Shown here piece after piece: positions 1 to 64,000 of a stretch of 64,000 nt of DNA. The notes beneath the pieces were generated by a model. It was not told the origin of the DNA. It searched no databases and saw nothing but the letters and a program-made list of their open reading frames with translations. The stretch's first letter is position 1. Each line of letters opens with the position of its first letter. The position numbers were made by a program, and so were the translations under genes. The DNA is from Selaginella moellendorffii (Eukaryota > Plantae > Lycopodiophyta), in assembly GCF_000143415.4 (NCBI RefSeq), contig NW_003314401.1:62001-126000 (forward strand), written 5' to 3'.

Positions 1-3000
1 ATGGAACTAGTTTTCGACGGGAAAAGCGAACCAGAGGAGATTGTATCTGACCAGCCGAAGACTGAGGAACAGGAAATGGAGAACACGAATGACCGGAAGG
101 ATATTGCTGTCAAAGGGGAGCTAGATCTCAACCAAGACGTCCCAGAGGTCAAAGGGGTCGCCTCAACAGAGAATGACCCGAAAGCGGCATGTATCTCTAA
201 AGAAGTGGCTGCTGCACAAGAAGCATGGCGAGCAAACTCGGAGTTTCTTCAAGATTGCACTATTCGGCTTATTTGTATCTTTTCTCTTGATCGGTAAGTC
301 ATCGCGTGTATCTTTTTCTTTTTTCTTTTTTTATTTTGTTTTTTGGTTTTTAGATTTGGTGACTTTGTTTCGGACCAAGTGGTTGCGCCTGTGCGAGAAA
401 CTTGTGCTCAAGTTCTGGGTGCGGTGCTCAAGCAAATGCATTCGCCGCTAGTTCATGAAACTTTCAGTATCCTTCTTCAGATGCAGGTAATCTCACGGTG
501 CAACTCATACCTGAATTTTCATACTGATTTTGACAATGCTTGTCCGTATAAGCTATTTACAGCGGCGTTCAGAGTGGGAGGTCAGACATGGCAGTTTATT
601 GGGCATCAAGTACCTGGTGGCAGTCCGACAGGTAGCCTTTGTTTTCTACGTTTTAAGTGTTTTCATAAGGGGTTTATTTATTTTGAAAGTTTTGTTGCTG
701 CTACATGCAGGAAATGATAGGTGAACTTCTTCCTCGGGTTTTACCTGCCTGTATAGCTGGACTTGAAGATCCTGATGACGACGTGAGATCAGTTGCAGCA
801 GACGCTTTGTTTCCAGCTGCCCGCGCAATTGTGACTCATGCGAGTCATCTGGTAAAAACTATCCTGATCTTGCTGTGGGATATTCTACTTGATCTGGATG
901 ACTTGAGTCCTTCGACTAACAGGTTGGTCTAGTAAAAGATGTTTACGCTTGAGACTAATGTATTGTCTCTGCAGTGTAATGCATCTTCTGGCTGAGCTTT
1001 ATTCACAGCCTGAAGCGTTACTTCCACTGAATTCTACATCTTCGATTGACTTGAATGCGGACATGGCTCTGGACGAGCAACAACAGGATTTGGATGATTT
1101 ATCTGTCTTAGCCCCCCGGCTTTGGCCTTTTATGCGGCATAATATTTCATCCGTGAGATATGCTGCTATTCGAACTCTGGTACGTTCTTCGCAAGATTTC
1201 GTAATTGCTGGTATAACTTCTGTGTTAGGAGCAATTACTGGAGTCGGGATCGACATGTTGGGCTCTACGCATCCTTGACGATATGCTGCGCATGGTCTTT
1301 CAGAATTTGCTTATGGAATCAAACGAAGAAATTCTGCAGTGTTCTGGGCGCGTCTGGCGTCTATTGATTCAGGTAGTACTTTTGTTTGCTGATTATAAAT
1401 ATTACTATTGTTTAACATATGCTTGCAGTGTTCACATTCGCATTTGCAACCATCGACGCTATCCTTCTTTCCAACGTGGCTGAAGCTTGCCAGCACCGCG
1501 GCTGGTGCTTCTTTGGAAGCCTCGAATATGTTTTCGCCCACGTCTCTACCAAAAGGAAGCCGTTCTAAAGTGGTGGCTAAGCTAAGTGCATCTAAACTTA
1601 TAAGCCGAGGAGAGTCTCACTCGCATGGTCCAGAAGCCCAAAAACATTCTGACGTGGTTCCGAAAGTAGTTGTTGGTGCTGACGGAGAGAATTCTGCTGT
1701 ATATATGAGGATTGCCACTACATCTGCCTTGGGAGTTTTGGCTGGGAACGTACCTGGTTCAATGCTGGACCTTATATTTCAGGCTCTAAACCAAGCTTTA
1801 CATTCGCCCTCAGGTATCCAGAGACAGGTGTGTATAGTTTATTCAAGGTTTTGTCGATCACCTTTTATTAATCTTTATTTCACAGGTCGCATCCATGGTT
1901 CTTATATCATGCTTCAAGGAAGTAAGATCCTTTCCTGATGAGAAGAAGGCGCCGGTGATTTCTGCTTTTCGACCTTTAACATCATATTTACAAGTGCTCC
2001 TTTTACAAATTGAGCCTTCGCATCCGACTCCGGACTCTTCTTTGCCTTACGCGGAACTTTCGAGAACTTACGCTAAGATGAGGGCGGAAGTTGCCGCACT
2101 CGTTAAGCATGCTGAGGCTTCGAACTTTGGATTACCAGTGGACTTGCAACCAGTGGAAAACATGTCCGTAGAAGCTGCTATAGACGCTGCAATGAAGTTT
2201 ATTCCTTTGGAGGAATGCAATGGAGCAGTTTCCGATGAGAAAACTTGCTCCGCTCGAGACATGATGGAGTCTGCTCGACAGCGTCTTCTTGCTACCGCAG
2301 GCTATCTAAAATGTGTTCAGGTAACTTTTGGTCACTATGTTGCATTCAGTTGCTGATGGCTATATTCTTGCCTCAGGTTAATCTGCATGGCACAGTTTTG
2401 GCTTTGATGGCTAGTGTGGTCGTATGGATGGGCGAGCTACCGTCGAAGCTGAATCCTATCATCCAACCTTTGATGGGCTCCGTCAAGCGTGAACAGGTGA
2501 ATACGGAAGCTTCTTCAGAGTAATTTGCAACTTGTTTAATTGTTTTTATAGGAGGAAGTACTGCAGCAGTGCGCAGCAGAAGCTTTGGCAGAAGTGATTG
2601 GACACTGTGTTGGTCGGAAACCGTGTCCTAATGACAAGCTTATCAAAAACCTGTCTACCATGGCATGTGCTGATCAGCTTGAAACTCCATTGGCGACTGA
2701 AGCGAACTCGTCCTGGACCTTCGATGATGGTGACTATTCATTGAAATCTTCATCGACTGCGTTACGAAAGATGGAAGTTGCTTCCATTGACGACAAAGCA
2801 AAGGTTGAAGGAATAATTACGAGACGTGGTGCAGAACTGGCACTTAAGGCGCTTTGCCAGAGGTTTGGTGATTCTCTTTTCGAAAAGCTTCCGAGGCTCT
2901 GGGACTGCCTAACTGAAGTAATCAAGCCTTCCGATCCTGGTCATATTCACGATGCGTTTCTAGTAGAACCAGTTGCCGATCCTCAAGCGCTTGTTAACAA

Positions 3001-5874
3001 CCTGCAGGTATGCTTATCCTTGTTTTCTCATTCCGATGACGCTCTAAACCAACCTGCAGCTTATACGCGTTACTGCTCCTTTCCTAAAAAATGCCATGCA
3101 ATCGAGGATATTAACACTCCTCCCTGCAATATTTGGCTGCGTTCGACATCGTCATGCGGCTGTAAGATGTGGTGCGTCAAGATGTATCACAGCGATGGCC
3201 CGAACCTTGAAAGAGACGATCATGACTGCTGTCCTAGCAAAGGCCATGCCAATGCTTACTGATGGTACATCTATGGAGGCAAGACAAGGAGCAGGGATGC
3301 TGGTGACGTTTCTTGTCGAAGGCATGGGAATGGAACTCGTAGGATACGCTCCGTTTCTCATCGTTCCGTTGCTGGGCTGCATGGGTGACAGCAACCAGGT
3401 TGTCAGGCAAAGCGTGACTCACAGTTTTGCCGCCTTGGTTCCACTTCTTCCACTTGCTCGAGGGGTACCACAGCCAGAAGGTATCTCCTCTCTAAGTAAC
3501 TCAGCCGATGCCAGGTTTTTGGAACAATTACTGGATAACAGTCGCGTCGACGACTATAAGCTGGCGTTTGATTTAAAAACTCCGCTACGCAGGTACTTGT
3601 CTCCTAGCTCGCTTTCGTTGGTTGTACTGACTGATGTCCTTTTAACCAGGTATCAACAAGAAGGTATCAACTGGCTAGCTTTCTTAAAGCGTTTTAAGCT
3701 CCATGGTGTTTTGTGCGATGACATGGGTCTGGGAAAGACCCTTCAAGCTTCTGCGATTGTTGCTTCAGATATGGCTGAGCGTATTGCTGCTGGCCAGGGG
3801 AAAGAGTCGACGTTATCTTTGATAGTATGCCCACCAACATTAGTGGGTCACTGGATATACGAGATTGAGAAGTTCATACCGGCCGAACTTCTGAAACCTT
3901 TGCAGTATGTGGGGCAACCTCAGGATCGGTTATACTTGCGCAATCAGTTCTCGGCTCACAGTATTATAATCACATCTTACGATGTGCTTCGAAAGGACAT
4001 CGAGCATCTGAGCCAAATACAGTGGAACTTCTGCATCCTAGATGAAGGACACATCATCAAAAGCGGGAAGTCCAAAATCACTCTGGCTGTAAAGAGAATT
4101 CAAGCCGAGCACAGATTAATTCTCAGCGGTACTCCTATTCAGGTAAATGTCGGCGCTGCTTCTTAAACGCAACTAATCCAAGCTCTGATTTCAGAACAAT
4201 GTACTAGAACTATGGTCATTGTTTGATTTTCTTATGCCGGGTTTCCTTGGAACTGAACGCCAGGTTTAGCTGACGTATAATTGTTTTTTCTTGTGTTTGA
4301 CGGCATCTTGTTCCAGTTCCATGGTAGCTATGGCAAACCTTTGCAAGCTGCAAGAGATCCGAAATGTTCCGCGAAAGAAGCTGAGGCCGGGGTGTTAGCC
4401 ATGGAGGCCTTGCACAAGCAGGTACATTTCGTCCTTGTCACTACGTTCGCTCATGCTGTTATAACTCAGGTCATGCCTTTTCTGTTGCGCCGGACAAAAG
4501 ATGAAGTGCTAGCGGATTTACCTCCCAAAATTATTCAAGACCGTTACTGTGACTTGAGTTCGCTTCAGCTGAAACTTTATGAAAAGTTTGCCTTTTCTCA
4601 AGCCAAGAAGAATGTGGCCACCATGGTTGAGGCGTACGGTGGAAATGCTGATGACCGAGGAAACACGTCAGCTCCTACGCACGTCTTTCAGGTCTTTCTT
4701 TCTCTTTTTTATTGTGCTTCACTAGCGTGTAGTTGATCTTCTATTTTCTTTTTCTCAGGCCCTGCAATACCTGCGAAAAGTTTGCAGTCATCCTGTGCTT
4801 GTCCTAGACGGACCTCTGTCAGAGAACGTCAATGAGGAGAATGGCAGCATGGATATACATGATATTCAAAACTCGCCAAAGCTTCTGGCCTTGCGAGATA
4901 TTCTCGAAGAATGTGGCATCGGTCAATGCAACGGCGATAATTCTACTGCCGGGGGACAACATCGTGTTTTGATCTTTGCACAACTAAAGGTAAAGGTAAA
5001 TGAAGAGGCGTAAGTGCTTATCATCGATTTGGCAGGGTTTTCTTGACATTATTGAAAAGGATTTGTTTCAAACACACATGAAAAGGTTAGTGTGTTCTTT
5101 CAGCTCCGGCTAACTAGCGCTTGTTTTTATATTCAGTGTGACATACATGAGGCTCGATGGCTCCGTTGACGTTAGCAAGCGTTTTGAGATTGTGAAGGCT
5201 TTCAATTCTGATCCAACAATAGACGTGCTTCTTCTCACTACACACGGTACAGCGTCGGCATTTTACTTGTTCTCGGGGCCTGATTGTTATTCATTGTGAA
5301 GTGGGTGGCTTGGGATTAAACCTTACAGCAGCAGACACGGTTGTATTTATGGAGCATGACTGGAATCCTATGCGTGATTTACAGGTAACTTGATCAGAGA
5401 TGCAACAGTGTCGATATCAATGTTCTTTGTACAGGCTATGGACAGATCTCACAGGCTTGGACAACGGCGGGTGGTTAATGTGCATAGACTGATAATGCGT
5501 GGAACTTTAGAGGAGAAGGTCATGAACCTTCAACGCTTCAAGCTTTCCATTGCGAACACGGTTATCAATGCGGACAACGCGAGCATTAGCAGTATGGACA
5601 CAGGCCAGCTTCTCGACTTGTTTACCTTTGACGGGAAGAAGGTACCCAGACACACAGGCTTCCAGTCACTGACTACTAACATCTCTGGTTTGTATTTGTC
5701 CAGGCTAATGTCCCAGGTACGAGCAAGGATAAGGAGGAAGAGGCTGCAGGATCGAGTGGCTCGAAAGGCGGCAAAGGACTCAAGTCGATGCTAAGCTCTT
5801 TGGAGGATCTCTGGGACCAGTCACTATACCACGAGGAGTATAATCTTGGTCAGTTCGTCTCTCGCCTCAAGTGA
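1..5874 (+). CDS. BTAF1: TATA-binding protein-associated factor BTAF1/MOT1 (SNF2 ATPase); multi-exon, 5' end outside window
   Basis: Spliced ORFs give [36 protein letters not shown]-like region, SNF2 motifs [46 protein letters not shown]; ends [16 protein letters not shown] at 5872-5874; GT-AG introns about 46-65 nt. Confidence 0.96.
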
Positions 5875-6123
5875 TGGCTGCGGACGGCGATAAAATGCGT
5901 CACAACATTTTGTTTTTGTGATCTGTAAGTTCCCGGGATAGGTAGGATGTAGGAAGCATTTGTAAATAATTCAAGTGTCTCACAGTTGCAGAGGTACGCA
6001 AGTCTTTGAACAAGCATTTTGTTCAAAGCTTTATCAAACTCCAAAGAACTAAATTTTTATCGGTGTTCTCGGCCTCTCAGCTGTGCATAGCTTACTCCAA
6101 GCCGGGTCATCTTTCGAGGTACT

Positions 6124-7434
6124 TCAGTCGTTTATATCTTCCTCTGGCAATTCAGAGGCATCTATGGCTAACTTTCCTCGCTTGACTCCGAAATCCCAGG
6201 TGATGCTTCTCGGTGGCGGCGGAGGCGAAGAGTACTTGTAGGCATGAGGAGGTGGCACTTGAACAGGAGACTTGGCAGGAACAGGTGGTGGAGATCGATT
6301 ATGATACGTAGGTGGTGGTGGAGGAGAGTGGTAGAAAAGTGGAGGTGGAAGCTTTGTAACAGGCCCAGGTGATGATTTTGGAGGTGGCGGCTTGCTACTT
6401 GGTGGTGGCGATGGCTTCTTAGGTGCCATTGGAGGCGGATACTTGTGAGAAGCTACAGGAGGTGGTGGTAATGGCTTCTGAGGTGCCATTGGAGGCGGAT
6501 ACTTGTGAGAAGTTACAGGAGGTGGTGAAGGATGGATCTGCGGAGGAGGAGTTTTGCGGAAGTGGATTGGAGCCGGAGGTGGATGATGGTATTTCACAGG
6601 AGCTGGAGGTGGTGGGGGTGGCGGGGACTTGTAAATGTATGGATTGAACGGCGACTTAGAAACTGGAGGAGCAACTGGTCGTAGAGATGGTGGTGGCGGA
6701 TGGTGAGAAACAGGCGGAGGAGTGTGAGAATGGTAGCTGGGAACGCTTGGCGGGGGTGGATGATGGTTTGGGACGTGCTTGAACGGTGGCGGTGGTGACG
6801 AGTACTTGTAAACTGGCGGAGGAGGAAGAGGAGGAGCAGCGGCGGTTTTGCAAGCTCCCGGACGTTTGAGAGGCCGGCACGCGAAGGGACCGGAAGTAAA
6901 CACGACCTCTCGCAGGGATTTGTGGACGAGTAGAAGCGGAGCTCCCGTGTGACCATCTCCCATGGAGCTCACCTCATCGCAGTCGCCGGTGCTTGGGCCT
7001 CGCAGAAGCTTGGCTTTGCATCCCTTAACGCCGAAGATGGCTGGAATCTCGTCCATGGGAATGGTGAAGACGCCGTGAGTGTTGGTGTATCCAACGCCGG
7101 AGAAGGTCACGAATCCATACAGGTCCACGCATTTGATGCCTACCTCGGCGTCTGCTCGACACAAGAACGAAGAACTTCTCTCAAACTTCTACCAAAGATG
7201 GTTTTCTTGCGTACCATGGAGAGGGAGGCTCATGTTGCCAACACGTCCGTGCCAGCATCGATCACAGACAACATGGCCTTTGACGAGAATTTTCGGCTTC
7301 TTCATCTGGAACTCGAAGTCGTCGTTTGGATCGAACGCCTCGGGCTCAGCTTCTACTTCTTGTCCCAGAACCGGGAGTGCTACTGCTGCTAGCACCACCA
7401 TCGCTACAAGCAGCAGCAGCGGGAGCTTCTCCAT
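6124..7434 (-). CDS. Secreted Pollen Ole e 1 domain + proline-rich/extensin chimeric cell-wall protein, 2 exons (intron about 7152-7214)
   Basis: Signal peptide MEKLPLLLLVAMVVLAAVALP; VKGHVVCDRC...C...GYTNTHGVF...CKAKL...C...FTSGPF; then SPPPP, YKY and HKYPPP motifs; internal 60-bp direct repeat at 6421-6530. Confidence 0.88.
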
Positions 7435-7737
7435 CGCCAAACCTGGAAGTTCTTTGCTGGCTACATTGAAATATACAGAAGAACCAGAGCGCGTTGGTAG
7501 CAGCTTTGCAGAGGAATTTATCGTGTCTGGATTTTCAGGTACCTTTTGGAGCTATCTGTGTCTGACTGTCGACTCATGACTGCCGACTCACGGGGCGCTC
7601 GTCCTCGGACAGAATGATTACCAGGTTCGCAAAACAAAAGCCTTAAAAATCATGTTTTGATTGAAAAGAGTTCTTACGACTGACTACGCGTTGAGATGAT
7701 TGCCAGATACAGGCGAAGGAGAAAAGAAAACTAGCGA

Positions 7738-9588
7738 TCAATCCCATGCCATGTTCAGTATGGCGTTGGCAACACCTGCTTCATCGATGGTGATGCTGGG
7801 ATCATACTCGAGAGACCTCCCACCAGGAATGGTGAGCGTGAGGCGAAACTTTCTGCCGCTGGCGGCCTCCTCCACGTTCAAGCAGCAATACGACCAGAGG
7901 TACTGCTCATACACAATACGACCAACATGAGAAGCGAGAAAGGAAGAACATCGCTGGGTTTCCACTTACAGTTAGTGGATCGGATCGAAAGTACCTCCGC
8001 TGGCCCCTCTTGCCATCGGGAAAACGCACTCCAACGCGGCAAGTTTCTGGCTCTTCGGGCTTGGGCTCGTCCGGCAGCGCTGGATGCTTGCTGCCGCGGG
8101 CCTTGACATGCTCCGCCGCCGAAGAAGGCTCGGTTTGGCTCTCCAACGAAGCTGCCAAGGCCCGCTGGAGTTCCTGGTCTTCGTCGATATCAGCCGGGCC
8201 TGCCAAGAACAAAGTGAAAAGATTGCTGGCAACTCAGCGTCGAGCTCTACCTTGATCCAGCTGCTGTTGTGGTTGCTGCTGCTGCTGCTGTTGCTGTTGC
8301 TGTTGCTGTTGTTCCACATCTCGTGGTCGCTTTTGAGTGTGGTTCTCCATGGGACCTCTATCCATGAATTGGACAAGATCCTGAAAGTGTTGTAAGTCTC
8401 TATAGAAAACTCTAAGTGGTGTGAATAAAACATATACCTCGAGCAGTCTCTCCGCGCCTACCATACCCTCCCAGGATCTCATCTTCTGGCCAGTTAAAGG
8501 ATCCAGCACCAGAATGGTAGGCATGGTATTCAAGCGGTAGTACGTGCACACCTTCTTTCCTTCCTCGGTGTCATCGTAGATCTAAAACCACCAAAGAAGA
8601 AGTGAGGCCACGAATGCTATCAAACACCATAAATACCTGCCAGAAGACGAAGGTTATCCTCACCGTGTCCTTGACGGCCTCGTGTGCCCAGGTGTCTCTG
8701 TTCAGCTACACAGAAAGCATCAGCTCGTAGATGAGAAAACACAGTTTGCAAGCTTACTTGTGGAGCTATAATCATACCATATGACTCGCAAACTCTGTAT
8801 GGGATTGCAAGTTGATGAGCAACCATTTTCCTTGCTTGGCTGCTTCTGCTTTCGCCTAAACATGCGAAGAAAGATGGTCTCGTCTGGGAACGAAGAAAAG
8901 TGGCGTCCTTCGTACCTGCTCGAAGCTTCCCTCGAAGTTGAGCTCCAGTGGCGGACGGTACAGGGACGCAAGCGTTGGAGCTTTGGCACCCACGGGAGAG
9001 CTCCCAGGGGAGGGCTTGGCGATTCTGGAGTTAAACTCGTCCTCGAAGTTCCGGAAAGCATCCACAGGAGTCGGCTGGACGGGACCTGCTTGCGCCCTTC
9101 TTTGTGCTCTGGAAAACCATCCAAAGAGAATGAGAAAAGGAGATGGTGATCTTCGTTTTCTTACCTGTACTGGAACATATCCTCGTACAAGGCCTCGCGT
9201 TTCACAGGCAGTGGTGGACGAACGTAGTCATCTCCCCCACTGAGAGGAAAAAAATCCTTTCTTTTCATCCAGGAACGAGAAAGAACGAAGGAAAGCTCTC
9301 ACCTTGGAGAAGGGAGCACTACTGGCGGTGGCTCCGCAAGGACAGGCTTGCTCATCGGCGGGGGCTCCGCTGCTAAAGGCGGAGCTCCAATCTCGACACC
9401 TCCGCCAGCGAAAAAGAGCTGAATCGCTTCCTCGAGCTGCCAGTTCGTCGCCTACACAAAATCACTCGGCATTTCCTTCAAGAAGAGCGATCAGGGAGGG
9501 ATCAAACCTCGAGGAACTGGTGGCAGCGATCGGCAGGCTCGCCTACCACCTCCATGAACTGCTCCAGCAACAGCTGCTTGTCTTCCAT
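7738..9588 (-). CDS. PUX7: Plant UBX domain protein (UBA-like, UAS thioredoxin-like, UIM, UBX), CDC48 adaptor, multi-exon
   Basis: MEDKQLLLEQFMEVVGE; LASLYRPPLEL; LNRDTWAHE; ILVLDPLTGQKM; UIM DEDQELQRALAASLE; UBX CRVGVRFPDGKRGQRRYF...TIDEAGVANA; poly-Q at about 8259-8312. Confidence 0.88.
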
Positions 9589-9708
9589 GGCGCTCAATCC
9601 AAATTGCCCTAGCTAGCTGGCCCTAAAGGTACTCTTTTAATCGGCCATTTTAAGTTAACTTACGAAAGTTTAAAGGAGGAGAAAAGACTTGTACAACCAA
9701 ATGAAATT

Positions 9709-10916
9709 CTAGACACTTGAAGGCAACCGGATCATCATCTGGCCCTCCGCCACACTGTCACAAACAAAGAAATCGTAAATTTCATGGAAAAAATGGATTT
9801 TTTCTTCTTTTGATCCATACCTCTTTACGTAGTAGTAGCAGAAATCGGCAAGGATGAATGTCTGGACAATCTCGGCGACCACAACCATGGCAGGCCACAA
9901 GCCATAAGGAATCAAGCTCCGGTGTTTGAGCTGCGTTCCCAGCGTGTAGAAGAGGTAGCCCCGTCCATCTATCAGCTGCAAAAGGAGAAGAAAAATGCGT
10001 TTTTTTACATGACCTTCCTCTTGTCTTTCATACCTGGAGCAGCCAATGCGCACAGTTGATAAATCTTGCAACGCCAAGGGCGAAAACGTAGAGCGCAGTA
10101 AAGGGTTCTATAAGCTGTGGATCAAATCCAAGATAAGTGAGCGAAGAAACATAGAGAATTGGCCTACCTTAGCCTTTTGCATCACCCGAAGCTGAGGCAG
10201 CACGGAGACGGCCTCCAAATACACACAAAACGCCCACAAAACTCTGTTGATAAGGTGGTACCGGATGAGAGGATGAACCAGGATAGCGAGCACTGCGCAT
10301 GGAGCCAGCTGAAAAGGAAAACCAAAAAGGAGTGATAGAACTCAAGTCCCGGACGAGAAGAACAAAGCTCACCACATAGTAGAGTGGCATGTTATCGAGT
10401 TCCTGGACATAAGTTGCCTTGAGATTGGTCCGGATCATATAGATCACCCAGGCCGTGACGAGGAGCGTGGCCGTGTCGAGGAAAGTGTGGATGTTTTGCT
10501 CCATGAAAGTGGAGCAGTAGAGCCGGACGAGAAGAAAAATCGCTGTAAGCTCCTGCGACCGCAAAGACACACCTAAGAAACACGAGAAACACACACTTGT
10601 AAGAAAGTTTTTTAAGTGATTTGAGGCGGCCCTAGCTGTAGCTAACGAGCGATCGAATCGATCGATCGCTCCATGGATCCTTACCGGCGCAATTCTTCTC
10701 CTTCTGGAGCTTGTAGATGAGAATGACGATCCCCAGGGCGTGGACGCACTCGGAGGCGACGAAGAGGGTGTCGTGATCCTTGACGACATACCTGAGGAAG
10801 ACGATCCCAATCACTGCCGCCAGCGCCAGGAGCGCGGCCTTGACGCGGGGATTCTGGCGCTGGATCCTCCAGACGAGCGCCTGGATGGGATTCTTGGACC
10901 GCCGCGCGCTCCCCAT
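9709..10916 (-). CDS. ER lumen protein-retaining receptor family, ERD2-related class with extra N-terminal TM, multi-exon
   Basis: KEKNCAG-VSLRSQELTAIFL, WAFCVYLEAVSVLPQL, EPFTALYVFALGVARF, EIVQTFILADFCYYY. Confidence 0.92.
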
Positions 10917-10988
10917 GCCGAATCTATTCCTCGCTCCTCCCTCGCCCAAAAGAGTTTAAAACTCCAGTTAATAAGCTCCGTACGAGCC

Positions 10989-11053
10989 TAGGGTTTTGTT
11001 CCTTGTCCGTACCTGGGGGATCAATGACGTGGCTGATCTAATCGCTGACGTGG
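10989..11053. promoter_or_regulatory. Telo-box (TAGGGTTT, 10989-10996) plus two TGACGTGG bZIP sites (11025-11032, 11046-11053) in a divergent promoter
   Basis: Exact motif matches; the two TGACGTGG copies are 21 bp apart. Confidence 0.55.
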
Positions 11054-11140
11054 CAGATCCAAGGGTCGCGGCTGTTCCGGGGATATACATTGCTGGAGAA
11101 AACTATGGCGACGCATTGCTAGTTTGGGAGGAGAGAAGAA

Positions 11141-11343
11141 ATGGTGCGACCCGCAAGAACAGCGTCGACAAGCCCCTCTTTGATGCGCCGGCGGAGGCGG
11201 CGCCGAGGGCGAGGAGTAAGATCACCCGATCTTCCAGTGGAACTCGACTCAAAAAATCTCTTTTTTCGCAGAGGCGTAGACGCGGAAGGCACAGGAGAAG
11301 ATCGGCCTCCACGAACACTGGGACGCGAAGCGATCAGGGCTAG
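11141..11343 (+). CDS. Candidate 48-aa Arg-rich protamine-like protein; exons 11141-11215 and 11272-11343
   Basis: GTAAG...TTTTTTCGCAG 56-nt phase-0 intron joins two Arg tracts into MVRPARTASTSPSLMRRRRRRRGRGRRRRGRHRRRSASTNTGTRSDQG; AATAAA about 100 nt after the stop. Confidence 0.5.
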
Positions 11344-11759
11344 GAAAACACACAATCTCCTCGTCTCGCCACTCCAAATCCAATGCCGCTCCACCAACAA
11401 CACGAATCCAATCCTCCCATGATGTTCTTCGCCAAATCGATGTAAATAAAAAGTGCGAATTCGAAAGCGATGATCCAGCACAAGAAGTTCTCCACTTCCA
11501 TTGTTCTTCTCTCCAAAGTCTAAGTTTCTGGAAGGAACTGCGGACATCTCTCGATCTATCTCATAGCGTGTGAGACTTCCTCGAACCAAAAAGCCAGTTT
11601 TTCTAATCGGTGCCAACCTTTGAGATTCTTTTCGCTCTCCAATTCCGCGGGAGAGGAAACGAAATGGTGGAATTTGGAGCGAACTCTCGTTCTCTCGAGT
11701 GCAAAACAATACAAAGGTTTCCTGGAATTCCAAAAGCTTGGTCTTCGTTTAGGGTGGAA

Positions 11760-13160
11760 ATGGCGGCAGTGCGCAGAATCTGTGCGACCGCTGGTAAGAC
11801 GAGCGTGAGTGGTTTCTTGGGCACATCAAAGATCGCCACGAGCAACGAATGGCGGCCTCTCACTTGCTGGATTCCCGCGACGCGGACGAGCAGCAGCCAG
11901 TTTCGGACAAGTTTCCAGGGAAGCAAGCTCAAGATCCCAGCCGAGTTGCAGCCCGCCGTGCGAGAATGGAACCGGCTTGTGAATCGCTTCTCGCAGCGCT
12001 GGAGATACTCCAGCCTCGGCCGCTTGTCAGGGTAACAAAGATCGTTTTTTTTCTATCCTATGATCTTCTTCGAGGGTGATCTTTATTTTGCTATCAGGGG
12101 TGGAGGATACGCTCGACCCGATGTTGCATTGTGGACTTTGATCGGTGCCAACGTTTCGGTGTTCTTCCTGTGGAAGGTTTTCGACCCGGTTTTCATGACC
12201 GAGCATTTCACGGTCAGTTTCTTTCTCTCGTTTTTTCTTTCTAGAAATTCTCTCTTGACAATTGTGACACTCAGATCTCCATGCACAACGTGTTGAGTGG
12301 CCGACTCCACACACTCGTCACAAACTTCTTCAGCCACAACGAGTTCTGGCACTTGGCATCCAACTTACTCGGCCTATACTTTTTTGGCACCGAGGTCTTG
12401 TGATCTCTCCTGTTCTTTTTCGATCCGGATCTTCGCTCTCTCTCGCGTGCTCACTCCACTTCGCAGATCGCTTATAGATTCGGCAGCAGAAGGCTCTACA
12501 TGATCTACTTTGCGGGTGGCCTCGTTAGCTCCTTCGGACACTTGGCTTATAGCTATTACATCTATCCCTGGCTCAAGGTTCGATAAAAGCGCAGCGATTC
12601 TTCTTGTGGATTCTCATATCGTCATTCACATTTTTTGGTTTTCCCAGGGGCTTCGTCACAGCACCTTTGTGGCCCGATTTGTCCCACCAGCGCTGGTGAG
12701 TCGAGAGAAAAGCGTGATCTTCCTCTATCTCTCGCGTGCTGTTTGATGCGCGACACGTTTTTTCCACAGGGCGCCAGTGGAGCCATCAACGCGCTGGTGG
12801 TCCTCAACATCATGCTCAATCCAACGCGCGTCATCTTGGTCGATTTCCTCTTCCCAGTCCCAGCTGCCCTGTTTGTAAGCGATCGATCTTTCCCAAGTTT
12901 TTGTTTTTCCCATTCCAATGCTGTGAGAATTTGACGCGATCGCTCACTCCACAGGGAGCTTACATGATCCTCAAGGATTTGTGGGGAGTTTCCGATGTAA
13001 GTTCCCTTGCCTGGTTTCTTCCAAAGTTCTGGGAAGCGTTCTCTAATGGCTTGCTTGTTTGTCTGCTTGCCAGGTGGCATCCACCGTAAGCCACGTAGGC
13101 CATCTGGGCGGCGCGGTGGTCGGTGCCGTGGCGTGGGTGAGACTACGACGTCACTGGTAA
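11760..13160 (+). CDS. Rhomboid-like intramembrane protease, mitochondrial (PARL/RBL12-like), multi-exon
   Basis: Arg/Ser-rich presequence MAAVRRICATAG; LIGANVSVFFLWK; GRLHTLVTNFFSH...HLASN; catalytic GASGA and SHVGHLGGA. Confidence 0.87.
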
Positions 13161-13336
13161 CTTCTAGTGGTTTCCACGTTTCTCTTCCACGCGCGCGCTT
13201 TTGACCGCGAATGATGGTTGACCTCCCGCCGACTGTTGACCGGTCAAGCCACGCGGGATATTCCTTTACATCCCTTTTTCCGTGTATATGAGAGAGAGGG
13301 CTTTCTTGTGGCCTAATTGGAAAAGGAAGAGACACA

Positions 13337-14248
13337 ATGGCGCTAGCAGGGAGACGAGCAATGCCCCAGATCTCTGGGATAGCTAACAGGTTGTCCGGGA
13401 TGGGCCACTGCCAGAAGAAGAAGACGATCGTGGATCCGCTTCCACTGCCACCGATCTCGCAGGAGGATCACCACCAAGGTTTGATGCCGGAGATTTGCAA
13501 GGCGATGGAGGAGGAGCCGCGGAAGCAGCGAGAGCTCAATTTGGTGTTGCTGGGGAGGCCGGGAGCCGGCAAGGGGACGTTTGGGATCAAGCTCGCGGCG
13601 CTGCTCGACGTTCCTCACATCTCCACTGGCGATTTGATCCGGGAGGAGATGAAGAAGGTGAGCTCCATGTCGCGGCGCATCGCCGAGGTTGTGAGCAAGG
13701 GGAAGCTCCTGGGCGACGAGGAGGTGTTCGAATTGCTCCACTCGCGGCTCCAGGCGGGGGCTGCCAGGGGCGACAAGGGATTCATCCTGGATGGATTCCC
13801 CAGGACGGTGAACCAGGCGATCGTGCTAGACAAGATAGCGGACGTTCACGTAGCTGTGAACTTCGCCCAGGAGCGCGAGGTGTTGATCCAGAAGTGCCTG
13901 GGCCGGAGGGTGTGTGGGGAGTGTGGGCGAGTGTTCAGCATGGCCGATGTTTCAGTGGGCGATCTGAGGATGCCAGCGATTCCTCCGCCGATCCAGTGCC
14001 TGGACAAGATGGTGACGAGGAAGGACGATTCCGAGCAGAGCATCCAGAAGAGGCTCCAGGTTTACGACGAGGAGAGCAAACCAGTGGAGGATTTCTACCG
14101 CAAGCAGGGGAAGCTGGTCAATTTTGATGTTCGCGGGGGCGTGAGCGAGAGCTGGCCCAAGCTGCTCCAGGCCTTGAATCTGGTGGAAGAACAGCAGAGA
14201 TCTAGCGCAAGAACACCGCCACCAGCAATTCCAACGGTTTGGTGTTGA
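13337..14248 (+). CDS. ADK: Adenylate kinase (organellar type), single exon
   Basis: P-loop LLGRPGAGKGT, HISTGDLIR, GFILDGFPRT, LID RRVCGECG, RKDD. Confidence 0.95.
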   Translation: MALAGRRAMPQISGIANRLSGMGHCQKKKTIVDPLPLPPISQEDHHQGLMPEICKAMEEEPRKQRELNLVLLGRPGAGKGTFGIKLAALLDVPHISTGDLIREEMKKVSSMSRRIAEVVSKGKLLGDEEVFELLHSRLQAGAARGDKGFILDGFPRTVNQAIVLDKIADVHVAVNFAQEREVLIQKCLGRRVCGECGRVFSMADVSVGDLRMPAIPPPIQCLDKMVTRKDDSEQSIQKRLQVYDEESKPVEDFYRKQGKLVNFDVRGGVSESWPKLLQALNLVEEQQRSSARTPPPAIPTVWC

Positions 14249-14471
14249 CGGGAAATCGTCGCGTTCCCTTCTATTCTTCCAAGTCTTGGCTGCTAACCCG
14301 ACACGCGAGTATTCTTTTTAACAACGATTTTCCATTGTAACGTTACTTGACGACGAGGAAAGAATTTTGCAAGTAGTGCACAACACGGATTTGATTGAGT
14401 AATTGAAACTTTCCACGTTCTTTAACATGTGCAATGTCATAGCGTTGCGACAAGGGCACGTTCCGTGTCAT

Positions 14472-14590
14472 AAAAAGGTGGTAAAAAGGTGGTAGGGCTT
14501 GGGCAAAAAGGTGGTAGGGTAAAGGTAGGTACGCATGAAAAAAAGGTGGCAGGGTAAAGGTAGGTACGCATGAAAAAAAGGTGGTAGGGT
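14472..14590. repeat. G-rich compound tandem repeat (AAAAAGGTGGYA x5; about 35-bp unit x2)
   Basis: Direct inspection; lies between the convergent 3' ends of ADK and maspardin. Confidence 0.75.
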
Positions 14591-14684
14591 TACTAAAACC
14601 AACTTGTGATTGGTAGAAAAAAAAAGATGGTTGTAAATTACAAGAACAAAGAAAACGATCAAACTTTCAAGCTCGGACAAGTAG

Positions 14685-16274
14685 CTAGTGGCGAACAAAA
14701 CCAAAATTCTTGTACAGCGGCTAACAAACACAGCAAAGAAAAGAGGTGAGAGACTTGCAAGTCGACCTGGAGGTGATTTGCGAGACCCAGTCGCTTGAAC
14801 GAGTCCATGGCGCTTGGAGAGAAGCTCCGGTCGGTGGCTGCTGGACTGCTCGAAGATGGCTCGTCTCTCGCGGCAGAGCTTCTGTCTCCGTCGGGGCTTC
14901 GGCCTTGGTATTGATCGTCGCCGGCGGAGTCCCCGCTTCCACCACTCCCAGGGGATGGGATTGGACGAGCGTCGGGAACGCCTTCCACTCCAACTCTCAT
15001 CAGATGGAGCTGCGAGGCAAAGTTACGAGGATCAGGGGAAAAGACGAGATCGCTGCTACCTGTACGTGAAGTGAAACTTCGGCTGCTCGAGAGAGGAAGG
15101 GGAAATCTCCACCGGACTTTAGCATGGCTTTTCGGGCGGTGGGATATCTGGCAGCCACTTGGTCCTTGAGAGACTGCGGGATGGCACAGTAGTCATTCGT
15201 CTGTAAAGAGCTACGAGTTACGCTTTAGTAAATGTCTTGAAAAGCGGGAATGCTTACGTCCATGATGGTGATGCACGAGTCCGGGAGTGTGATCTGGCCT
15301 ACTGCAGCAGGAGACGTGTTGAGCGTCAAGCGTGATGCGAGATCTTCGCGGGAGAGGGTCTCGAACTGTCGGGAATCGAAACGTAGGATATGAAGTTCCT
15401 CAAAATGAGGCAAATACCTGGGAGACCACGAAATCTATTGAATCGGCAATGAGAGGTTCTTGCGGCCCCTCATGAATTCCTGACAGGATGTATCGCTTTA
15501 GCATGAACTCGGGCGTCCAACTTATCCTGTAAGAAGCGAAGTCTTTGATCAAAACCAGCAGAAAGTTCTTCCTCACAATGGTTTCCAAGAAGTTCCTGAA
15601 GCAAAAGTGTGTGTTTCCAAGAACGTATTTGAGAGAAGTAGCGATTTTACTCTCCTCGGACGCTGCTGAGCAAATAGCTGCGACAAATACCCACCGAGAG
15701 AAGTACCATACAAGTGAACCTTAACAAAAACCAAAGAGAGAAACATCAGAAAAACTCGAAAGCACACCTCGTATCATACTTACATGGTGTGCACCAATTT
15801 GATCCAAAAACTTCTCGAACGAAGCGATCCATTCCTGGTGACTCCACACGGGAGGAGCATCAGCAGCAATTACGTGATAGCCCTGAAAGAAGAATCGAAA
15901 AATACGTTGACAACATTCTTACAACAAAATGCATGAACAGAAGGAAGAAGAACGAAGGAAGAGCAATACCTTGGCGGAGAGGGAGAGAATAATCTTGTAG
16001 AAGACCTCGGCAGTGGAGGAAGTCCCTCCCAGGCACACCAAAGGCGGCAAGAGCTTTGGCCCCGACTGGTAGTACCGCCAGTGCTTGTTTCCCACCTGTG
16101 AGAGGAGATTTCGATCGAGAATCAACCCTGGATGAATAGGGATGGAGTGATCGATCGATTGCGTACCCAGATATGTCGCAGAGGGACGTGAGCCTTGAAA
16201 TGGAGGAAATCGCCAGGAGCTGCTGTTGTGACATCAGTGCCGGCGAGAAGATCGTGGCGCAGCATGCCCTGCAT
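14685..16274 (-). CDS. SPG21: Maspardin-like alpha/beta-hydrolase, multi-exon; last exon uncertain
   Basis: APGDFLHFKAHVP, WRYYQSGPK..PLVCLGG, HLYGTSLGG, LASRLTLN, GGDFPFLSR. Confidence 0.9.
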
Positions 16275-16372
16275 TCCAGACGCTCCACCTCCCAGCTCCG
16301 CCACGCATCAAAACCAAAACCTAGGCCCAGAGCGATGCGTCGCATATTCTCTGCTCGTTTTTTTTAATCACC

Positions 16373-18247
16373 ATGGTGGGCGAGAAGGATCGACTCGCCC
16401 AGGCAGTGAGGAGCTGCATCGATGCCCGGGATCTCTTGCGCGGGAGAGAAGCCCACGCCGCTATCATCCACAGCCGCCACAGCTCCAACACCTTCCTCGC
16501 CAATCTCCTCGTCCTCATGTATGGACGCTGCAATCGCCCAGCGGAGGCATTCCAAGTTTTCGAGTCCACTCAGCAACGCAATTCTTATTCCTGGAACATC
16601 TTGCTCCAGTCATTCTCAGAGAACCGAGACCTGGTTTCCGCCACTGCCACATTCTTTAGAATGCCACACCACGACACAGTCGTGTGGAACGCTTTGCTCT
16701 CAGCAAATGCCCAAGCAAGGCATCTTGAGGAAGCCGAAAAACTCTTCAACGTTTTGCTTGAGAAAGGCCAAAGGTCCATATCAGATCATATCACTAGCTC
16801 TAAATCCAGTGCCCTAACAACTTATGGCAATTATTCGTATGACAGTCTAGATTGTTACAATGAGCGTTCTTGGAACACTATGATCTCAGCATATGCCCAG
16901 TCTGGCCATTTTGATCGTGCTAAAAGCTTGTTCGATGAGATGCCACGCGGACGTGGCTTAGTGACGTGGAATATCATACTCTTTGGCTACGCACGAGAGG
17001 GACAGCTGGCTGGTGCCCGCGCCACGTTCCACAAGATGCCTCTCGTGAGCATAGTGACGTGGACGAGCCTCATGTCGGGACTGGCCGCCAACGGTCAGCT
17101 GGACGAGGCCAAGCAGGAGTTTGACTCCATGCCAGAGAGAAACGTAGTGACGTGGACGGCTCTCTTTCAAGCGCTTGCTGACGCGGCTAGCCACCTCAGC
17201 ACAGCCAGGCTTGTCTTTGCAAAAATGCCGCAGCAACACACGGTGACGTGGAATGCCCTCTTCCACGCCCTTGTCCGCGATGGCAGCCTCGCCGACGGCA
17301 AGGAGGCGTTTGATGCGATGCCCGAGAGGGACGTGATTGCTAAGACCCTGATGATCGCGGCCTACTCGCAAGCCGGGATGATCCAGCAAGCAAAGCTGGT
17401 CTTCGATTCCATCCAGCGCGACGAGCACGACATGCTCTCGCAAACCGAGATGATCAAATGCTACGTCCAGCACGGGCTTCTCGAGGAGGCTCAAAACATC
17501 ATGGATTCGATGCAGCATTTGGACGTTGTGATCCAGACTTTGATGATCGCTGCATATGCCGAGAGAGGGCATTTTCTGGAATCGAGAAAACTCGTCGACT
17601 CGATGGAGTTCAGGGACATTCTAGCTTGGAACATCATGGTCACTGGATACGCTCGCCACGAGAAGCTTGTCGAGGCCAGAGATCTCTTCCAGAAAATGCC
17701 AGCCACAGATCTTATAGCCTGGAACGCCATGATCGCAGTGAATGCCCAAAAGGGGCATCTGGACGAAGCGCGTTGGATCTTCAACATAATGCCTGCTCGC
17801 GACACCATCTCCTGGAACGCAATGCTCACTGGCTACAGCGTCGACAGGGAGAGGGCGATGGGCTTCTTCCAGATCATGAGCCACGAAGGCTGGGAGATCG
17901 ACGAGGTCGCAGCCACGATCGTCCTGGCAGCGCGCAGCCACTTGGGAATGGTGGAGGAGAGCCGGACCTTCTTCCTGTCCATGGCGAGCGACTATGGAAT
18001 CGAGGCGACGAGGGAGCAGTACCGATGCATGGTGGACGCTCTCGGTCGATCGGGCCGGCTTGACGACGCACAGGAGCTCGTAGAAACGATGCCTTTTCTT
18101 CCCGAGGCCGTCTCGTGGAAGACGATGCTCAGCGCTTGCAAGCTCCACCGCGAGGCCGAGCTCGCAGCTCGAGCAGCCGAGAAGGTATCGGAGCTAGAGC
18201 CGGGGAATTCAGCACCTTACATGATGCTCGCCAGCATCGTCTCGTAG
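16373..18247 (+). CDS. PLS-class PPR protein with E domain, no DYW, single exon
   Basis: Repeated MPER/xxWNxM motifs; YRCMVDALGRSGRL, MPFLPEAVSWKTMLSAC, LEPGNSAPY. Confidence 0.93.
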   Translation: MVGEKDRLAQAVRSCIDARDLLRGREAHAAIIHSRHSSNTFLANLLVLMYGRCNRPAEAFQVFESTQQRNSYSWNILLQSFSENRDLVSATATFFRMPHHDTVVWNALLSANAQARHLEEAEKLFNVLLEKGQRSISDHITSSKSSALTTYGNYSYDSLDCYNERSWNTMISAYAQSGHFDRAKSLFDEMPRGRGLVTWNIILFGYAREGQLAGARATFHKMPLVSIVTWTSLMSGLAANGQLDEAKQEFDSMPERNVVTWTALFQALADAASHLSTARLVFAKMPQQHTVTWNALFHALVRDGSLADGKEAFDAMPERDVIAKTLMIAAYSQAGMIQQAKLVFDSIQRDEHDMLSQTEMIKCYVQHGLLEEAQNIMDSMQHLDVVIQTLMIAAYAERGHFLESRKLVDSMEFRDILAWNIMVTGYARHEKLVEARDLFQKMPATDLIAWNAMIAVNAQKGHLDEARWIFNIMPARDTISWNAMLTGYSVDRERAMGFFQIMSHEGWEIDEVAATIVLAARSHLGMVEESRTFFLSMASDYGIEATREQYRCMVDALGRSGRLDDAQELVETMPFLPEAVSWKTMLSACKLHREAELAARAAEKVSELEPGNSAPYMMLASIVS

Positions 18248-18321
18248 CAACTTTCTTTCCCTTGCAAAGAATCAAAACTTACAGATGGATTGGAGAGCTT
18301 CCCGAAAGAATGGATGATGGA

Positions 18322-19920
18322 TCAAGGCGCCGTGTTGATCTTGTGCGTGACGATGATGTGGAGCAAGAACTCGTTCCACGTATCGACGGGTCCAGGCATG
18401 CACCAGTGGAGACAGTCCTGCGCCGCCACCTTGCCGCTGGGATCTTTGCTTCGAAACGATCCCGGGTGCCCGTCTGCCCGGTACTCAAACACCCGAGTCA
18501 CGTCCATGAGCACCAGCCTGGCTCCTCCTCCGCTCGCGTTCCTCTTCGCCTCCGCGAACGCCTCGAGTTGGATCCGCCTCATCTCGCTCGTGAAGACGCT
18601 GCTGCCAATCCGTTTCACCTCGTTGTCCGTGAGAGGCTTCGTGATCCCCGTGCACGACCCCCCCGTGTTCCACGACCCCCCGATGTAGTGATCCGGCGAG
18701 AACGTCCGAAAAACCGTGAGTCCCTTGTAGCTCCGGCTGGCGGCGATGGCGGTGAGGGCCGTGGTCATGGACGCTGCGAAGGCTTCGCTGGTGGTCATGG
18801 TGGCGTTCGGCCTGTGCCACCCCTGAGTTCCCACCACCTGGCCACCCCGCATGAACGCCGACTTCTTCACGAACCAGTGGCCGGACGAGATGACGAGCAC
18901 GTCCGCGCTGGGAAGGAAGTCCATGAAGTTGGCGTCGGGTTGATCGATGTGAACTCTCGTTGCGTTCTTCACCGAGGCGTCGCCGGGCGTGGATTTCACC
19001 AGCCATGACGACCAGATCCGGACGATGGTCACCTTGCTCGAGCGGAAAAACCAGCGTTGCATCCTCTTATTGCCTTTGTTCACGGGGTTCTCCACCTGGT
19101 GTGGTGATCGAAGCTCACAGTTAGTCTGCGATCGAGAGAAAGAGAGAAAAAAAAAAGAAAAAACCATCTAGCATCTACTACTTCGATCAGGAAAAAGAGT
19201 AGCTACATTGATCGCGATCGAGACTGGCTATCTAGGAGAGCAAGCAAATGAGAACTAGCTAGATCAATCCAGGAAAGCGAGAAGCAAGAAGAGCTAGAAC
19301 GATCCTCTTACCTGCATTAGGATACACATGAGCGATTCCATCTGGTTCCTGGCCACGGAATCGCCCACGAATCCCAGGACCTTGCCTCGCATGATGCGCA
19401 AGAACTCGGTGGCGTTGAAGCGCGCAAGGTCGCAGCCATCGGGTACCCATCTCCAAGACTCGTAATCTCTGTCCGGCCTTCCATTCCCTTGACAGTTCTG
19501 TGCCTGCGAAAGAATGGGGCACGCATCGTTGCGGTACAGGGGACCGCGCGGATCCGGCGTCCACTTGCCTGTGTAGAGATCGCACACTCGCGCCTCGCGA
19601 TCGATGGAATCCCCTCCTCCTCCTCCTCTTCCTCCTCCTCCTCCTCGAGCTGGCACCGAAATATTTTGAGCAAGATTTGGCACCGATCGGCTACCTGGAT
19701 CGCTCGGCGGCGCGGCGGTGGAGAGATTCCCAGGCGATTGAGCGATCGGCGCGTAGGGATGGATGAGGAGGAGCTCCAGCGGCGGTGAGAATCCCAGTCC
19801 CAGGTTTGGGATCGTGAGAGCTGCCAAGAAGACGAGCGCGGCGGCGAGGAGGACGCAGATTGACGATGGCAGGAGGCCGGAGAAAGGGAGGAGGAGAAAC
19901 CTTTTGGCGGAATCCTTCAT
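18322..19920 (-). CDS. Trichome birefringence-like (TBL) polysaccharide O-acetyltransferase, 2 exons (intron about 19097-19311)
   Basis: N-terminal TM; CDLYTGKW..., NCQGNGRPD, FVGDSVARNQ (GDS), DCLHWCMPGPVDTWN (DxxH). Confidence 0.94.
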
Positions 19921-20016
19921 CGCTCACGCAGTAGCTCTTCCCATTTTGGCTGGAGCAATGAAATAGAGCCAAGAACAAAGCCCCCCCGTTAAACGGGAAA
20001 TTTCGAAAGCGCTACC

Positions 20017-20024
20017 TAGGGTTT
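20017..20024. promoter_or_regulatory. Telo-box in the 114-bp divergent gap between the TBL and Ubl-SAYSvFN genes
   Basis: TAGGGTTT exact match. Confidence 0.45.
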
Positions 20025-20034
20025 CTCGCCGGGG

Positions 20035-21071
20035 ATGGTGCCGCTGGAGCTCAAGGTCGCTGGATTCGTGCGGCGGCGCCGGGTGATCCAGGTGGAGCCG
20101 CTATGCGAGGTGAGTGGCCGATCGATTGATCCAATCGATCTGATTGATGAGCGGGATTTCTACTAGATCGGTGTGTTGCGGAGATTGGTGAGCCAGGAGC
20201 TTGGCCTAGTGGAGGATTCTCAAGTGAATCGACTGAAGCTCGTGTTTAGAGGCAAGGCTCTCGGTGCTGCTGATGATTACTCCACTGTCGACATTCGAGC
20301 TGGAGGTGAGACTATGGAGAATTTTTAACTCTTGTTCTTCTTTCTTGAGTGGAATTCATCGGTTTTTTTTTCTTCTTCTTCTTCCTTTTAGACTCGTTGC
20401 TGGTGCTTCTTCCACCCAAGGCGCCTTCGGTGCACTCGCAGAGCAAAAACGAAGACGAGGATGATGACTTGGTACGAGAGCTTTTCTTGTTTTTTTTTTC
20501 TTTGAGCAATCTTCTTGTTGGTTTTAAGTGTGTTTTGTGTGTGTCCAGAGATTCAAGCTTCCCGCGACCGCATCCCCGCTCCAGAGAAGACTCGTACAGT
20601 TCTTGAAGCACAACCTCAAGTTTCCAGGTAGCTTGTCCTTTTTTATCATACATCAAGCGTGAGCATGGACACTGGTGTGATTGTTTTTCTGAGCAGACTT
20701 CGTGCTGATGATCATCTTCTCTTTTGGTTTCAGAAGATGGATGATGGTCCTGCTCTGGCTCATCGTCGCTGGCTACGCCATTTCGTGGGACTTGGGCCAT
20801 CTCTACGTAAGAAACAGTGCTGTTTTGTGTGTTCTTTACTACTAACACCACTGTCGCAGATAATCGCAACGATCTTTTGTCTCATCGTTTGGAATCTGGG
20901 AAAGCGGCAAGAGGGCGAAATCAGGTACGAAGACTTCTTCCATTCCATTCCAGATCACAAGGATACGTGCCGTGCAGTGCCTACTCAATCTTCAACGATG
21001 ATTTTCACGAGATTCCGGGAACTTTCAATGCCGAGAGACTTGACCGCCATCTCAGAGCCGGGATGTATTGA
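20035..21071 (+). CDS. Ubiquitin-like domain + SAYSvFN domain membrane protein (SAYSD1-like), 6 exons
   Basis: Spliced: MVPLELKVAG...RLKLVFRGKAL (Ubl)...hydrophobic segment...NLGKRQEGEISAYSIFNDDFHEIPGTFNAERLDRHLRAGMY. Confidence 0.88.
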
Positions 21072-21361
21072 AACAGCTCCAAGATCTTCCTTTCCAGACA
21101 TAGCGCACTGAAAAATTCTAAGTTCCTTCTTTCCATTTGTTTCAGCTGAATGGAGCTTCCATGGTTTTTCTTCTTCTTCTCTCTCTTTCTATCTCTCTTT
21201 TCTCTCGTCCCTCTCTTTGATTCCTATGCTCCACTAAAAAGCTGTACATAATAGAGTGAGTCTATACAAATTTCCCAACCGGGCTTGCCTGTCCCGCCAA
21301 AAAGACAATCCCTTGAAAACTCTGTATGTTGTCGCTCCTTGATCGCTCGTCGCTGGGCAGC

Positions 21362-23910
21362 TTACTCGCGACAAAGTTGCAAAGCCACCGGTGGCGATGA
21401 GCTCTCAACTCCGTATCTTGCCAGGAGCTGGATAAGTTTGTCTCTAGACAAAGGCTGCCACGGCAAAAGTAAGAGCATCAGCACTCCTGTCTGTCCACGA
21501 GCATTTACGTTTCCTTCCATACCTTTGTTTGAAACTCATTCACCCCGGCTTCGAAAAAGAGCTCCTTGTCCGACTGCAAAGCATTGCCAGTTAAGGCCAC
21601 GATTGGAGTCTTCACACCCATCATCCTCAGAGCTCTAGTTGCCTGCCAGGAACTTACGTTAACATACTTTGGAGAGAAAGGAAAACTCAGTTCTAAGAGC
21701 TCTTACCTCGTGTCCGTCCATGACGGGCATTTCCTTGTCCATCAACACCAGATCGTAGGACTTGCCCTGCCTGTGCAGGTCGACAGCAATCTGGCCGTTC
21801 TCTGCCTCGTCGCATTGGAGATTGAGGTTCTGAAGAACCTTCCGCAAGATAATCTGTAGATGATGGTAAGTAAAATGCGCACGGATATAGCCAAAGACGA
21901 GACTTACTCTGTTTATCCGCGTGTCTTCCACTAGCAGCACCTTTCTCCTGCACTGAGAGGCGTCTTGTTGCAGCACAGCACCCGGCGAACACTTGAGTTG
22001 GGCGTCAAGGTCACTGAGGCGTTCCAACTTTCGCTTCTCTTTGCTTACGGAGTCTGTAGACCTCATGTTATAGAAGATCCCAGAGGCCGGGACTGACGAG
22101 TTCGTGCGCTTTTGTATCGGAACCAGCTGAAATGGAGCGGAGAAGAAGAACGTACTTCCTTGGTCCCGCGAGCGTACCCCGATCTGACCACCAATCTGTT
22201 CGATGAAGCGTTTCGCAACACTCAAGCCCAGGCCGGAAACACCAGCTTTCTGGACCCAAGGAGACGATATGAAAGAGTCTGCTTCGAAGAGTCTGTCTTG
22301 GTCATCTAAGGAAATTCCTGTCCGAGCACCAGACTTTCAAGTCAGAACAAAACAAACCATCGCGATCGTGAAGAAAGAAACGTTACCTGCGCCAGAGTCA
22401 TTGACGGCAATAAAGAGCTCCAGGGACTTGTGCTCTAACTCGTCGGTCTCAAAGCCTTTGGAGTTTGAGACCGGGACCCCGTCGAGCTCTTGACACTTGA
22501 TCTCCAGGTCGAGCTTTCCCCCGGTAGGCGTGAACTTGACGGCATTACTGAGAAAATTGCCTGCTTGCGCAGAGCGTGAGTGAGAGTCAGACGTGGAAGA
22601 GTTTGATTACCTAGCGTCTGTACAGTCCGGTGCTTGTCACCGACAATGTTGTGGGACTTCAAAATCTTGCTGGCGACCGGATCGATATCAATGTTGAGAG
22701 ATATTTGTTTCTGCTCGAGCAAATCTTTCAAACCCCACGCCAGGAACTTCACCACCGCCAGTAAGTCGAACACATCTCGGTGAAGCTCAATGCGCCCCTC
22801 CTCCCAGTTTCCTGTGGATGACCGATCATTCGTTAGTTATGTCGAGAACAATCATAAGTAAAAGTCGAGACTCGAGTCGAGACATGGACACCTTACCCAT
22901 ATCAGTAACATCATCAAGCACGTTTGTCATTGTCTCGGCGCAGTCTAGCATTAGTTGCACCAAGTCTAGCTCCCCGGAACTGGAGTCATCCCCGGACGCT
23001 GAAGCACGCATGTGACCCAATCCCAGGACGATCGCATTGAAAGGGACTGCACGGAGAAGCCAAAGGTACGTCAGAAAATCACGAAATAGTTCTCGCACCA
23101 TCTATACGGAAGAGCGAAAGAAAAAGAAACTTCTAGCCTAGCAACGAACTCACCTCTTATGTTATGGAACACATAAGCCATGAATTGTTGCTTGGCACGA
23201 TGAGCTCGCTGGGCCAGCTGCTGCTCCTCCTCCTCTTGCTTGTCCTGGCTCACTACTCTACACCCGGAACACTGCCCTTGCACGCAAATCTCCCTGGAAC
23301 TCGGCGGATCGCAGCGAACAAATCTCGTCCAAATCGCCAGTGACACCATCGCTGCCGGGACGGCCCAAACCAGTACCGCGGCCGGCGTCAAGTACCACAC
23401 GAGCAAGATGGCCGACGATAAAAGCAGTGCCAAAGTCACGACTAGCTTGTCCAGCCCTGTCCCTGTCCCCGACCCTGGCAGCGCCGTGTGAGACGATCCC
23501 AATTTCTCCGAGTGCGTGGACTCGATGAGGAGCTCCTCGAGGCGAGATCTCTTGTGTGACGTCTTGAATCTGTGCTTGAGCTGCTGCGCGCTGGACGCGA
23601 GCAATGCATGAGGCGACGAGGAGCTGCTCGTCGTGCTAGTGGTGGACGCGACCAGGAATTCATCCTTTTGGTTGCTACCGCTAAATGCCCTGGATACCTC
23701 CTTGAAGAGCTTCCCTGTCTCCACGGCCGGACTCGGCGATCCCTCCTGCATTACACCCGCCCCGGCCAGATTATGGATCGCTCCTCCTCCTCCCTGCTCC
23801 AATTCCAATCCTAGACGATTGCTGCTCCGATAATCCACCAGGCTCGACAGAACATCATCGGCGATGGAGAGGAGAGCTCCAATGCTCCGCGCGAGCATTG
23901 CGTCACGCAT
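21362..23910 (-). CDS. Hybrid sensor histidine kinase (TM segment, HisKA, HATPase_c, receiver), multi-exon
   Basis: H-box FMAYVFHNIR/VPFNAI; N-box NFLSNAVKFT; G1 VNDSGAGIS; G2 SGLGLS; receiver LLVED, DLVLMDKEMPVMDG, VALTG, TKP. Confidence 0.9.
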
Positions 23911-24232
23911 CACAGGCAGCTTCTTCCGCTTCGATCCCGCCCTTGCTGCCGCTTCCCATGCCAGAAAATCTCCGCGATTTCGCCCAAATCCACATACCTC
24001 TTTCCGTGCCGCCGATCGAGCCGCGCCGCGACTGCCGCGAGCGCCGCGCGATTGACGACCTGGCGGATGGATGGATCGATCGATGGAATCCTTGACGCCG
24101 TGGATGAGGAGCTGTCGACGCGACGCGAGGGAGAAGAGAAGAAAGAATGAACAAACAAACGAATGAATGCCAAAGCAAAGCCATCACACTGACTGATTAG
24201 ACTGACGTATTCTGTCCGGTAAACGCTCCTCT

Positions 24233-24242
24233 GACACGTGTC
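24233..24242. promoter_or_regulatory. Palindromic G-box/ABRE GACACGTGTC upstream of the histidine kinase
   Basis: Perfect 10-bp palindrome with ACGTGTC on both strands; neighbouring TGACG motifs. Confidence 0.4.
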
Positions 24243-25886
24243 GTGACCGCAGCCGTCGGTCGTCGGTTTGGCTCTGTCAGATTGACGAGCCCCCAGGATG
24301 GAGATATGATTCGCTGAAATTTCCATGGTTTTTAAATTATTTGCTGGGCGCTATAAAATCTTTGGCGGATTTGCTGAGGTCCCGGCGCCGGCAAACAACC
24401 TCCGGCGAGATCCTGGCGAATCTCGTCCACCACGACTGGGTAAAAACACGGTTTCTTACCGCGCGGTCAAAAGTGAAAAGCCGGGAGTTACATTGATTGA
24501 TTTTCGCCTGGCTTCAAACACTAGGCAGGTACCTAAGCTGTATGATCGGAAACGAGAAGCTTAGAAAAATTTAGATGTCTAGTTTGGTCCGCCACCTTTT
24601 GTTGCGCAAAGATTTTGCCTTTTCGCTTTTGTTTTTTCAAAGATTTGGGATATGGTTGTGCGTGGCGGAAATTAGAGAGCTGGTCAATGTGGCCCAAGCA
24701 TAACAATACAAAACCCATTTGACCCCACTTTCGTCACGAAGAATCCATACAAAAATCACGGCTGCGGAGTGTCTCTTCTCGACTCGCTCCAATTGTTGCG
24801 CATGAGCATGACCTTGGCACTGTTGGAAAGATTTGCGCAGAGATCTTGGCATATGATCATGATCCCGGCGCCAAACAAATCTCTCTCTTCTCTACTTTAC
24901 AAATATGGAGATTGGGGGGATATTCGCCAAATTGGTATTCAATCTGGATTTGACATTGTGTTTGTCAAGTGTTCCTCACTCCTCCCGTTTGCGCCAGCCG
25001 GCACCCACGAAACAAGAAAACTAAACGATTCCGGATCTCCCCTCCAGCGAAGCCAAGGATTCCCGGGCGGGGAATATGCCCTGGTCCGTGGTCAAAGGTA
25101 AAAAACGCACGGGTGGTGTGGTAATTTTGGTAAATCTTTCTTAAATTTGGCGTCGCCACAGGCCCTAGGTGGATTTGCAAGCTTTCTAGGAAGTTGGCGC
25201 CACCAAATTGTCGCCGCTGTTTTACCACGCCCGGTATTTTTCACCGCGGTTTTTACCACGGCTCCAGCCCGCGAATAAGCGCTCTAGAGGAGACAATGGA
25301 CGGACAAAGTGTTTTGGCGGTGCGATATGATTCGATGCTCTCTATCAAATCTTTTGTTGGAAAACCAGCACCCACATTTACAACATTTGTATGATTTTTA
25401 TGTGTATAATGCACACAAGGTTGGTGGCACATCCAAAGATTGTCTCGAATCGCGGCGAGCGAAAACCACGCCCCCAATGCTCTTTTGGTGGCGCCACCGT
25501 TGCCCTAATTAGTTCCTGTCTTTCTGGGCCTCGTCCGTACGCCGCCGCGTCGTGACGTGTACGGCCCCCCCCCCCCCCCGTTCCAACGAGGCGGCTCATT
25601 CTCTTCTTCCTCGCCGATGGAACAGTGCGCGGCTTCTTGCGACTCGCGACTTAGGGTTTCTCGGTGGGCACGGCAGGTAATCAATGTCTCGCTCGCCAGC
25701 CCGCGCGCATTGCATGGATCCACCCATCACTTTCTCTTGGCTTGTTCGCAGCTGCATTTCCACTCGGCACGCTTGATCTTCCGGCCTGGATCTTGTTTCC
25801 CTCGGCGATCTCCTCGAGCCTGTGACTGGGATCAAATGCGTTGTGTCGCTCTTGAGGATTAGGAATTCCATCCAGAGGGGGAAGGA

Positions 25887-27976
25887 ATGAGCTACCGGAG
25901 AACTCGCGTTGGGAAGTATGAGCTGGGACGGACACTTGGAGAAGGTACTTTTGCCAAGGTCAAGTACGCCAGGAACTTGGAGACGAACGAGAGCGTCGCG
26001 ATTAAGATCTTGGACAAGGAGAAGATTTTGAAGCACAAGATGGTCGATCAGGTAAAGCAGAAATGGTCGAGCTCGCTTTCATTGCTGGTCATCTTGACGA
26101 ACTTTACAGATCAAACGCGAAATTTCTACAATGAAGCTGGTGAGACATCCCAACGTCATTCAGCTGTTTGAGGTAAGTAAGCTTATATTTCAACCATTTC
26201 CCAAAGCTCTCTTCTTTTTTGGTGGTGAGACTTTCCTTTACAGGTTATAGGCAGCAAGACCAAGATTTATATGGTTATGGAATATGTCACAGGTGGAGAA
26301 ATGTTTGACAAGATCGTAAGGCATCTGACAGTTTTTCATTAAAGAATGACATAGATTTCTTTTTATTTCTTTTTCGTCCAGGCGCGAGAGGGAAAGCAAG
26401 ATGAACGTAAAGCCCGAATATATTTCCAGCAACTGATCGATGCTGTGGATTATTGTCACAGCAGGGGTGTCTGCCACCGTGACTTAAAGGTGATTCTCGA
26501 AAGAAACGAACTGATATTTGTAGAGCTCTCGACTTAGAAGCGTTTGTTTTGGCAGCCAGAGAACTTGCTATTGGATTCAGATGGAAACTTGAAAATCTCA
26601 GACTTCGGTCTAAGTGCCCTTCCTCAACAGTGCCGAGTTAAGTTCACCATAAGAGAACTCGCTCATTAAATTAGTGAATGATTTTACAGTCGGATGGCCT
26701 TCTTCATACAACGTGTGGAACGCCAAACTACGTAGCTCCCGAGGTAACTGCGTTGCTTGTTGTTTTAGCTTGTGTGAACTTATCGTTCTACAGGTCATCA
26801 GTGACAAAGGCTACGACGGTTTCAAAGCCGATATCTGGTCTTGCGGAATTGTTTTGTATGTCCTCTTGGCTGGATACTTGCCATTTGACGAGCCTAATCT
26901 GGTGGCACTGTACAAGAAGGTATGAAAACATCTGTTTGGTTGTTTTTCCTGTTCAGCTGACATGAATTAAATGCGAATTAGATGCATCGCGCAGATTTTA
27001 CATTTCCGCATTGGTTTTCAAGGGGCTCCCGAAAGCTTGTACAAAAGATACTGGATCCAAATCCGAAATCAGTAAGAATTAAATTGGCATCGTTGATGTA
27101 GTAACCTTTGCTTGTGCTTGTCTCTCTCTCTCCCTTTTCCGAATTTGTGCGTCAGCGCATATCCATCTCCAGAATAATGGACAATGAGTGGTTTCAAGTC
27201 GAACACAAACCAATGACACTTGGAAAGGAACAAAGTCCCAACCTTGACGACATTGATGCGGTGTTTAATGGTTCTGAGGTAGGACGGCGTGTCTGGCCAA
27301 TTGACATGAAAGAGAACTGAAATTTTCTTGCAGGCTCATCTTGTGGCGGAGAAAGAGGAGCCACAACCAGTCACCATGAATGCTTTTGAGATCATATCGA
27401 TGTCGCGAGGATTCAACTTGTCAGGCCTTTTCGAGCATCGTGTAAGTATCCTCAAGCATTTATCTTTCCTCTCTATAGAGATGCTCACGATCGAGTAACT
27501 TGTTGTAGGAGGTGGAACGCGAGTCACGGTTCACATCGAAACATCCTGCGAAAGAGATTGTGAGAACAATAGAAGAAACTGCGAGACCGCTGGGCTTCAA
27601 TATCCAGAAGAGGAACTACAAGGTATAGTTCTACAAGGATTGCATGAGTTGGACAAGCACTTTCCTTCAGATGACGCTGCAAGGGTCAAAGCGAGGTAGG
27701 AAAGGTCATCTTTCGGTGTGCACGGAGGTAAAGCGTTTTGGTTCTCTTTCTCTCGTACAAAAGCTCTGCTCTCAGGTCTTCGAAGTTGCACCGTCTTTTT
27801 ACGTGGTGGAGCTACGGAAATCTGGTGGCGATACACTCGAGTATCACAAGGCAATTGTTTGACTCTTCTTTATTTCTCTTCCTCGCAATCAACATTAACA
27901 ATATGCTGTCGCTGCGCAGTTCCACCAGTCGTTCACAACGGGACTCAAAGACATCATCTGGAAAGATCAGACGTAA
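25887..27976 (+). CDS. CIPK: CBL-interacting protein kinase (SnRK3), intron-rich clade; termini may be extended by splicing
   Basis: [43 protein letters not shown] motif [27 protein letters not shown]. Confidence 0.95.
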
Positions 27977-29120
27977 ACCTTCGTAAGCAACTTTCTCCTT
28001 TTCTTTTTGGTTTGAAACTATACAAGCTTGCCAGGCAGGAACCATCCCAGTCTAAATTACAACTTACATCCCGTGCTACGGAAGGCTATCAAAGAGAGAC
28101 CCCTCCAAGCCTTCCGAGTAAATGGCTCGGACTCCAGGAGAAAGAGATAGAGGTACTTAAGTGCTTGATTTTGGATTACTAAACAATTGGAATCTCTCCA
28201 GACGAGACGAGCAGTACGAGAGAGCGAGAGAGAAGCAAGACTCAGACCCAAGGCTTGAATTGAAGCAAGGCCGCGGCGAGAAAAGCAAGGACATCGCTTC
28301 AGTGGACACAGAGGTATTACTCCCTTTTCAGATGCCTCCTAGAAACAAAGAATAGTTTTTCCATCTCTTCTATCAGTTTTCTTCTCTTTTTTTTCCTCGG
28401 CCTCTCTCTCTCCTCTCTCTCTCTCTCTCTCCCATTCATGCGTTGTCGCGTCTCATGCATTTGTTTGTACGTAGCACGTAGGTATATTTCTTCCTTTTCT
28501 TTCTCGTACTCTTTTCTTCGACTATTTTTCCGTTTTTTTTTTTTTTGGCTTCATGGTGGAGCTACGGCTCTGCCACACGGAAGCATACGTCTTGTGGTTT
28601 GGATTTTGTCTCGGCGCTTTTCCTCCCTCTGTGTGATTTGCTTTGCTTCCACTCTGGGAAGGAAGAAAGTGAGCTGTGACTGGGCTGTATGAGAGCGTGA
28701 ATTAACGAATCCAGGACATGATCGACAGGACCAAGTTGTGGATTCAACCAAAGGAATCTGCGACAATCCCAAATCTTGCGCTGCAGGATGAGATCACCCA
28801 AGCGCTGAGCACGATGATGCGATGAATGAGATCATGTGTCTGTGCTGCTTTGCTTGATTGCTAGCTTGCGTCTTGGCTCGCTTGGTCGCTTGTCTTGGCT
28901 TGCGGCTATGGAGGATGTATGCTTCCTCGTAAATCTGGTGGCACGATCGATTATATGTTTTGGATCAAGTCAGAGCATCAGCCACCACGTTGTTTCGCTG
29001 GAGGAAAAACTAAAGTTTCTATCACCTTGCCTATGAATCAAGGAGTTGAGTGGTCACACCCGTGAAGAAAGAAAGCGAATATCGAATAATATAGGTAGCT
29101 TTGGTTGAAATAAAGGAATC

Positions 29121-29290
29121 TCTCGGCTTTTGTTGAGAGAAAAAAGAATCTTCCGCTCTCTCGCTCTCTCTTTCTTGCTTTTTTTTTCTCTTTCTCTCTC
29201 TCTCTCTCTCTCGGCTTTTGTTGAGAGAAAAAGGAATCTTCCGCTCTCTCTTTCTTGCTTTTTTTTTCTTCCTCTCTCTCTCTCTCTCTT
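29121..29290. repeat. Tandem duplication of about 88 bp containing (CT)n
   Basis: TCTCGGCTTTTGTTGAGAGAAAAA.GAATCTTCCGCTCTCTC at 29121 and 29209. Confidence 0.8.
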
Positions 29291-30219
29291 TGTTTTGCCG
29301 CGTTCGCTCGCCCGGATCATAGACTAGGTAGGGCGGGTGGTGGCAGAAATTTCAAAGTCTTTGCCAGGATTCCCACCAGGAATAATGTTTGCGATTCTAT
29401 AAGGTTGAGGTTGTTTGGTTTGTTTGAGTGTGGTTTGTGATTATCTCATCATACACCCGCGATAACTCATATGCCAATCATTCGCAATGGACGCATCACT
29501 CCCACCCTTGGCCGCGAGTGCTTTGCACAAGATTTTTTTTTTTTTAGCAAGTGTCGCTGGGAGATCTCCTTCGCCACACTCGCAGACTTTGCTTAGATAA
29601 TCTATGCCACAGAGCGAACTCTTGTCAGCATTCTCGAGCAACCAAAGAGCACGAGAGCGATCGATCGATTGTTTACATTGTCTGCTAAGCGGGAAAAGCG
29701 AGAGAGTTACACTCGATCGAGAGCGAATTGCTTGCGAGGGGTGGAGCATCCGGATGCTCGTGGACAGCGAGATCGCCAAGGCGAGACCACGCTCGCGAGG
29801 ATATAATTCGCATATGAGGAACAGCTATACCGCGGGGTTTATCAAATCGCGATTTGATAATCAATCAATCACCCTCTCGTGTGGTGCAAATAACTTACGC
29901 ATAGATCATCCTCTAGATCCACCCCGCAAGGGAGATCTGCAGCGAGGAGAGAGCGATTAGAGGAATATTTATGCGAGCCTTTCACTTTCGTGATTGTTGG
30001 TGAAGCATTGTCAAGAGAGGGTCCATGGCAAAGCTTAAACAATGGAAAAAGAAGAATGTGGCTAATCAAGCTCTTGGGCCGCGTAGCTAGAGCGGAGAGG
30101 AGCGAGAGCTACAAAACCTGGAGAAGGAAGAAGCGCTGCGCAGGATTGGATTGGAGGAGCGCAGGATTTGCTCCGCGTTTTCTACGAGTTATTTCTTTGA
30201 TTCTTTCTTCACCGCGCCG

Positions 30220-30222
<3 letters not shown>

Positions 30223-30255
<33 letters not shown>
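30223..30255. repeat. (CT)n microsatellite just upstream of the carboxylesterase ATG
   Basis: Direct inspection. Confidence 0.85.
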
Positions 30256-30257
<2 letters not shown>

Positions 30258-30280
30258 CGGGAGCGCGAGAGAGCTAGAGC

Positions 30281-31372
30281 ATGATGGGCGATTCCACAGG
30301 GCCGCCAGCGTCCGCGCAGAGCTGGGAAATCCCCGAGGTTGCCGCGGATTCCAGCTTCGCGGATGGTGTGGCGTCGCGGGATGTCAAGCTCGGCGGTGGC
30401 GATGGTCGTGTGTGGGTCAGGCTCTATCTCCCCGCGGCGGCGCTCCAGATCAATTCCAAGCGCAAGCTCCCCATTGTGGTCCATGTCCACGGCGGAGGAT
30501 TCGTCCGATTCAGCGCCGCCACGTCCTCGTACCACGATTTCTGCAAGAAGGTAGCCACTGATGCCACTGCTCTTGTTGTCTCGCTCAACCACAGATTGGC
30601 GCCGGCCTCGTGCCTCCCCGCCGCCTACCAAGACCTCGTCTCGGCGCTCCACTGGCTCCGAGCCCAAGCTCTTCTCTCCACCAGCGATGGCGATGGTGGC
30701 GATGCTGCCAGCGCTACTGTGGATGGCAATGGTGATAGTCATGATCACCACCACCAGATCACGAGCTTGCGCGATGGTGGCGACCACCATCTTCCTCAAA
30801 GGGATCCCTGGCTAGCCTCGTATGCCGACTTCTCCAGCTTGATCTTCATGGGCGGAAGCTCTGGCGGCAACATCGTCCACAACGCGCTCCTCATGGTGCT
30901 CGAGTCGTCCAAGAGCAAGCGCGCGCTCCTCCCTCCTCTCAGCTTCGCCGCCCAGATCCTCCTCCAGCCATTCTTTGGTGGCGCGCACAGGACCGCCTCG
31001 GAGCTCCGCCTCTCCGACGGCCCCATCCTCACGCTCGCCATGAGCGACCAGCTGTGGAGCCTTGCGCTCCCGGATGGCGCGTCGCGCGACCATCCCTTCT
31101 GCGATCCTCTCGCGGCCGCGCAGCCGCTGCCATGCAATCTCCCGCCGGCGCTGGTGATCGTGGGCGGGCGAGACTTGCTCCACGACCGCCAGGTCGCCTA
31201 CGCGGATTTCCTGCGCAAGAGCGGCGTGGAGGTGAAGCTCGTGGAGTATCCTGACGCGACGCATGGATTCGTCACGCCCGATGGAACCGTGAGCTACGTG
31301 TTCATGCCCGAGGTGCTCCAATTCATCCGCTCCAGCGCCATCGCTCCCCGAGCGTCGCCAGCTTTGACATGA
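30281..31372 (+). CDS. HSL-family carboxylesterase, GID1-like, single exon
   Basis: VHVHGGGF, SLNHRLAP, GGSSGGNI, RDHP, GRDLLHD, ATHGF. Confidence 0.92.
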   Translation: MMGDSTGPPASAQSWEIPEVAADSSFADGVASRDVKLGGGDGRVWVRLYLPAAALQINSKRKLPIVVHVHGGGFVRFSAATSSYHDFCKKVATDATALVVSLNHRLAPASCLPAAYQDLVSALHWLRAQALLSTSDGDGGDAASATVDGNGDSHDHHHQITSLRDGGDHHLPQRDPWLASYADFSSLIFMGGSSGGNIVHNALLMVLESSKSKRALLPPLSFAAQILLQPFFGGAHRTASELRLSDGPILTLAMSDQLWSLALPDGASRDHPFCDPLAAAQPLPCNLPPALVIVGGRDLLHDRQVAYADFLRKSGVEVKLVEYPDATHGFVTPDGTVSYVFMPEVLQFIRSSAIAPRASPALT

Positions 31373-31894
31373 TCGCGATGGTATATTTATATATGTGGCT
31401 CCTCGCCAAGCTTCCCTTTCTCGACAGTACGTGATGGTGATGAACTGCCTCTTTCCTCGCCGATCGCATCGCCCATCACTGTGAGGATCCAAGAACAAAA
31501 AAGAAAGCTGGGTGCTGCTCATGATAAAACGATTGATCGTAGTACTAGTGGGACTTTGCGTTTGTAAATAAAAATGGAGGCTTTTCTTTTCTTCTACTTT
31601 GTGTCTTTTCACTTAGTGTTCTCTTAATGATCTTCCTGATTCGAGCGATGGTTTTGGCGTGTGCTCTTGTTTCGATGCTGCTGGCCTACTTCTCTCCCGC
31701 TCGAATCCCACCGGAGAGCTTGTCCTTGGATCTTTAAGCTTGAGCCTTCCCTCTTGTCTCTTGCCAGCGTCACTACCTCGGACCGAGACGCACAGAAGTT
31801 TGGCATTTTGTCTATGCCGTCCTTCCTTTGGCGTCCTTCCATGGAAGAGATGCAACTTTGGCTCTCTAAGTTCGTCGCTTCGCCAGAGAGCGAT

Positions 31895-33406
31895 TCACTG
31901 TCTTGCGTACTTCTTTGCGGAGTATAGATTGGAGATGAGAACGTAGGATCCACAGCTCCTGGACCTCATCTCGAGCACACTCTGTGCAACGCTAGAACTT
32001 TCCTGTCTCGAGTCACCTTGTGTTCCACAAGCCGAAAGTAGCGTCGCCCACGCAGGAGTCTCCGGGACAAACGGCATGTTTTGGATGAGATCCTTGGCCT
32101 CGGCCAGTCTCCCTGCGCGGCTCAGGAGATCCAGAATGGACCTGAAGTGGCCGGCTTGAGGACGCAGGCGGTGGTCGAAAGCCATTGCCTTGAAGTGGGA
32201 CAATGCGTCTTTCAGCATGCCTGCGTGACCGCAAGCGGAAACCAAGCTCAAGTATGTCACCTCGTTTGGCTCCCAGCCATCGAGAAGCATGAGATAGAGG
32301 TGGCCAAGAGCCTCCGCTACGCTCTTGTCTCTCAGAGTCCTCCATTGGTTTCTATTACGATCGTTGAGCAGCCGAGAGTATCCCAGCTCGGCCATCGCAT
32401 CCAGCCTTCCGACTTGCGAGACAGCTTGTATCATAGCGTTCCAGGACACCAAGTTCTTCTCCGGCATGACCTCAAACACTTTCCATGCTTCTTGGAGATG
32501 CCCGTTTTGCGCATATGCCGTTCCCATGGCAGTCCAAGAGATCGAATCCCGGAACGGCATTTGCTCAAACATGCTGCGTGCTTCATCAAAGTTTCCGTTT
32601 TGTGCGTAAGCCAGAACCATGACATTAAAGACGACCAGGTTGTGCTCTGGCATCATGTCGAACAAAAACTTGGCCTCTCCAGCATGCGCATTTTGGGCAT
32701 ATGCGGTGACAATGCTACACCAAGCTACAAGATCAAAGAAAGGCATCGTGTCAAAGTATCCCCTGGCTTTCTCCGGGTTTCCTTGCTCACCACACGCAGC
32801 GATCATACCAGTCCACGACACAACATTCTTCTCCAGCAGCGTTTCAAACATCTTCTCCGCTTCTTCCACATAAGAATTCGTCGAAAATACCTGGAGCATG
32901 GTGTTCCACGACATGGTGTTCCACACCGGCATGCCATCAAAGATGATCTTGGCAGCCCTCACCTCTCCAACCCTCCCAAGAGCCGCAATCATAGCGGTAA
33001 AGGATGCCTCGTCTTTTGTTGGCATCTCCTCGAAGACTTTACGCGCCTCGACAATATACCCCGCTTGGGCATATGCTGCAAGAATGGTGTTCCAAGAGAC
33101 ACCATCTTTGCAAGGCGTTTGATCAAACACGGCACGAGCGTCCTCAACGTAGCCGTTATCGGAGAGCGCCGAGATCATTATATTCCACGAGATTGTGTTG
33201 GGCTCGTAGACCTCTCGGAACGCCTGCCTTGCGCTCTCTACATCCCCGCATTTGCCATACATCTCTACCAACAAATTGCCCAAGTATCTGTTTCTCCGAA
33301 ACTCGCTGCCCAGGACGCGCTCGTGGAGTTGTCTCCCCTGGCGTGTGTCTTGGCAAGATCGGATGAGCGATGCATAGTGCTCGATGCGCTCTTGCCTCGC
33401 AAGCAT
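31895..33406 (-). CDS. PLS-class PPR protein with E domain, no DYW
   Basis: 31-aa motif array; HFRSILDLLSRAG, MPFVPETPAWATLLSAC, GSYVLISNLY. Confidence 0.92.
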   Translation of the reverse strand: MLARQERIEHYASLIRSCQDTRQGRQLHERVLGSEFRRNRYLGNLLVEMYGKCGDVESARQAFREVYEPNTISWNIMISALSDNGYVEDARAVFDQTPCKDGVSWNTILAAYAQAGYIVEARKVFEEMPTKDEASFTAMIAALGRVGEVRAAKIIFDGMPVWNTMSWNTMLQVFSTNSYVEEAEKMFETLLEKNVVSWTGMIAACGEQGNPEKARGYFDTMPFFDLVAWCSIVTAYAQNAHAGEAKFLFDMMPEHNLVVFNVMVLAYAQNGNFDEARSMFEQMPFRDSISWTAMGTAYAQNGHLQEAWKVFEVMPEKNLVSWNAMIQAVSQVGRLDAMAELGYSRLLNDRNRNQWRTLRDKSVAEALGHLYLMLLDGWEPNEVTYLSLVSACGHAGMLKDALSHFKAMAFDHRLRPQAGHFRSILDLLSRAGRLAEAKDLIQNMPFVPETPAWATLLSACGTQGDSRQESSSVAQSVLEMRSRSCGSYVLISNLYSAKKYARQ

Positions 33407-33515
33407 TTGACACAATCATATCTTAGTATATGGCACAAGAGATTGCGAGAGGCTTACTTCTAATCCACCGTTCTTGGATGAATCGCTATCGCCCAGCACG
33501 CGCTCGAGAGAAACA

Positions 33516-35375
33516 ATGCAATCTATCGAGGAGCTCGCAAGGTTTGGGTCCCTTGTCAGATCATGCGGCAATTCCAAGGACCTCGACCGAGGACGATGTG
33601 TTCACGCACAGATCACTGCTAGCGAGCACAGATCAAACAGATACCTCGGAAATCTTTTGGTAGACATGTATGGACGGTGTGGGCAGCTCGAGCAAGCATG
33701 GCTGGTGTTTCACCAACTTTACAAGGCCAACGTTTTCTCCTGGAACATCATGATGTCTGCACTTGCCCAGAATGGTCATTTGGGAAAAGCGAGGTCTATG
33801 TTTGATTCGATGCCTCAAAGAGATCTCGTTTCTTGGAATACTATTATAGCCGCGTATGCCGACATTGGAAACTTTGATCAAGCAAGTATGTTGTTTCAAG
33901 CCATGCCGGAGAGGGATGTTGTATCGTGGACTGCCATGGTTTTAGCATATGCCAAAGGTGAGGATCTGGAAAACGCAAAACTTCTGTTTGATTCAATGCC
34001 TGTTCGGAATGAAATAACATACAACGCCATGCTGCAAGGCTACACACTAAACAAAGAGCTTTCAAAGGCAAGGGACACTTTTGAGAAAATGCCCGAGCAT
34101 GGTACCGTCGCATGGAATGCCATTATTACAGCAAATGCCGCAAGTGGGCATTTCGACATTGCGAAGCAGATCTTTAGTGAGATGCCAGAGCAGGATCTAA
34201 TAGCCTGGAACAGCATGCTTGCGGCACATTCGCAAGATGGCGATGGCGACAAGAGGCTGAATGAAGCGATTGAGTTTTTCGAAGTGATGCCAGAGAGGGA
34301 CGAGGTGTCTTTCACTACAATGCTAGTAATTCTGTTGAGGAGCAGCAAGCTAGATGATGCCAAGGCGCTGTTTGATCGAATGCCCGTGTGGAATGGCATT
34401 GCTTGCAATGCAATGGTTGAAGGCTTCGCGAAGAACAACCACCTTGGAGCTGCCATGGTGCTGTTTGACAGCATGCCCGCGAGAGATATAGTGACGTGGA
34501 CGTCCTTGGTGGCAGGATACTGCGACCACGGACACGTGGAACAAGCCCGAGACATCTTTGACTCCATGCCCGTCCGTGACCAAGTGACGTGGACTACCAT
34601 GCTGGCGGCATATGCCCAAGTCGGGCATGTAGAGGAAGCGAGGAGTTTATTTGTACAAATGCCGTGTCAAAGTCTGGCAGCGTGTAACGCTATGAACTTC
34701 GCTTACATCCAAGCGGGATTCTTAGACGTTTCAAGGAAAGTTTTTGATAGCATGCACGTAAAAGACAGCATTTCATGGTCATCCATGATAACTGCGTATT
34801 CTCGAAGCGGGCATCACACTGAGGCCAGGAAGCTCTTTCGAATGATGCCGGAGCGCACGGTGGTGGCATGGAACATGATGCTGCAGGTCTACACGCGACG
34901 AGAGGATTCCAGTCGGCCGCAGGAGCAGCAGCGACGCAGGGAGCGGAGTTTGAAGCGCGTGAGGTGTGTTCTTGAGCTCTTCCAGTTGATGAAGCTGGAC
35001 GGTTGGGATCCCAACGAGATCACACTGCTCAGTCTCATCTCGGCCTTGGGACACGAGGGATTCTTCGGTTTGGCATGGCGGCACTTCGTGTTCATGGACC
35101 TGGATTACGGCTTGGATCCCCGAGCCAGCCATTTCCGCTGCATTGTCGATCTTCTTGCTCGAGCTGGGCAGCTTGACGAGGCTAAAGGGCTGATCGAGAG
35201 CATGCCATACGTTCCAGAGCTCAAGAATTGGGCCACTCTCCTCTCTGCGTGTGATATCCATGGTGACACGCAGCAGGGAGCGGCCGCTGCAAGGAATGCC
35301 GTCGGAGTCGATGAGCAAAACCGGTTGCCATACATTCTCCTGTCAAATGCCTTGAAAAGAGTATGTCAACTATGA
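33516..35375 (+). CDS. PLS-class PPR protein with E domain, no DYW
   Basis: 31-aa motif array; HFRCIVDLLARAG, MPYVPELKNWATLLSAC, PYILLSN. Confidence 0.92.
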   Translation: MQSIEELARFGSLVRSCGNSKDLDRGRCVHAQITASEHRSNRYLGNLLVDMYGRCGQLEQAWLVFHQLYKANVFSWNIMMSALAQNGHLGKARSMFDSMPQRDLVSWNTIIAAYADIGNFDQASMLFQAMPERDVVSWTAMVLAYAKGEDLENAKLLFDSMPVRNEITYNAMLQGYTLNKELSKARDTFEKMPEHGTVAWNAIITANAASGHFDIAKQIFSEMPEQDLIAWNSMLAAHSQDGDGDKRLNEAIEFFEVMPERDEVSFTTMLVILLRSSKLDDAKALFDRMPVWNGIACNAMVEGFAKNNHLGAAMVLFDSMPARDIVTWTSLVAGYCDHGHVEQARDIFDSMPVRDQVTWTTMLAAYAQVGHVEEARSLFVQMPCQSLAACNAMNFAYIQAGFLDVSRKVFDSMHVKDSISWSSMITAYSRSGHHTEARKLFRMMPERTVVAWNMMLQVYTRREDSSRPQEQQRRRERSLKRVRCVLELFQLMKLDGWDPNEITLLSLISALGHEGFFGLAWRHFVFMDLDYGLDPRASHFRCIVDLLARAGQLDEAKGLIESMPYVPELKNWATLLSACDIHGDTQQGAAAARNAVGVDEQNRLPYILLSNALKRVCQL

Positions 35376-37279
35376 GAGTTTTCTGTCACCTGGATCTTCG
35401 CCAAAGCTGCATTGCTTGGTTTAGATGGAAATCCATCCTTGGCTTCGGTCCAGTGATCGAGGACGAGGTGAAAATGCTGTTTTCCTTGATATAGCCCAAA
35501 GTCCGCGTACATTGAAAGGAATTGTCTCCTCCCTTCAGAAGCGCTTCTTCTGCGGCTGCACACGATTAAAACCAGATGAAAAGATGTCTCGTTAGGCAAT
35601 TCATTCATCTTCATGAGACTAAACAGCTCCATCGCCGCTACAGAGTTACCACTGTATGTGTATGCGGCTAACATGGAGTTCCATGAGACAACAGACTTCT
35701 CCGGCATTCTATCGAATAGAAACTTGCATTTCTGGTCAAGTCCATGTTGGGCATAAGCGAAGAGCAATGCACTCCAGGAAGCAGTATCACGGCATGGCAT
35801 CTCATCGAAAACTAATCTCGACCCCTGCAATTCACCAAATTGGCTGTTTGCAACCAGAATGGAGTTCCAAGACATCACACTGTGAAACGGCATGGATTCA
35901 AACAACCGCTGGGCCTCAACCAGGTAGCCGTTTTGGCCAAACGCAGTAACCATTACATTCCAGGAAACCACATCCCTCTGTGCCATTTTGTCAAAGACAC
36001 ACTTAGCTTCTTCCAAATGACCAGCGTGGGCATAAGCTACGAGCATTTCCGTCCAGGCAACGAGATCCTTCATAGGCATTGAATCAAATACCTTCTTTGC
36101 GCTCTCAAGATGACAGTTTTGGGCATAAGCAGCTAGCATAGCATTCCATGTCACCAGGCTTCGCACCGGCATCACTTCAAACACCTGTACAGCCTCGTCC
36201 AGCCGCCCGCTCTGACCGTATGCGCTTACCATGGTGTTGCAAGCTATGAGGTCACTCTGGGGCATTTTCTGGAACAACTTGGCGGCGGCGTCAACAAGCC
36301 CACGCTGGGCATATGCAGCAAGCATGGTAGTCCAAGTAACCATGTTCCGCTCTGGCATCCGATCGAAACAAAACCTTGCTCTGTCAACCATCCCAGCTTC
36401 GCTGTACGCCGCAAGAATAGCAGTACATGACACAAAGTCACGCTCCGGCATCTTGTCGAATATCTCCTTCGCTTCCGCCAGACACCCGTTTTGGGCATAT
36501 GCAGTCAGCATCGCGGTCCACGACACGATGCTTCTCTCTGGCATCTCCTCGAAGAGGATCTTAGAATCTTCTAGCCGGCTGTGCTGCGAGAGAGCCGACA
36601 AGAGTGCGGTGTAGGAGACAATGTCCCGTGCCGGCATGTCGGCGAAGAGGAGAGCCGCTTCCTTGAGGTGCCCATGCCGCGTGTAGGCCGACAGCAGAGT
36701 GTTCCAGCACACGAGGTTGCTCTCTTGCATGGAATCAAACAAGATCCTGGCATCGTCAAGGAGCCCATTCTCCACAAACGCGGGAAGGAGAGCTGAGAAA
36801 GAGATGATGTTGTGATGCGGCATTGCATCAAACAACTCTTTCGCTGTGTCAAGATGCCCGGCTTTGGCATACGCAGAGAGCATAGTGTTCCAAGACACTA
36901 GAGTCTGTTCCGGCATCTCTTCAAACAGTTGCCTTGCAGCTTGTAGATTCCCAGCTTGGACGTAGACAAGCAACATGACATTCCAGGACGCTGGAGATCG
37001 ATCTGGCATGTTCTCAAACATGCGCTTGGCTTCTTCCGGATGCCCGTTGCGAGTGTAGACAGAGAGCATCGCGACCCACGAAACCGCGTCTTTGGCATCG
37101 GTGGCATCGAACACCCTGCGTGCATCGTCGATGCTCCCACACCGGCCGTAGACCTCGATCAGCTTGTTGGCGATGGCCGCGGAGCTGTGGACGTTTCCTT
37201 GGATGCGGGAATGGATGTCCTTGGCCACGGACAGTGTCTTGCAACGATCGAGCAGTGCCAGGCACTCGCTGGCTTCCAT
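35366..37279 (-). CDS. PLS-class PPR protein with a long short-motif array, truncated within the S2 motif (no E domain)
   Basis: Long run of consecutive 31-aa motifs; ends GKQHFHLVLDH followed by unrelated sequence. Confidence 0.88.
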   Translation of the reverse strand: MEASECLALLDRCKTLSVAKDIHSRIQGNVHSSAAIANKLIEVYGRCGSIDDARRVFDATDAKDAVSWVAMLSVYTRNGHPEEAKRMFENMPDRSPASWNVMLLVYVQAGNLQAARQLFEEMPEQTLVSWNTMLSAYAKAGHLDTAKELFDAMPHHNIISFSALLPAFVENGLLDDARILFDSMQESNLVCWNTLLSAYTRHGHLKEAALLFADMPARDIVSYTALLSALSQHSRLEDSKILFEEMPERSIVSWTAMLTAYAQNGCLAEAKEIFDKMPERDFVSCTAILAAYSEAGMVDRARFCFDRMPERNMVTWTTMLAAYAQRGLVDAAAKLFQKMPQSDLIACNTMVSAYGQSGRLDEAVQVFEVMPVRSLVTWNAMLAAYAQNCHLESAKKVFDSMPMKDLVAWTEMLVAYAHAGHLEEAKCVFDKMAQRDVVSWNVMVTAFGQNGYLVEAQRLFESMPFHSVMSWNSILVANSQFGELQGSRLVFDEMPCRDTASWSALLFAYAQHGLDQKCKFLFDRMPEKSVVSWNSMLAAYTYSGNSVAAMELFSLMKMNELPNETSFHLVLIVCSRRRSASEGRRQFLSMYADFGLYQGKQHFHLVLDHWTEAKDGFPSKPSNAALAKIQVTENSHS

Positions 37280-37284
37280 AAGTC

Positions 37285-37286
<2 letters not shown>

Positions 37287-37324
<38 letters not shown>
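37287..37324. repeat. (GA)n microsatellite between the DsbA-like stop and the PPR start
   Basis: Direct inspection. Confidence 0.9.
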
Positions 37325-37326
<2 letters not shown>

Positions 37327-37364
37327 CTTTCACACTAGAAGATGTAAAGAGACGATAAGTCTAG

Positions 37365-38360
37365 CTAGCTCTTCTTGAAAACTTCGATAAAGGAGCTGGG
37401 TGGCTGGGCGCCAGAGAGTTGATACTTGCCATTCACCTGTAGAGGACGACGAAAGTTTAGTGATCACCATCAAAGTTTAGAGTTGTGCTTACTAGAAAAT
37501 GCGGGACACCATTCACTCCAGTGCCATATTTTTTGAGTTGTTCCAGGACCTGCGCAACAGTAGAACATCGCGACGCTGAAGCTTTGGAGATGAAAGAAAC
37601 AAACAAACCTCCTTGAGGCCGGCATTAGGATCAGCGAGAAACTCGCTGGCCCCCGTGACTCCAACTTTGTCCGCGGCATCCACCAGAACTTGCCTGATCA
37701 AACGAGACCATGTCAGCTCAACCGAGATCTCACAAATCTTCGCCGAGGGAGAAGAAGAGAAACCTGTCGCCGATGTATTTCTCTTGAGTCAAATAGTTGA
37801 GGAAGAGCTCCTCGACAAGCGCGTTCTGCTTGTCATAGCCTTGACGTCCAGCCAGTTCGATAAGCCTGTGGCTGTCCAGAGTGTTTCCCCTGTGGAAATC
37901 CCACAAAGTTAACACACACAAAGATTAAAGCGTGGTGATTGTTACGTGAGGCCGCCAAAGTTGATTTCGAGTCCAACATCCTCAAACACCTGAGAACCAA
38001 TTTATCATCTTAGACTTACTAATAAGCATTTGCTAGATCATCACAGTAAAAAACCTTGCTCAATCGGCCCACGATAGAAGAAAATCGACCTTCTCCAAAC
38101 TTGGACTTGTAATAAGCAAGCTTATCAACACCCTCGACGGGGGCGCTGGGATTCAGCAAGTAGGGACGCCATCGAACCTGCGTGATTGGATCCAAGCGTT
38201 CTAAAACTCGAGAGGAGGAATGAATCCAACCAGTTACCTCGAAGTCGTATTCGTCTGCCGAGGCCTCGATTGCCCGCTCCAAATTCTTCTTCCCGATGTA
38301 GCACCAGGGGCACACCGTATCCGACGTGACATCGATCTCCACAAGCTTTCTTCTAGGCAT
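37365..38360 (-). CDS. DsbA/FrnE-like thioredoxin-fold oxidoreductase, multi-exon
   Basis: SDTVCPWCYIGK, VRWRPYLLNP, GNTLDSHRL, cis-Pro GVNGVPHF, LSGAQPP. Confidence 0.92.
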
Positions 38361-38540
38361 CCTTGGCAGAATTAGAGATAGCTACCTGGTGGGCGAAAAA
38401 AGCAAGGAACCCTACCCTCTCCTTTGCGATTCCAGGCTTCCATGTCTCCCTCGAGGAGTGTTCTTTTCCGCCCATTGGAACCTGCAAGGAAGTCGGCGAT
38501 CGGAGAATATGCCTGGTATCAGCGGGTGGTAAGATCAAAC

Positions 38541-38613
38541 GGGGATGTAGCTCAGATGGTAGAGCGATCGCTTCGCATGCGATAGGTAAGGGGATCGATG
38601 CCCCTCATCTCCA
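38541..38613 (+). tRNA. tRNA-Ala(CGC)
   Basis: GGGGATG/CATCTCC acceptor stem, D arm GCTC/GAGC, anticodon stem ATCGC/GCGAT around TTCGCAT, T stem AGGGG/CCCCT; upstream CAA and downstream T-run terminator. Confidence 0.96.
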
Positions 38614-38633
38614 TTTCTTTTTGCCCACGAGCT

Positions 38634-38706
38634 CATTTCTATGATGTGGTTTTCTTTTGGCATTTTCTACATTTCTGTGATGTGGATTTTCTTTTGGCAT
38701 TTTCTA
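38634..38706. repeat. 36-37 bp tandem duplication just downstream of the tRNA
   Basis: CATTTCTRTGATGTGG(A)TTTTCTTTTGGCATTTTCTA x2. Confidence 0.8.
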
Positions 38707-38749
38707 CACAGGAACTAGTCTTGAGTTTCAAACCTTTCATTGTCAAAGT

Positions 38750-39110
38750 GGTGAGCAGCAACGATCAATGTGGCATAAAAGTCCTCGTATGGAAAATACG
38801 ATCGAGCAGCCTTTTCTTCTGGATTGCCGGGTGTCGAGCTAGAAAAGGAGAGACTGGCCAGGATTTCCTTTCGTTCATTCAATGTCCATAGTCGACTCCT
38901 ACATTGTGAACCTTGATCTTAGGTCTTGCTTGCGTCGTCAAGATCTTCTTAGAAGAGAGGTGGATCCTTTTGAAAATCTTGGATTTGGCCTTTTGGCAGT
39001 CCTGGAGACACTTCCACAATGGTCCAGCATGCTTTCTAGTCGCAGAATCAAATTATTTACTTCAGAATCGTTCACAACTGGAAGCCAGGAGGGCGCACAT
39101 ATGCGCTAAT
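38750..39110 (+). mobile_element. Possible decayed non-LTR (LINE) ORF2 3' fragment, zf-RVT-like
   Basis: IKVLVWKI...C...GET..FLSFIQC then WILL...AFWQSWRH; interrupted by stops and frameshifts; recognised by eye only. Confidence 0.35.
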
Positions 39111-39426
39111 TCCCTGTGTTTATTGGCAACCAACAAAAGCTCTCAAACTTCCTCAACCTTTTCGACAAGCCTGTGCTTATTTTGCAGGGGTCCCGCTGCA
39201 CTTCAAAACTGCCCCTGAGCGCCTTGTGAGCGCCTTGAGAAGATTGCGGAGAGAAAACTTCAATGGTGGAAACAAATTGCTACTCAAAGCCAACGGGATC
39301 CCAATCTACACATCCGTAGCTACTTCGACGTCCTCTTCTTACAACCTGATGAATTTGAAAACTTGTTAGAACTAGGAATTGTGGTTCTATAGATTTCTCA
39401 CCTGAAAATCAAATGCTCCTTAGCTC

Positions 39427-42400
39427 CTAGTACGAGGGCGGAGGTGGAGATTTATACATGTAAGGAGGTGATTGATACTCTGGTGGCGGAGGCGATTTGT
39501 AGTAATAAGGTGGTGGGGGTGGTGACTCGTATTTGTAGGGAGGTGGTGGAGGGGATTCATACTTGTATGGAGGCGGTGGAGGTGACTCATACTTGTACGG
39601 AGGTGGAGGTGGGGATTCATACTTGTAAGGTGGTGGTGGTGGTGACTCGTATTTGTACGGAGGTGGAGGTGGGGATTCATACTTGTAAGGTGGTGGTGGT
39701 GGTGACTCGTATTTGTAGGGAGGTGGTGGTGGCGACTCATACTTGTATGGAGGCGGTGGAGGAGATTTGTAATAGTAAGGTGGTGGTGGTGGTGACTCGT
39801 ATTTATATGGAGGTGGTGGCGGGGATTCATATTTGTAGGGAGGTGGTGGAGGGGACTTGTAGTAGTAAGGTGGAGGAGGAGGCGATTCATACTTGTAGGG
39901 AGGTGGAGGTGGGGATTCATATTTGTATGGTGGGGGTGGCGGAGACTTGTAGTAATAAGGTGGAGGGGGCGACTTGTATTTGTAAACTGGGGGTGGCGGA
40001 GACTCGTATTTGTAGACTGGTGGTGGCGGCGACTCATACTTGTATGGAGGCGGTGGAGGAGATTTGTAATAGTAAGGTGGTGGGGGTGGTGACTCGTATT
40101 TGTAGGGAGGTGGTGGCGGGGATTCATACTTGTAGGGAGGTGGCGGCGGGGATTTGTAGTAATAAGGAGGTGGTGGTGGAGATTCATACTTGTACGGAGG
40201 AGGAGGTGGAGACTCGTACTTGTATGGAGGTGGCGGCGGGGATTTGTAGTAATAAGGTGGTGGCGGGGGTGACTTGTATTTGTAAACTGGCGGTGGTGGA
40301 GATTCGTACTTGTATGGAGGTGGCGGGGGGGATTTGTAGTAATAAGGTGGTGGTGGTGGAGATTCATACTTGTACGGAGGAGGAGGTGGAGACTCGTACT
40401 TGTATGGAGGTGGCGGTGGGGATTTGTAGTAATAAGGTGGTGGCGGAGGTGACTTGTATTTGTAAACTGGTGGTGGTGGAGATTCATACTTGTACGGAGG
40501 AGGTGGTGGCGACTCGTACTTGTATGGTGGTGGTGGAGGGGACTTGTAGTAATAAGGTGGAGGTGGCGGGGATTCATACTTGTATGGAGGTGGTGGTGGT
40601 GACTCGTACTTGTATGGTGGTGGTGGCGACTTGTATTTGTAAACTGGGGGTGGCGGAGTCTCATATTTGTAGACTGGAGGTGGCGGGGATTCATATTTGT
40701 ATGGAGGTGGTGGTGGGGACTTGTAATAGTAAGGTGGTGGAGGCGGGGACTCGTATTTGTAAGGAGGAGGAGGCGGCGATTCGTATTTGTAGGGAGGTGG
40801 TGGTGGGGATTTGTAATAGTACGGTGGAGGGGGCGGGGATTTGTAATAGTATGGAGACGGTGGTGGGGGCGACTTGTAGTAATAATTAGGCGGAGGTGGA
40901 GGTGGGGACTTGTAATAGTATGGTGGTGGAGGCGGGGATTTGTAATAGTAGACCGGCGAAGGAGGAGGAGGGGATTTGTAGTAGTAAACCGGAGGAGGTG
41001 GCGATTTGTAGTAGTAGACCGGAGGTGGCGGAGAGGCGTAATGGTAGACCGGTGTTGGTGGCGGAGGTGACTTGTACTCATAGGGAGGTGATGTGTAGAA
41101 GCAGACTGACGATGGCTCTGGAGTTGCATAGATGAAAGGACCGGCTGTCAAGACGAGCTCCTTCTCTGTTTTCGATTTGAACTTGAGCTTGGCCCCTGTT
41201 GCACCAGACCTGTAGTCCGTGATGACATTGCATGACGACTTGATGTAGCTGCTCTTGATAATCTTGGCCTTGCAGCTGCTTGCGTCTTCCCAGGATTGGT
41301 GCGGGAGCTCAATTCTAAAGATTCCATGCTTGTTGGTGTAGCCGTAGTAGTAAGATTCGCCACATGTGATCTTCACTTTGCCACCTGCATTATTGCACAC
41401 AGTATCAAGAGGAAATGAGTGAGGAGAACAATATCGAATTGAATGCAATTGAGAATGTACCTAGCAGACCCATGTGGTGATGCCTGAAGTATCTGCTTGT
41501 GGTGTTCCAGCATCTGTTGCAATAGACCTTGCCCGTGACCACTACCAGCTTGTAACTTGGTGGGGGTGGCGATTGGTAGTGGTAAGCTGGAGGTGGCGGG
41601 GATTTGTAATAGTAGACAGGCGGTGGGGGAGATTTGTAGTAATACGCTGGTGGAGGAGGAGATTTGTAGTAATATACTGGTGATGGAGGAGGTGGTGATT
41701 TGTAGTAATATGGTGGCGGAGGAGGAGATTTGTATTTGTAAACTGGAGGTGGTGGTGGTGGAGACTTGTAGTAATATGGCGGTGGTGGTGGAGACTTGTA
41801 ATAGTATGGAGGTGGAGGAGGAGATTCGTACTTGTAAGGTGGTGGTGGTGGAGATTTATATTTGTAGACAGGAGAAGGTGGTGGTGGTGATTTGTAGTAG
41901 TAAGGTGGTGGCGGGGGTGGAGATTTGTAGTAATATGGAGGTGGAGGAGGCGACTCGTACTTGTATGGTGGTGGCGGTGGCGATTCGTACTTATATGGTG
42001 GTGGAGGAGGCGATTCATACTTGTATGGTGGTGGCGGCGGCGATTCATACTTGTACGGAGGTGGCGGCGGCGATTCATACTTGTATGGTGGTGGCGGCGG
42101 CGATTCGTACTTGTATGGTGGGTGGCGGCGGCGATTCATACTTGTATGGTGGAGGTGGTGGCGATTCATACTTGTAGGGGGGCGGCGGAGGTGATTTGTA
42201 ATAGTACGGTGGTGGAGGCGGCGACTCGTACTTGTAGGGAGGCGGAGGCGGCGATTCATACTTGTAGGGAGGAGGCGGAGGCGGAGATTTGTAGTAGTAA
42301 GGCGGAGGAGGTGGCGGCGATTTGTACTTGTAAACCGGCGGAGGGGGGGGCGGCGATTTGTACTCATAGACCGGCGGAGGGGGAGACTTGTACTCGTAAA

Positions 42401-42566
42401 CCGGTGATGGCGGTGGTGGAGAGCTGTAAGTGTAAGTCTTGGTTTCAGCGCCTCCTTCAGCTTCTGCTAGTGCGGGCGTTGCAGCATTGCCCACGGTTGC
42501 CACCAAAGCCACGAATTGAATCACCGCGAGCCAGTGGGGCCGAGTGCCTCCACTCCTGGCTGCCAT
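39427..42566 (-). CDS. Extensin - Pollen Ole e 1 - extensin chimera; one intron (41385-41460) and a +1 frameshift at about 42121
   Basis: Signal peptide; dozens of SPPPP(P)YKYE/YYYK repeats on both sides of VVTGKVYCNRC...GYTNKHGIF...CKAK...LTAGPF. Confidence 0.85.
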
Positions 42567-45500
42567 TCTGACAGAATCGAGCCCTCAGCTAGCCCCCTGG
42601 AATTCAATCCTAGAATGCTTGGAATGGTTCCACCTGCGATCAAGACAAAAGGCCACCTGAAATGAGAAAAACAAAAGAGGGGATTCTAGTGTTGAATGCC
42701 AGGAAAGCAGAGCAAACGCGAAATCTTGCACTTGGCAGACCAAAAGCAGGCAATGCAGAGCAGGGAGGGAGTAGATCGCGGAGTAAAGAAAGTGGAATCG
42801 ATTCTTACTGCCTCTGCTGCGTGTGAGAAGGCGTGTCCGGAGATGGAAAAGATTCGGCGCTCTTATCAGCCTGGAACTAAGAGCTGGGGAGCTGTGGATG
42901 GTCTGCCAAGGTCCTTTCCCTTTTCCCTTCCTCAATGGAGGGAGAGAGGAGAGGATGGAGCAGACGAGTTTCACAAGTGAGAGAGTGAGCAAAGCGAATA
43001 GGGTCTTATACTGCCTCTTTCAGTGCATGGCCATTTTTTCTTTCTTTGTGATGTTGTAGTTGGAGAATTTTCTTCTTGGTTCCTGTTATCTCACAGCTGG
43101 CTTTGCTGGACCAGCATTGCTTACTGGCTATTGCTCCCTCGAGACTTTAGTAATCCCCATCTTTAGGGGCTGTGGAATATGCTCCCGTTCAAGATGCGTT
43201 TTGTTGTCTTGCTTTTGATGTTTTGTGGCACGGACAAAAGCTTTGCTTTACTTTGCAATTTTGTGAGACATGTCCATAGGCCCTGCTTTTGCGCTGGGTG
43301 CGCTCCAATTCAGCATGTCCAAAGTGTACTGTTTTTGTTTCTCTGATTATCCTGCTAAGCCAGCTCTAATTTGTGTGTTAGCAACAGGGACTTTTCTTTT
43401 CTTATCTTATGTTTTTTTCCTGCTTTCTTCCAGCTCGGAAGAAGAGAAAGTTAGTTGTGACCAACCCCGGAAATTGAATGGGCTGAGGTGAGGGGTTGCA
43501 GTTACTTTGCCAAGCATGATGTGAGCCTGGACCGGATGGGGCAGCAGCAGAAGCAGCAGCAGCAAGTAAACAAAAACGTAAACCGATGACATGTTCACGA
43601 CCTTGGTCGCAATAACTGCAGCTGGTGAATGAATTCTAGTTCTTGTAAATTATGTGCGGTTTAACCCATGAATTCATGTTTCACAGAGGAGTCGTGTGTT
43701 TGCTGTTGCCGGTGCCGCGTCTCCCGTGTCAATGTCTGATCTCACCACATCTTTGTGAGGTTAAAAACTGTCAGTTGAATCCCAGCACAGGGCCGGTAAA
43801 TTCCCGTGGTCAGAGTTAAATGAGGGAGAAAACGCTCGTCCAGCCAGGCCAGCCAGTGTTGAAAACGGACTGACGTGAAATTTGATCGTGGCTGCCCTGC
43901 ACCGCACTGCACTGCGCACACTGCTGTACGAACTGCACTGAGAGGAGTAGACGAACTTCTTCTTCTCCTTCTCCTTCTTCTGATCAAGCTTTGCTTTTTC
44001 TCTCTGGCCTGTTTGGTGAGTGTCGTACGTGCATGGGCACCTTTTCTCAGCGATGCATGTACGTTTCATAGATGTGTGATAAGAGATTGTTTGGTTGGGT
44101 TAAACTTTGGATGAAATGCAAGGCAAGATTTCACCGTCTGCCCTGGAACCCCAAGCTACAGCGCTGCATGTCTTTGAAGCGAGCTTGATATCCTCAACAG
44201 ACGCACGAATCTTCGTGCCATTAAGAAGTTTCAATTCGATTCTACCAGTTCCTGGGTAGCGTCCAGAAGGTGGTGTGGTGGCCCGTCGCGCAACGGTTTG
44301 ATTTACAATCCATCTGGACACGGATGGATGGATGGATGCTCTAGATTTAACTGGGCTTAGAAAACAATAAAAGGTTCTGGAGAGAGAGAGACCAGGCACA
44401 TGGAGGCCTGCAGACAAAACAAGCACCTGCACACAAGATTTTAAACAGTACAAGCATGAGAGGCATGTAATGCTCTTGTCCTGCTTCTAATGAGATCAAA
44501 TGTTGCAAAGGTTTGCTGGGCTTCAATCAATTCCAATCACGGCTTAGAAGTTCATTCTCTAGAAGAACATAAACAACGACAATTTAAAAGCTCGGTTTTA
44601 ATTCGTACTACGCAATGTGTTTCAGCCGAGAATATCCGTCAGAGAAATGTGGCTCTTGGGGCACTTGCGGACGAAAGAGATGTCGCGATCTTATCCCTGT
44701 GCACACTGTGGCCCCACAACCTAAATGAAATTGCAAGCGAAGCCTCCCAAAAGCACTCATGCTTGGAGAGCGTTCGCTCGCGACGATCTCAAAATGGATC
44801 TCTCGAATCGATTAGAGAGATATCCAGAGCAGCAGTACGTGCAGGAGATCATCCTCGTGTCGATGGGCTCCTCTCAACAGAAATCACCCCCGGAAGCCAG
44901 TTTGTTTATTGTTCTGTCTTTTGTTCGTTCGATCCATCATGACTTATGCATGAACGCAGAGTTTTCCTTGTCGCAGAGCTCGAGTGGAATGCAGAATCTC
45001 ACCGCCATTGCAATGCAAGCAAAAAAAAGAGCGATGCTCCAGCTTTGCACGACGTGGGGTTCCACAGACCTTCGACTGATCAACGTGTTCGCAAAGCAAC
45101 CAAGTCGAACAAAACATTAAACAAAAGTCTCATGGTGCCTCTGTCAGCTTTATATTTTTCTTACACTACAAACAACACGTATATAGTTATTTGCCATGAA
45201 CACGTAACCTTTAGCAATGTTACATCTTATAGCTGGCGACCTCATTTGTTGGAGAGCTCGAGAAGGCCGAGCTTACACGGAAGCGGGTAGTACACAAGTC
45301 AAGATCTTTGACAAATTCCGGAAAGCTAGCCGATGCAGGAATCACAAACACCAAGAATTTACACACATATATATAGTTCGGATGTTCAGAAAGTTCGTTG
45401 TTATTGTTGTTCTCAGAGTGAGAAGTGGCAACGTTTCTAAATAGAAGTCCTTGTTGGAGTTCTGTCTTCCTGTGACGTAAATCAGCATCACCAGCAAGGT

Positions 45501-46223
45501 TAATTGTGAATTTTGTTTCACTTTCATAAATGTTTCACACAAATCTCATATACACTTTGATTTAATATTGACGTTTTGAAATTTAAACTTCAAGAGTTCT
45601 TACATTTTAGGATTGAAGTTCTTATACTAGTTGTTAAGTATATCACAGCCTTCAACTAGATCTAAGCACAACAAAAGCTAGAAAAGCTAGATCTAACAAA
45701 AAACAAATGCAAATCTAATGAAGAGTGAAGAATTTTGAATGAACAAAAAATGAAATCCCTATGCCCTCTAATCCAAATGTTATATAATTAGCATTTCTAG
45801 CACATTCTATAGTTATATAGGATCTCACAAGAAGCTATAGTGGAAAAGAACAAAATGCAGGCACTTGAACTAGATAGTGCCACTGCTATTACTATCATCA
45901 CCAATGAGAGATCCAATGTAGAGGAAAATGGTGGCAACAAAAAATGAAATCCTCTAATTTAAAGTTAATGGTTCCTCTTAGATTCTAAGGATTGTGGCTG
46001 CCTTTAAGAAGTGGAAGATCCTCCTGAGTGTCTTCCCAGCTGCAAGGAACCACTGAAATCTGGAATTGCATGGTCGAAAATTTTGCCCTGGGGGTTGGCA
46101 GGACCTTTAACTTGTGAACATTGAAACTCTAATGAAAAGAAAAAATAAATTGGAAAAAAAACAAAGATTAACAGGCTTTTAATTTTAAGTACAAATTGAT
46201 TTGCTGAGCAGTTCAAACTACAA

Positions 46224-46575
46224 ATGTTTTATTTTCTTATTCTACATATTTTACTTTTAAGAGTACATCATTTTATAATTGATACTAGAGATTTAGAAAT
46301 CTTATATGAGGATGTAAGTTGTGCAATTTTAAGTGTTATTAGTGGTATGACTGTACTTATTCTTAATGGCTTAATTCCAAGGGGCCAAAAACAAGATAGT
46401 ACTATTGATAGACCAAGTGGTGATGGAACAAGAATGATAATTTCTTTGGTTTATAATCTAACTGAAATTTCTTTTGCATAGTGTGCTGTAAATGTTGAAG
46501 GGGGCAGAGAAAAAGGATTTTTTTATTAAAGGTGAGTTAGGTGGTCCTTTAGAAAATGTATATGATGATATTTTG
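46224..46575 (+). pseudogene. Decayed copy A of a secreted protein of unknown family (N-terminal part only)
   Basis: Homologous to 48745-49096 on the minus strand; in-frame TAG at 46479-46481 where copy B has CGG. Confidence 0.75.
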
Positions 46576-47748
46576 GATTTATGTCATATTGATCTCTTAC
46601 CTCACCTCTGCTGTGGTATGCTTGCCAGCACCATGCCTCACTGCTACACTGCTGCTTGTAACCAGCAACACCACCCAAATAGACCCAAGTGAAAGCCCTA
46701 TGGAATATTTGTGGATATGTAATCCTAATGTTACAAAAGGGATTTTAGCAAAAAATGCAAAAGAAATGCTAATGGTAGCATTTGCTTACTTTAGTGTTAA
46801 TTTCTGGTGTGAACAAGTTACCATTAAATTTAACTATTAAATTAGAATTTACAAAATCTAATATAATAGTATGGTGGTGTGAATGATTACCATTAAACAT
46901 ATTCATTTAATGGTGGGTGCGAAATCTCCTAAGACAACATCCCTTCTTGTAAATTTGGCCCAACTTATAGTACTCTTCCTTGAGTTTGTTATACTTATAG
47001 AAACTATAAGCAAGAGATGGATGGAGTCTTATTGAATAAATAAAAACTAGTATAAACCTTACTTTTATAGTGAATCTAGTCAAACTTCAAGTTAATCCAA
47101 ACTAATTTAGAAATGGATCTGTAAAAATCCTAAATACCTAACCAGAGCCAACTTCACACATAGTGCTCATGTTAACTTCTGCTACTAGCAATCCCGTGGC
47201 AATCTGGAACTATGCATGTGCATGATATGTGTTCAAATATCGGGAATAGAGATTTTAGGTTAAGTTTTTGTAAGCAATGATACTACAAAGAGATAACAAA
47301 TATGTGAATATTTGTATATAGAGACCTTCTAAATCTATTAATATTTATATGTTTTTAAAGGTTAAATGAATAATAATAATAATTTTTTTGATTAGTAATG
47401 CTAAAGGTGAAATTTAATATCCTGCTAAAAGATAAGTAGAAAAAATATGGAAGTCGTGATGCAATTAAGTACTTACTAGTGTTAACTACTAACCTGTAGC
47501 TAGGTGATTAAAAATGTTTAGTATATTCTATCCCCCAACTTCCATTCTTGATTAATGAAAACATCTTTATATTTGGAAAGAAATCCATGAGGTTGTGGTT
47601 AATTAAGTAGGTGTGTTCCTTCAATCTAGGTTCCTCCAACTCAAGTTCCTCTGAGCCAGCCTCCCCTAATGACTGCTTCTATTCATTTTCTTTGTAACTA
47701 AGGTTTAATTTTTTAATATAAAGTATATTTAAAATTTTGATGAGAAGT

Positions 47749-47990
47749 TATAAGCAACAGTCACAGGTGGCTGAATCTTTTACACTTCCACCATGTCCAC
47801 TTGTCTCAATGTTAGAGGAGTTTTTGCATTCCACAAATCCAATGAGCTAAGAATGCACAAAAGGTCCAGATGTGATATTTCAGTACAAATCGGATTTGAT
47901 CAACACACATACGGTTTTTGGGATCACTAGTTATGGCCACTGGAGCTAGCAAAGTTGATGCCAAAATCGAATGATCTGTGCAAAGTTTCT
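47749..47990 (-). pseudogene. Possible decayed small Cys-rich (defensin-like) secreted peptide
   Basis: ILASTLLAPVAITS-DPKNRMCV...FC...IC then, after a frameshift, ECKN...G...ATCDCCL-stop. Confidence 0.3.
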
Positions 47991-48259
47991 TTTAGCTTTA
48001 TTTTATATCATAAATTGACTAGTACTAAATATAAAGATTATATTTCTCTCCCTACAGAATTAAATAATAGAAAGTTTTATCAACTTCCAATGAAATTATA
48101 TGAGGAGTTGGTAAAGCCCAAATTGGACTGATAGTTATAGAAACTAACATAATTTTCAGTGATTGAGAAATATATAATAACCCAAAGAAATTGTGCTATT
48201 AAAACTATCACTACTCAAATGTTTTATTAGAGTTTGAAAAATATTTATATTATAAAGAT

Positions 48260-49096
48260 TCACAAAATGTCCCAGTCTTCCACTAATATATGATATTGGA
48301 TTAGTACTATTGTTTTTTGATAATTTACATATAAAATTAAATCACAATCATCTTCCATAACCAAATGCATATTAATGTAACAATAAAGTTTTCTACAATT
48401 TGTTTTATTACCAGAATACAATACTAAATTTCCATCCTCTTGCAATCTTAAGACGCAATTAAATCCTTTTTTTGATGTTTTTACTGACCATAATATCCTA
48501 TTTTTACTATATAATATCAGCTCACAAAAATGTTTAAATATAAATGTGCTTTATAGTTGAAGGAAATTAAGAAATATGTCTCTGATAGATATTGATGTGG
48601 CATGTTAAAATATCCACCTATTAATATACTTGGAAAAAAATTACATTTCCTTGAGGTCTTTGTGAACAATAATTTCTAATCATATATTGAAAAGCATAAT
48701 GTTCAGCAATTACAGTGAGATATGAAGCACCAAACTCCATAATATCATCATAAGCATCTGTTAAAAGTATAACTAACTCACCCCTAATAACAGATCCTTG
48801 TTCTGTGCCCTCTCCAGCATTTACAGCACACCGTGCAAAAGAACTTTCAGTTAGACTGTAAACCCAAGTAGTAATAGCAATTATCATTCTTGTTCCATCA
48901 CTATGCAGTATATCAAGAGTACCATCTTGTCTTTGGCCCTTGGAATTAAACCATTAGGAATATGTGCAATCATAACACTGATGGCATTTAAAATTGCATG
49001 AGTTGTATCTCTATCTAAGATATCTAAATCACCAGCATCAATAGTAAAAGGATATACTCTTGAGAGAAAAATAAGCATAATAAGAAAATAAGACAT
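48260..49096 (-). pseudogene. Decayed copy B: signal peptide + unknown domain + bulb-type (GNA-like) B-lectin domain
   Basis: Three lectin subdomain-like motifs KHFCELILY, LQEDGNLVLY, MEDDCDLILY with ILWS; frameshifts at about 48938, 48635 and 48535. Confidence 0.72.
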
Positions 49097-49250
49097 AATA
49101 GTTTCATGCTGCTCTACTACAGAAACTTTTGTATTTATCTGTCTTAGTAAAGCGAAAACAAAAAATACACTCATTAAAGGAGGTGATAAATTTTTTTTTC
49201 CAACTGGCTTATGTTGACTGAACCTCCGAACATAGTTTCTTGACCAAAAA

Positions 49251-51263
49251 TCACAGGTTTGTTCTCCACTTTTGAAATGTAGCCACAATCCTGGAATCTG
49301 AGAAAGCATCCCTCCTTGTAAACCTCCAGCTCGTCTTGCAGTACTCTTCCTTGAGTCTCTTACACTCCCAGAAACCATCCACATCCTTTGTGTACTTCTT
49401 CATCTCCCCCAGCGAATCAAACGCGTGGCAGAAGCCAAATCGAGCTGCCTTGCCGAGCCATTCCTCGGACCGCATAATCTCCCCGATGAGCCACATTGCT
49501 CTCGGATCGTCGGCATCGGCCGCCACCTTGAAGCATTCCAACGCCTGGTGCACATCCTGCTCTTGGAGCGCCAGCATTCCACTCACAAGCATTTCAGCCG
49601 CAAGCTCGGCTTTCCTTCCCCACACCTCGGCCTTGACGACGTCGCCACCCTCGAGAAACATGACACTGATGTCAACCATAGCATCGCTTCCACCCTCGTA
49701 CTTTGCTGCCGCGACGTAGCATTCCATGGCAGCCTCGAGCTTGCCTTGACGCCTGTACAGTCCGGCCAAGAACCGAAGCCCGTCAACGCTTTTCACGTAC
49801 CTCTTCCAGAAACGCTGCATGAGCTCGTCCGCGGCCGGGCTGGGCATGTAGCGGCTCGCCTCCAGCACCAGCTCGATCGATCGCAGCCTTGTGAAATCGA
49901 TGGAATTCAGAACGTCCACCTCATCCAGCCCCGCGGCAAGGAGAGAGAAGGAGAGCTTGTCCTGGACCACCTTGTGGCGAACCAGCTCAATCCAGACGCT
50001 GTTTGCGGTCTCGAACTCGTAGCAGTAGTCCATGCAAGTGAGCCACGAGGCTTTTGCGTAGGGGTCCGTCTCATTCACCAAGTTGAAGAAAGCCAAGCCC
50101 ATGTCCTTGCCCGCTCTCTGGAACCACATCTCCGCGCGGTCCATCTTGTTGCAAAGGCAGCACAGAGCTCCAGACAGTAGGCACTCGTCGGCCTCGATGA
50201 AGTCCAGGTATGCGTGTAAGCTCCACAGAGCTCGCCCCAGTTTGTTGCCACTCTCCGCGCTCCGCTTGGCCAGCTTCCGGAGCTGCTTGGGAAGCTCCTC
50301 CGAGTGCCGAGCGAGCAGCTTCTTCTCATTGTCGTTCAAGAGCACGGAGTAGAGTGGCGCGAGAGCCTGTGAGACGCCATACCCGGTGCTGGCCAGGCTC
50401 ACAAAATACGCGAGCTCGTTGAACTGCATGTCCGGGTAGCTCCCCAGTACCGGCCTGCTGGCGAAAGCCCGAGAGACGAACACCTGAGCAAATGGATTCC
50501 CCTCGTTGGCCAAGGCAAGCATGCATCCCCTGGCCACGGCTTGCCCCCTCTCCACCTTGATCCTGGCAATGAAGTACGTCGCTAGAGCCCTGAGCCTGCG
50601 ATCGCAGTCCAAGCTCATGGAGAGCGCCAACTCGAAATGCTGCTCCGCCACCTCCGGGTTTGCCTCGCATCCCAGTCCCTCGAGGAGAACCACGCCAAGG
50701 AAGAGTTGCTTCACCGAAGAGTGCTGGAGCTGGGAGATGAGCGCCAAGATGTCGCCGGTCGACTCGCCGCTGAGCAGCATCCCATACAAGCGCTTGCGGA
50801 CTTTAGTCAAGGCGGGATTCTCACCTTTGACGAACGCTGACCAGAGGTAAGCCACGTTCAACGCGTCGGCCTCGTCGTCCAAGTCTCCCGGAGCCTCGCA
50901 ACAGTAGACGCTCCCTGTCTGGTAATCGTACTCGATCTGGTCGATTCCGTGATAGCAGAGCAACCCGAGGCGTGCATTCAAGTCCTTGAGGATTTCTTCC
51001 TTGTTGAGGATTTCTCCCTTCTCGGGCGCCACTTCTGCGACCGCCAGGCTCGCTCGGAGCCCAAAGTCGAGCACCACCTGGCCAGGGCCGATGGAGCCCA
51101 GCGGCACGGTCTTCTTGAGCGAGCGGGCAACATCGTAGACAATTCGCCGGCGAAGGTGGCTGGTTAGCGTAGGGAAGTCCGCGCCCTCCAGCAAATCGAT
51201 AAGCCGGGCGTTGGAGGAGTCACCTACCTCAGCGCCCTCAATCTTCTCGGCCTCGCCCCCCAT
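49251..51263 (-). CDS. Sel1-like/TPR helical-repeat protein with an N-terminal kinase-like remnant, single exon
   Basis: LGVVLLEGLGCEANPEVAEQHFELA, AEMWFQRA, AMECYVAAA, ALECFKVAADADDPRAMWLIG, WLGKAARFG. Confidence 0.78.
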   Translation of the reverse strand: MGGEAEKIEGAEVGDSSNARLIDLLEGADFPTLTSHLRRRIVYDVARSLKKTVPLGSIGPGQVVLDFGLRASLAVAEVAPEKGEILNKEEILKDLNARLGLLCYHGIDQIEYDYQTGSVYCCEAPGDLDDEADALNVAYLWSAFVKGENPALTKVRKRLYGMLLSGESTGDILALISQLQHSSVKQLFLGVVLLEGLGCEANPEVAEQHFELALSMSLDCDRRLRALATYFIARIKVERGQAVARGCMLALANEGNPFAQVFVSRAFASRPVLGSYPDMQFNELAYFVSLASTGYGVSQALAPLYSVLLNDNEKKLLARHSEELPKQLRKLAKRSAESGNKLGRALWSLHAYLDFIEADECLLSGALCCLCNKMDRAEMWFQRAGKDMGLAFFNLVNETDPYAKASWLTCMDYCYEFETANSVWIELVRHKVVQDKLSFSLLAAGLDEVDVLNSIDFTRLRSIELVLEASRYMPSPAADELMQRFWKRYVKSVDGLRFLAGLYRRQGKLEAAMECYVAAAKYEGGSDAMVDISVMFLEGGDVVKAEVWGRKAELAAEMLVSGMLALQEQDVHQALECFKVAADADDPRAMWLIGEIMRSEEWLGKAARFGFCHAFDSLGEMKKYTKDVDGFWECKRLKEEYCKTSWRFTRRDAFSDSRIVATFQKWRTNL

Positions 51264-51804
51264 CGCACGCCAACGCCACGCCTCGAGCTCTCGAGCGCTG
51301 ATTTGGACTCTTATTGCGAGAGCTCCGTGTTTACCGAAGTTGCCGTGTGCTCACTGCCGGGCTTCCACGATCCAGCCGTCGCCGGACTTCTTGCAAGGGC
51401 TTCGACTTCCACGCACAAGCCAACAGTCGTCAGCGCGACCACTGTAGGGAGGAATTTGTACGAGCTTGACCCAATCGCGACGACGGCTTTCTCTCGCAGC
51501 CGATCCACCGGTGGTCTGGCTCCCACCATGCAGAAGGTAGCTCCTGACCATGCCAGGACGTTCCAGCTCGTGCAACTCAACCGTGTGACTCTCCGGGAAG
51601 CTCCGCCATACGTAGTCGAGAGTCGAGAGTCCACACTCTTACGTGACGACCACGGATAACGCATTTCCTCGCCAGATTTGTGCTCAGCCCTTCTGCTCAC
51701 GGGCAGGCGGTCCAGCAATCCAGGCGGCCCTCATCCTCTCTCGCGATCTATCCAAAACTCTGCTCTTGGCCTAGAAAGAATGTAGCTACTTACTATTTGT
51801 ATGG

Positions 51805-53421
51805 ATGGGAATGGAGAATTCGTCTAGCCGGAGCAAACTCCTCGCGCTTCTCAAGACGTGCGGCGATGCCAAGGATCTGTGCATGGGCAGGCAGCTCCAC
51901 GCCACCATCGCGCAAGGCGTGGTGGCGGAGGACACCTTTGTGGCAAATCTGCTGGTGCAAATGTATGGCAAGTGCGGGGACGTGGTGACTGCCCAACGCG
52001 TGTTTGACGTGATGCTCTCACCCAATGTTTTCTCATGGACGATGCTCATCACCGTCTACGCCCACAACGGCGACCTCGAGGCCGCCAAGCACGTCTTCGA
52101 CATCATGCCCAATAGGAACATCGTCGCCTGGAACACAATGGTGACAGCATATGCCCAGAACGGGCATCTGCTAGAAGCGAGGCTGGTGTTCGATCGAATG
52201 CCCAGATGGGATGTGGTCTCCTGGACGGCGATCCTCATCGCAAATGCCCTTCACGGTTTCCTCGACAGAGCTACCGGCGCGTTCAACTCCATGCCGGAGA
52301 AGAACCTCGTCTCTTGGACGGCGATGCTCTCTGGATATGCCCACCACGGGCATCTGGACGATGCCAAGCGGATCTTCGACGCAATGCCCGAGCGAAACCT
52401 CGTGTCCTGGAACACAATGTTGCAAGCTTTCGCCGAGTCCGGGCAATTGGAAGTGGCAAACTCGGTGTTTAAGTCCATGCCCGCATGGAACGTCCCGTCG
52501 TGGACGTGCATGCTAACAGCATATGCCCAAGCGGGGCGTATGGAAAAGTGTCGAGGCTTGTTCGAGTGTATGCCCGAGAGAGATCTCGTCTCGTGGACTG
52601 CGGTGGTGCAAGGTCACTCGGACAATGGCGACGTCGAGGGCGCAAAGTGTCTCTTCGATGCGATGCCCGGGAGAGACATCGTCTCCTGGAACGCGATGCT
52701 CCTTGCCTATGCCCAGGTTGGTCACGTCGAGCTCGCAGCTGGATTGTTTCACGCAATGCCCGAGTGGAGCTCCGTGTCGTGGGTGTCGATGCTCGAGGCT
52801 TTCAGGCAGGCGGGCGATCTCGAGAGAGCTCGCTCGTTCTTCTCCGCCATCTGCAATGGAGATGTTATCGTCTGGACTGCCATGATCGCAACGTACACTC
52901 AGATCGGAAGTGTGCATGGAGCGAAGGCCACTTTCGACTCCATGCCCGGGAGGCAAGACGACGTCGTTGCTTGGACTTCCATGGTTGCCTCGTACGCTCA
53001 CTTCGGCCTGAAGCACCAGTGCGAGGCCTTGTTTCGGGAGATGATTGCTCTCGGAATGACCCCGGACGGTGTCGTGTTCATGAGCCTGCTCGTCGGATGT
53101 AGTCACGGTGGCTTGACGGAGCAGGCGTGGGGCTGCTTTCGAACCATGGAGCACGACTACGGCGTGGTGCCACGGAAGGAGCACTACTGCTGCTTGGTTG
53201 ATATCCTGGGTCGATCTGGGAGGCTCAAGGAAGCCGAGGAGCTCACGGACACCATGCCTTTCCTGCCGTCTGGGATCGAGTGGGGAAGCCTGCTCGGGAG
53301 TTGTCAGCTCCATCGGAATTTCTTCCAGGGAGCTCGCGCTGGCGACCGGCTCAGTTCCTTTTTGAAGCAGCCCCGCGGGAGCTCACCGTCTCTTGAGGTT
53401 CTCACGGGTGCTGCTGCTTAA
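51805..53421 (+). CDS. PLS-class PPR protein with partial E domain, no DYW
   Basis: 31-aa motif array; EHYCCLVDILGRSGRL, MPFLPSGIEWGSLLGSC. Confidence 0.92.
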   Translation: MGMENSSSRSKLLALLKTCGDAKDLCMGRQLHATIAQGVVAEDTFVANLLVQMYGKCGDVVTAQRVFDVMLSPNVFSWTMLITVYAHNGDLEAAKHVFDIMPNRNIVAWNTMVTAYAQNGHLLEARLVFDRMPRWDVVSWTAILIANALHGFLDRATGAFNSMPEKNLVSWTAMLSGYAHHGHLDDAKRIFDAMPERNLVSWNTMLQAFAESGQLEVANSVFKSMPAWNVPSWTCMLTAYAQAGRMEKCRGLFECMPERDLVSWTAVVQGHSDNGDVEGAKCLFDAMPGRDIVSWNAMLLAYAQVGHVELAAGLFHAMPEWSSVSWVSMLEAFRQAGDLERARSFFSAICNGDVIVWTAMIATYTQIGSVHGAKATFDSMPGRQDDVVAWTSMVASYAHFGLKHQCEALFREMIALGMTPDGVVFMSLLVGCSHGGLTEQAWGCFRTMEHDYGVVPRKEHYCCLVDILGRSGRLKEAEELTDTMPFLPSGIEWGSLLGSCQLHRNFFQGARAGDRLSSFLKQPRGSSPSLEVLTGAAA

Positions 53422-53434
53422 GCTGCTCCGGGAC

Positions 53435-56400
53435 TCACGTCGGGTTCTTCGAGGTGTTGGAGGTTCTTATGATGCTGTACTGCTGATGAACTCTCACTCG
53501 GTTGTCTTGCCACCATTGCTCGGCTTCCTTCTCGCTGAAGCGCCTACGACTGGCAGTCGACATGAACACAGACTCAGTCTTCACCTTTGTATAAAAGATT
53601 GTATGTATACCTGAATCTCACGCGCTTCAAATCCCTTCCACCGCCGGGAGCTAAGGCCAAGGTTATGTAAACTCCTGCCTGGTCTTGCTCCACCCATTCT
53701 TCGGGACCAGAACCAAGAACAAGTTTGTCTACCGTTGTATCCGTGGCGCTGTTGGAAGACGTCGGACTCGTCTGGAGTCTCAAGTCGATCTCTGCTTCTG
53801 GTGCTGGGAAGTGCCGACCATTTGGCACTTCTTGTCTTTGCTGCTGCCGACGTGCGCTTGGCATTCGCTCTGCAAGCTCCTTGAGCTGCAAATGTGCGTC
53901 AGGAGAAGCTTGCCCGAGTGTGCACAAGTTACAAACGTACCTCAACTGTGAGAGACTTGATAACCTCTTTAGCTGCTCTGCATTTGGCAGTTTCTTCTCC
54001 AGCAAGAAGCACAGCTTCTTGCACCTTTTGAGCACCTCGTCGCAGCTCCCTTTCACGTTGTTCATATTTACTCGTCAGCGTGCTAATCTGCTCGGGAGAG
54101 AGAATTAAGTTATGATTAGAAGCAAGAAAACAAAAAGCAAACGTGTACCACGCCCGCACCTGCGTCTTCAAATGTAGAACCTCTTGCCGTGACAGCTCGA
54201 GTTTCTTCTGGAGCTCGTCAGGTCCATTTCCAGGGGGAGCAAGGCCAGCGGATGTGGGAGTTGGAGTAGCCGACCTGGGAGGACTGGGCTTGGCTGAAAC
54301 AGCCTTACGTTCTGGAATTGCTGTGGGAATGTTGATGACTGTCTGGTGTTTAGCGGCAAAGTCGTCTGTGTTCCTGCTGTTACCGTAGTATCCAACTTGT
54401 TTCATCTCTATCGGTTTCGAGGCTCTGATAAGCGGCCTCTCCCTGCCATCCATGTACTTGCGGCTCTTTCTGGCGACCTCTTCGCTGGCACTTCTCTCCA
54501 GCTTAGCGAGGCACGGTTCACAGACACGGTATGCCTTGGACGGGTTGGGAGCCAGCGATGCTCTGAAGGCCTTTTTAGAACTGCAGGAATGGCAGTAGGC
54601 CAGACCGCAGTTGTAACAGTTGTGACGTTTCCTGGTGAAGCCAAACGCCTGCTTGCAACCAGAACACACGGACTGATCGGCATCCGAGACTGGCTTGTGC
54701 AAGCAGATGACTGCTGTGAAGCTCGATCCACACGCAACAGTTTTCACTTGCTTGTCTCGCAGAGCCTCCACCAGTGTCGGCGCGGTCCTGTCCTCAACGT
54801 CACCGTGTCCCAGCCTTCCATTCGCTCCTTTTCCCCATGTGTAGATTTCCGTCTTTGATGACAATGCAGCTACGTGATGAGCACCACAGCCAATCTCTTC
54901 AACGAACGTTCTTGCGAGTTCGCCATCCACCATCCCTGGCACCTTCCCGTCGGCTTTGGGATTTCCTAGCTGCCCATAAATGGTACTTCCCATAGTAAAA
55001 ACTCGCCCAGACGTTGTTAGTGCCACCGTAAGGCTGTGCCCGCAAGCAACCTGCCGGAAGTTGTAGTCGACGAGAGCAGCCACGCAAGTTGGAACGAGCT
55101 TTTGCTCTTTGTCCCCGTGCCCCAGCCGATACTTGTCACCATCGCCCCAGGTGAAGAGTTTTCCCGACGAGCATGAAGTAGCACTCGAGTAGCCAACGAT
55201 AACTTCCACCACGGCTGCCGTGTGCCATATGCCGCAAGCAGCTCTCACGGTCTTCAAGCCTTTGAGGGACTCGACCTCCTTCGGTATAGCCAGATTTCTC
55301 TTGTCTCCGTGACCAAGCACTCCAAAAGTTCCATCTCCAAACGTGAAAAGCTGGCCCGCAGAAGAAACCAGAGCAGTGTGCCAGGCTCCGCATGCGATGG
55401 AAGATATACGGACTCCTTCCAGCGGAGAGCTCATCCGCTTCGGCATCCAGTGACTTACTGGATTGCTGTGTCCTACAAGTCCTCCACTCTGTGCATCAGC
55501 CCCCCAGGTGTAGAGTTCCCCCGAGAGTGTTACGGCGCACGTATGAAAGTCGCCACAGGCGACAAGCTCGGTGTTGACACCCGCTAAAGCCTGCACGAGT
55601 TGAGGCTCTGAAACATCTACGTCGATGCCGTGCCCGAGCCTGCCTCCATACTCTTCACCCCAGCAGAACACATCCCCTTGCTTGGTGACTAGAGCAGCAT
55701 GTCTGCTGCCGCAGGCTATACTGCTTACATCCAGCACCACAGCCGCCTGGAGGGCCTTTGGAACGAGCGAATCTACTCTGCTCCCTGCACCAGACGTAAG
55801 CTTGCAAACGCCACCACCTAAGAAGCCTTCTCCGGCACCTTCACCCCAGATGAAAACATCGCCTAAAGCATCACTGTCTTCTGGACCCGAGCCTTGGCTG
55901 GAAGAGCTTACGGCGCTTGACATGCTTACTCGAAACGCATCCGCCAGTGAGACACTTCTGCCCTGTGCATTCAAGCTTTCCTCGGACGCCAGTGAGTCTG
56001 ATTTGGCTGACTCCACTGACTGAAGCTCTCCAGTTGATGCTGTCTTGAACAAGCTCGGGCTTCCATATGGACTGCGATTGAAGCTATCCTGCAAGAAAGA
56101 GGGAGCAGATCAACTCGGGTAGAAAGAACGAGCTCGCAACGTTCAAACTTACATATGAGTTTAGCGGAGAATCTCTTAGTGCTCGGCCTAGGGGACTGTT
56201 CACGTCTGATAGGGTGCCTTCGCTTTTATTGTCCACCTTTAGAGTGCGATTACTGGAGACACGGGCCTTGAGGCCCACGAACCAGACCTCGGCCTCATCC
56301 TTGTCCTTGCAAATCTGAAACAATATGTTAAAACCAGTCACTTCAAAGCAATTCACTCATCAAAGCATCTACCAGATCGAGCGATCTCTCCTCGCCACCA

Positions 56401-56934
56401 CTACCGTAAATCAGAGAAAAAGACTGGTACTCCTTCTCGGGTCGAGGATATCTCTGAAAGTTGGCCTGTACGAGAAGACAATGCATTAAGTTGTAGGTTG
56501 TGGAAAGATGCAATGTCCACTCACAGTTCTCTGGCCGGGAATGATTTTTGTGACCGCATCCAGCCTGAGCTGCCTCTCCTTTCGTCCCGAGAACCAGATG
56601 AGAGTGGTTTCGTCCTGGAGAAGAGAGAAGCCAAGCCTGAGGAAGCGAAACAAAGCAAGAAAAAACGGAAGAAAACCACTTACATTGGAGAGCCGGAAGG
56701 GAGCAAACTTTGGCCGGCCTCGACGCCCATACTTGAGAAGCTGAGACCCCTTCTTCAGTGCAATAATAGCCTGCTCGAGCAGCGACAAAGAAAAAAGGAA
56801 GCGTCATTGATGGAGCGATGGCAAGCTCTAGTCGAGAAAAATTCGTGGTTGCATTTGAAACGAGAATTGAATGCTTTTTATACCTGCTCGACGTCCCTGT
56901 CCAGGCTCGCAGCTCCACAACGTGCCAATTCCAT
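53435..56934 (-). CDS. PRAF/RLD family protein (PH, RCC1 repeats, FYVE, BRX), multi-exon
   Basis: MELARCGAASLDRDVEQ/AIIALKKGSQLLKYGRRG; RCC1 ACGxxHT repeats; FYVE RKRHNCYNCG; BRX EWVEQDQAGVYITL...LKRVRFSRRRF...WWQDN. Confidence 0.95.
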
Positions 56935-57968
56935 TCAGCCTCCGAGTGGAATACCATGACCGATGCCGCCCGACACCTTCTCGATCGATCCTCTTTCCTA
57001 CCAGGCGAGGAGCTCCGGGCAACACAAATCCCGCTGGCGACACAAGAATCGCCGGGCGAACCGTGCGAGAAATCTCCCCCAAAAATCCGCGCACAGTGCC
57101 GCCATGGGAATTCAAGACCTAGCGGCAGCGCGAGCATCCAGCTCCAATCACGCACCCCAGCGCTCCAGAAATCTCCCAGGAGTCAAAGAATGCGCGCCTT
57201 GCGCTTTCTTTCTTTCTTTCTTTCTTCTCTCTCTCTCTCTCTCTCGGTCGCCCATGTCAAAAAGAAAAAAAGCAAAAGAGCCCTCGGGTACAAGCGCGAT
57301 CCTGACCGTCCAACCGCATCAGCTTATCTCTCTACTATATGGAGTACGTATACAAATACGAATGGGGCTGGCCAATCAGGGCATGCCCAGCCATGCATGC
57401 ATCGCATCATTGATTGGCGCGATACTTTTTAGACCGCACTCCCATGTCCCAAGATATGAATATATATAAAAACTATAGTGTATAAATGGAAATGAAAATG
57501 GAAGAACCTTTGAGGCAATGAGAAAAGCCCATCATAGAAACGACGATCCAGATGCATCCAATCAATCCAACCCCACAAAAGCATATAGCCATAGCCCTGT
57601 ACTTGGAGGGCATCATTTTTGTCACTCCACATTTCGATTGTTCTATTCCCTTCCATTTTGAAGATGAAGATCTCCCTTGACAAGATAAAGTTCGTTTGCA
57701 AGAATGAAATAAAGCTCGAACGATCATTAGCTTTGGCTAGTGCAATTTCTCAGCCTGGGCATTTGCTGCGAATTCTTTCATGGCCGAGCATCTTTAGACG
57801 ACAGCATTTTTATCACACCAAATCCAATTGTTCCATTTCCTCTCTTTGAGAAGGCAAGCTTCGCCAAAATTAAGAAAGAACGATCACTAGCTTAATGGAA
57901 ACATGGCCTCCTGCAGTTAACCAGCCTAGGCATTTGCTGCCGAGTCTTTCATGGCCGAGGATCTCTCG

Positions 57969-60607
57969 CTAGACTGCTTCGCGCCATGGCTGGTCCTTAG
58001 CTTCATCGTCGCTGGTCTCCAGGTAGTCAGGAATATTGCCAGCGGCGTCGGGTGATGGAATCGGGCAGCCAGTGTATGATCCATTCCGGATGCAATAGCG
58101 CAGGAACTCGTTCCAGTGCTCGTTCTGCCAAAGCATACGTTAGAAAAACCATGTTTTGAGATGAAACACGCACCTTGGAGAGGATGCCCGGGTTGCCCAC
58201 GACGACGAGCAGCGCTTGCGGGCGAGTGATGGCCACATTGAAGCGCTTGGGATTGAACAAGAAGCCCAGGTTGAACTTCTTGTCGTGCCCCAGGAACTCC
58301 AGTGACGAGCGGACGGTGCTCACGATAATGGCACGCTTCTCCTGGCCCTGGAACTCCTCCACGCTTCCAACTTTGATCTCTGCGAGCCTCTCTTTCGATA
58401 AGGAGCCTTTGATCTTCTGGACCTGCTTGCGGTATGGTGTGATGATCCCGATCTCCGTTGGCAAGGGCTTGTTCCTCCTCATATCCCTCAGGCTTCTCAC
58501 CACCTCCATCACTTTGCTCACTTCCTCTGGATTGAACCACGACGGACTATTGCCCTCCCGCGAGTCTTTGCCTTCCACGCCAATGAAGAGGACTGGGAAT
58601 TTCTTGTTTGGAAGCCAGTCCCACTCGCACAAGGAGCGAGAGAACTCTCCAGCACAAGGAACCAGTTCGCCCTGGTAAAAGAGCCTTGACGGTAGATCCA
58701 AGATGCTGGGATGCGAGCGATAGTTTCTCACGAGCTTCGTCACCATTTCCTTCTTGAAGGGAGGGGTGTAAGGCGGCGAGGATATGAGACGCTCCAGGAA
58801 CGACTTGCTGAGGCCGAACTTGTCCGCCAGCGACGACCGGATCACGGGGCCGAGCTGCTGATGATCCCCCGCAAGAACAAGCACGGTGCTTGGGGCCGCA
58901 AAGTTGATGGCCGCCACCATCGCCTCGGGCTCGGTTGCCTGGCCAGATTCGTCCAGAAAGATGTGAGAAAAGTGATCGGCGGGAACACCCCGAGAGTGGA
59001 GCATCGAGGCACTGAGACATGTCGTGACGACGACCTGGAAAGACATGAGCTTCTCTCGACTCGGGCAATCGGCAGACTGGCTGTCATCACCGGCACCAAA
59101 ACCATTGGAGAATTCCTTCACTTTGTCAGGGATGTCGGCGAGTGAGCGCGTGAAAGCATTGAGACGGAGCATGTGTCGGTTTTCCACGAACTTGGCCAGG
59201 CGCTCGAGCAAGAGGTCCGAGGCATTGTTGGAGGGAGCACAGGCCAAGATGACAGCGTCCTTGTTGTGGCGACGGACTTGCAAGATGGCCTCGACCACCG
59301 TCACGGTTTTGCCAGTGCCTGGTGGACCGAAGACGATGTATGGCGGAGCACCTCTCTTTGCGACGATCTCTTGCACCGCAGACATCTGTTCTTCGTTGAG
59401 CGAACCACGGCTCATGGGATGGAACCTCAGCGGTGGTGGTGGTGATGGCGAGATGATCGAGCTTGGAAACACGAACATGTTGCAAAGCTGGGGAGAAATG
59501 CGGGCGACTGCATGGTGGCATCGCCTCAAGTTGGATCTGGAGAAGGAAAACCGGACGTCCAAACGGGTGCCCTGGATGAACACCCGGTGGAAATCGTTGG
59601 CAAACGTGAGGAAAACCTCCTCGGCAGTAACTCGGTGTACACATCCCTTCATTTCAAAGCGATATCAACAACTTGGTCTAGAAGCACACACATACTTACT
59701 TCGTATTCCTTGTCTTGCGTACCGGCAAGCCTCACGTAGATTCGATCCCTGTAGATCACGGAAGGTCGTCTCTCGGCAAGGCCGAGCACTTTCAAAACGA
59801 GGAACCTATCGGTGCTTTGCCTCATTGTCACGTTTTCCATGTCATAGGCTCGGATATCATACTGCGCAAAAAACCAACCAAGCTCGTGTGATCATCAAGA
59901 CCAAACCATAAGATTACCTCCATTTGGTACTCTTCGGCATAGAGAAGCGTCGCGAAGTAGCGGGCGTAAGTCGCAGGCGAGAGGCCGTCGTTGAATACCC
60001 GCGGAGTGATCTTCTTTTGGAAGTCCCTCCTCACACCAGCAGGCATCCAAAATGGTGGTAGAACAACCTCAAACTTGGGTGCCGGTGGCGAGACGCCAGG
60101 AACAATGTCGCGAGATCGAGGTATCCTCTTGGGCTTGGGCCTGCGATACGGAGCCGTCGGCCGCGAATCCTTGGAAACTTCATCGTCTCCGGTGGCCTCG
60201 ATGTGCTGCACGACTCTCCACGCCGGTTGCAAGTCGCACAGGATCCTGGCCGGGTAGTAGCCAACTTCGCGGGGAGAGAAGGTGATGGTGAAGGAGACAT
60301 GGCTCCCGGGCTGTAGCCGAATGGATCGGACGAAGTCCAAGCTCCTGCTGCTCGAGGAAGACGATGCTATCACCTCGGAGCCGGTGAGCGCGAGGCCGTG
60401 GAAGCCTCTGAGCGTGCCCGATGCAGCGATGCGCACCGCCCGCAACACGACCCCATCGTCGCTACCGTTGATCACCACGACGTTGGCGCTGATCGACTGG
60501 CCGACCATGACGCTCTTGGGCTCACCATTGGCATCCACCGGGAATGGCTGCGTGATGAAAATGCCGCTCTCGCCCGCCGCCACCACCGCGAGCTTCGTCT
60601 TGCCCAT
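57969..60607 (-). CDS. SDE3: SDE3/MOV10-like SF1 RNA helicase, copy 1, 4 exons
   Basis: GLAERRPSV, FGPPGTGKT, CAPSNNASD, IFLDESGQ, LAGDHQQLGP, RNYRSH, VGSVEEFQGQE, RFNVAITR. Confidence 0.93.
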
Positions 60608-60714
60608 ATGACAATGCCTAAAGAATACGTACAAATTTCGTACCTCACAATTTAGAAATTGTGGCGCATTTATTTCATCGTTCTTTAGTTTTAACTCAAA
60701 AGTTTCGAATCCCA

Positions 60715-60839
60715 ATAGATCGGGAGTTCGATCCTGGATTTGTTAACGTCGCGTGTTCGATTCTTCGCCCCAACGCACTAGCATAGATCTTGGGTTCGAT
60801 TCCGGATTTCTTGGCGTCCCGTGTTCGATTCTTCGCCCT
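60715..60839. repeat. 68-bp-period direct repeat x2, each unit with two GTTCGAT B-box-like motifs
   Basis: ATAGATC..G.GTTCGAT.C.GGATTT.TT..CGTC.CGTGTTCGATTCTTCGCCC at 60715 and 60783. Confidence 0.75.
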
Positions 60840-61701
60840 AAAATCTCTAACGCGCTCAGACAGCCAAGGGAGGAATAATCAGCCAAGCTCGCCAAGGAGC
60901 AAGCCATCAGAGACTCTAGTCCAATTCACCTTGTTATCATCCTCGCGCGGCCCAACTCTTCGCTAGCTCTCAGAGACCCTTTTGTGATCAAACGCACAAG
61001 AGATGCGTCAGACGGCACTTCCTATCGGGTATTTGACATCGCAGAGCACACACAAGGAACTGTAATCACCGCTATGGCACCGAAAAGCATACGATTTGGA
61101 ATGCTCCTGGCTTCCTATCAAGAGGGCGAAAAGACGTTCTAGACCAACCCTAGCGATCCAAGCCATAGCTCACGCTACAAGGACCGTGGCAGGGAGGCCG
61201 CTACAAAACCTAAATCAATTGAGATCGAAGGTCGGCTACGAGATTTATATCGGTTCTTTAAACCCTAAAATAGCTGGCGAAGAGATTCGAACCGCGCCCG
61301 CTGTTTAAAAAAGAAAAAGGCGGTAAGTCTCTATCTTTAGAACGCCCTTGCTCACAATCCTCGGGTTTCCAGCTCCAGTTCACCACTTCACGCCTGTCAA
61401 GCCCCTGGCGATCTTTCCAGTCTCGAGGCCCTTTTCCTTGGGCTGATCTCGGGGATTTGTGTGTCTGTACATTGCCACTGGATGAATCCATTGTATAAGT
61501 TCATCACTCCCATCGCTAAGCTGCTTGGTCCCAGAGCCTGGAAGCGCTGGTGAAGAGCTCGAGCTATGCATCGCCGACAATGGATTGCTCTCCAAGACGG
61601 TGGCTGTTTCAACACGCCACAAAAACTAAGAACAATCTTTATGCAAACATGCCAGTTCGGCATTTGCTGCTGAGTGTTTCATGGCCGAGGATCTCTCAGA
61701 C

Positions 61702-64000
61702 TTAGACTGCTTCGCGCCATGGCTGGTCCTTAGCTTCATCGTCGCTGGTCTCCAGGTAGTCAGGAATATTGCCAGCAGCGTCGGGTGATGGAATCGGGCA
61801 GCCAGTGTATGATCCATTCCGGATGCAATAGCGCAGGAACTCGTTCCAGTGCTCGTTCTGCCAAAGCATACGTTGGAAAAACCATGTTTTGAGAGGAAAC
61901 ACGCACCTTGGAGAGGATGCCCGGGTTGCCCACGACGACGAGCAGCGCTTGCGGGCGAGTGATGGCCACATTGAAGCGCTTGGGATTGAACAAGAATCCC
62001 AGGTTGAACTTCTTGTCGTGCCCCAGGAACTCCAGTGACGAGCGGACGGTGCTCACGATGATGGCACGCTTCTCCTGGCCCTGGAACTCCTCCACGCTTC
62101 CAACTTTGATCTCTGCGAGCCTCTCTTTCGATAAGGGGCCTTTGATCTTCTCGACCTGCTTGCGGTATGGTGTGATGATCCCGATCTCCGTTGCCAAGGG
62201 CTTGTTTCTCCTCATATCCCTCAGACTTTTCACCACCTCCATCACTTTGCTCACTTCTGCTGCATTGAACCACGACGGACTATTGCCCTCCCGCAAGTCT
62301 TTGCCTTCCACCCCAATGAAGAGGATTGGAAATTTCTTGTTTGGAAGCCAGCCCCACTCGCACAAGGAGCGCGAGAACTCTCCAGCGCAAGGAACTAGTT
62401 CACCCTGATAAAAGAGCCTCGAAGGCAGATCCAAGATGCTGGGGTGCGAGCGATAGTTTCTCACAAGCTTCGTCACCATTTCCTTCTTGAAGGGAGGGGT
62501 GTAAGGTGGCGAGGATATGAGACGCTCCAGGAATGACTTGCTGAGGCCGAACTTGTCTGCCAGCGGCGACCGGATCACGGGGCCGAGCTGCTGATGATCC
62601 CCCGCAAGAACAAGCACGGTGCTTGGGGCCGCAAAGTTGATGGCCGCCACCATCGCCTCGGGCTCGGTTGGCTGGCCGGATTCGTCCAGAAAGATGTGAG
62701 AAAAGTGACCGGCGGGAACACCACGAGAGTGGAGCATTCCGGCACTCATACATGTCGTGACGATGATTTTGAAAGACGTGAGCTCCTCTCGACTCGGGCA
62801 ATTGAAAAACGGGCTACCATCGCCGTTGGAGAATTCCTTCACTTTGTTAGGGATGCCGGCGCGTGAGCGCGTGAAAGCATTGAGACGGAGCATGTGTCGA
62901 TTCTCCACGAACTTGGCCAGGCGCTCGAGCAAGAGGTCCGAGGCATTGTTGGAGGGAGCACAGGCCAAGATGACCCCGTCCTTGTTGTGGCGACGGACTT
63001 GCAAGATGGCCTCGACAACCGTCACAGTTTTCCCAGTTCCGGGTGGACCGAAGATGATATATGGCGGAGCACCTCTCTTTGCGACGATCTCTTGCACCGC
63101 AGACATCTGTTCTTCGTTGAGCGAACCATGGCTTATGGGACGAAACCTTAGCGGTGGTGGTGGTGGTGGCGGGGGCGAGATTTTCGGGCTTGGAAACACG
63201 AACATGTTGCAAAGCTGGGGCGAGATGCTGGCAACTGCATGGTGGCATCGCTTCAAGTTCGTTCTGGAGAAGGAAAACCGAACGTCAAAACGCGTGCCCT
63301 GGATGAACACCCGGTGGAAATCGTTGGCAAACTTGAGGAAAACTTCCTCTGCACTAACTCGGTGTACATATCCCTTCAACAAAGCAACATCCACAACTAG
63401 ATCATAACAAGTACACATATGTACTTACCTCGTATTCCTTGTCTTGCGTACCGGGAGGCATCAAGTAAATTCGATCCCTGTAGAGCACGGAAGGTCGTCT
63501 CTCGGCAAGGCCAAGCACTTTCAAAATGAGGAACCCGGAGTCTTGCCTCATCACCACGTTTTCCATGTCATAGGCTCGGATATCAAACTGCGCGAAAACC
63601 AACCAAGCTCGTGTGATCATCAAGATCAACCATAAGATTACCTCCATTTGGTACTCTTCGGCATAGAGAAGCGCCGCGAAGTAGCGGGCGTAAGTCGCAG
63701 GCGAGAGGCCGTCGTTGAATACCCGCGGAGGGATCTTCTTTTGGAAGTCCCTCCTCACACCAGCAGGCATCCAAAATGGTGGAAGAACAAGCTCAAACTT
63801 GGGTGCCGGTGGTGAGACGCCAGGAACAATGTTGCGAGATCGAGGCATCTTCTTGGGCTTGGGCTTGCAATATGGAGCCGTCGGCCGCGAATCCTTGGAA
63901 ACTTCATCGTCTCCGGTGGCCTGGATGTGCTGCACGACTCTCCACGCCGGTTGCAAGTCGCACAGGATCCTGGCCGGGTAGTAGCCAACTTGGCCGGGAG
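61702..64000 (-). CDS. SDE3: SDE3/MOV10-like SF1 RNA helicase, copy 2; 5' end outside window
   Basis: Near-identical to copy 1 in exons, introns and 3' flank at an offset of about 3.73 kb. Confidence 0.92.

Follow-up and report, generated by a model that had tools for sequence, protein, structure and literature searches.

Arginine-rich products of unannotated short open reading frames (sORFs) are best documented in human cells, where 24% of Ribo-seq-supported small ORF products contain an arginine-rich motif and where NISM, encoded in the 5′UTR of HDAC5, is a functional nucleolar microprotein (PMC12934739). Arginine-rich peptides of 3–15 amino acids encoded by upstream ORFs (uORFs) bind the translation machinery and some of them repress downstream translation in an arginine-dependent manner (Sandmann et al. 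2023, PMC10032668). Clustered arginine is also characteristic of protamines, and proteins of the protamine or protamine-like type are present in non-seed plants whose sperm are motile (PMC9668745; PMC10858212). The protamines of Marchantia, the only plant protamines characterised at the sequence level, are cleavage products of male-specific H1 histone precursors (D'Ippolito et al. 2019, cited in PMC10858212). The literature that we searched describes no lycophyte protamine and no Selaginella protamine gene, nor does it describe a conserved-peptide uORF (CPuORF) for rhomboid genes; a search of it for ribosome-profiling or proteome data on S. moellendorffii likewise gave nothing.

A preliminary description of 64,000 nt of Selaginella moellendorffii DNA (the whole stretch analysed, here called the window) proposed that a two-exon micro-gene encoding a short arginine-rich peptide lies between an ERD2-like gene and a rhomboid gene. 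The analysed DNA is 100% identical to scaffold GL377705.1 (L002) and the second S. moellendorffii haplotype is represented by GL377733.1 (L001); neither record carries any annotation in the interval between the two genes. We report here that this interval is not empty, and we correct the local annotation: the micro-gene is a real, transcribed and spliced two-exon unit that annotation has missed. What its ORF does is a separate question, to which we give graded answers below.

A spliced two-exon unit and its neighbours

The preliminary description obtained its reading frame by removing a 56-nt intron with a GTAAG donor, an operation that joins two separate arginine tracts in phase 0. The intron is confirmed both in the sequence and in RNA contigs, and the phase-0 joining agrees with these contigs and with the comparison of haplotypes. 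Translation of the spliced frame reproduces exactly the predicted peptide of 48 residues with 19 arginines and no lysine. This peptide includes 11 Ser/Thr residues, has a calculated pI of 12 and a mass of 5.7 kDa, and is around 40% arginine overall, with 16 arginines concentrated in a 20-residue core between Ser/Thr flanks. All six arginine codons are used (CGA 4, AGA 4, AGG 4, CGC 3, CGG 3, CGT 1), as had been stated, and Tandem Repeats Finder detects no repeat in the ORF, which rules out an origin from a microsatellite or tandem repeat. The features of the locus are collected in Table 1.

Table 1. Features of the micro-gene locus and RNA contigs placed on it (window coordinates)
Feature	Position	Strand	Basis or remarks
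ERD2-like gene (ER lumen protein-retaining receptor family, SELMODRAFT_162537 / 270080)	9709..10916	-	Homology; RNA contigs skip introns
Bidirectional promoter, ~128 bp, from ERD2-like 5′ end (~10941, -) to micro-gene transcript (+)	10942..11068	.	Our reading of contig ends and of no RNA cover over 10974-11068
5′ leader of short transcript	11069..11140	+	344-nt X2 contig; true start at or before 11069
ORF part 1, 25 codons, MVRPARTASTSPSLMRRRRRRRGRG	11141..11215	+	Sequence and translation; no haplotype differences
Intron, 56 nt, GT..AG, GTAAGA to TTTTTTCGCAG	11216..11271	+	Joint 11215/11272 in X2 and X7
ORF part 2, 23 codons plus TAG (11341-11343), RRRRGRHRRRSASTNTGTRSDQG	11272..11343	+	Sequence and translation; no haplotype differences
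3′ untranslated end with AATAAA (11445-11450); likely poly(A) site ~11453-11470	11344..11468	+	Contig ends
Spacer and rhomboid 5′ leader	11469..11759	+	Continuous cover in run X1 only
Rhomboid gene, 8 exons, 299 aa	11760..13160	+	Seven GT..AG joints in all runs; rebuilt CDS; PF01694 on annotated product
X2 contig, 344 nt	11069-11215 joined to 11272-11468		Spliced; haplotype A alleles
X7 contig, 261 nt	11137-11215 joined to 11272-11453		Spliced; other-haplotype (B) alleles at 11356, 11369, 11388
X3 contig	11198-11453		Intron retained
X1 contig, 995 nt	From exactly 11272, unbroken to 12030		On through rhomboid introns 1 and 2; read-through form

Contigs from four runs (X1, X2, X3 and X7), belonging to four studies and of a kind that we had to guess, were placed on positions 9500-13500. 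All 12 neighbouring introns (five in the ERD2-like gene and seven in the rhomboid gene) are skipped in every one of the four runs, and we therefore treat the runs as RNA-derived. The evidence for the micro-gene takes the form of assembled contigs, whose ends approximate the ends of molecules, whose strand is taken from the GT..AG borders, which carry no measure of abundance and any one of which may merge overlapping separate transcripts. The 11215/11272 junction, with unambiguous GT..AG borders, is found in contigs of two independent studies (X2 and X7) and, given the alleles that these carry, spliced RNA arises from both haplotypes; a stable, processed transcript that carries the ORF, as a microprotein gene should produce, is accordingly present.

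At their 3′ ends the contigs stop at 11453 (X3 and X7) or 11468 (X2), which is 3-18 nt beyond the AATAAA. This signal, expected from the preliminary description some 100 nt downstream of the ORF, sits 102 nt past the stop codon. Over 11510-11643 there is no or nearly no cover in X2, X3 and X7 (in X7 it is faint), and the rhomboid contigs of these runs start at 11755, 11700 and 11800, respectively. Because contigs stop after the AATAAA and are followed by a gap to 11700-11800 in three of the four runs, the main form looks like a separate RNA of ~340 nt, made up of a 72-nt leader, a 147-nt ORF and a tail of ~125 nt. No poly(A) tail is seen in the contigs of the four runs. The ORF and the rhomboid CDS share a contig in X1 only, and contigs do not prove single molecules; our reading of the X1 contig is that a minor fraction of the RNA reads through into the rhomboid gene.

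The organisation of the short form is that of an mRNA, with a leader of 72 nt, a good ATG context, a single intron inside the ORF and a 3′ end of ~125 nt with a conserved AATAAA. The ATG at 11141-11143 lies in the context GAA-ATG-G, with G at both -3 and +4. Ahead of it, the leader holds a mini-uORF of five codons (MATHC) with an ATG in strong context at 11105 and a stop at 11120-11122, ending 18 nt before ATG 11141, where it would lower initiation on molecules that start at 11069. The stop codon of the micro-gene ORF lies 3′ of the sole exon junction, and the short form is for that reason no substrate of nonsense-mediated decay. The TATA-like octamer of the preliminary description, GATATACA, is indeed present (11082-11089) but falls inside the transcript: the X2 contig begins at 11069, upstream of the octamer, which cannot then be the TATA box of that start. 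One other arrangement was considered and rejected, namely alternative splicing that would join exon 1 to rhomboid exon 2 and so make it a presequence, given that the donor is in phase 0 and the acceptor in phase 2, and that no such joint is seen.

On the other side of the locus, the ERD2-like CDS starts with an ATG at 10916 on the minus strand and the 5′ end of the gene, at ~10941, is marked by contig ends at 10940/10941, one contig passing directly into adapter sequence. Positions 10974-11068 have no RNA cover in any of the four runs. We read the DNA between the two 5′ ends as a compact promoter of ~128 bp common to the ERD2-like gene and the micro-gene. Within it lie a telo-box, TAGGGTTT (10989-10996), and a direct repeat of TGACGTGGC in two copies (11025-11033 and 11046-11054) at a spacing of 21 bp. 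We take TGACGTGG to resemble an unfolded-protein-response element, which would suit the ERD2-like gene; telo-box and TGACGTGG motifs are typical of promoters of the housekeeping and unfolded-protein-response types rather than of male-germline promoters. In the other haplotype, both TGACGTGGC cores are intact and the dinucleotide immediately 5′ of each is different, while 13 nt (11003-11015) of the promoter are deleted. The first ERD2-like intron (10573-10684) contains a (CGAT)n tract of ~8 copies (10646-10679), differs between haplotypes at 10610, 10625 and 10646, and is spanned in X7 by a low-depth unspliced contig (10560-10712).

The rhomboid gene is annotated with a product of 331 aa on the haplotype analysed here (ATG 11664) and of 299 aa on the second haplotype. 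There, the in-frame ATG further upstream is disrupted by a 2-nt indel at ~11699 and, as RNA contigs in addition start at 11700-11800, ATG 11760 is likely to be the true start and the 331-aa model over-extended. Just past the rhomboid stop, X1 has a 9-nt insertion, TAAAAGCAC, after 13170, probably a 3′ UTR allele. Two further contigs, of 2,069 nt in X3 and 2,088 nt in X7, each cover the spliced rhomboid gene together with an entire single-exon adenylate kinase gene (13337-14248; region covered 11700-14270); the two CDSs are 176 nt apart, and the contigs reflect either overlapping transcripts or a read-through, two-gene RNA. A search that used the ADK protein as an anchor for RNA contigs reaching the leader returned the genome record as its sole match.

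Divergence of the two haplotypes

The two haplotypes were aligned over 13.2 kb (3709-16916, L002 versus L001), in which they show 199-200 differences (1.5% overall). This divergence is partitioned, with ~0.4-0.8% in CDS versus ~3-4% in introns and intergenic DNA, so that comparing two haplotypes can serve, if with low power, to screen this genome for constrained elements that lack annotation. Close to the micro-gene, neighbouring CDS differ at 0.4-0.8% (0.66% pooled), rhomboid introns at 4.2% and pooled local non-coding DNA (2,906 nt) at 2.8%. The micro-gene itself has four differences in the 72 nt of its leader (11069-11140), four in the 56 nt of its intron (three substitutions and a 1-nt deletion) and four in the 125 nt of its 3′ end (11344-11468), where the AATAAA is unchanged. 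The parts of the unit outside the ORF thus have 12 differences in 253 nt and vary at 3-7%. The two ORF parts have none in 147 nt; the other haplotype thus keeps both the frame and the arginine content, whose loss there the preliminary description had named among the refutations of its proposal. As the intron measures 56 nt in one haplotype and 55 nt in the other, the two share a reading frame only once it has been spliced out.

How surprising the absence of differences is depends on the reference chosen. The probability of finding none in the ORF is 0.016 when calculated analytically at the pooled local non-coding rate, 0.003 from sliding 147-nt windows of local non-coding DNA, ~0.004 when the 12 variants are scattered randomly over the 400-nt unit and 0.012 when each base is given its own rate; with the CDS rate it becomes 0.38. 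Rates stratified by GC content give 0.23, and 172 scattered local non-coding positions with a local GC of at least 0.6 likewise have 0 differences. Within non-coding DNA, G/C sites differ more often than A/T sites (2.7% versus 1.9%), which counts against a purely mutational explanation of GC-rich invariance. The variant-free runs extend from 4 nt 5′ of the ATG to 12 nt 3′ of the stop and are the two longest in the intergenic interval of 818 nt; event-free runs of 103-155 nt occur elsewhere in local non-coding DNA. A local tract of identity by descent, which would also be free of differences, is excluded because the intron that separates the two invariant exons is variable.

We regard this comparison as moderate evidence for constraint on the arginine-rich ORF. 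Set against its flanks, the ORF appears as purifying selection would leave it (P ~0.004-0.016), the measure being one of two haplotypes only and the GC-stratified value standing at 0.23. An ORF with zero changes offers no contrast of synonymous with non-synonymous sites, and constraint on the protein and constraint on the nucleotide sequence are inseparable in these data.

Neither the length of the ORF nor its richness in arginine is, alone, beyond what local composition leads one to expect. When the 344-nt transcript is shuffled, 21% of the resulting sequences contain an ORF of at least 48 codons; 10-mers with at least seven arginines turn up at eight places when the window is translated in six frames, one of these places being the minus strand of the micro-gene's own arginine tract (PRPRRRLRRR); and, given a real intron, the tracts would be fused in phase by chance about once in three times. 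The features that do exceed chance are the confirmed splicing and the lack of any haplotype difference in the ORF.

Sequence searches returned little. The 48-aa peptide and unspliced ORFs of 93 aa and 115 aa have no exact counterpart in a collection of 15 billion proteins; a word-index homology search with the peptide, by its nature blind to uncalled 48-aa ORFs, gave 84 candidates, none with E<=10; and a 110-aa minus-strand ORF over the same DNA, used as a proxy for contigs of relatives, had no match. Because gene callers evidently never call the ORF, these blank peptide and proxy searches are uninformative and do not weigh against a peptide that is young or confined to one lineage. Searches of Pfam and PDB with the peptide sequence gave rows at chance level only, the sole Pfam row being Spem1 (E=7.9). 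A structured RNA can be set aside: the micro-gene transcript matches no Rfam family, and its folding energy is no lower than that of shuffles, with z = +0.8 for transcript and ORF alike.

Readings of the arginine-rich frame

The mRNA architecture of the short form and the invariance specific to the ORF lead us to place highest, tentatively and with somewhat less than even confidence, the reading that the unit specifies a translated, very basic and intrinsically disordered micro-protein, with a predicted mass of 5.7 kDa and pI of 12. A plus-strand RNA starts at or before 11069, ~128 bp from the 5′ end of the divergent ERD2-like gene, and loses its 56-nt intron; to judge from contig ends, it finishes ~10-20 nt after the AATAAA in most runs, giving an mRNA-shaped molecule of ~340 nt. 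Its 48 codons would be translated into a disordered arginine-rich peptide, of which the 16-in-20 core would bind RNA or DNA and, by analogy to NISM and other animal microproteins from GC-rich leaders, would serve as a nuclear or nucleolar targeting patch. In the minor read-through form this ORF precedes the rhomboid CDS, where it and seven further upstream AUGs would together present a strong barrier to translation. Expression of the micro-gene looks general rather than sperm-specific, judged from four arbitrary runs.

Somewhat doubtful, in our estimation, is the main rival, the reading that nothing is encoded at all, the ERD2-like bidirectional promoter simply firing a short divergent RNA that is spliced, polyadenylated and non-coding. 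The GC- and purine-rich first 250 nt would then read as arginine in one frame by chance, with the invariance between haplotypes either a matter of chance too or a general property of GC-rich patches. Arginine tracts are a common by-product of CG/AG-rich sequence, as the eight arginine-rich 10-mers of the window, among them one on the strand opposite the tract, illustrate, and the frequencies of long ORFs in shuffles and of in-phase fusion, the blank homologue and family searches (Pfam, PDB, word-index) and the mini-uORF just 5′ of ATG 11141 are all in keeping with an incidental frame. The same is true of the invariant GC-rich positions nearby (0 of 172), with the P of 0.23 that follows for the ORF, and of the event-free runs elsewhere in local non-coding DNA. 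Counting against an incidental frame, the two longest variant-free runs in the 818-nt interval coincide with the two ORF parts, while elsewhere this RNA varies, in leader, intron and 3′ end alike; variability is not inherently lower at G/C bases; and the architecture of the transcript is of the mRNA type. The micro-gene RNA does resemble divergent promoter transcripts in starting ~128 bp from the 5′ end of a gene on the opposite strand, in being short and in ending at the first poly(A) signal, but differs from them in having an ORF devoid of haplotype variation within an RNA that otherwise varies.

The preliminary description had offered a uORF as its own alternative, in which the transcript is mainly a long rhomboid leader and the polybasic ORF stalls or captures ribosomes, so limiting rhomboid translation. 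Part of this survives: it fits the minor read-through form, seen in one run as the unbroken X1 contig, and there is the faint X7 cover over 11510-11643 to add to it, as well as the precedent of arginine-dependent repression by uORF peptides (PMC10032668). It does not fit the main form, which appears to end before the rhomboid gene: contigs of three of the four runs end after the AATAAA and leave a gap, the X1 contig itself could merge overlapping separate transcripts, and in a long leader with eight upstream AUGs a single ORF adds little specific control. As an account of the locus we judge it improbable. Compared with the peptides of Sandmann et al. (2023), the micro-gene ORF is likewise polybasic and, in the read-through form, lies upstream of the rhomboid CDS; it differs in its length (48 aa versus 3–15 aa) and in belonging to an RNA that, in its main form, appears to end before the rhomboid gene.

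Given that protein- and nucleotide-level constraint cannot be told apart here, the invariant blocks might be held constant as DNA or RNA rather than as codons, for example as exonic splicing enhancers, rich in purines, on either side of a very short intron, or as a promoter-proximal, CpG-rich and GC-skewed element of the bidirectional promoter. In favour of this, all synonymous sites are invariant where ~1.2 synonymous changes would be expected under neutrality, both blocks abut splice sites, GC skew is positive over 11000-11300 and the ORF contains 19 CpGs. Yet there is no RNA structure signal (z = +0.8) and no Rfam family, and the blocks follow the ATG and the stop codon rather than the ends of the exons, exon 1 being variable 5′ of the ATG and exon 2 being variable 3′ of the stop. 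We give an element of this kind only a slim chance.

This leaves the function that the preliminary description had put forward, that of a protamine-like, chromatin-condensing sperm protein. On this reading the peptide would be a sperm nuclear basic protein that takes the place of histones and compacts the chromatin of the flagellated sperm in this lycophyte. The composition fits: the peptide shows the arginine cluster of a protamine (19 in 48 residues, 16 of them in the 20-residue core, pI 12), it has no lysine and its flanks are rich in Ser/Thr, and protamines or protamine-like proteins do occur in other non-seed plants with motile sperm. Beyond composition the claim finds no support. RNA from the locus appears in all four of the arbitrary RNA-like runs, from four studies and of unnamed tissue, beside that of housekeeping neighbours, which tends to argue against restriction to the male germline, and the promoter is common to the ERD2-like gene, with its telo-box and TGACGTGG motifs. 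Neither an H1 nor a protamine family is matched in Pfam: the Marchantia protamines, according to the work cited in PMC10858212, derive from H1 histones, and an H1 precursor combines a winged-helix domain with an arginine-rich tail, whereas the micro-gene has a 48-aa ORF with no linker-histone domain. The peptide is thus like protamines, including the H1-derived ones of Marchantia, in being short, with clustered arginines and Ser/Thr flanks, and unlike them in having no H1 or winged-helix ancestry and in its apparently general expression from a housekeeping-type bidirectional promoter. A sperm protamine is, in our view, very unlikely. We attach equally little credence to a broader version, in which a stand-alone arginine-rich protein that condenses chromatin or nucleic acid, in sperm or in some other state of compact chromatin, would have arisen de novo from a GC-rich promoter-proximal transcript and not from histone H1. 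At present the finding has no bearing on which proteins condense lycophyte sperm chromatin.

Place among arginine-rich sORFs

Returning to the micro-protein that we tentatively favour, the micro-gene is a candidate member of a group already known, that of sORFs for arginine-rich microproteins. Like NISM and similar products, its peptide is very short, disordered and arginine-rich and comes from an unannotated ORF in a GC-rich, promoter-proximal transcript, and by analogy it may likewise be expected to bind nucleic acid and to target the nucleolus. The differences are that the micro-gene belongs to a plant and has a spliced transcript and a poly(A) signal to itself, rather than being a uORF of an annotated mRNA, that there is no sequence similarity between the peptides, and that the Selaginella peptide is a predicted product.

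If the peptide is made, the locus would offer a clear case, in a plant, of a spliced micro-gene overlooked by annotation pipelines, with its own side of a promoter, its own intron and poly(A) signal, and a signature of constraint within the species. It could then serve as a test case for the emergence of arginine-rich microproteins from GC-rich leader sequence.
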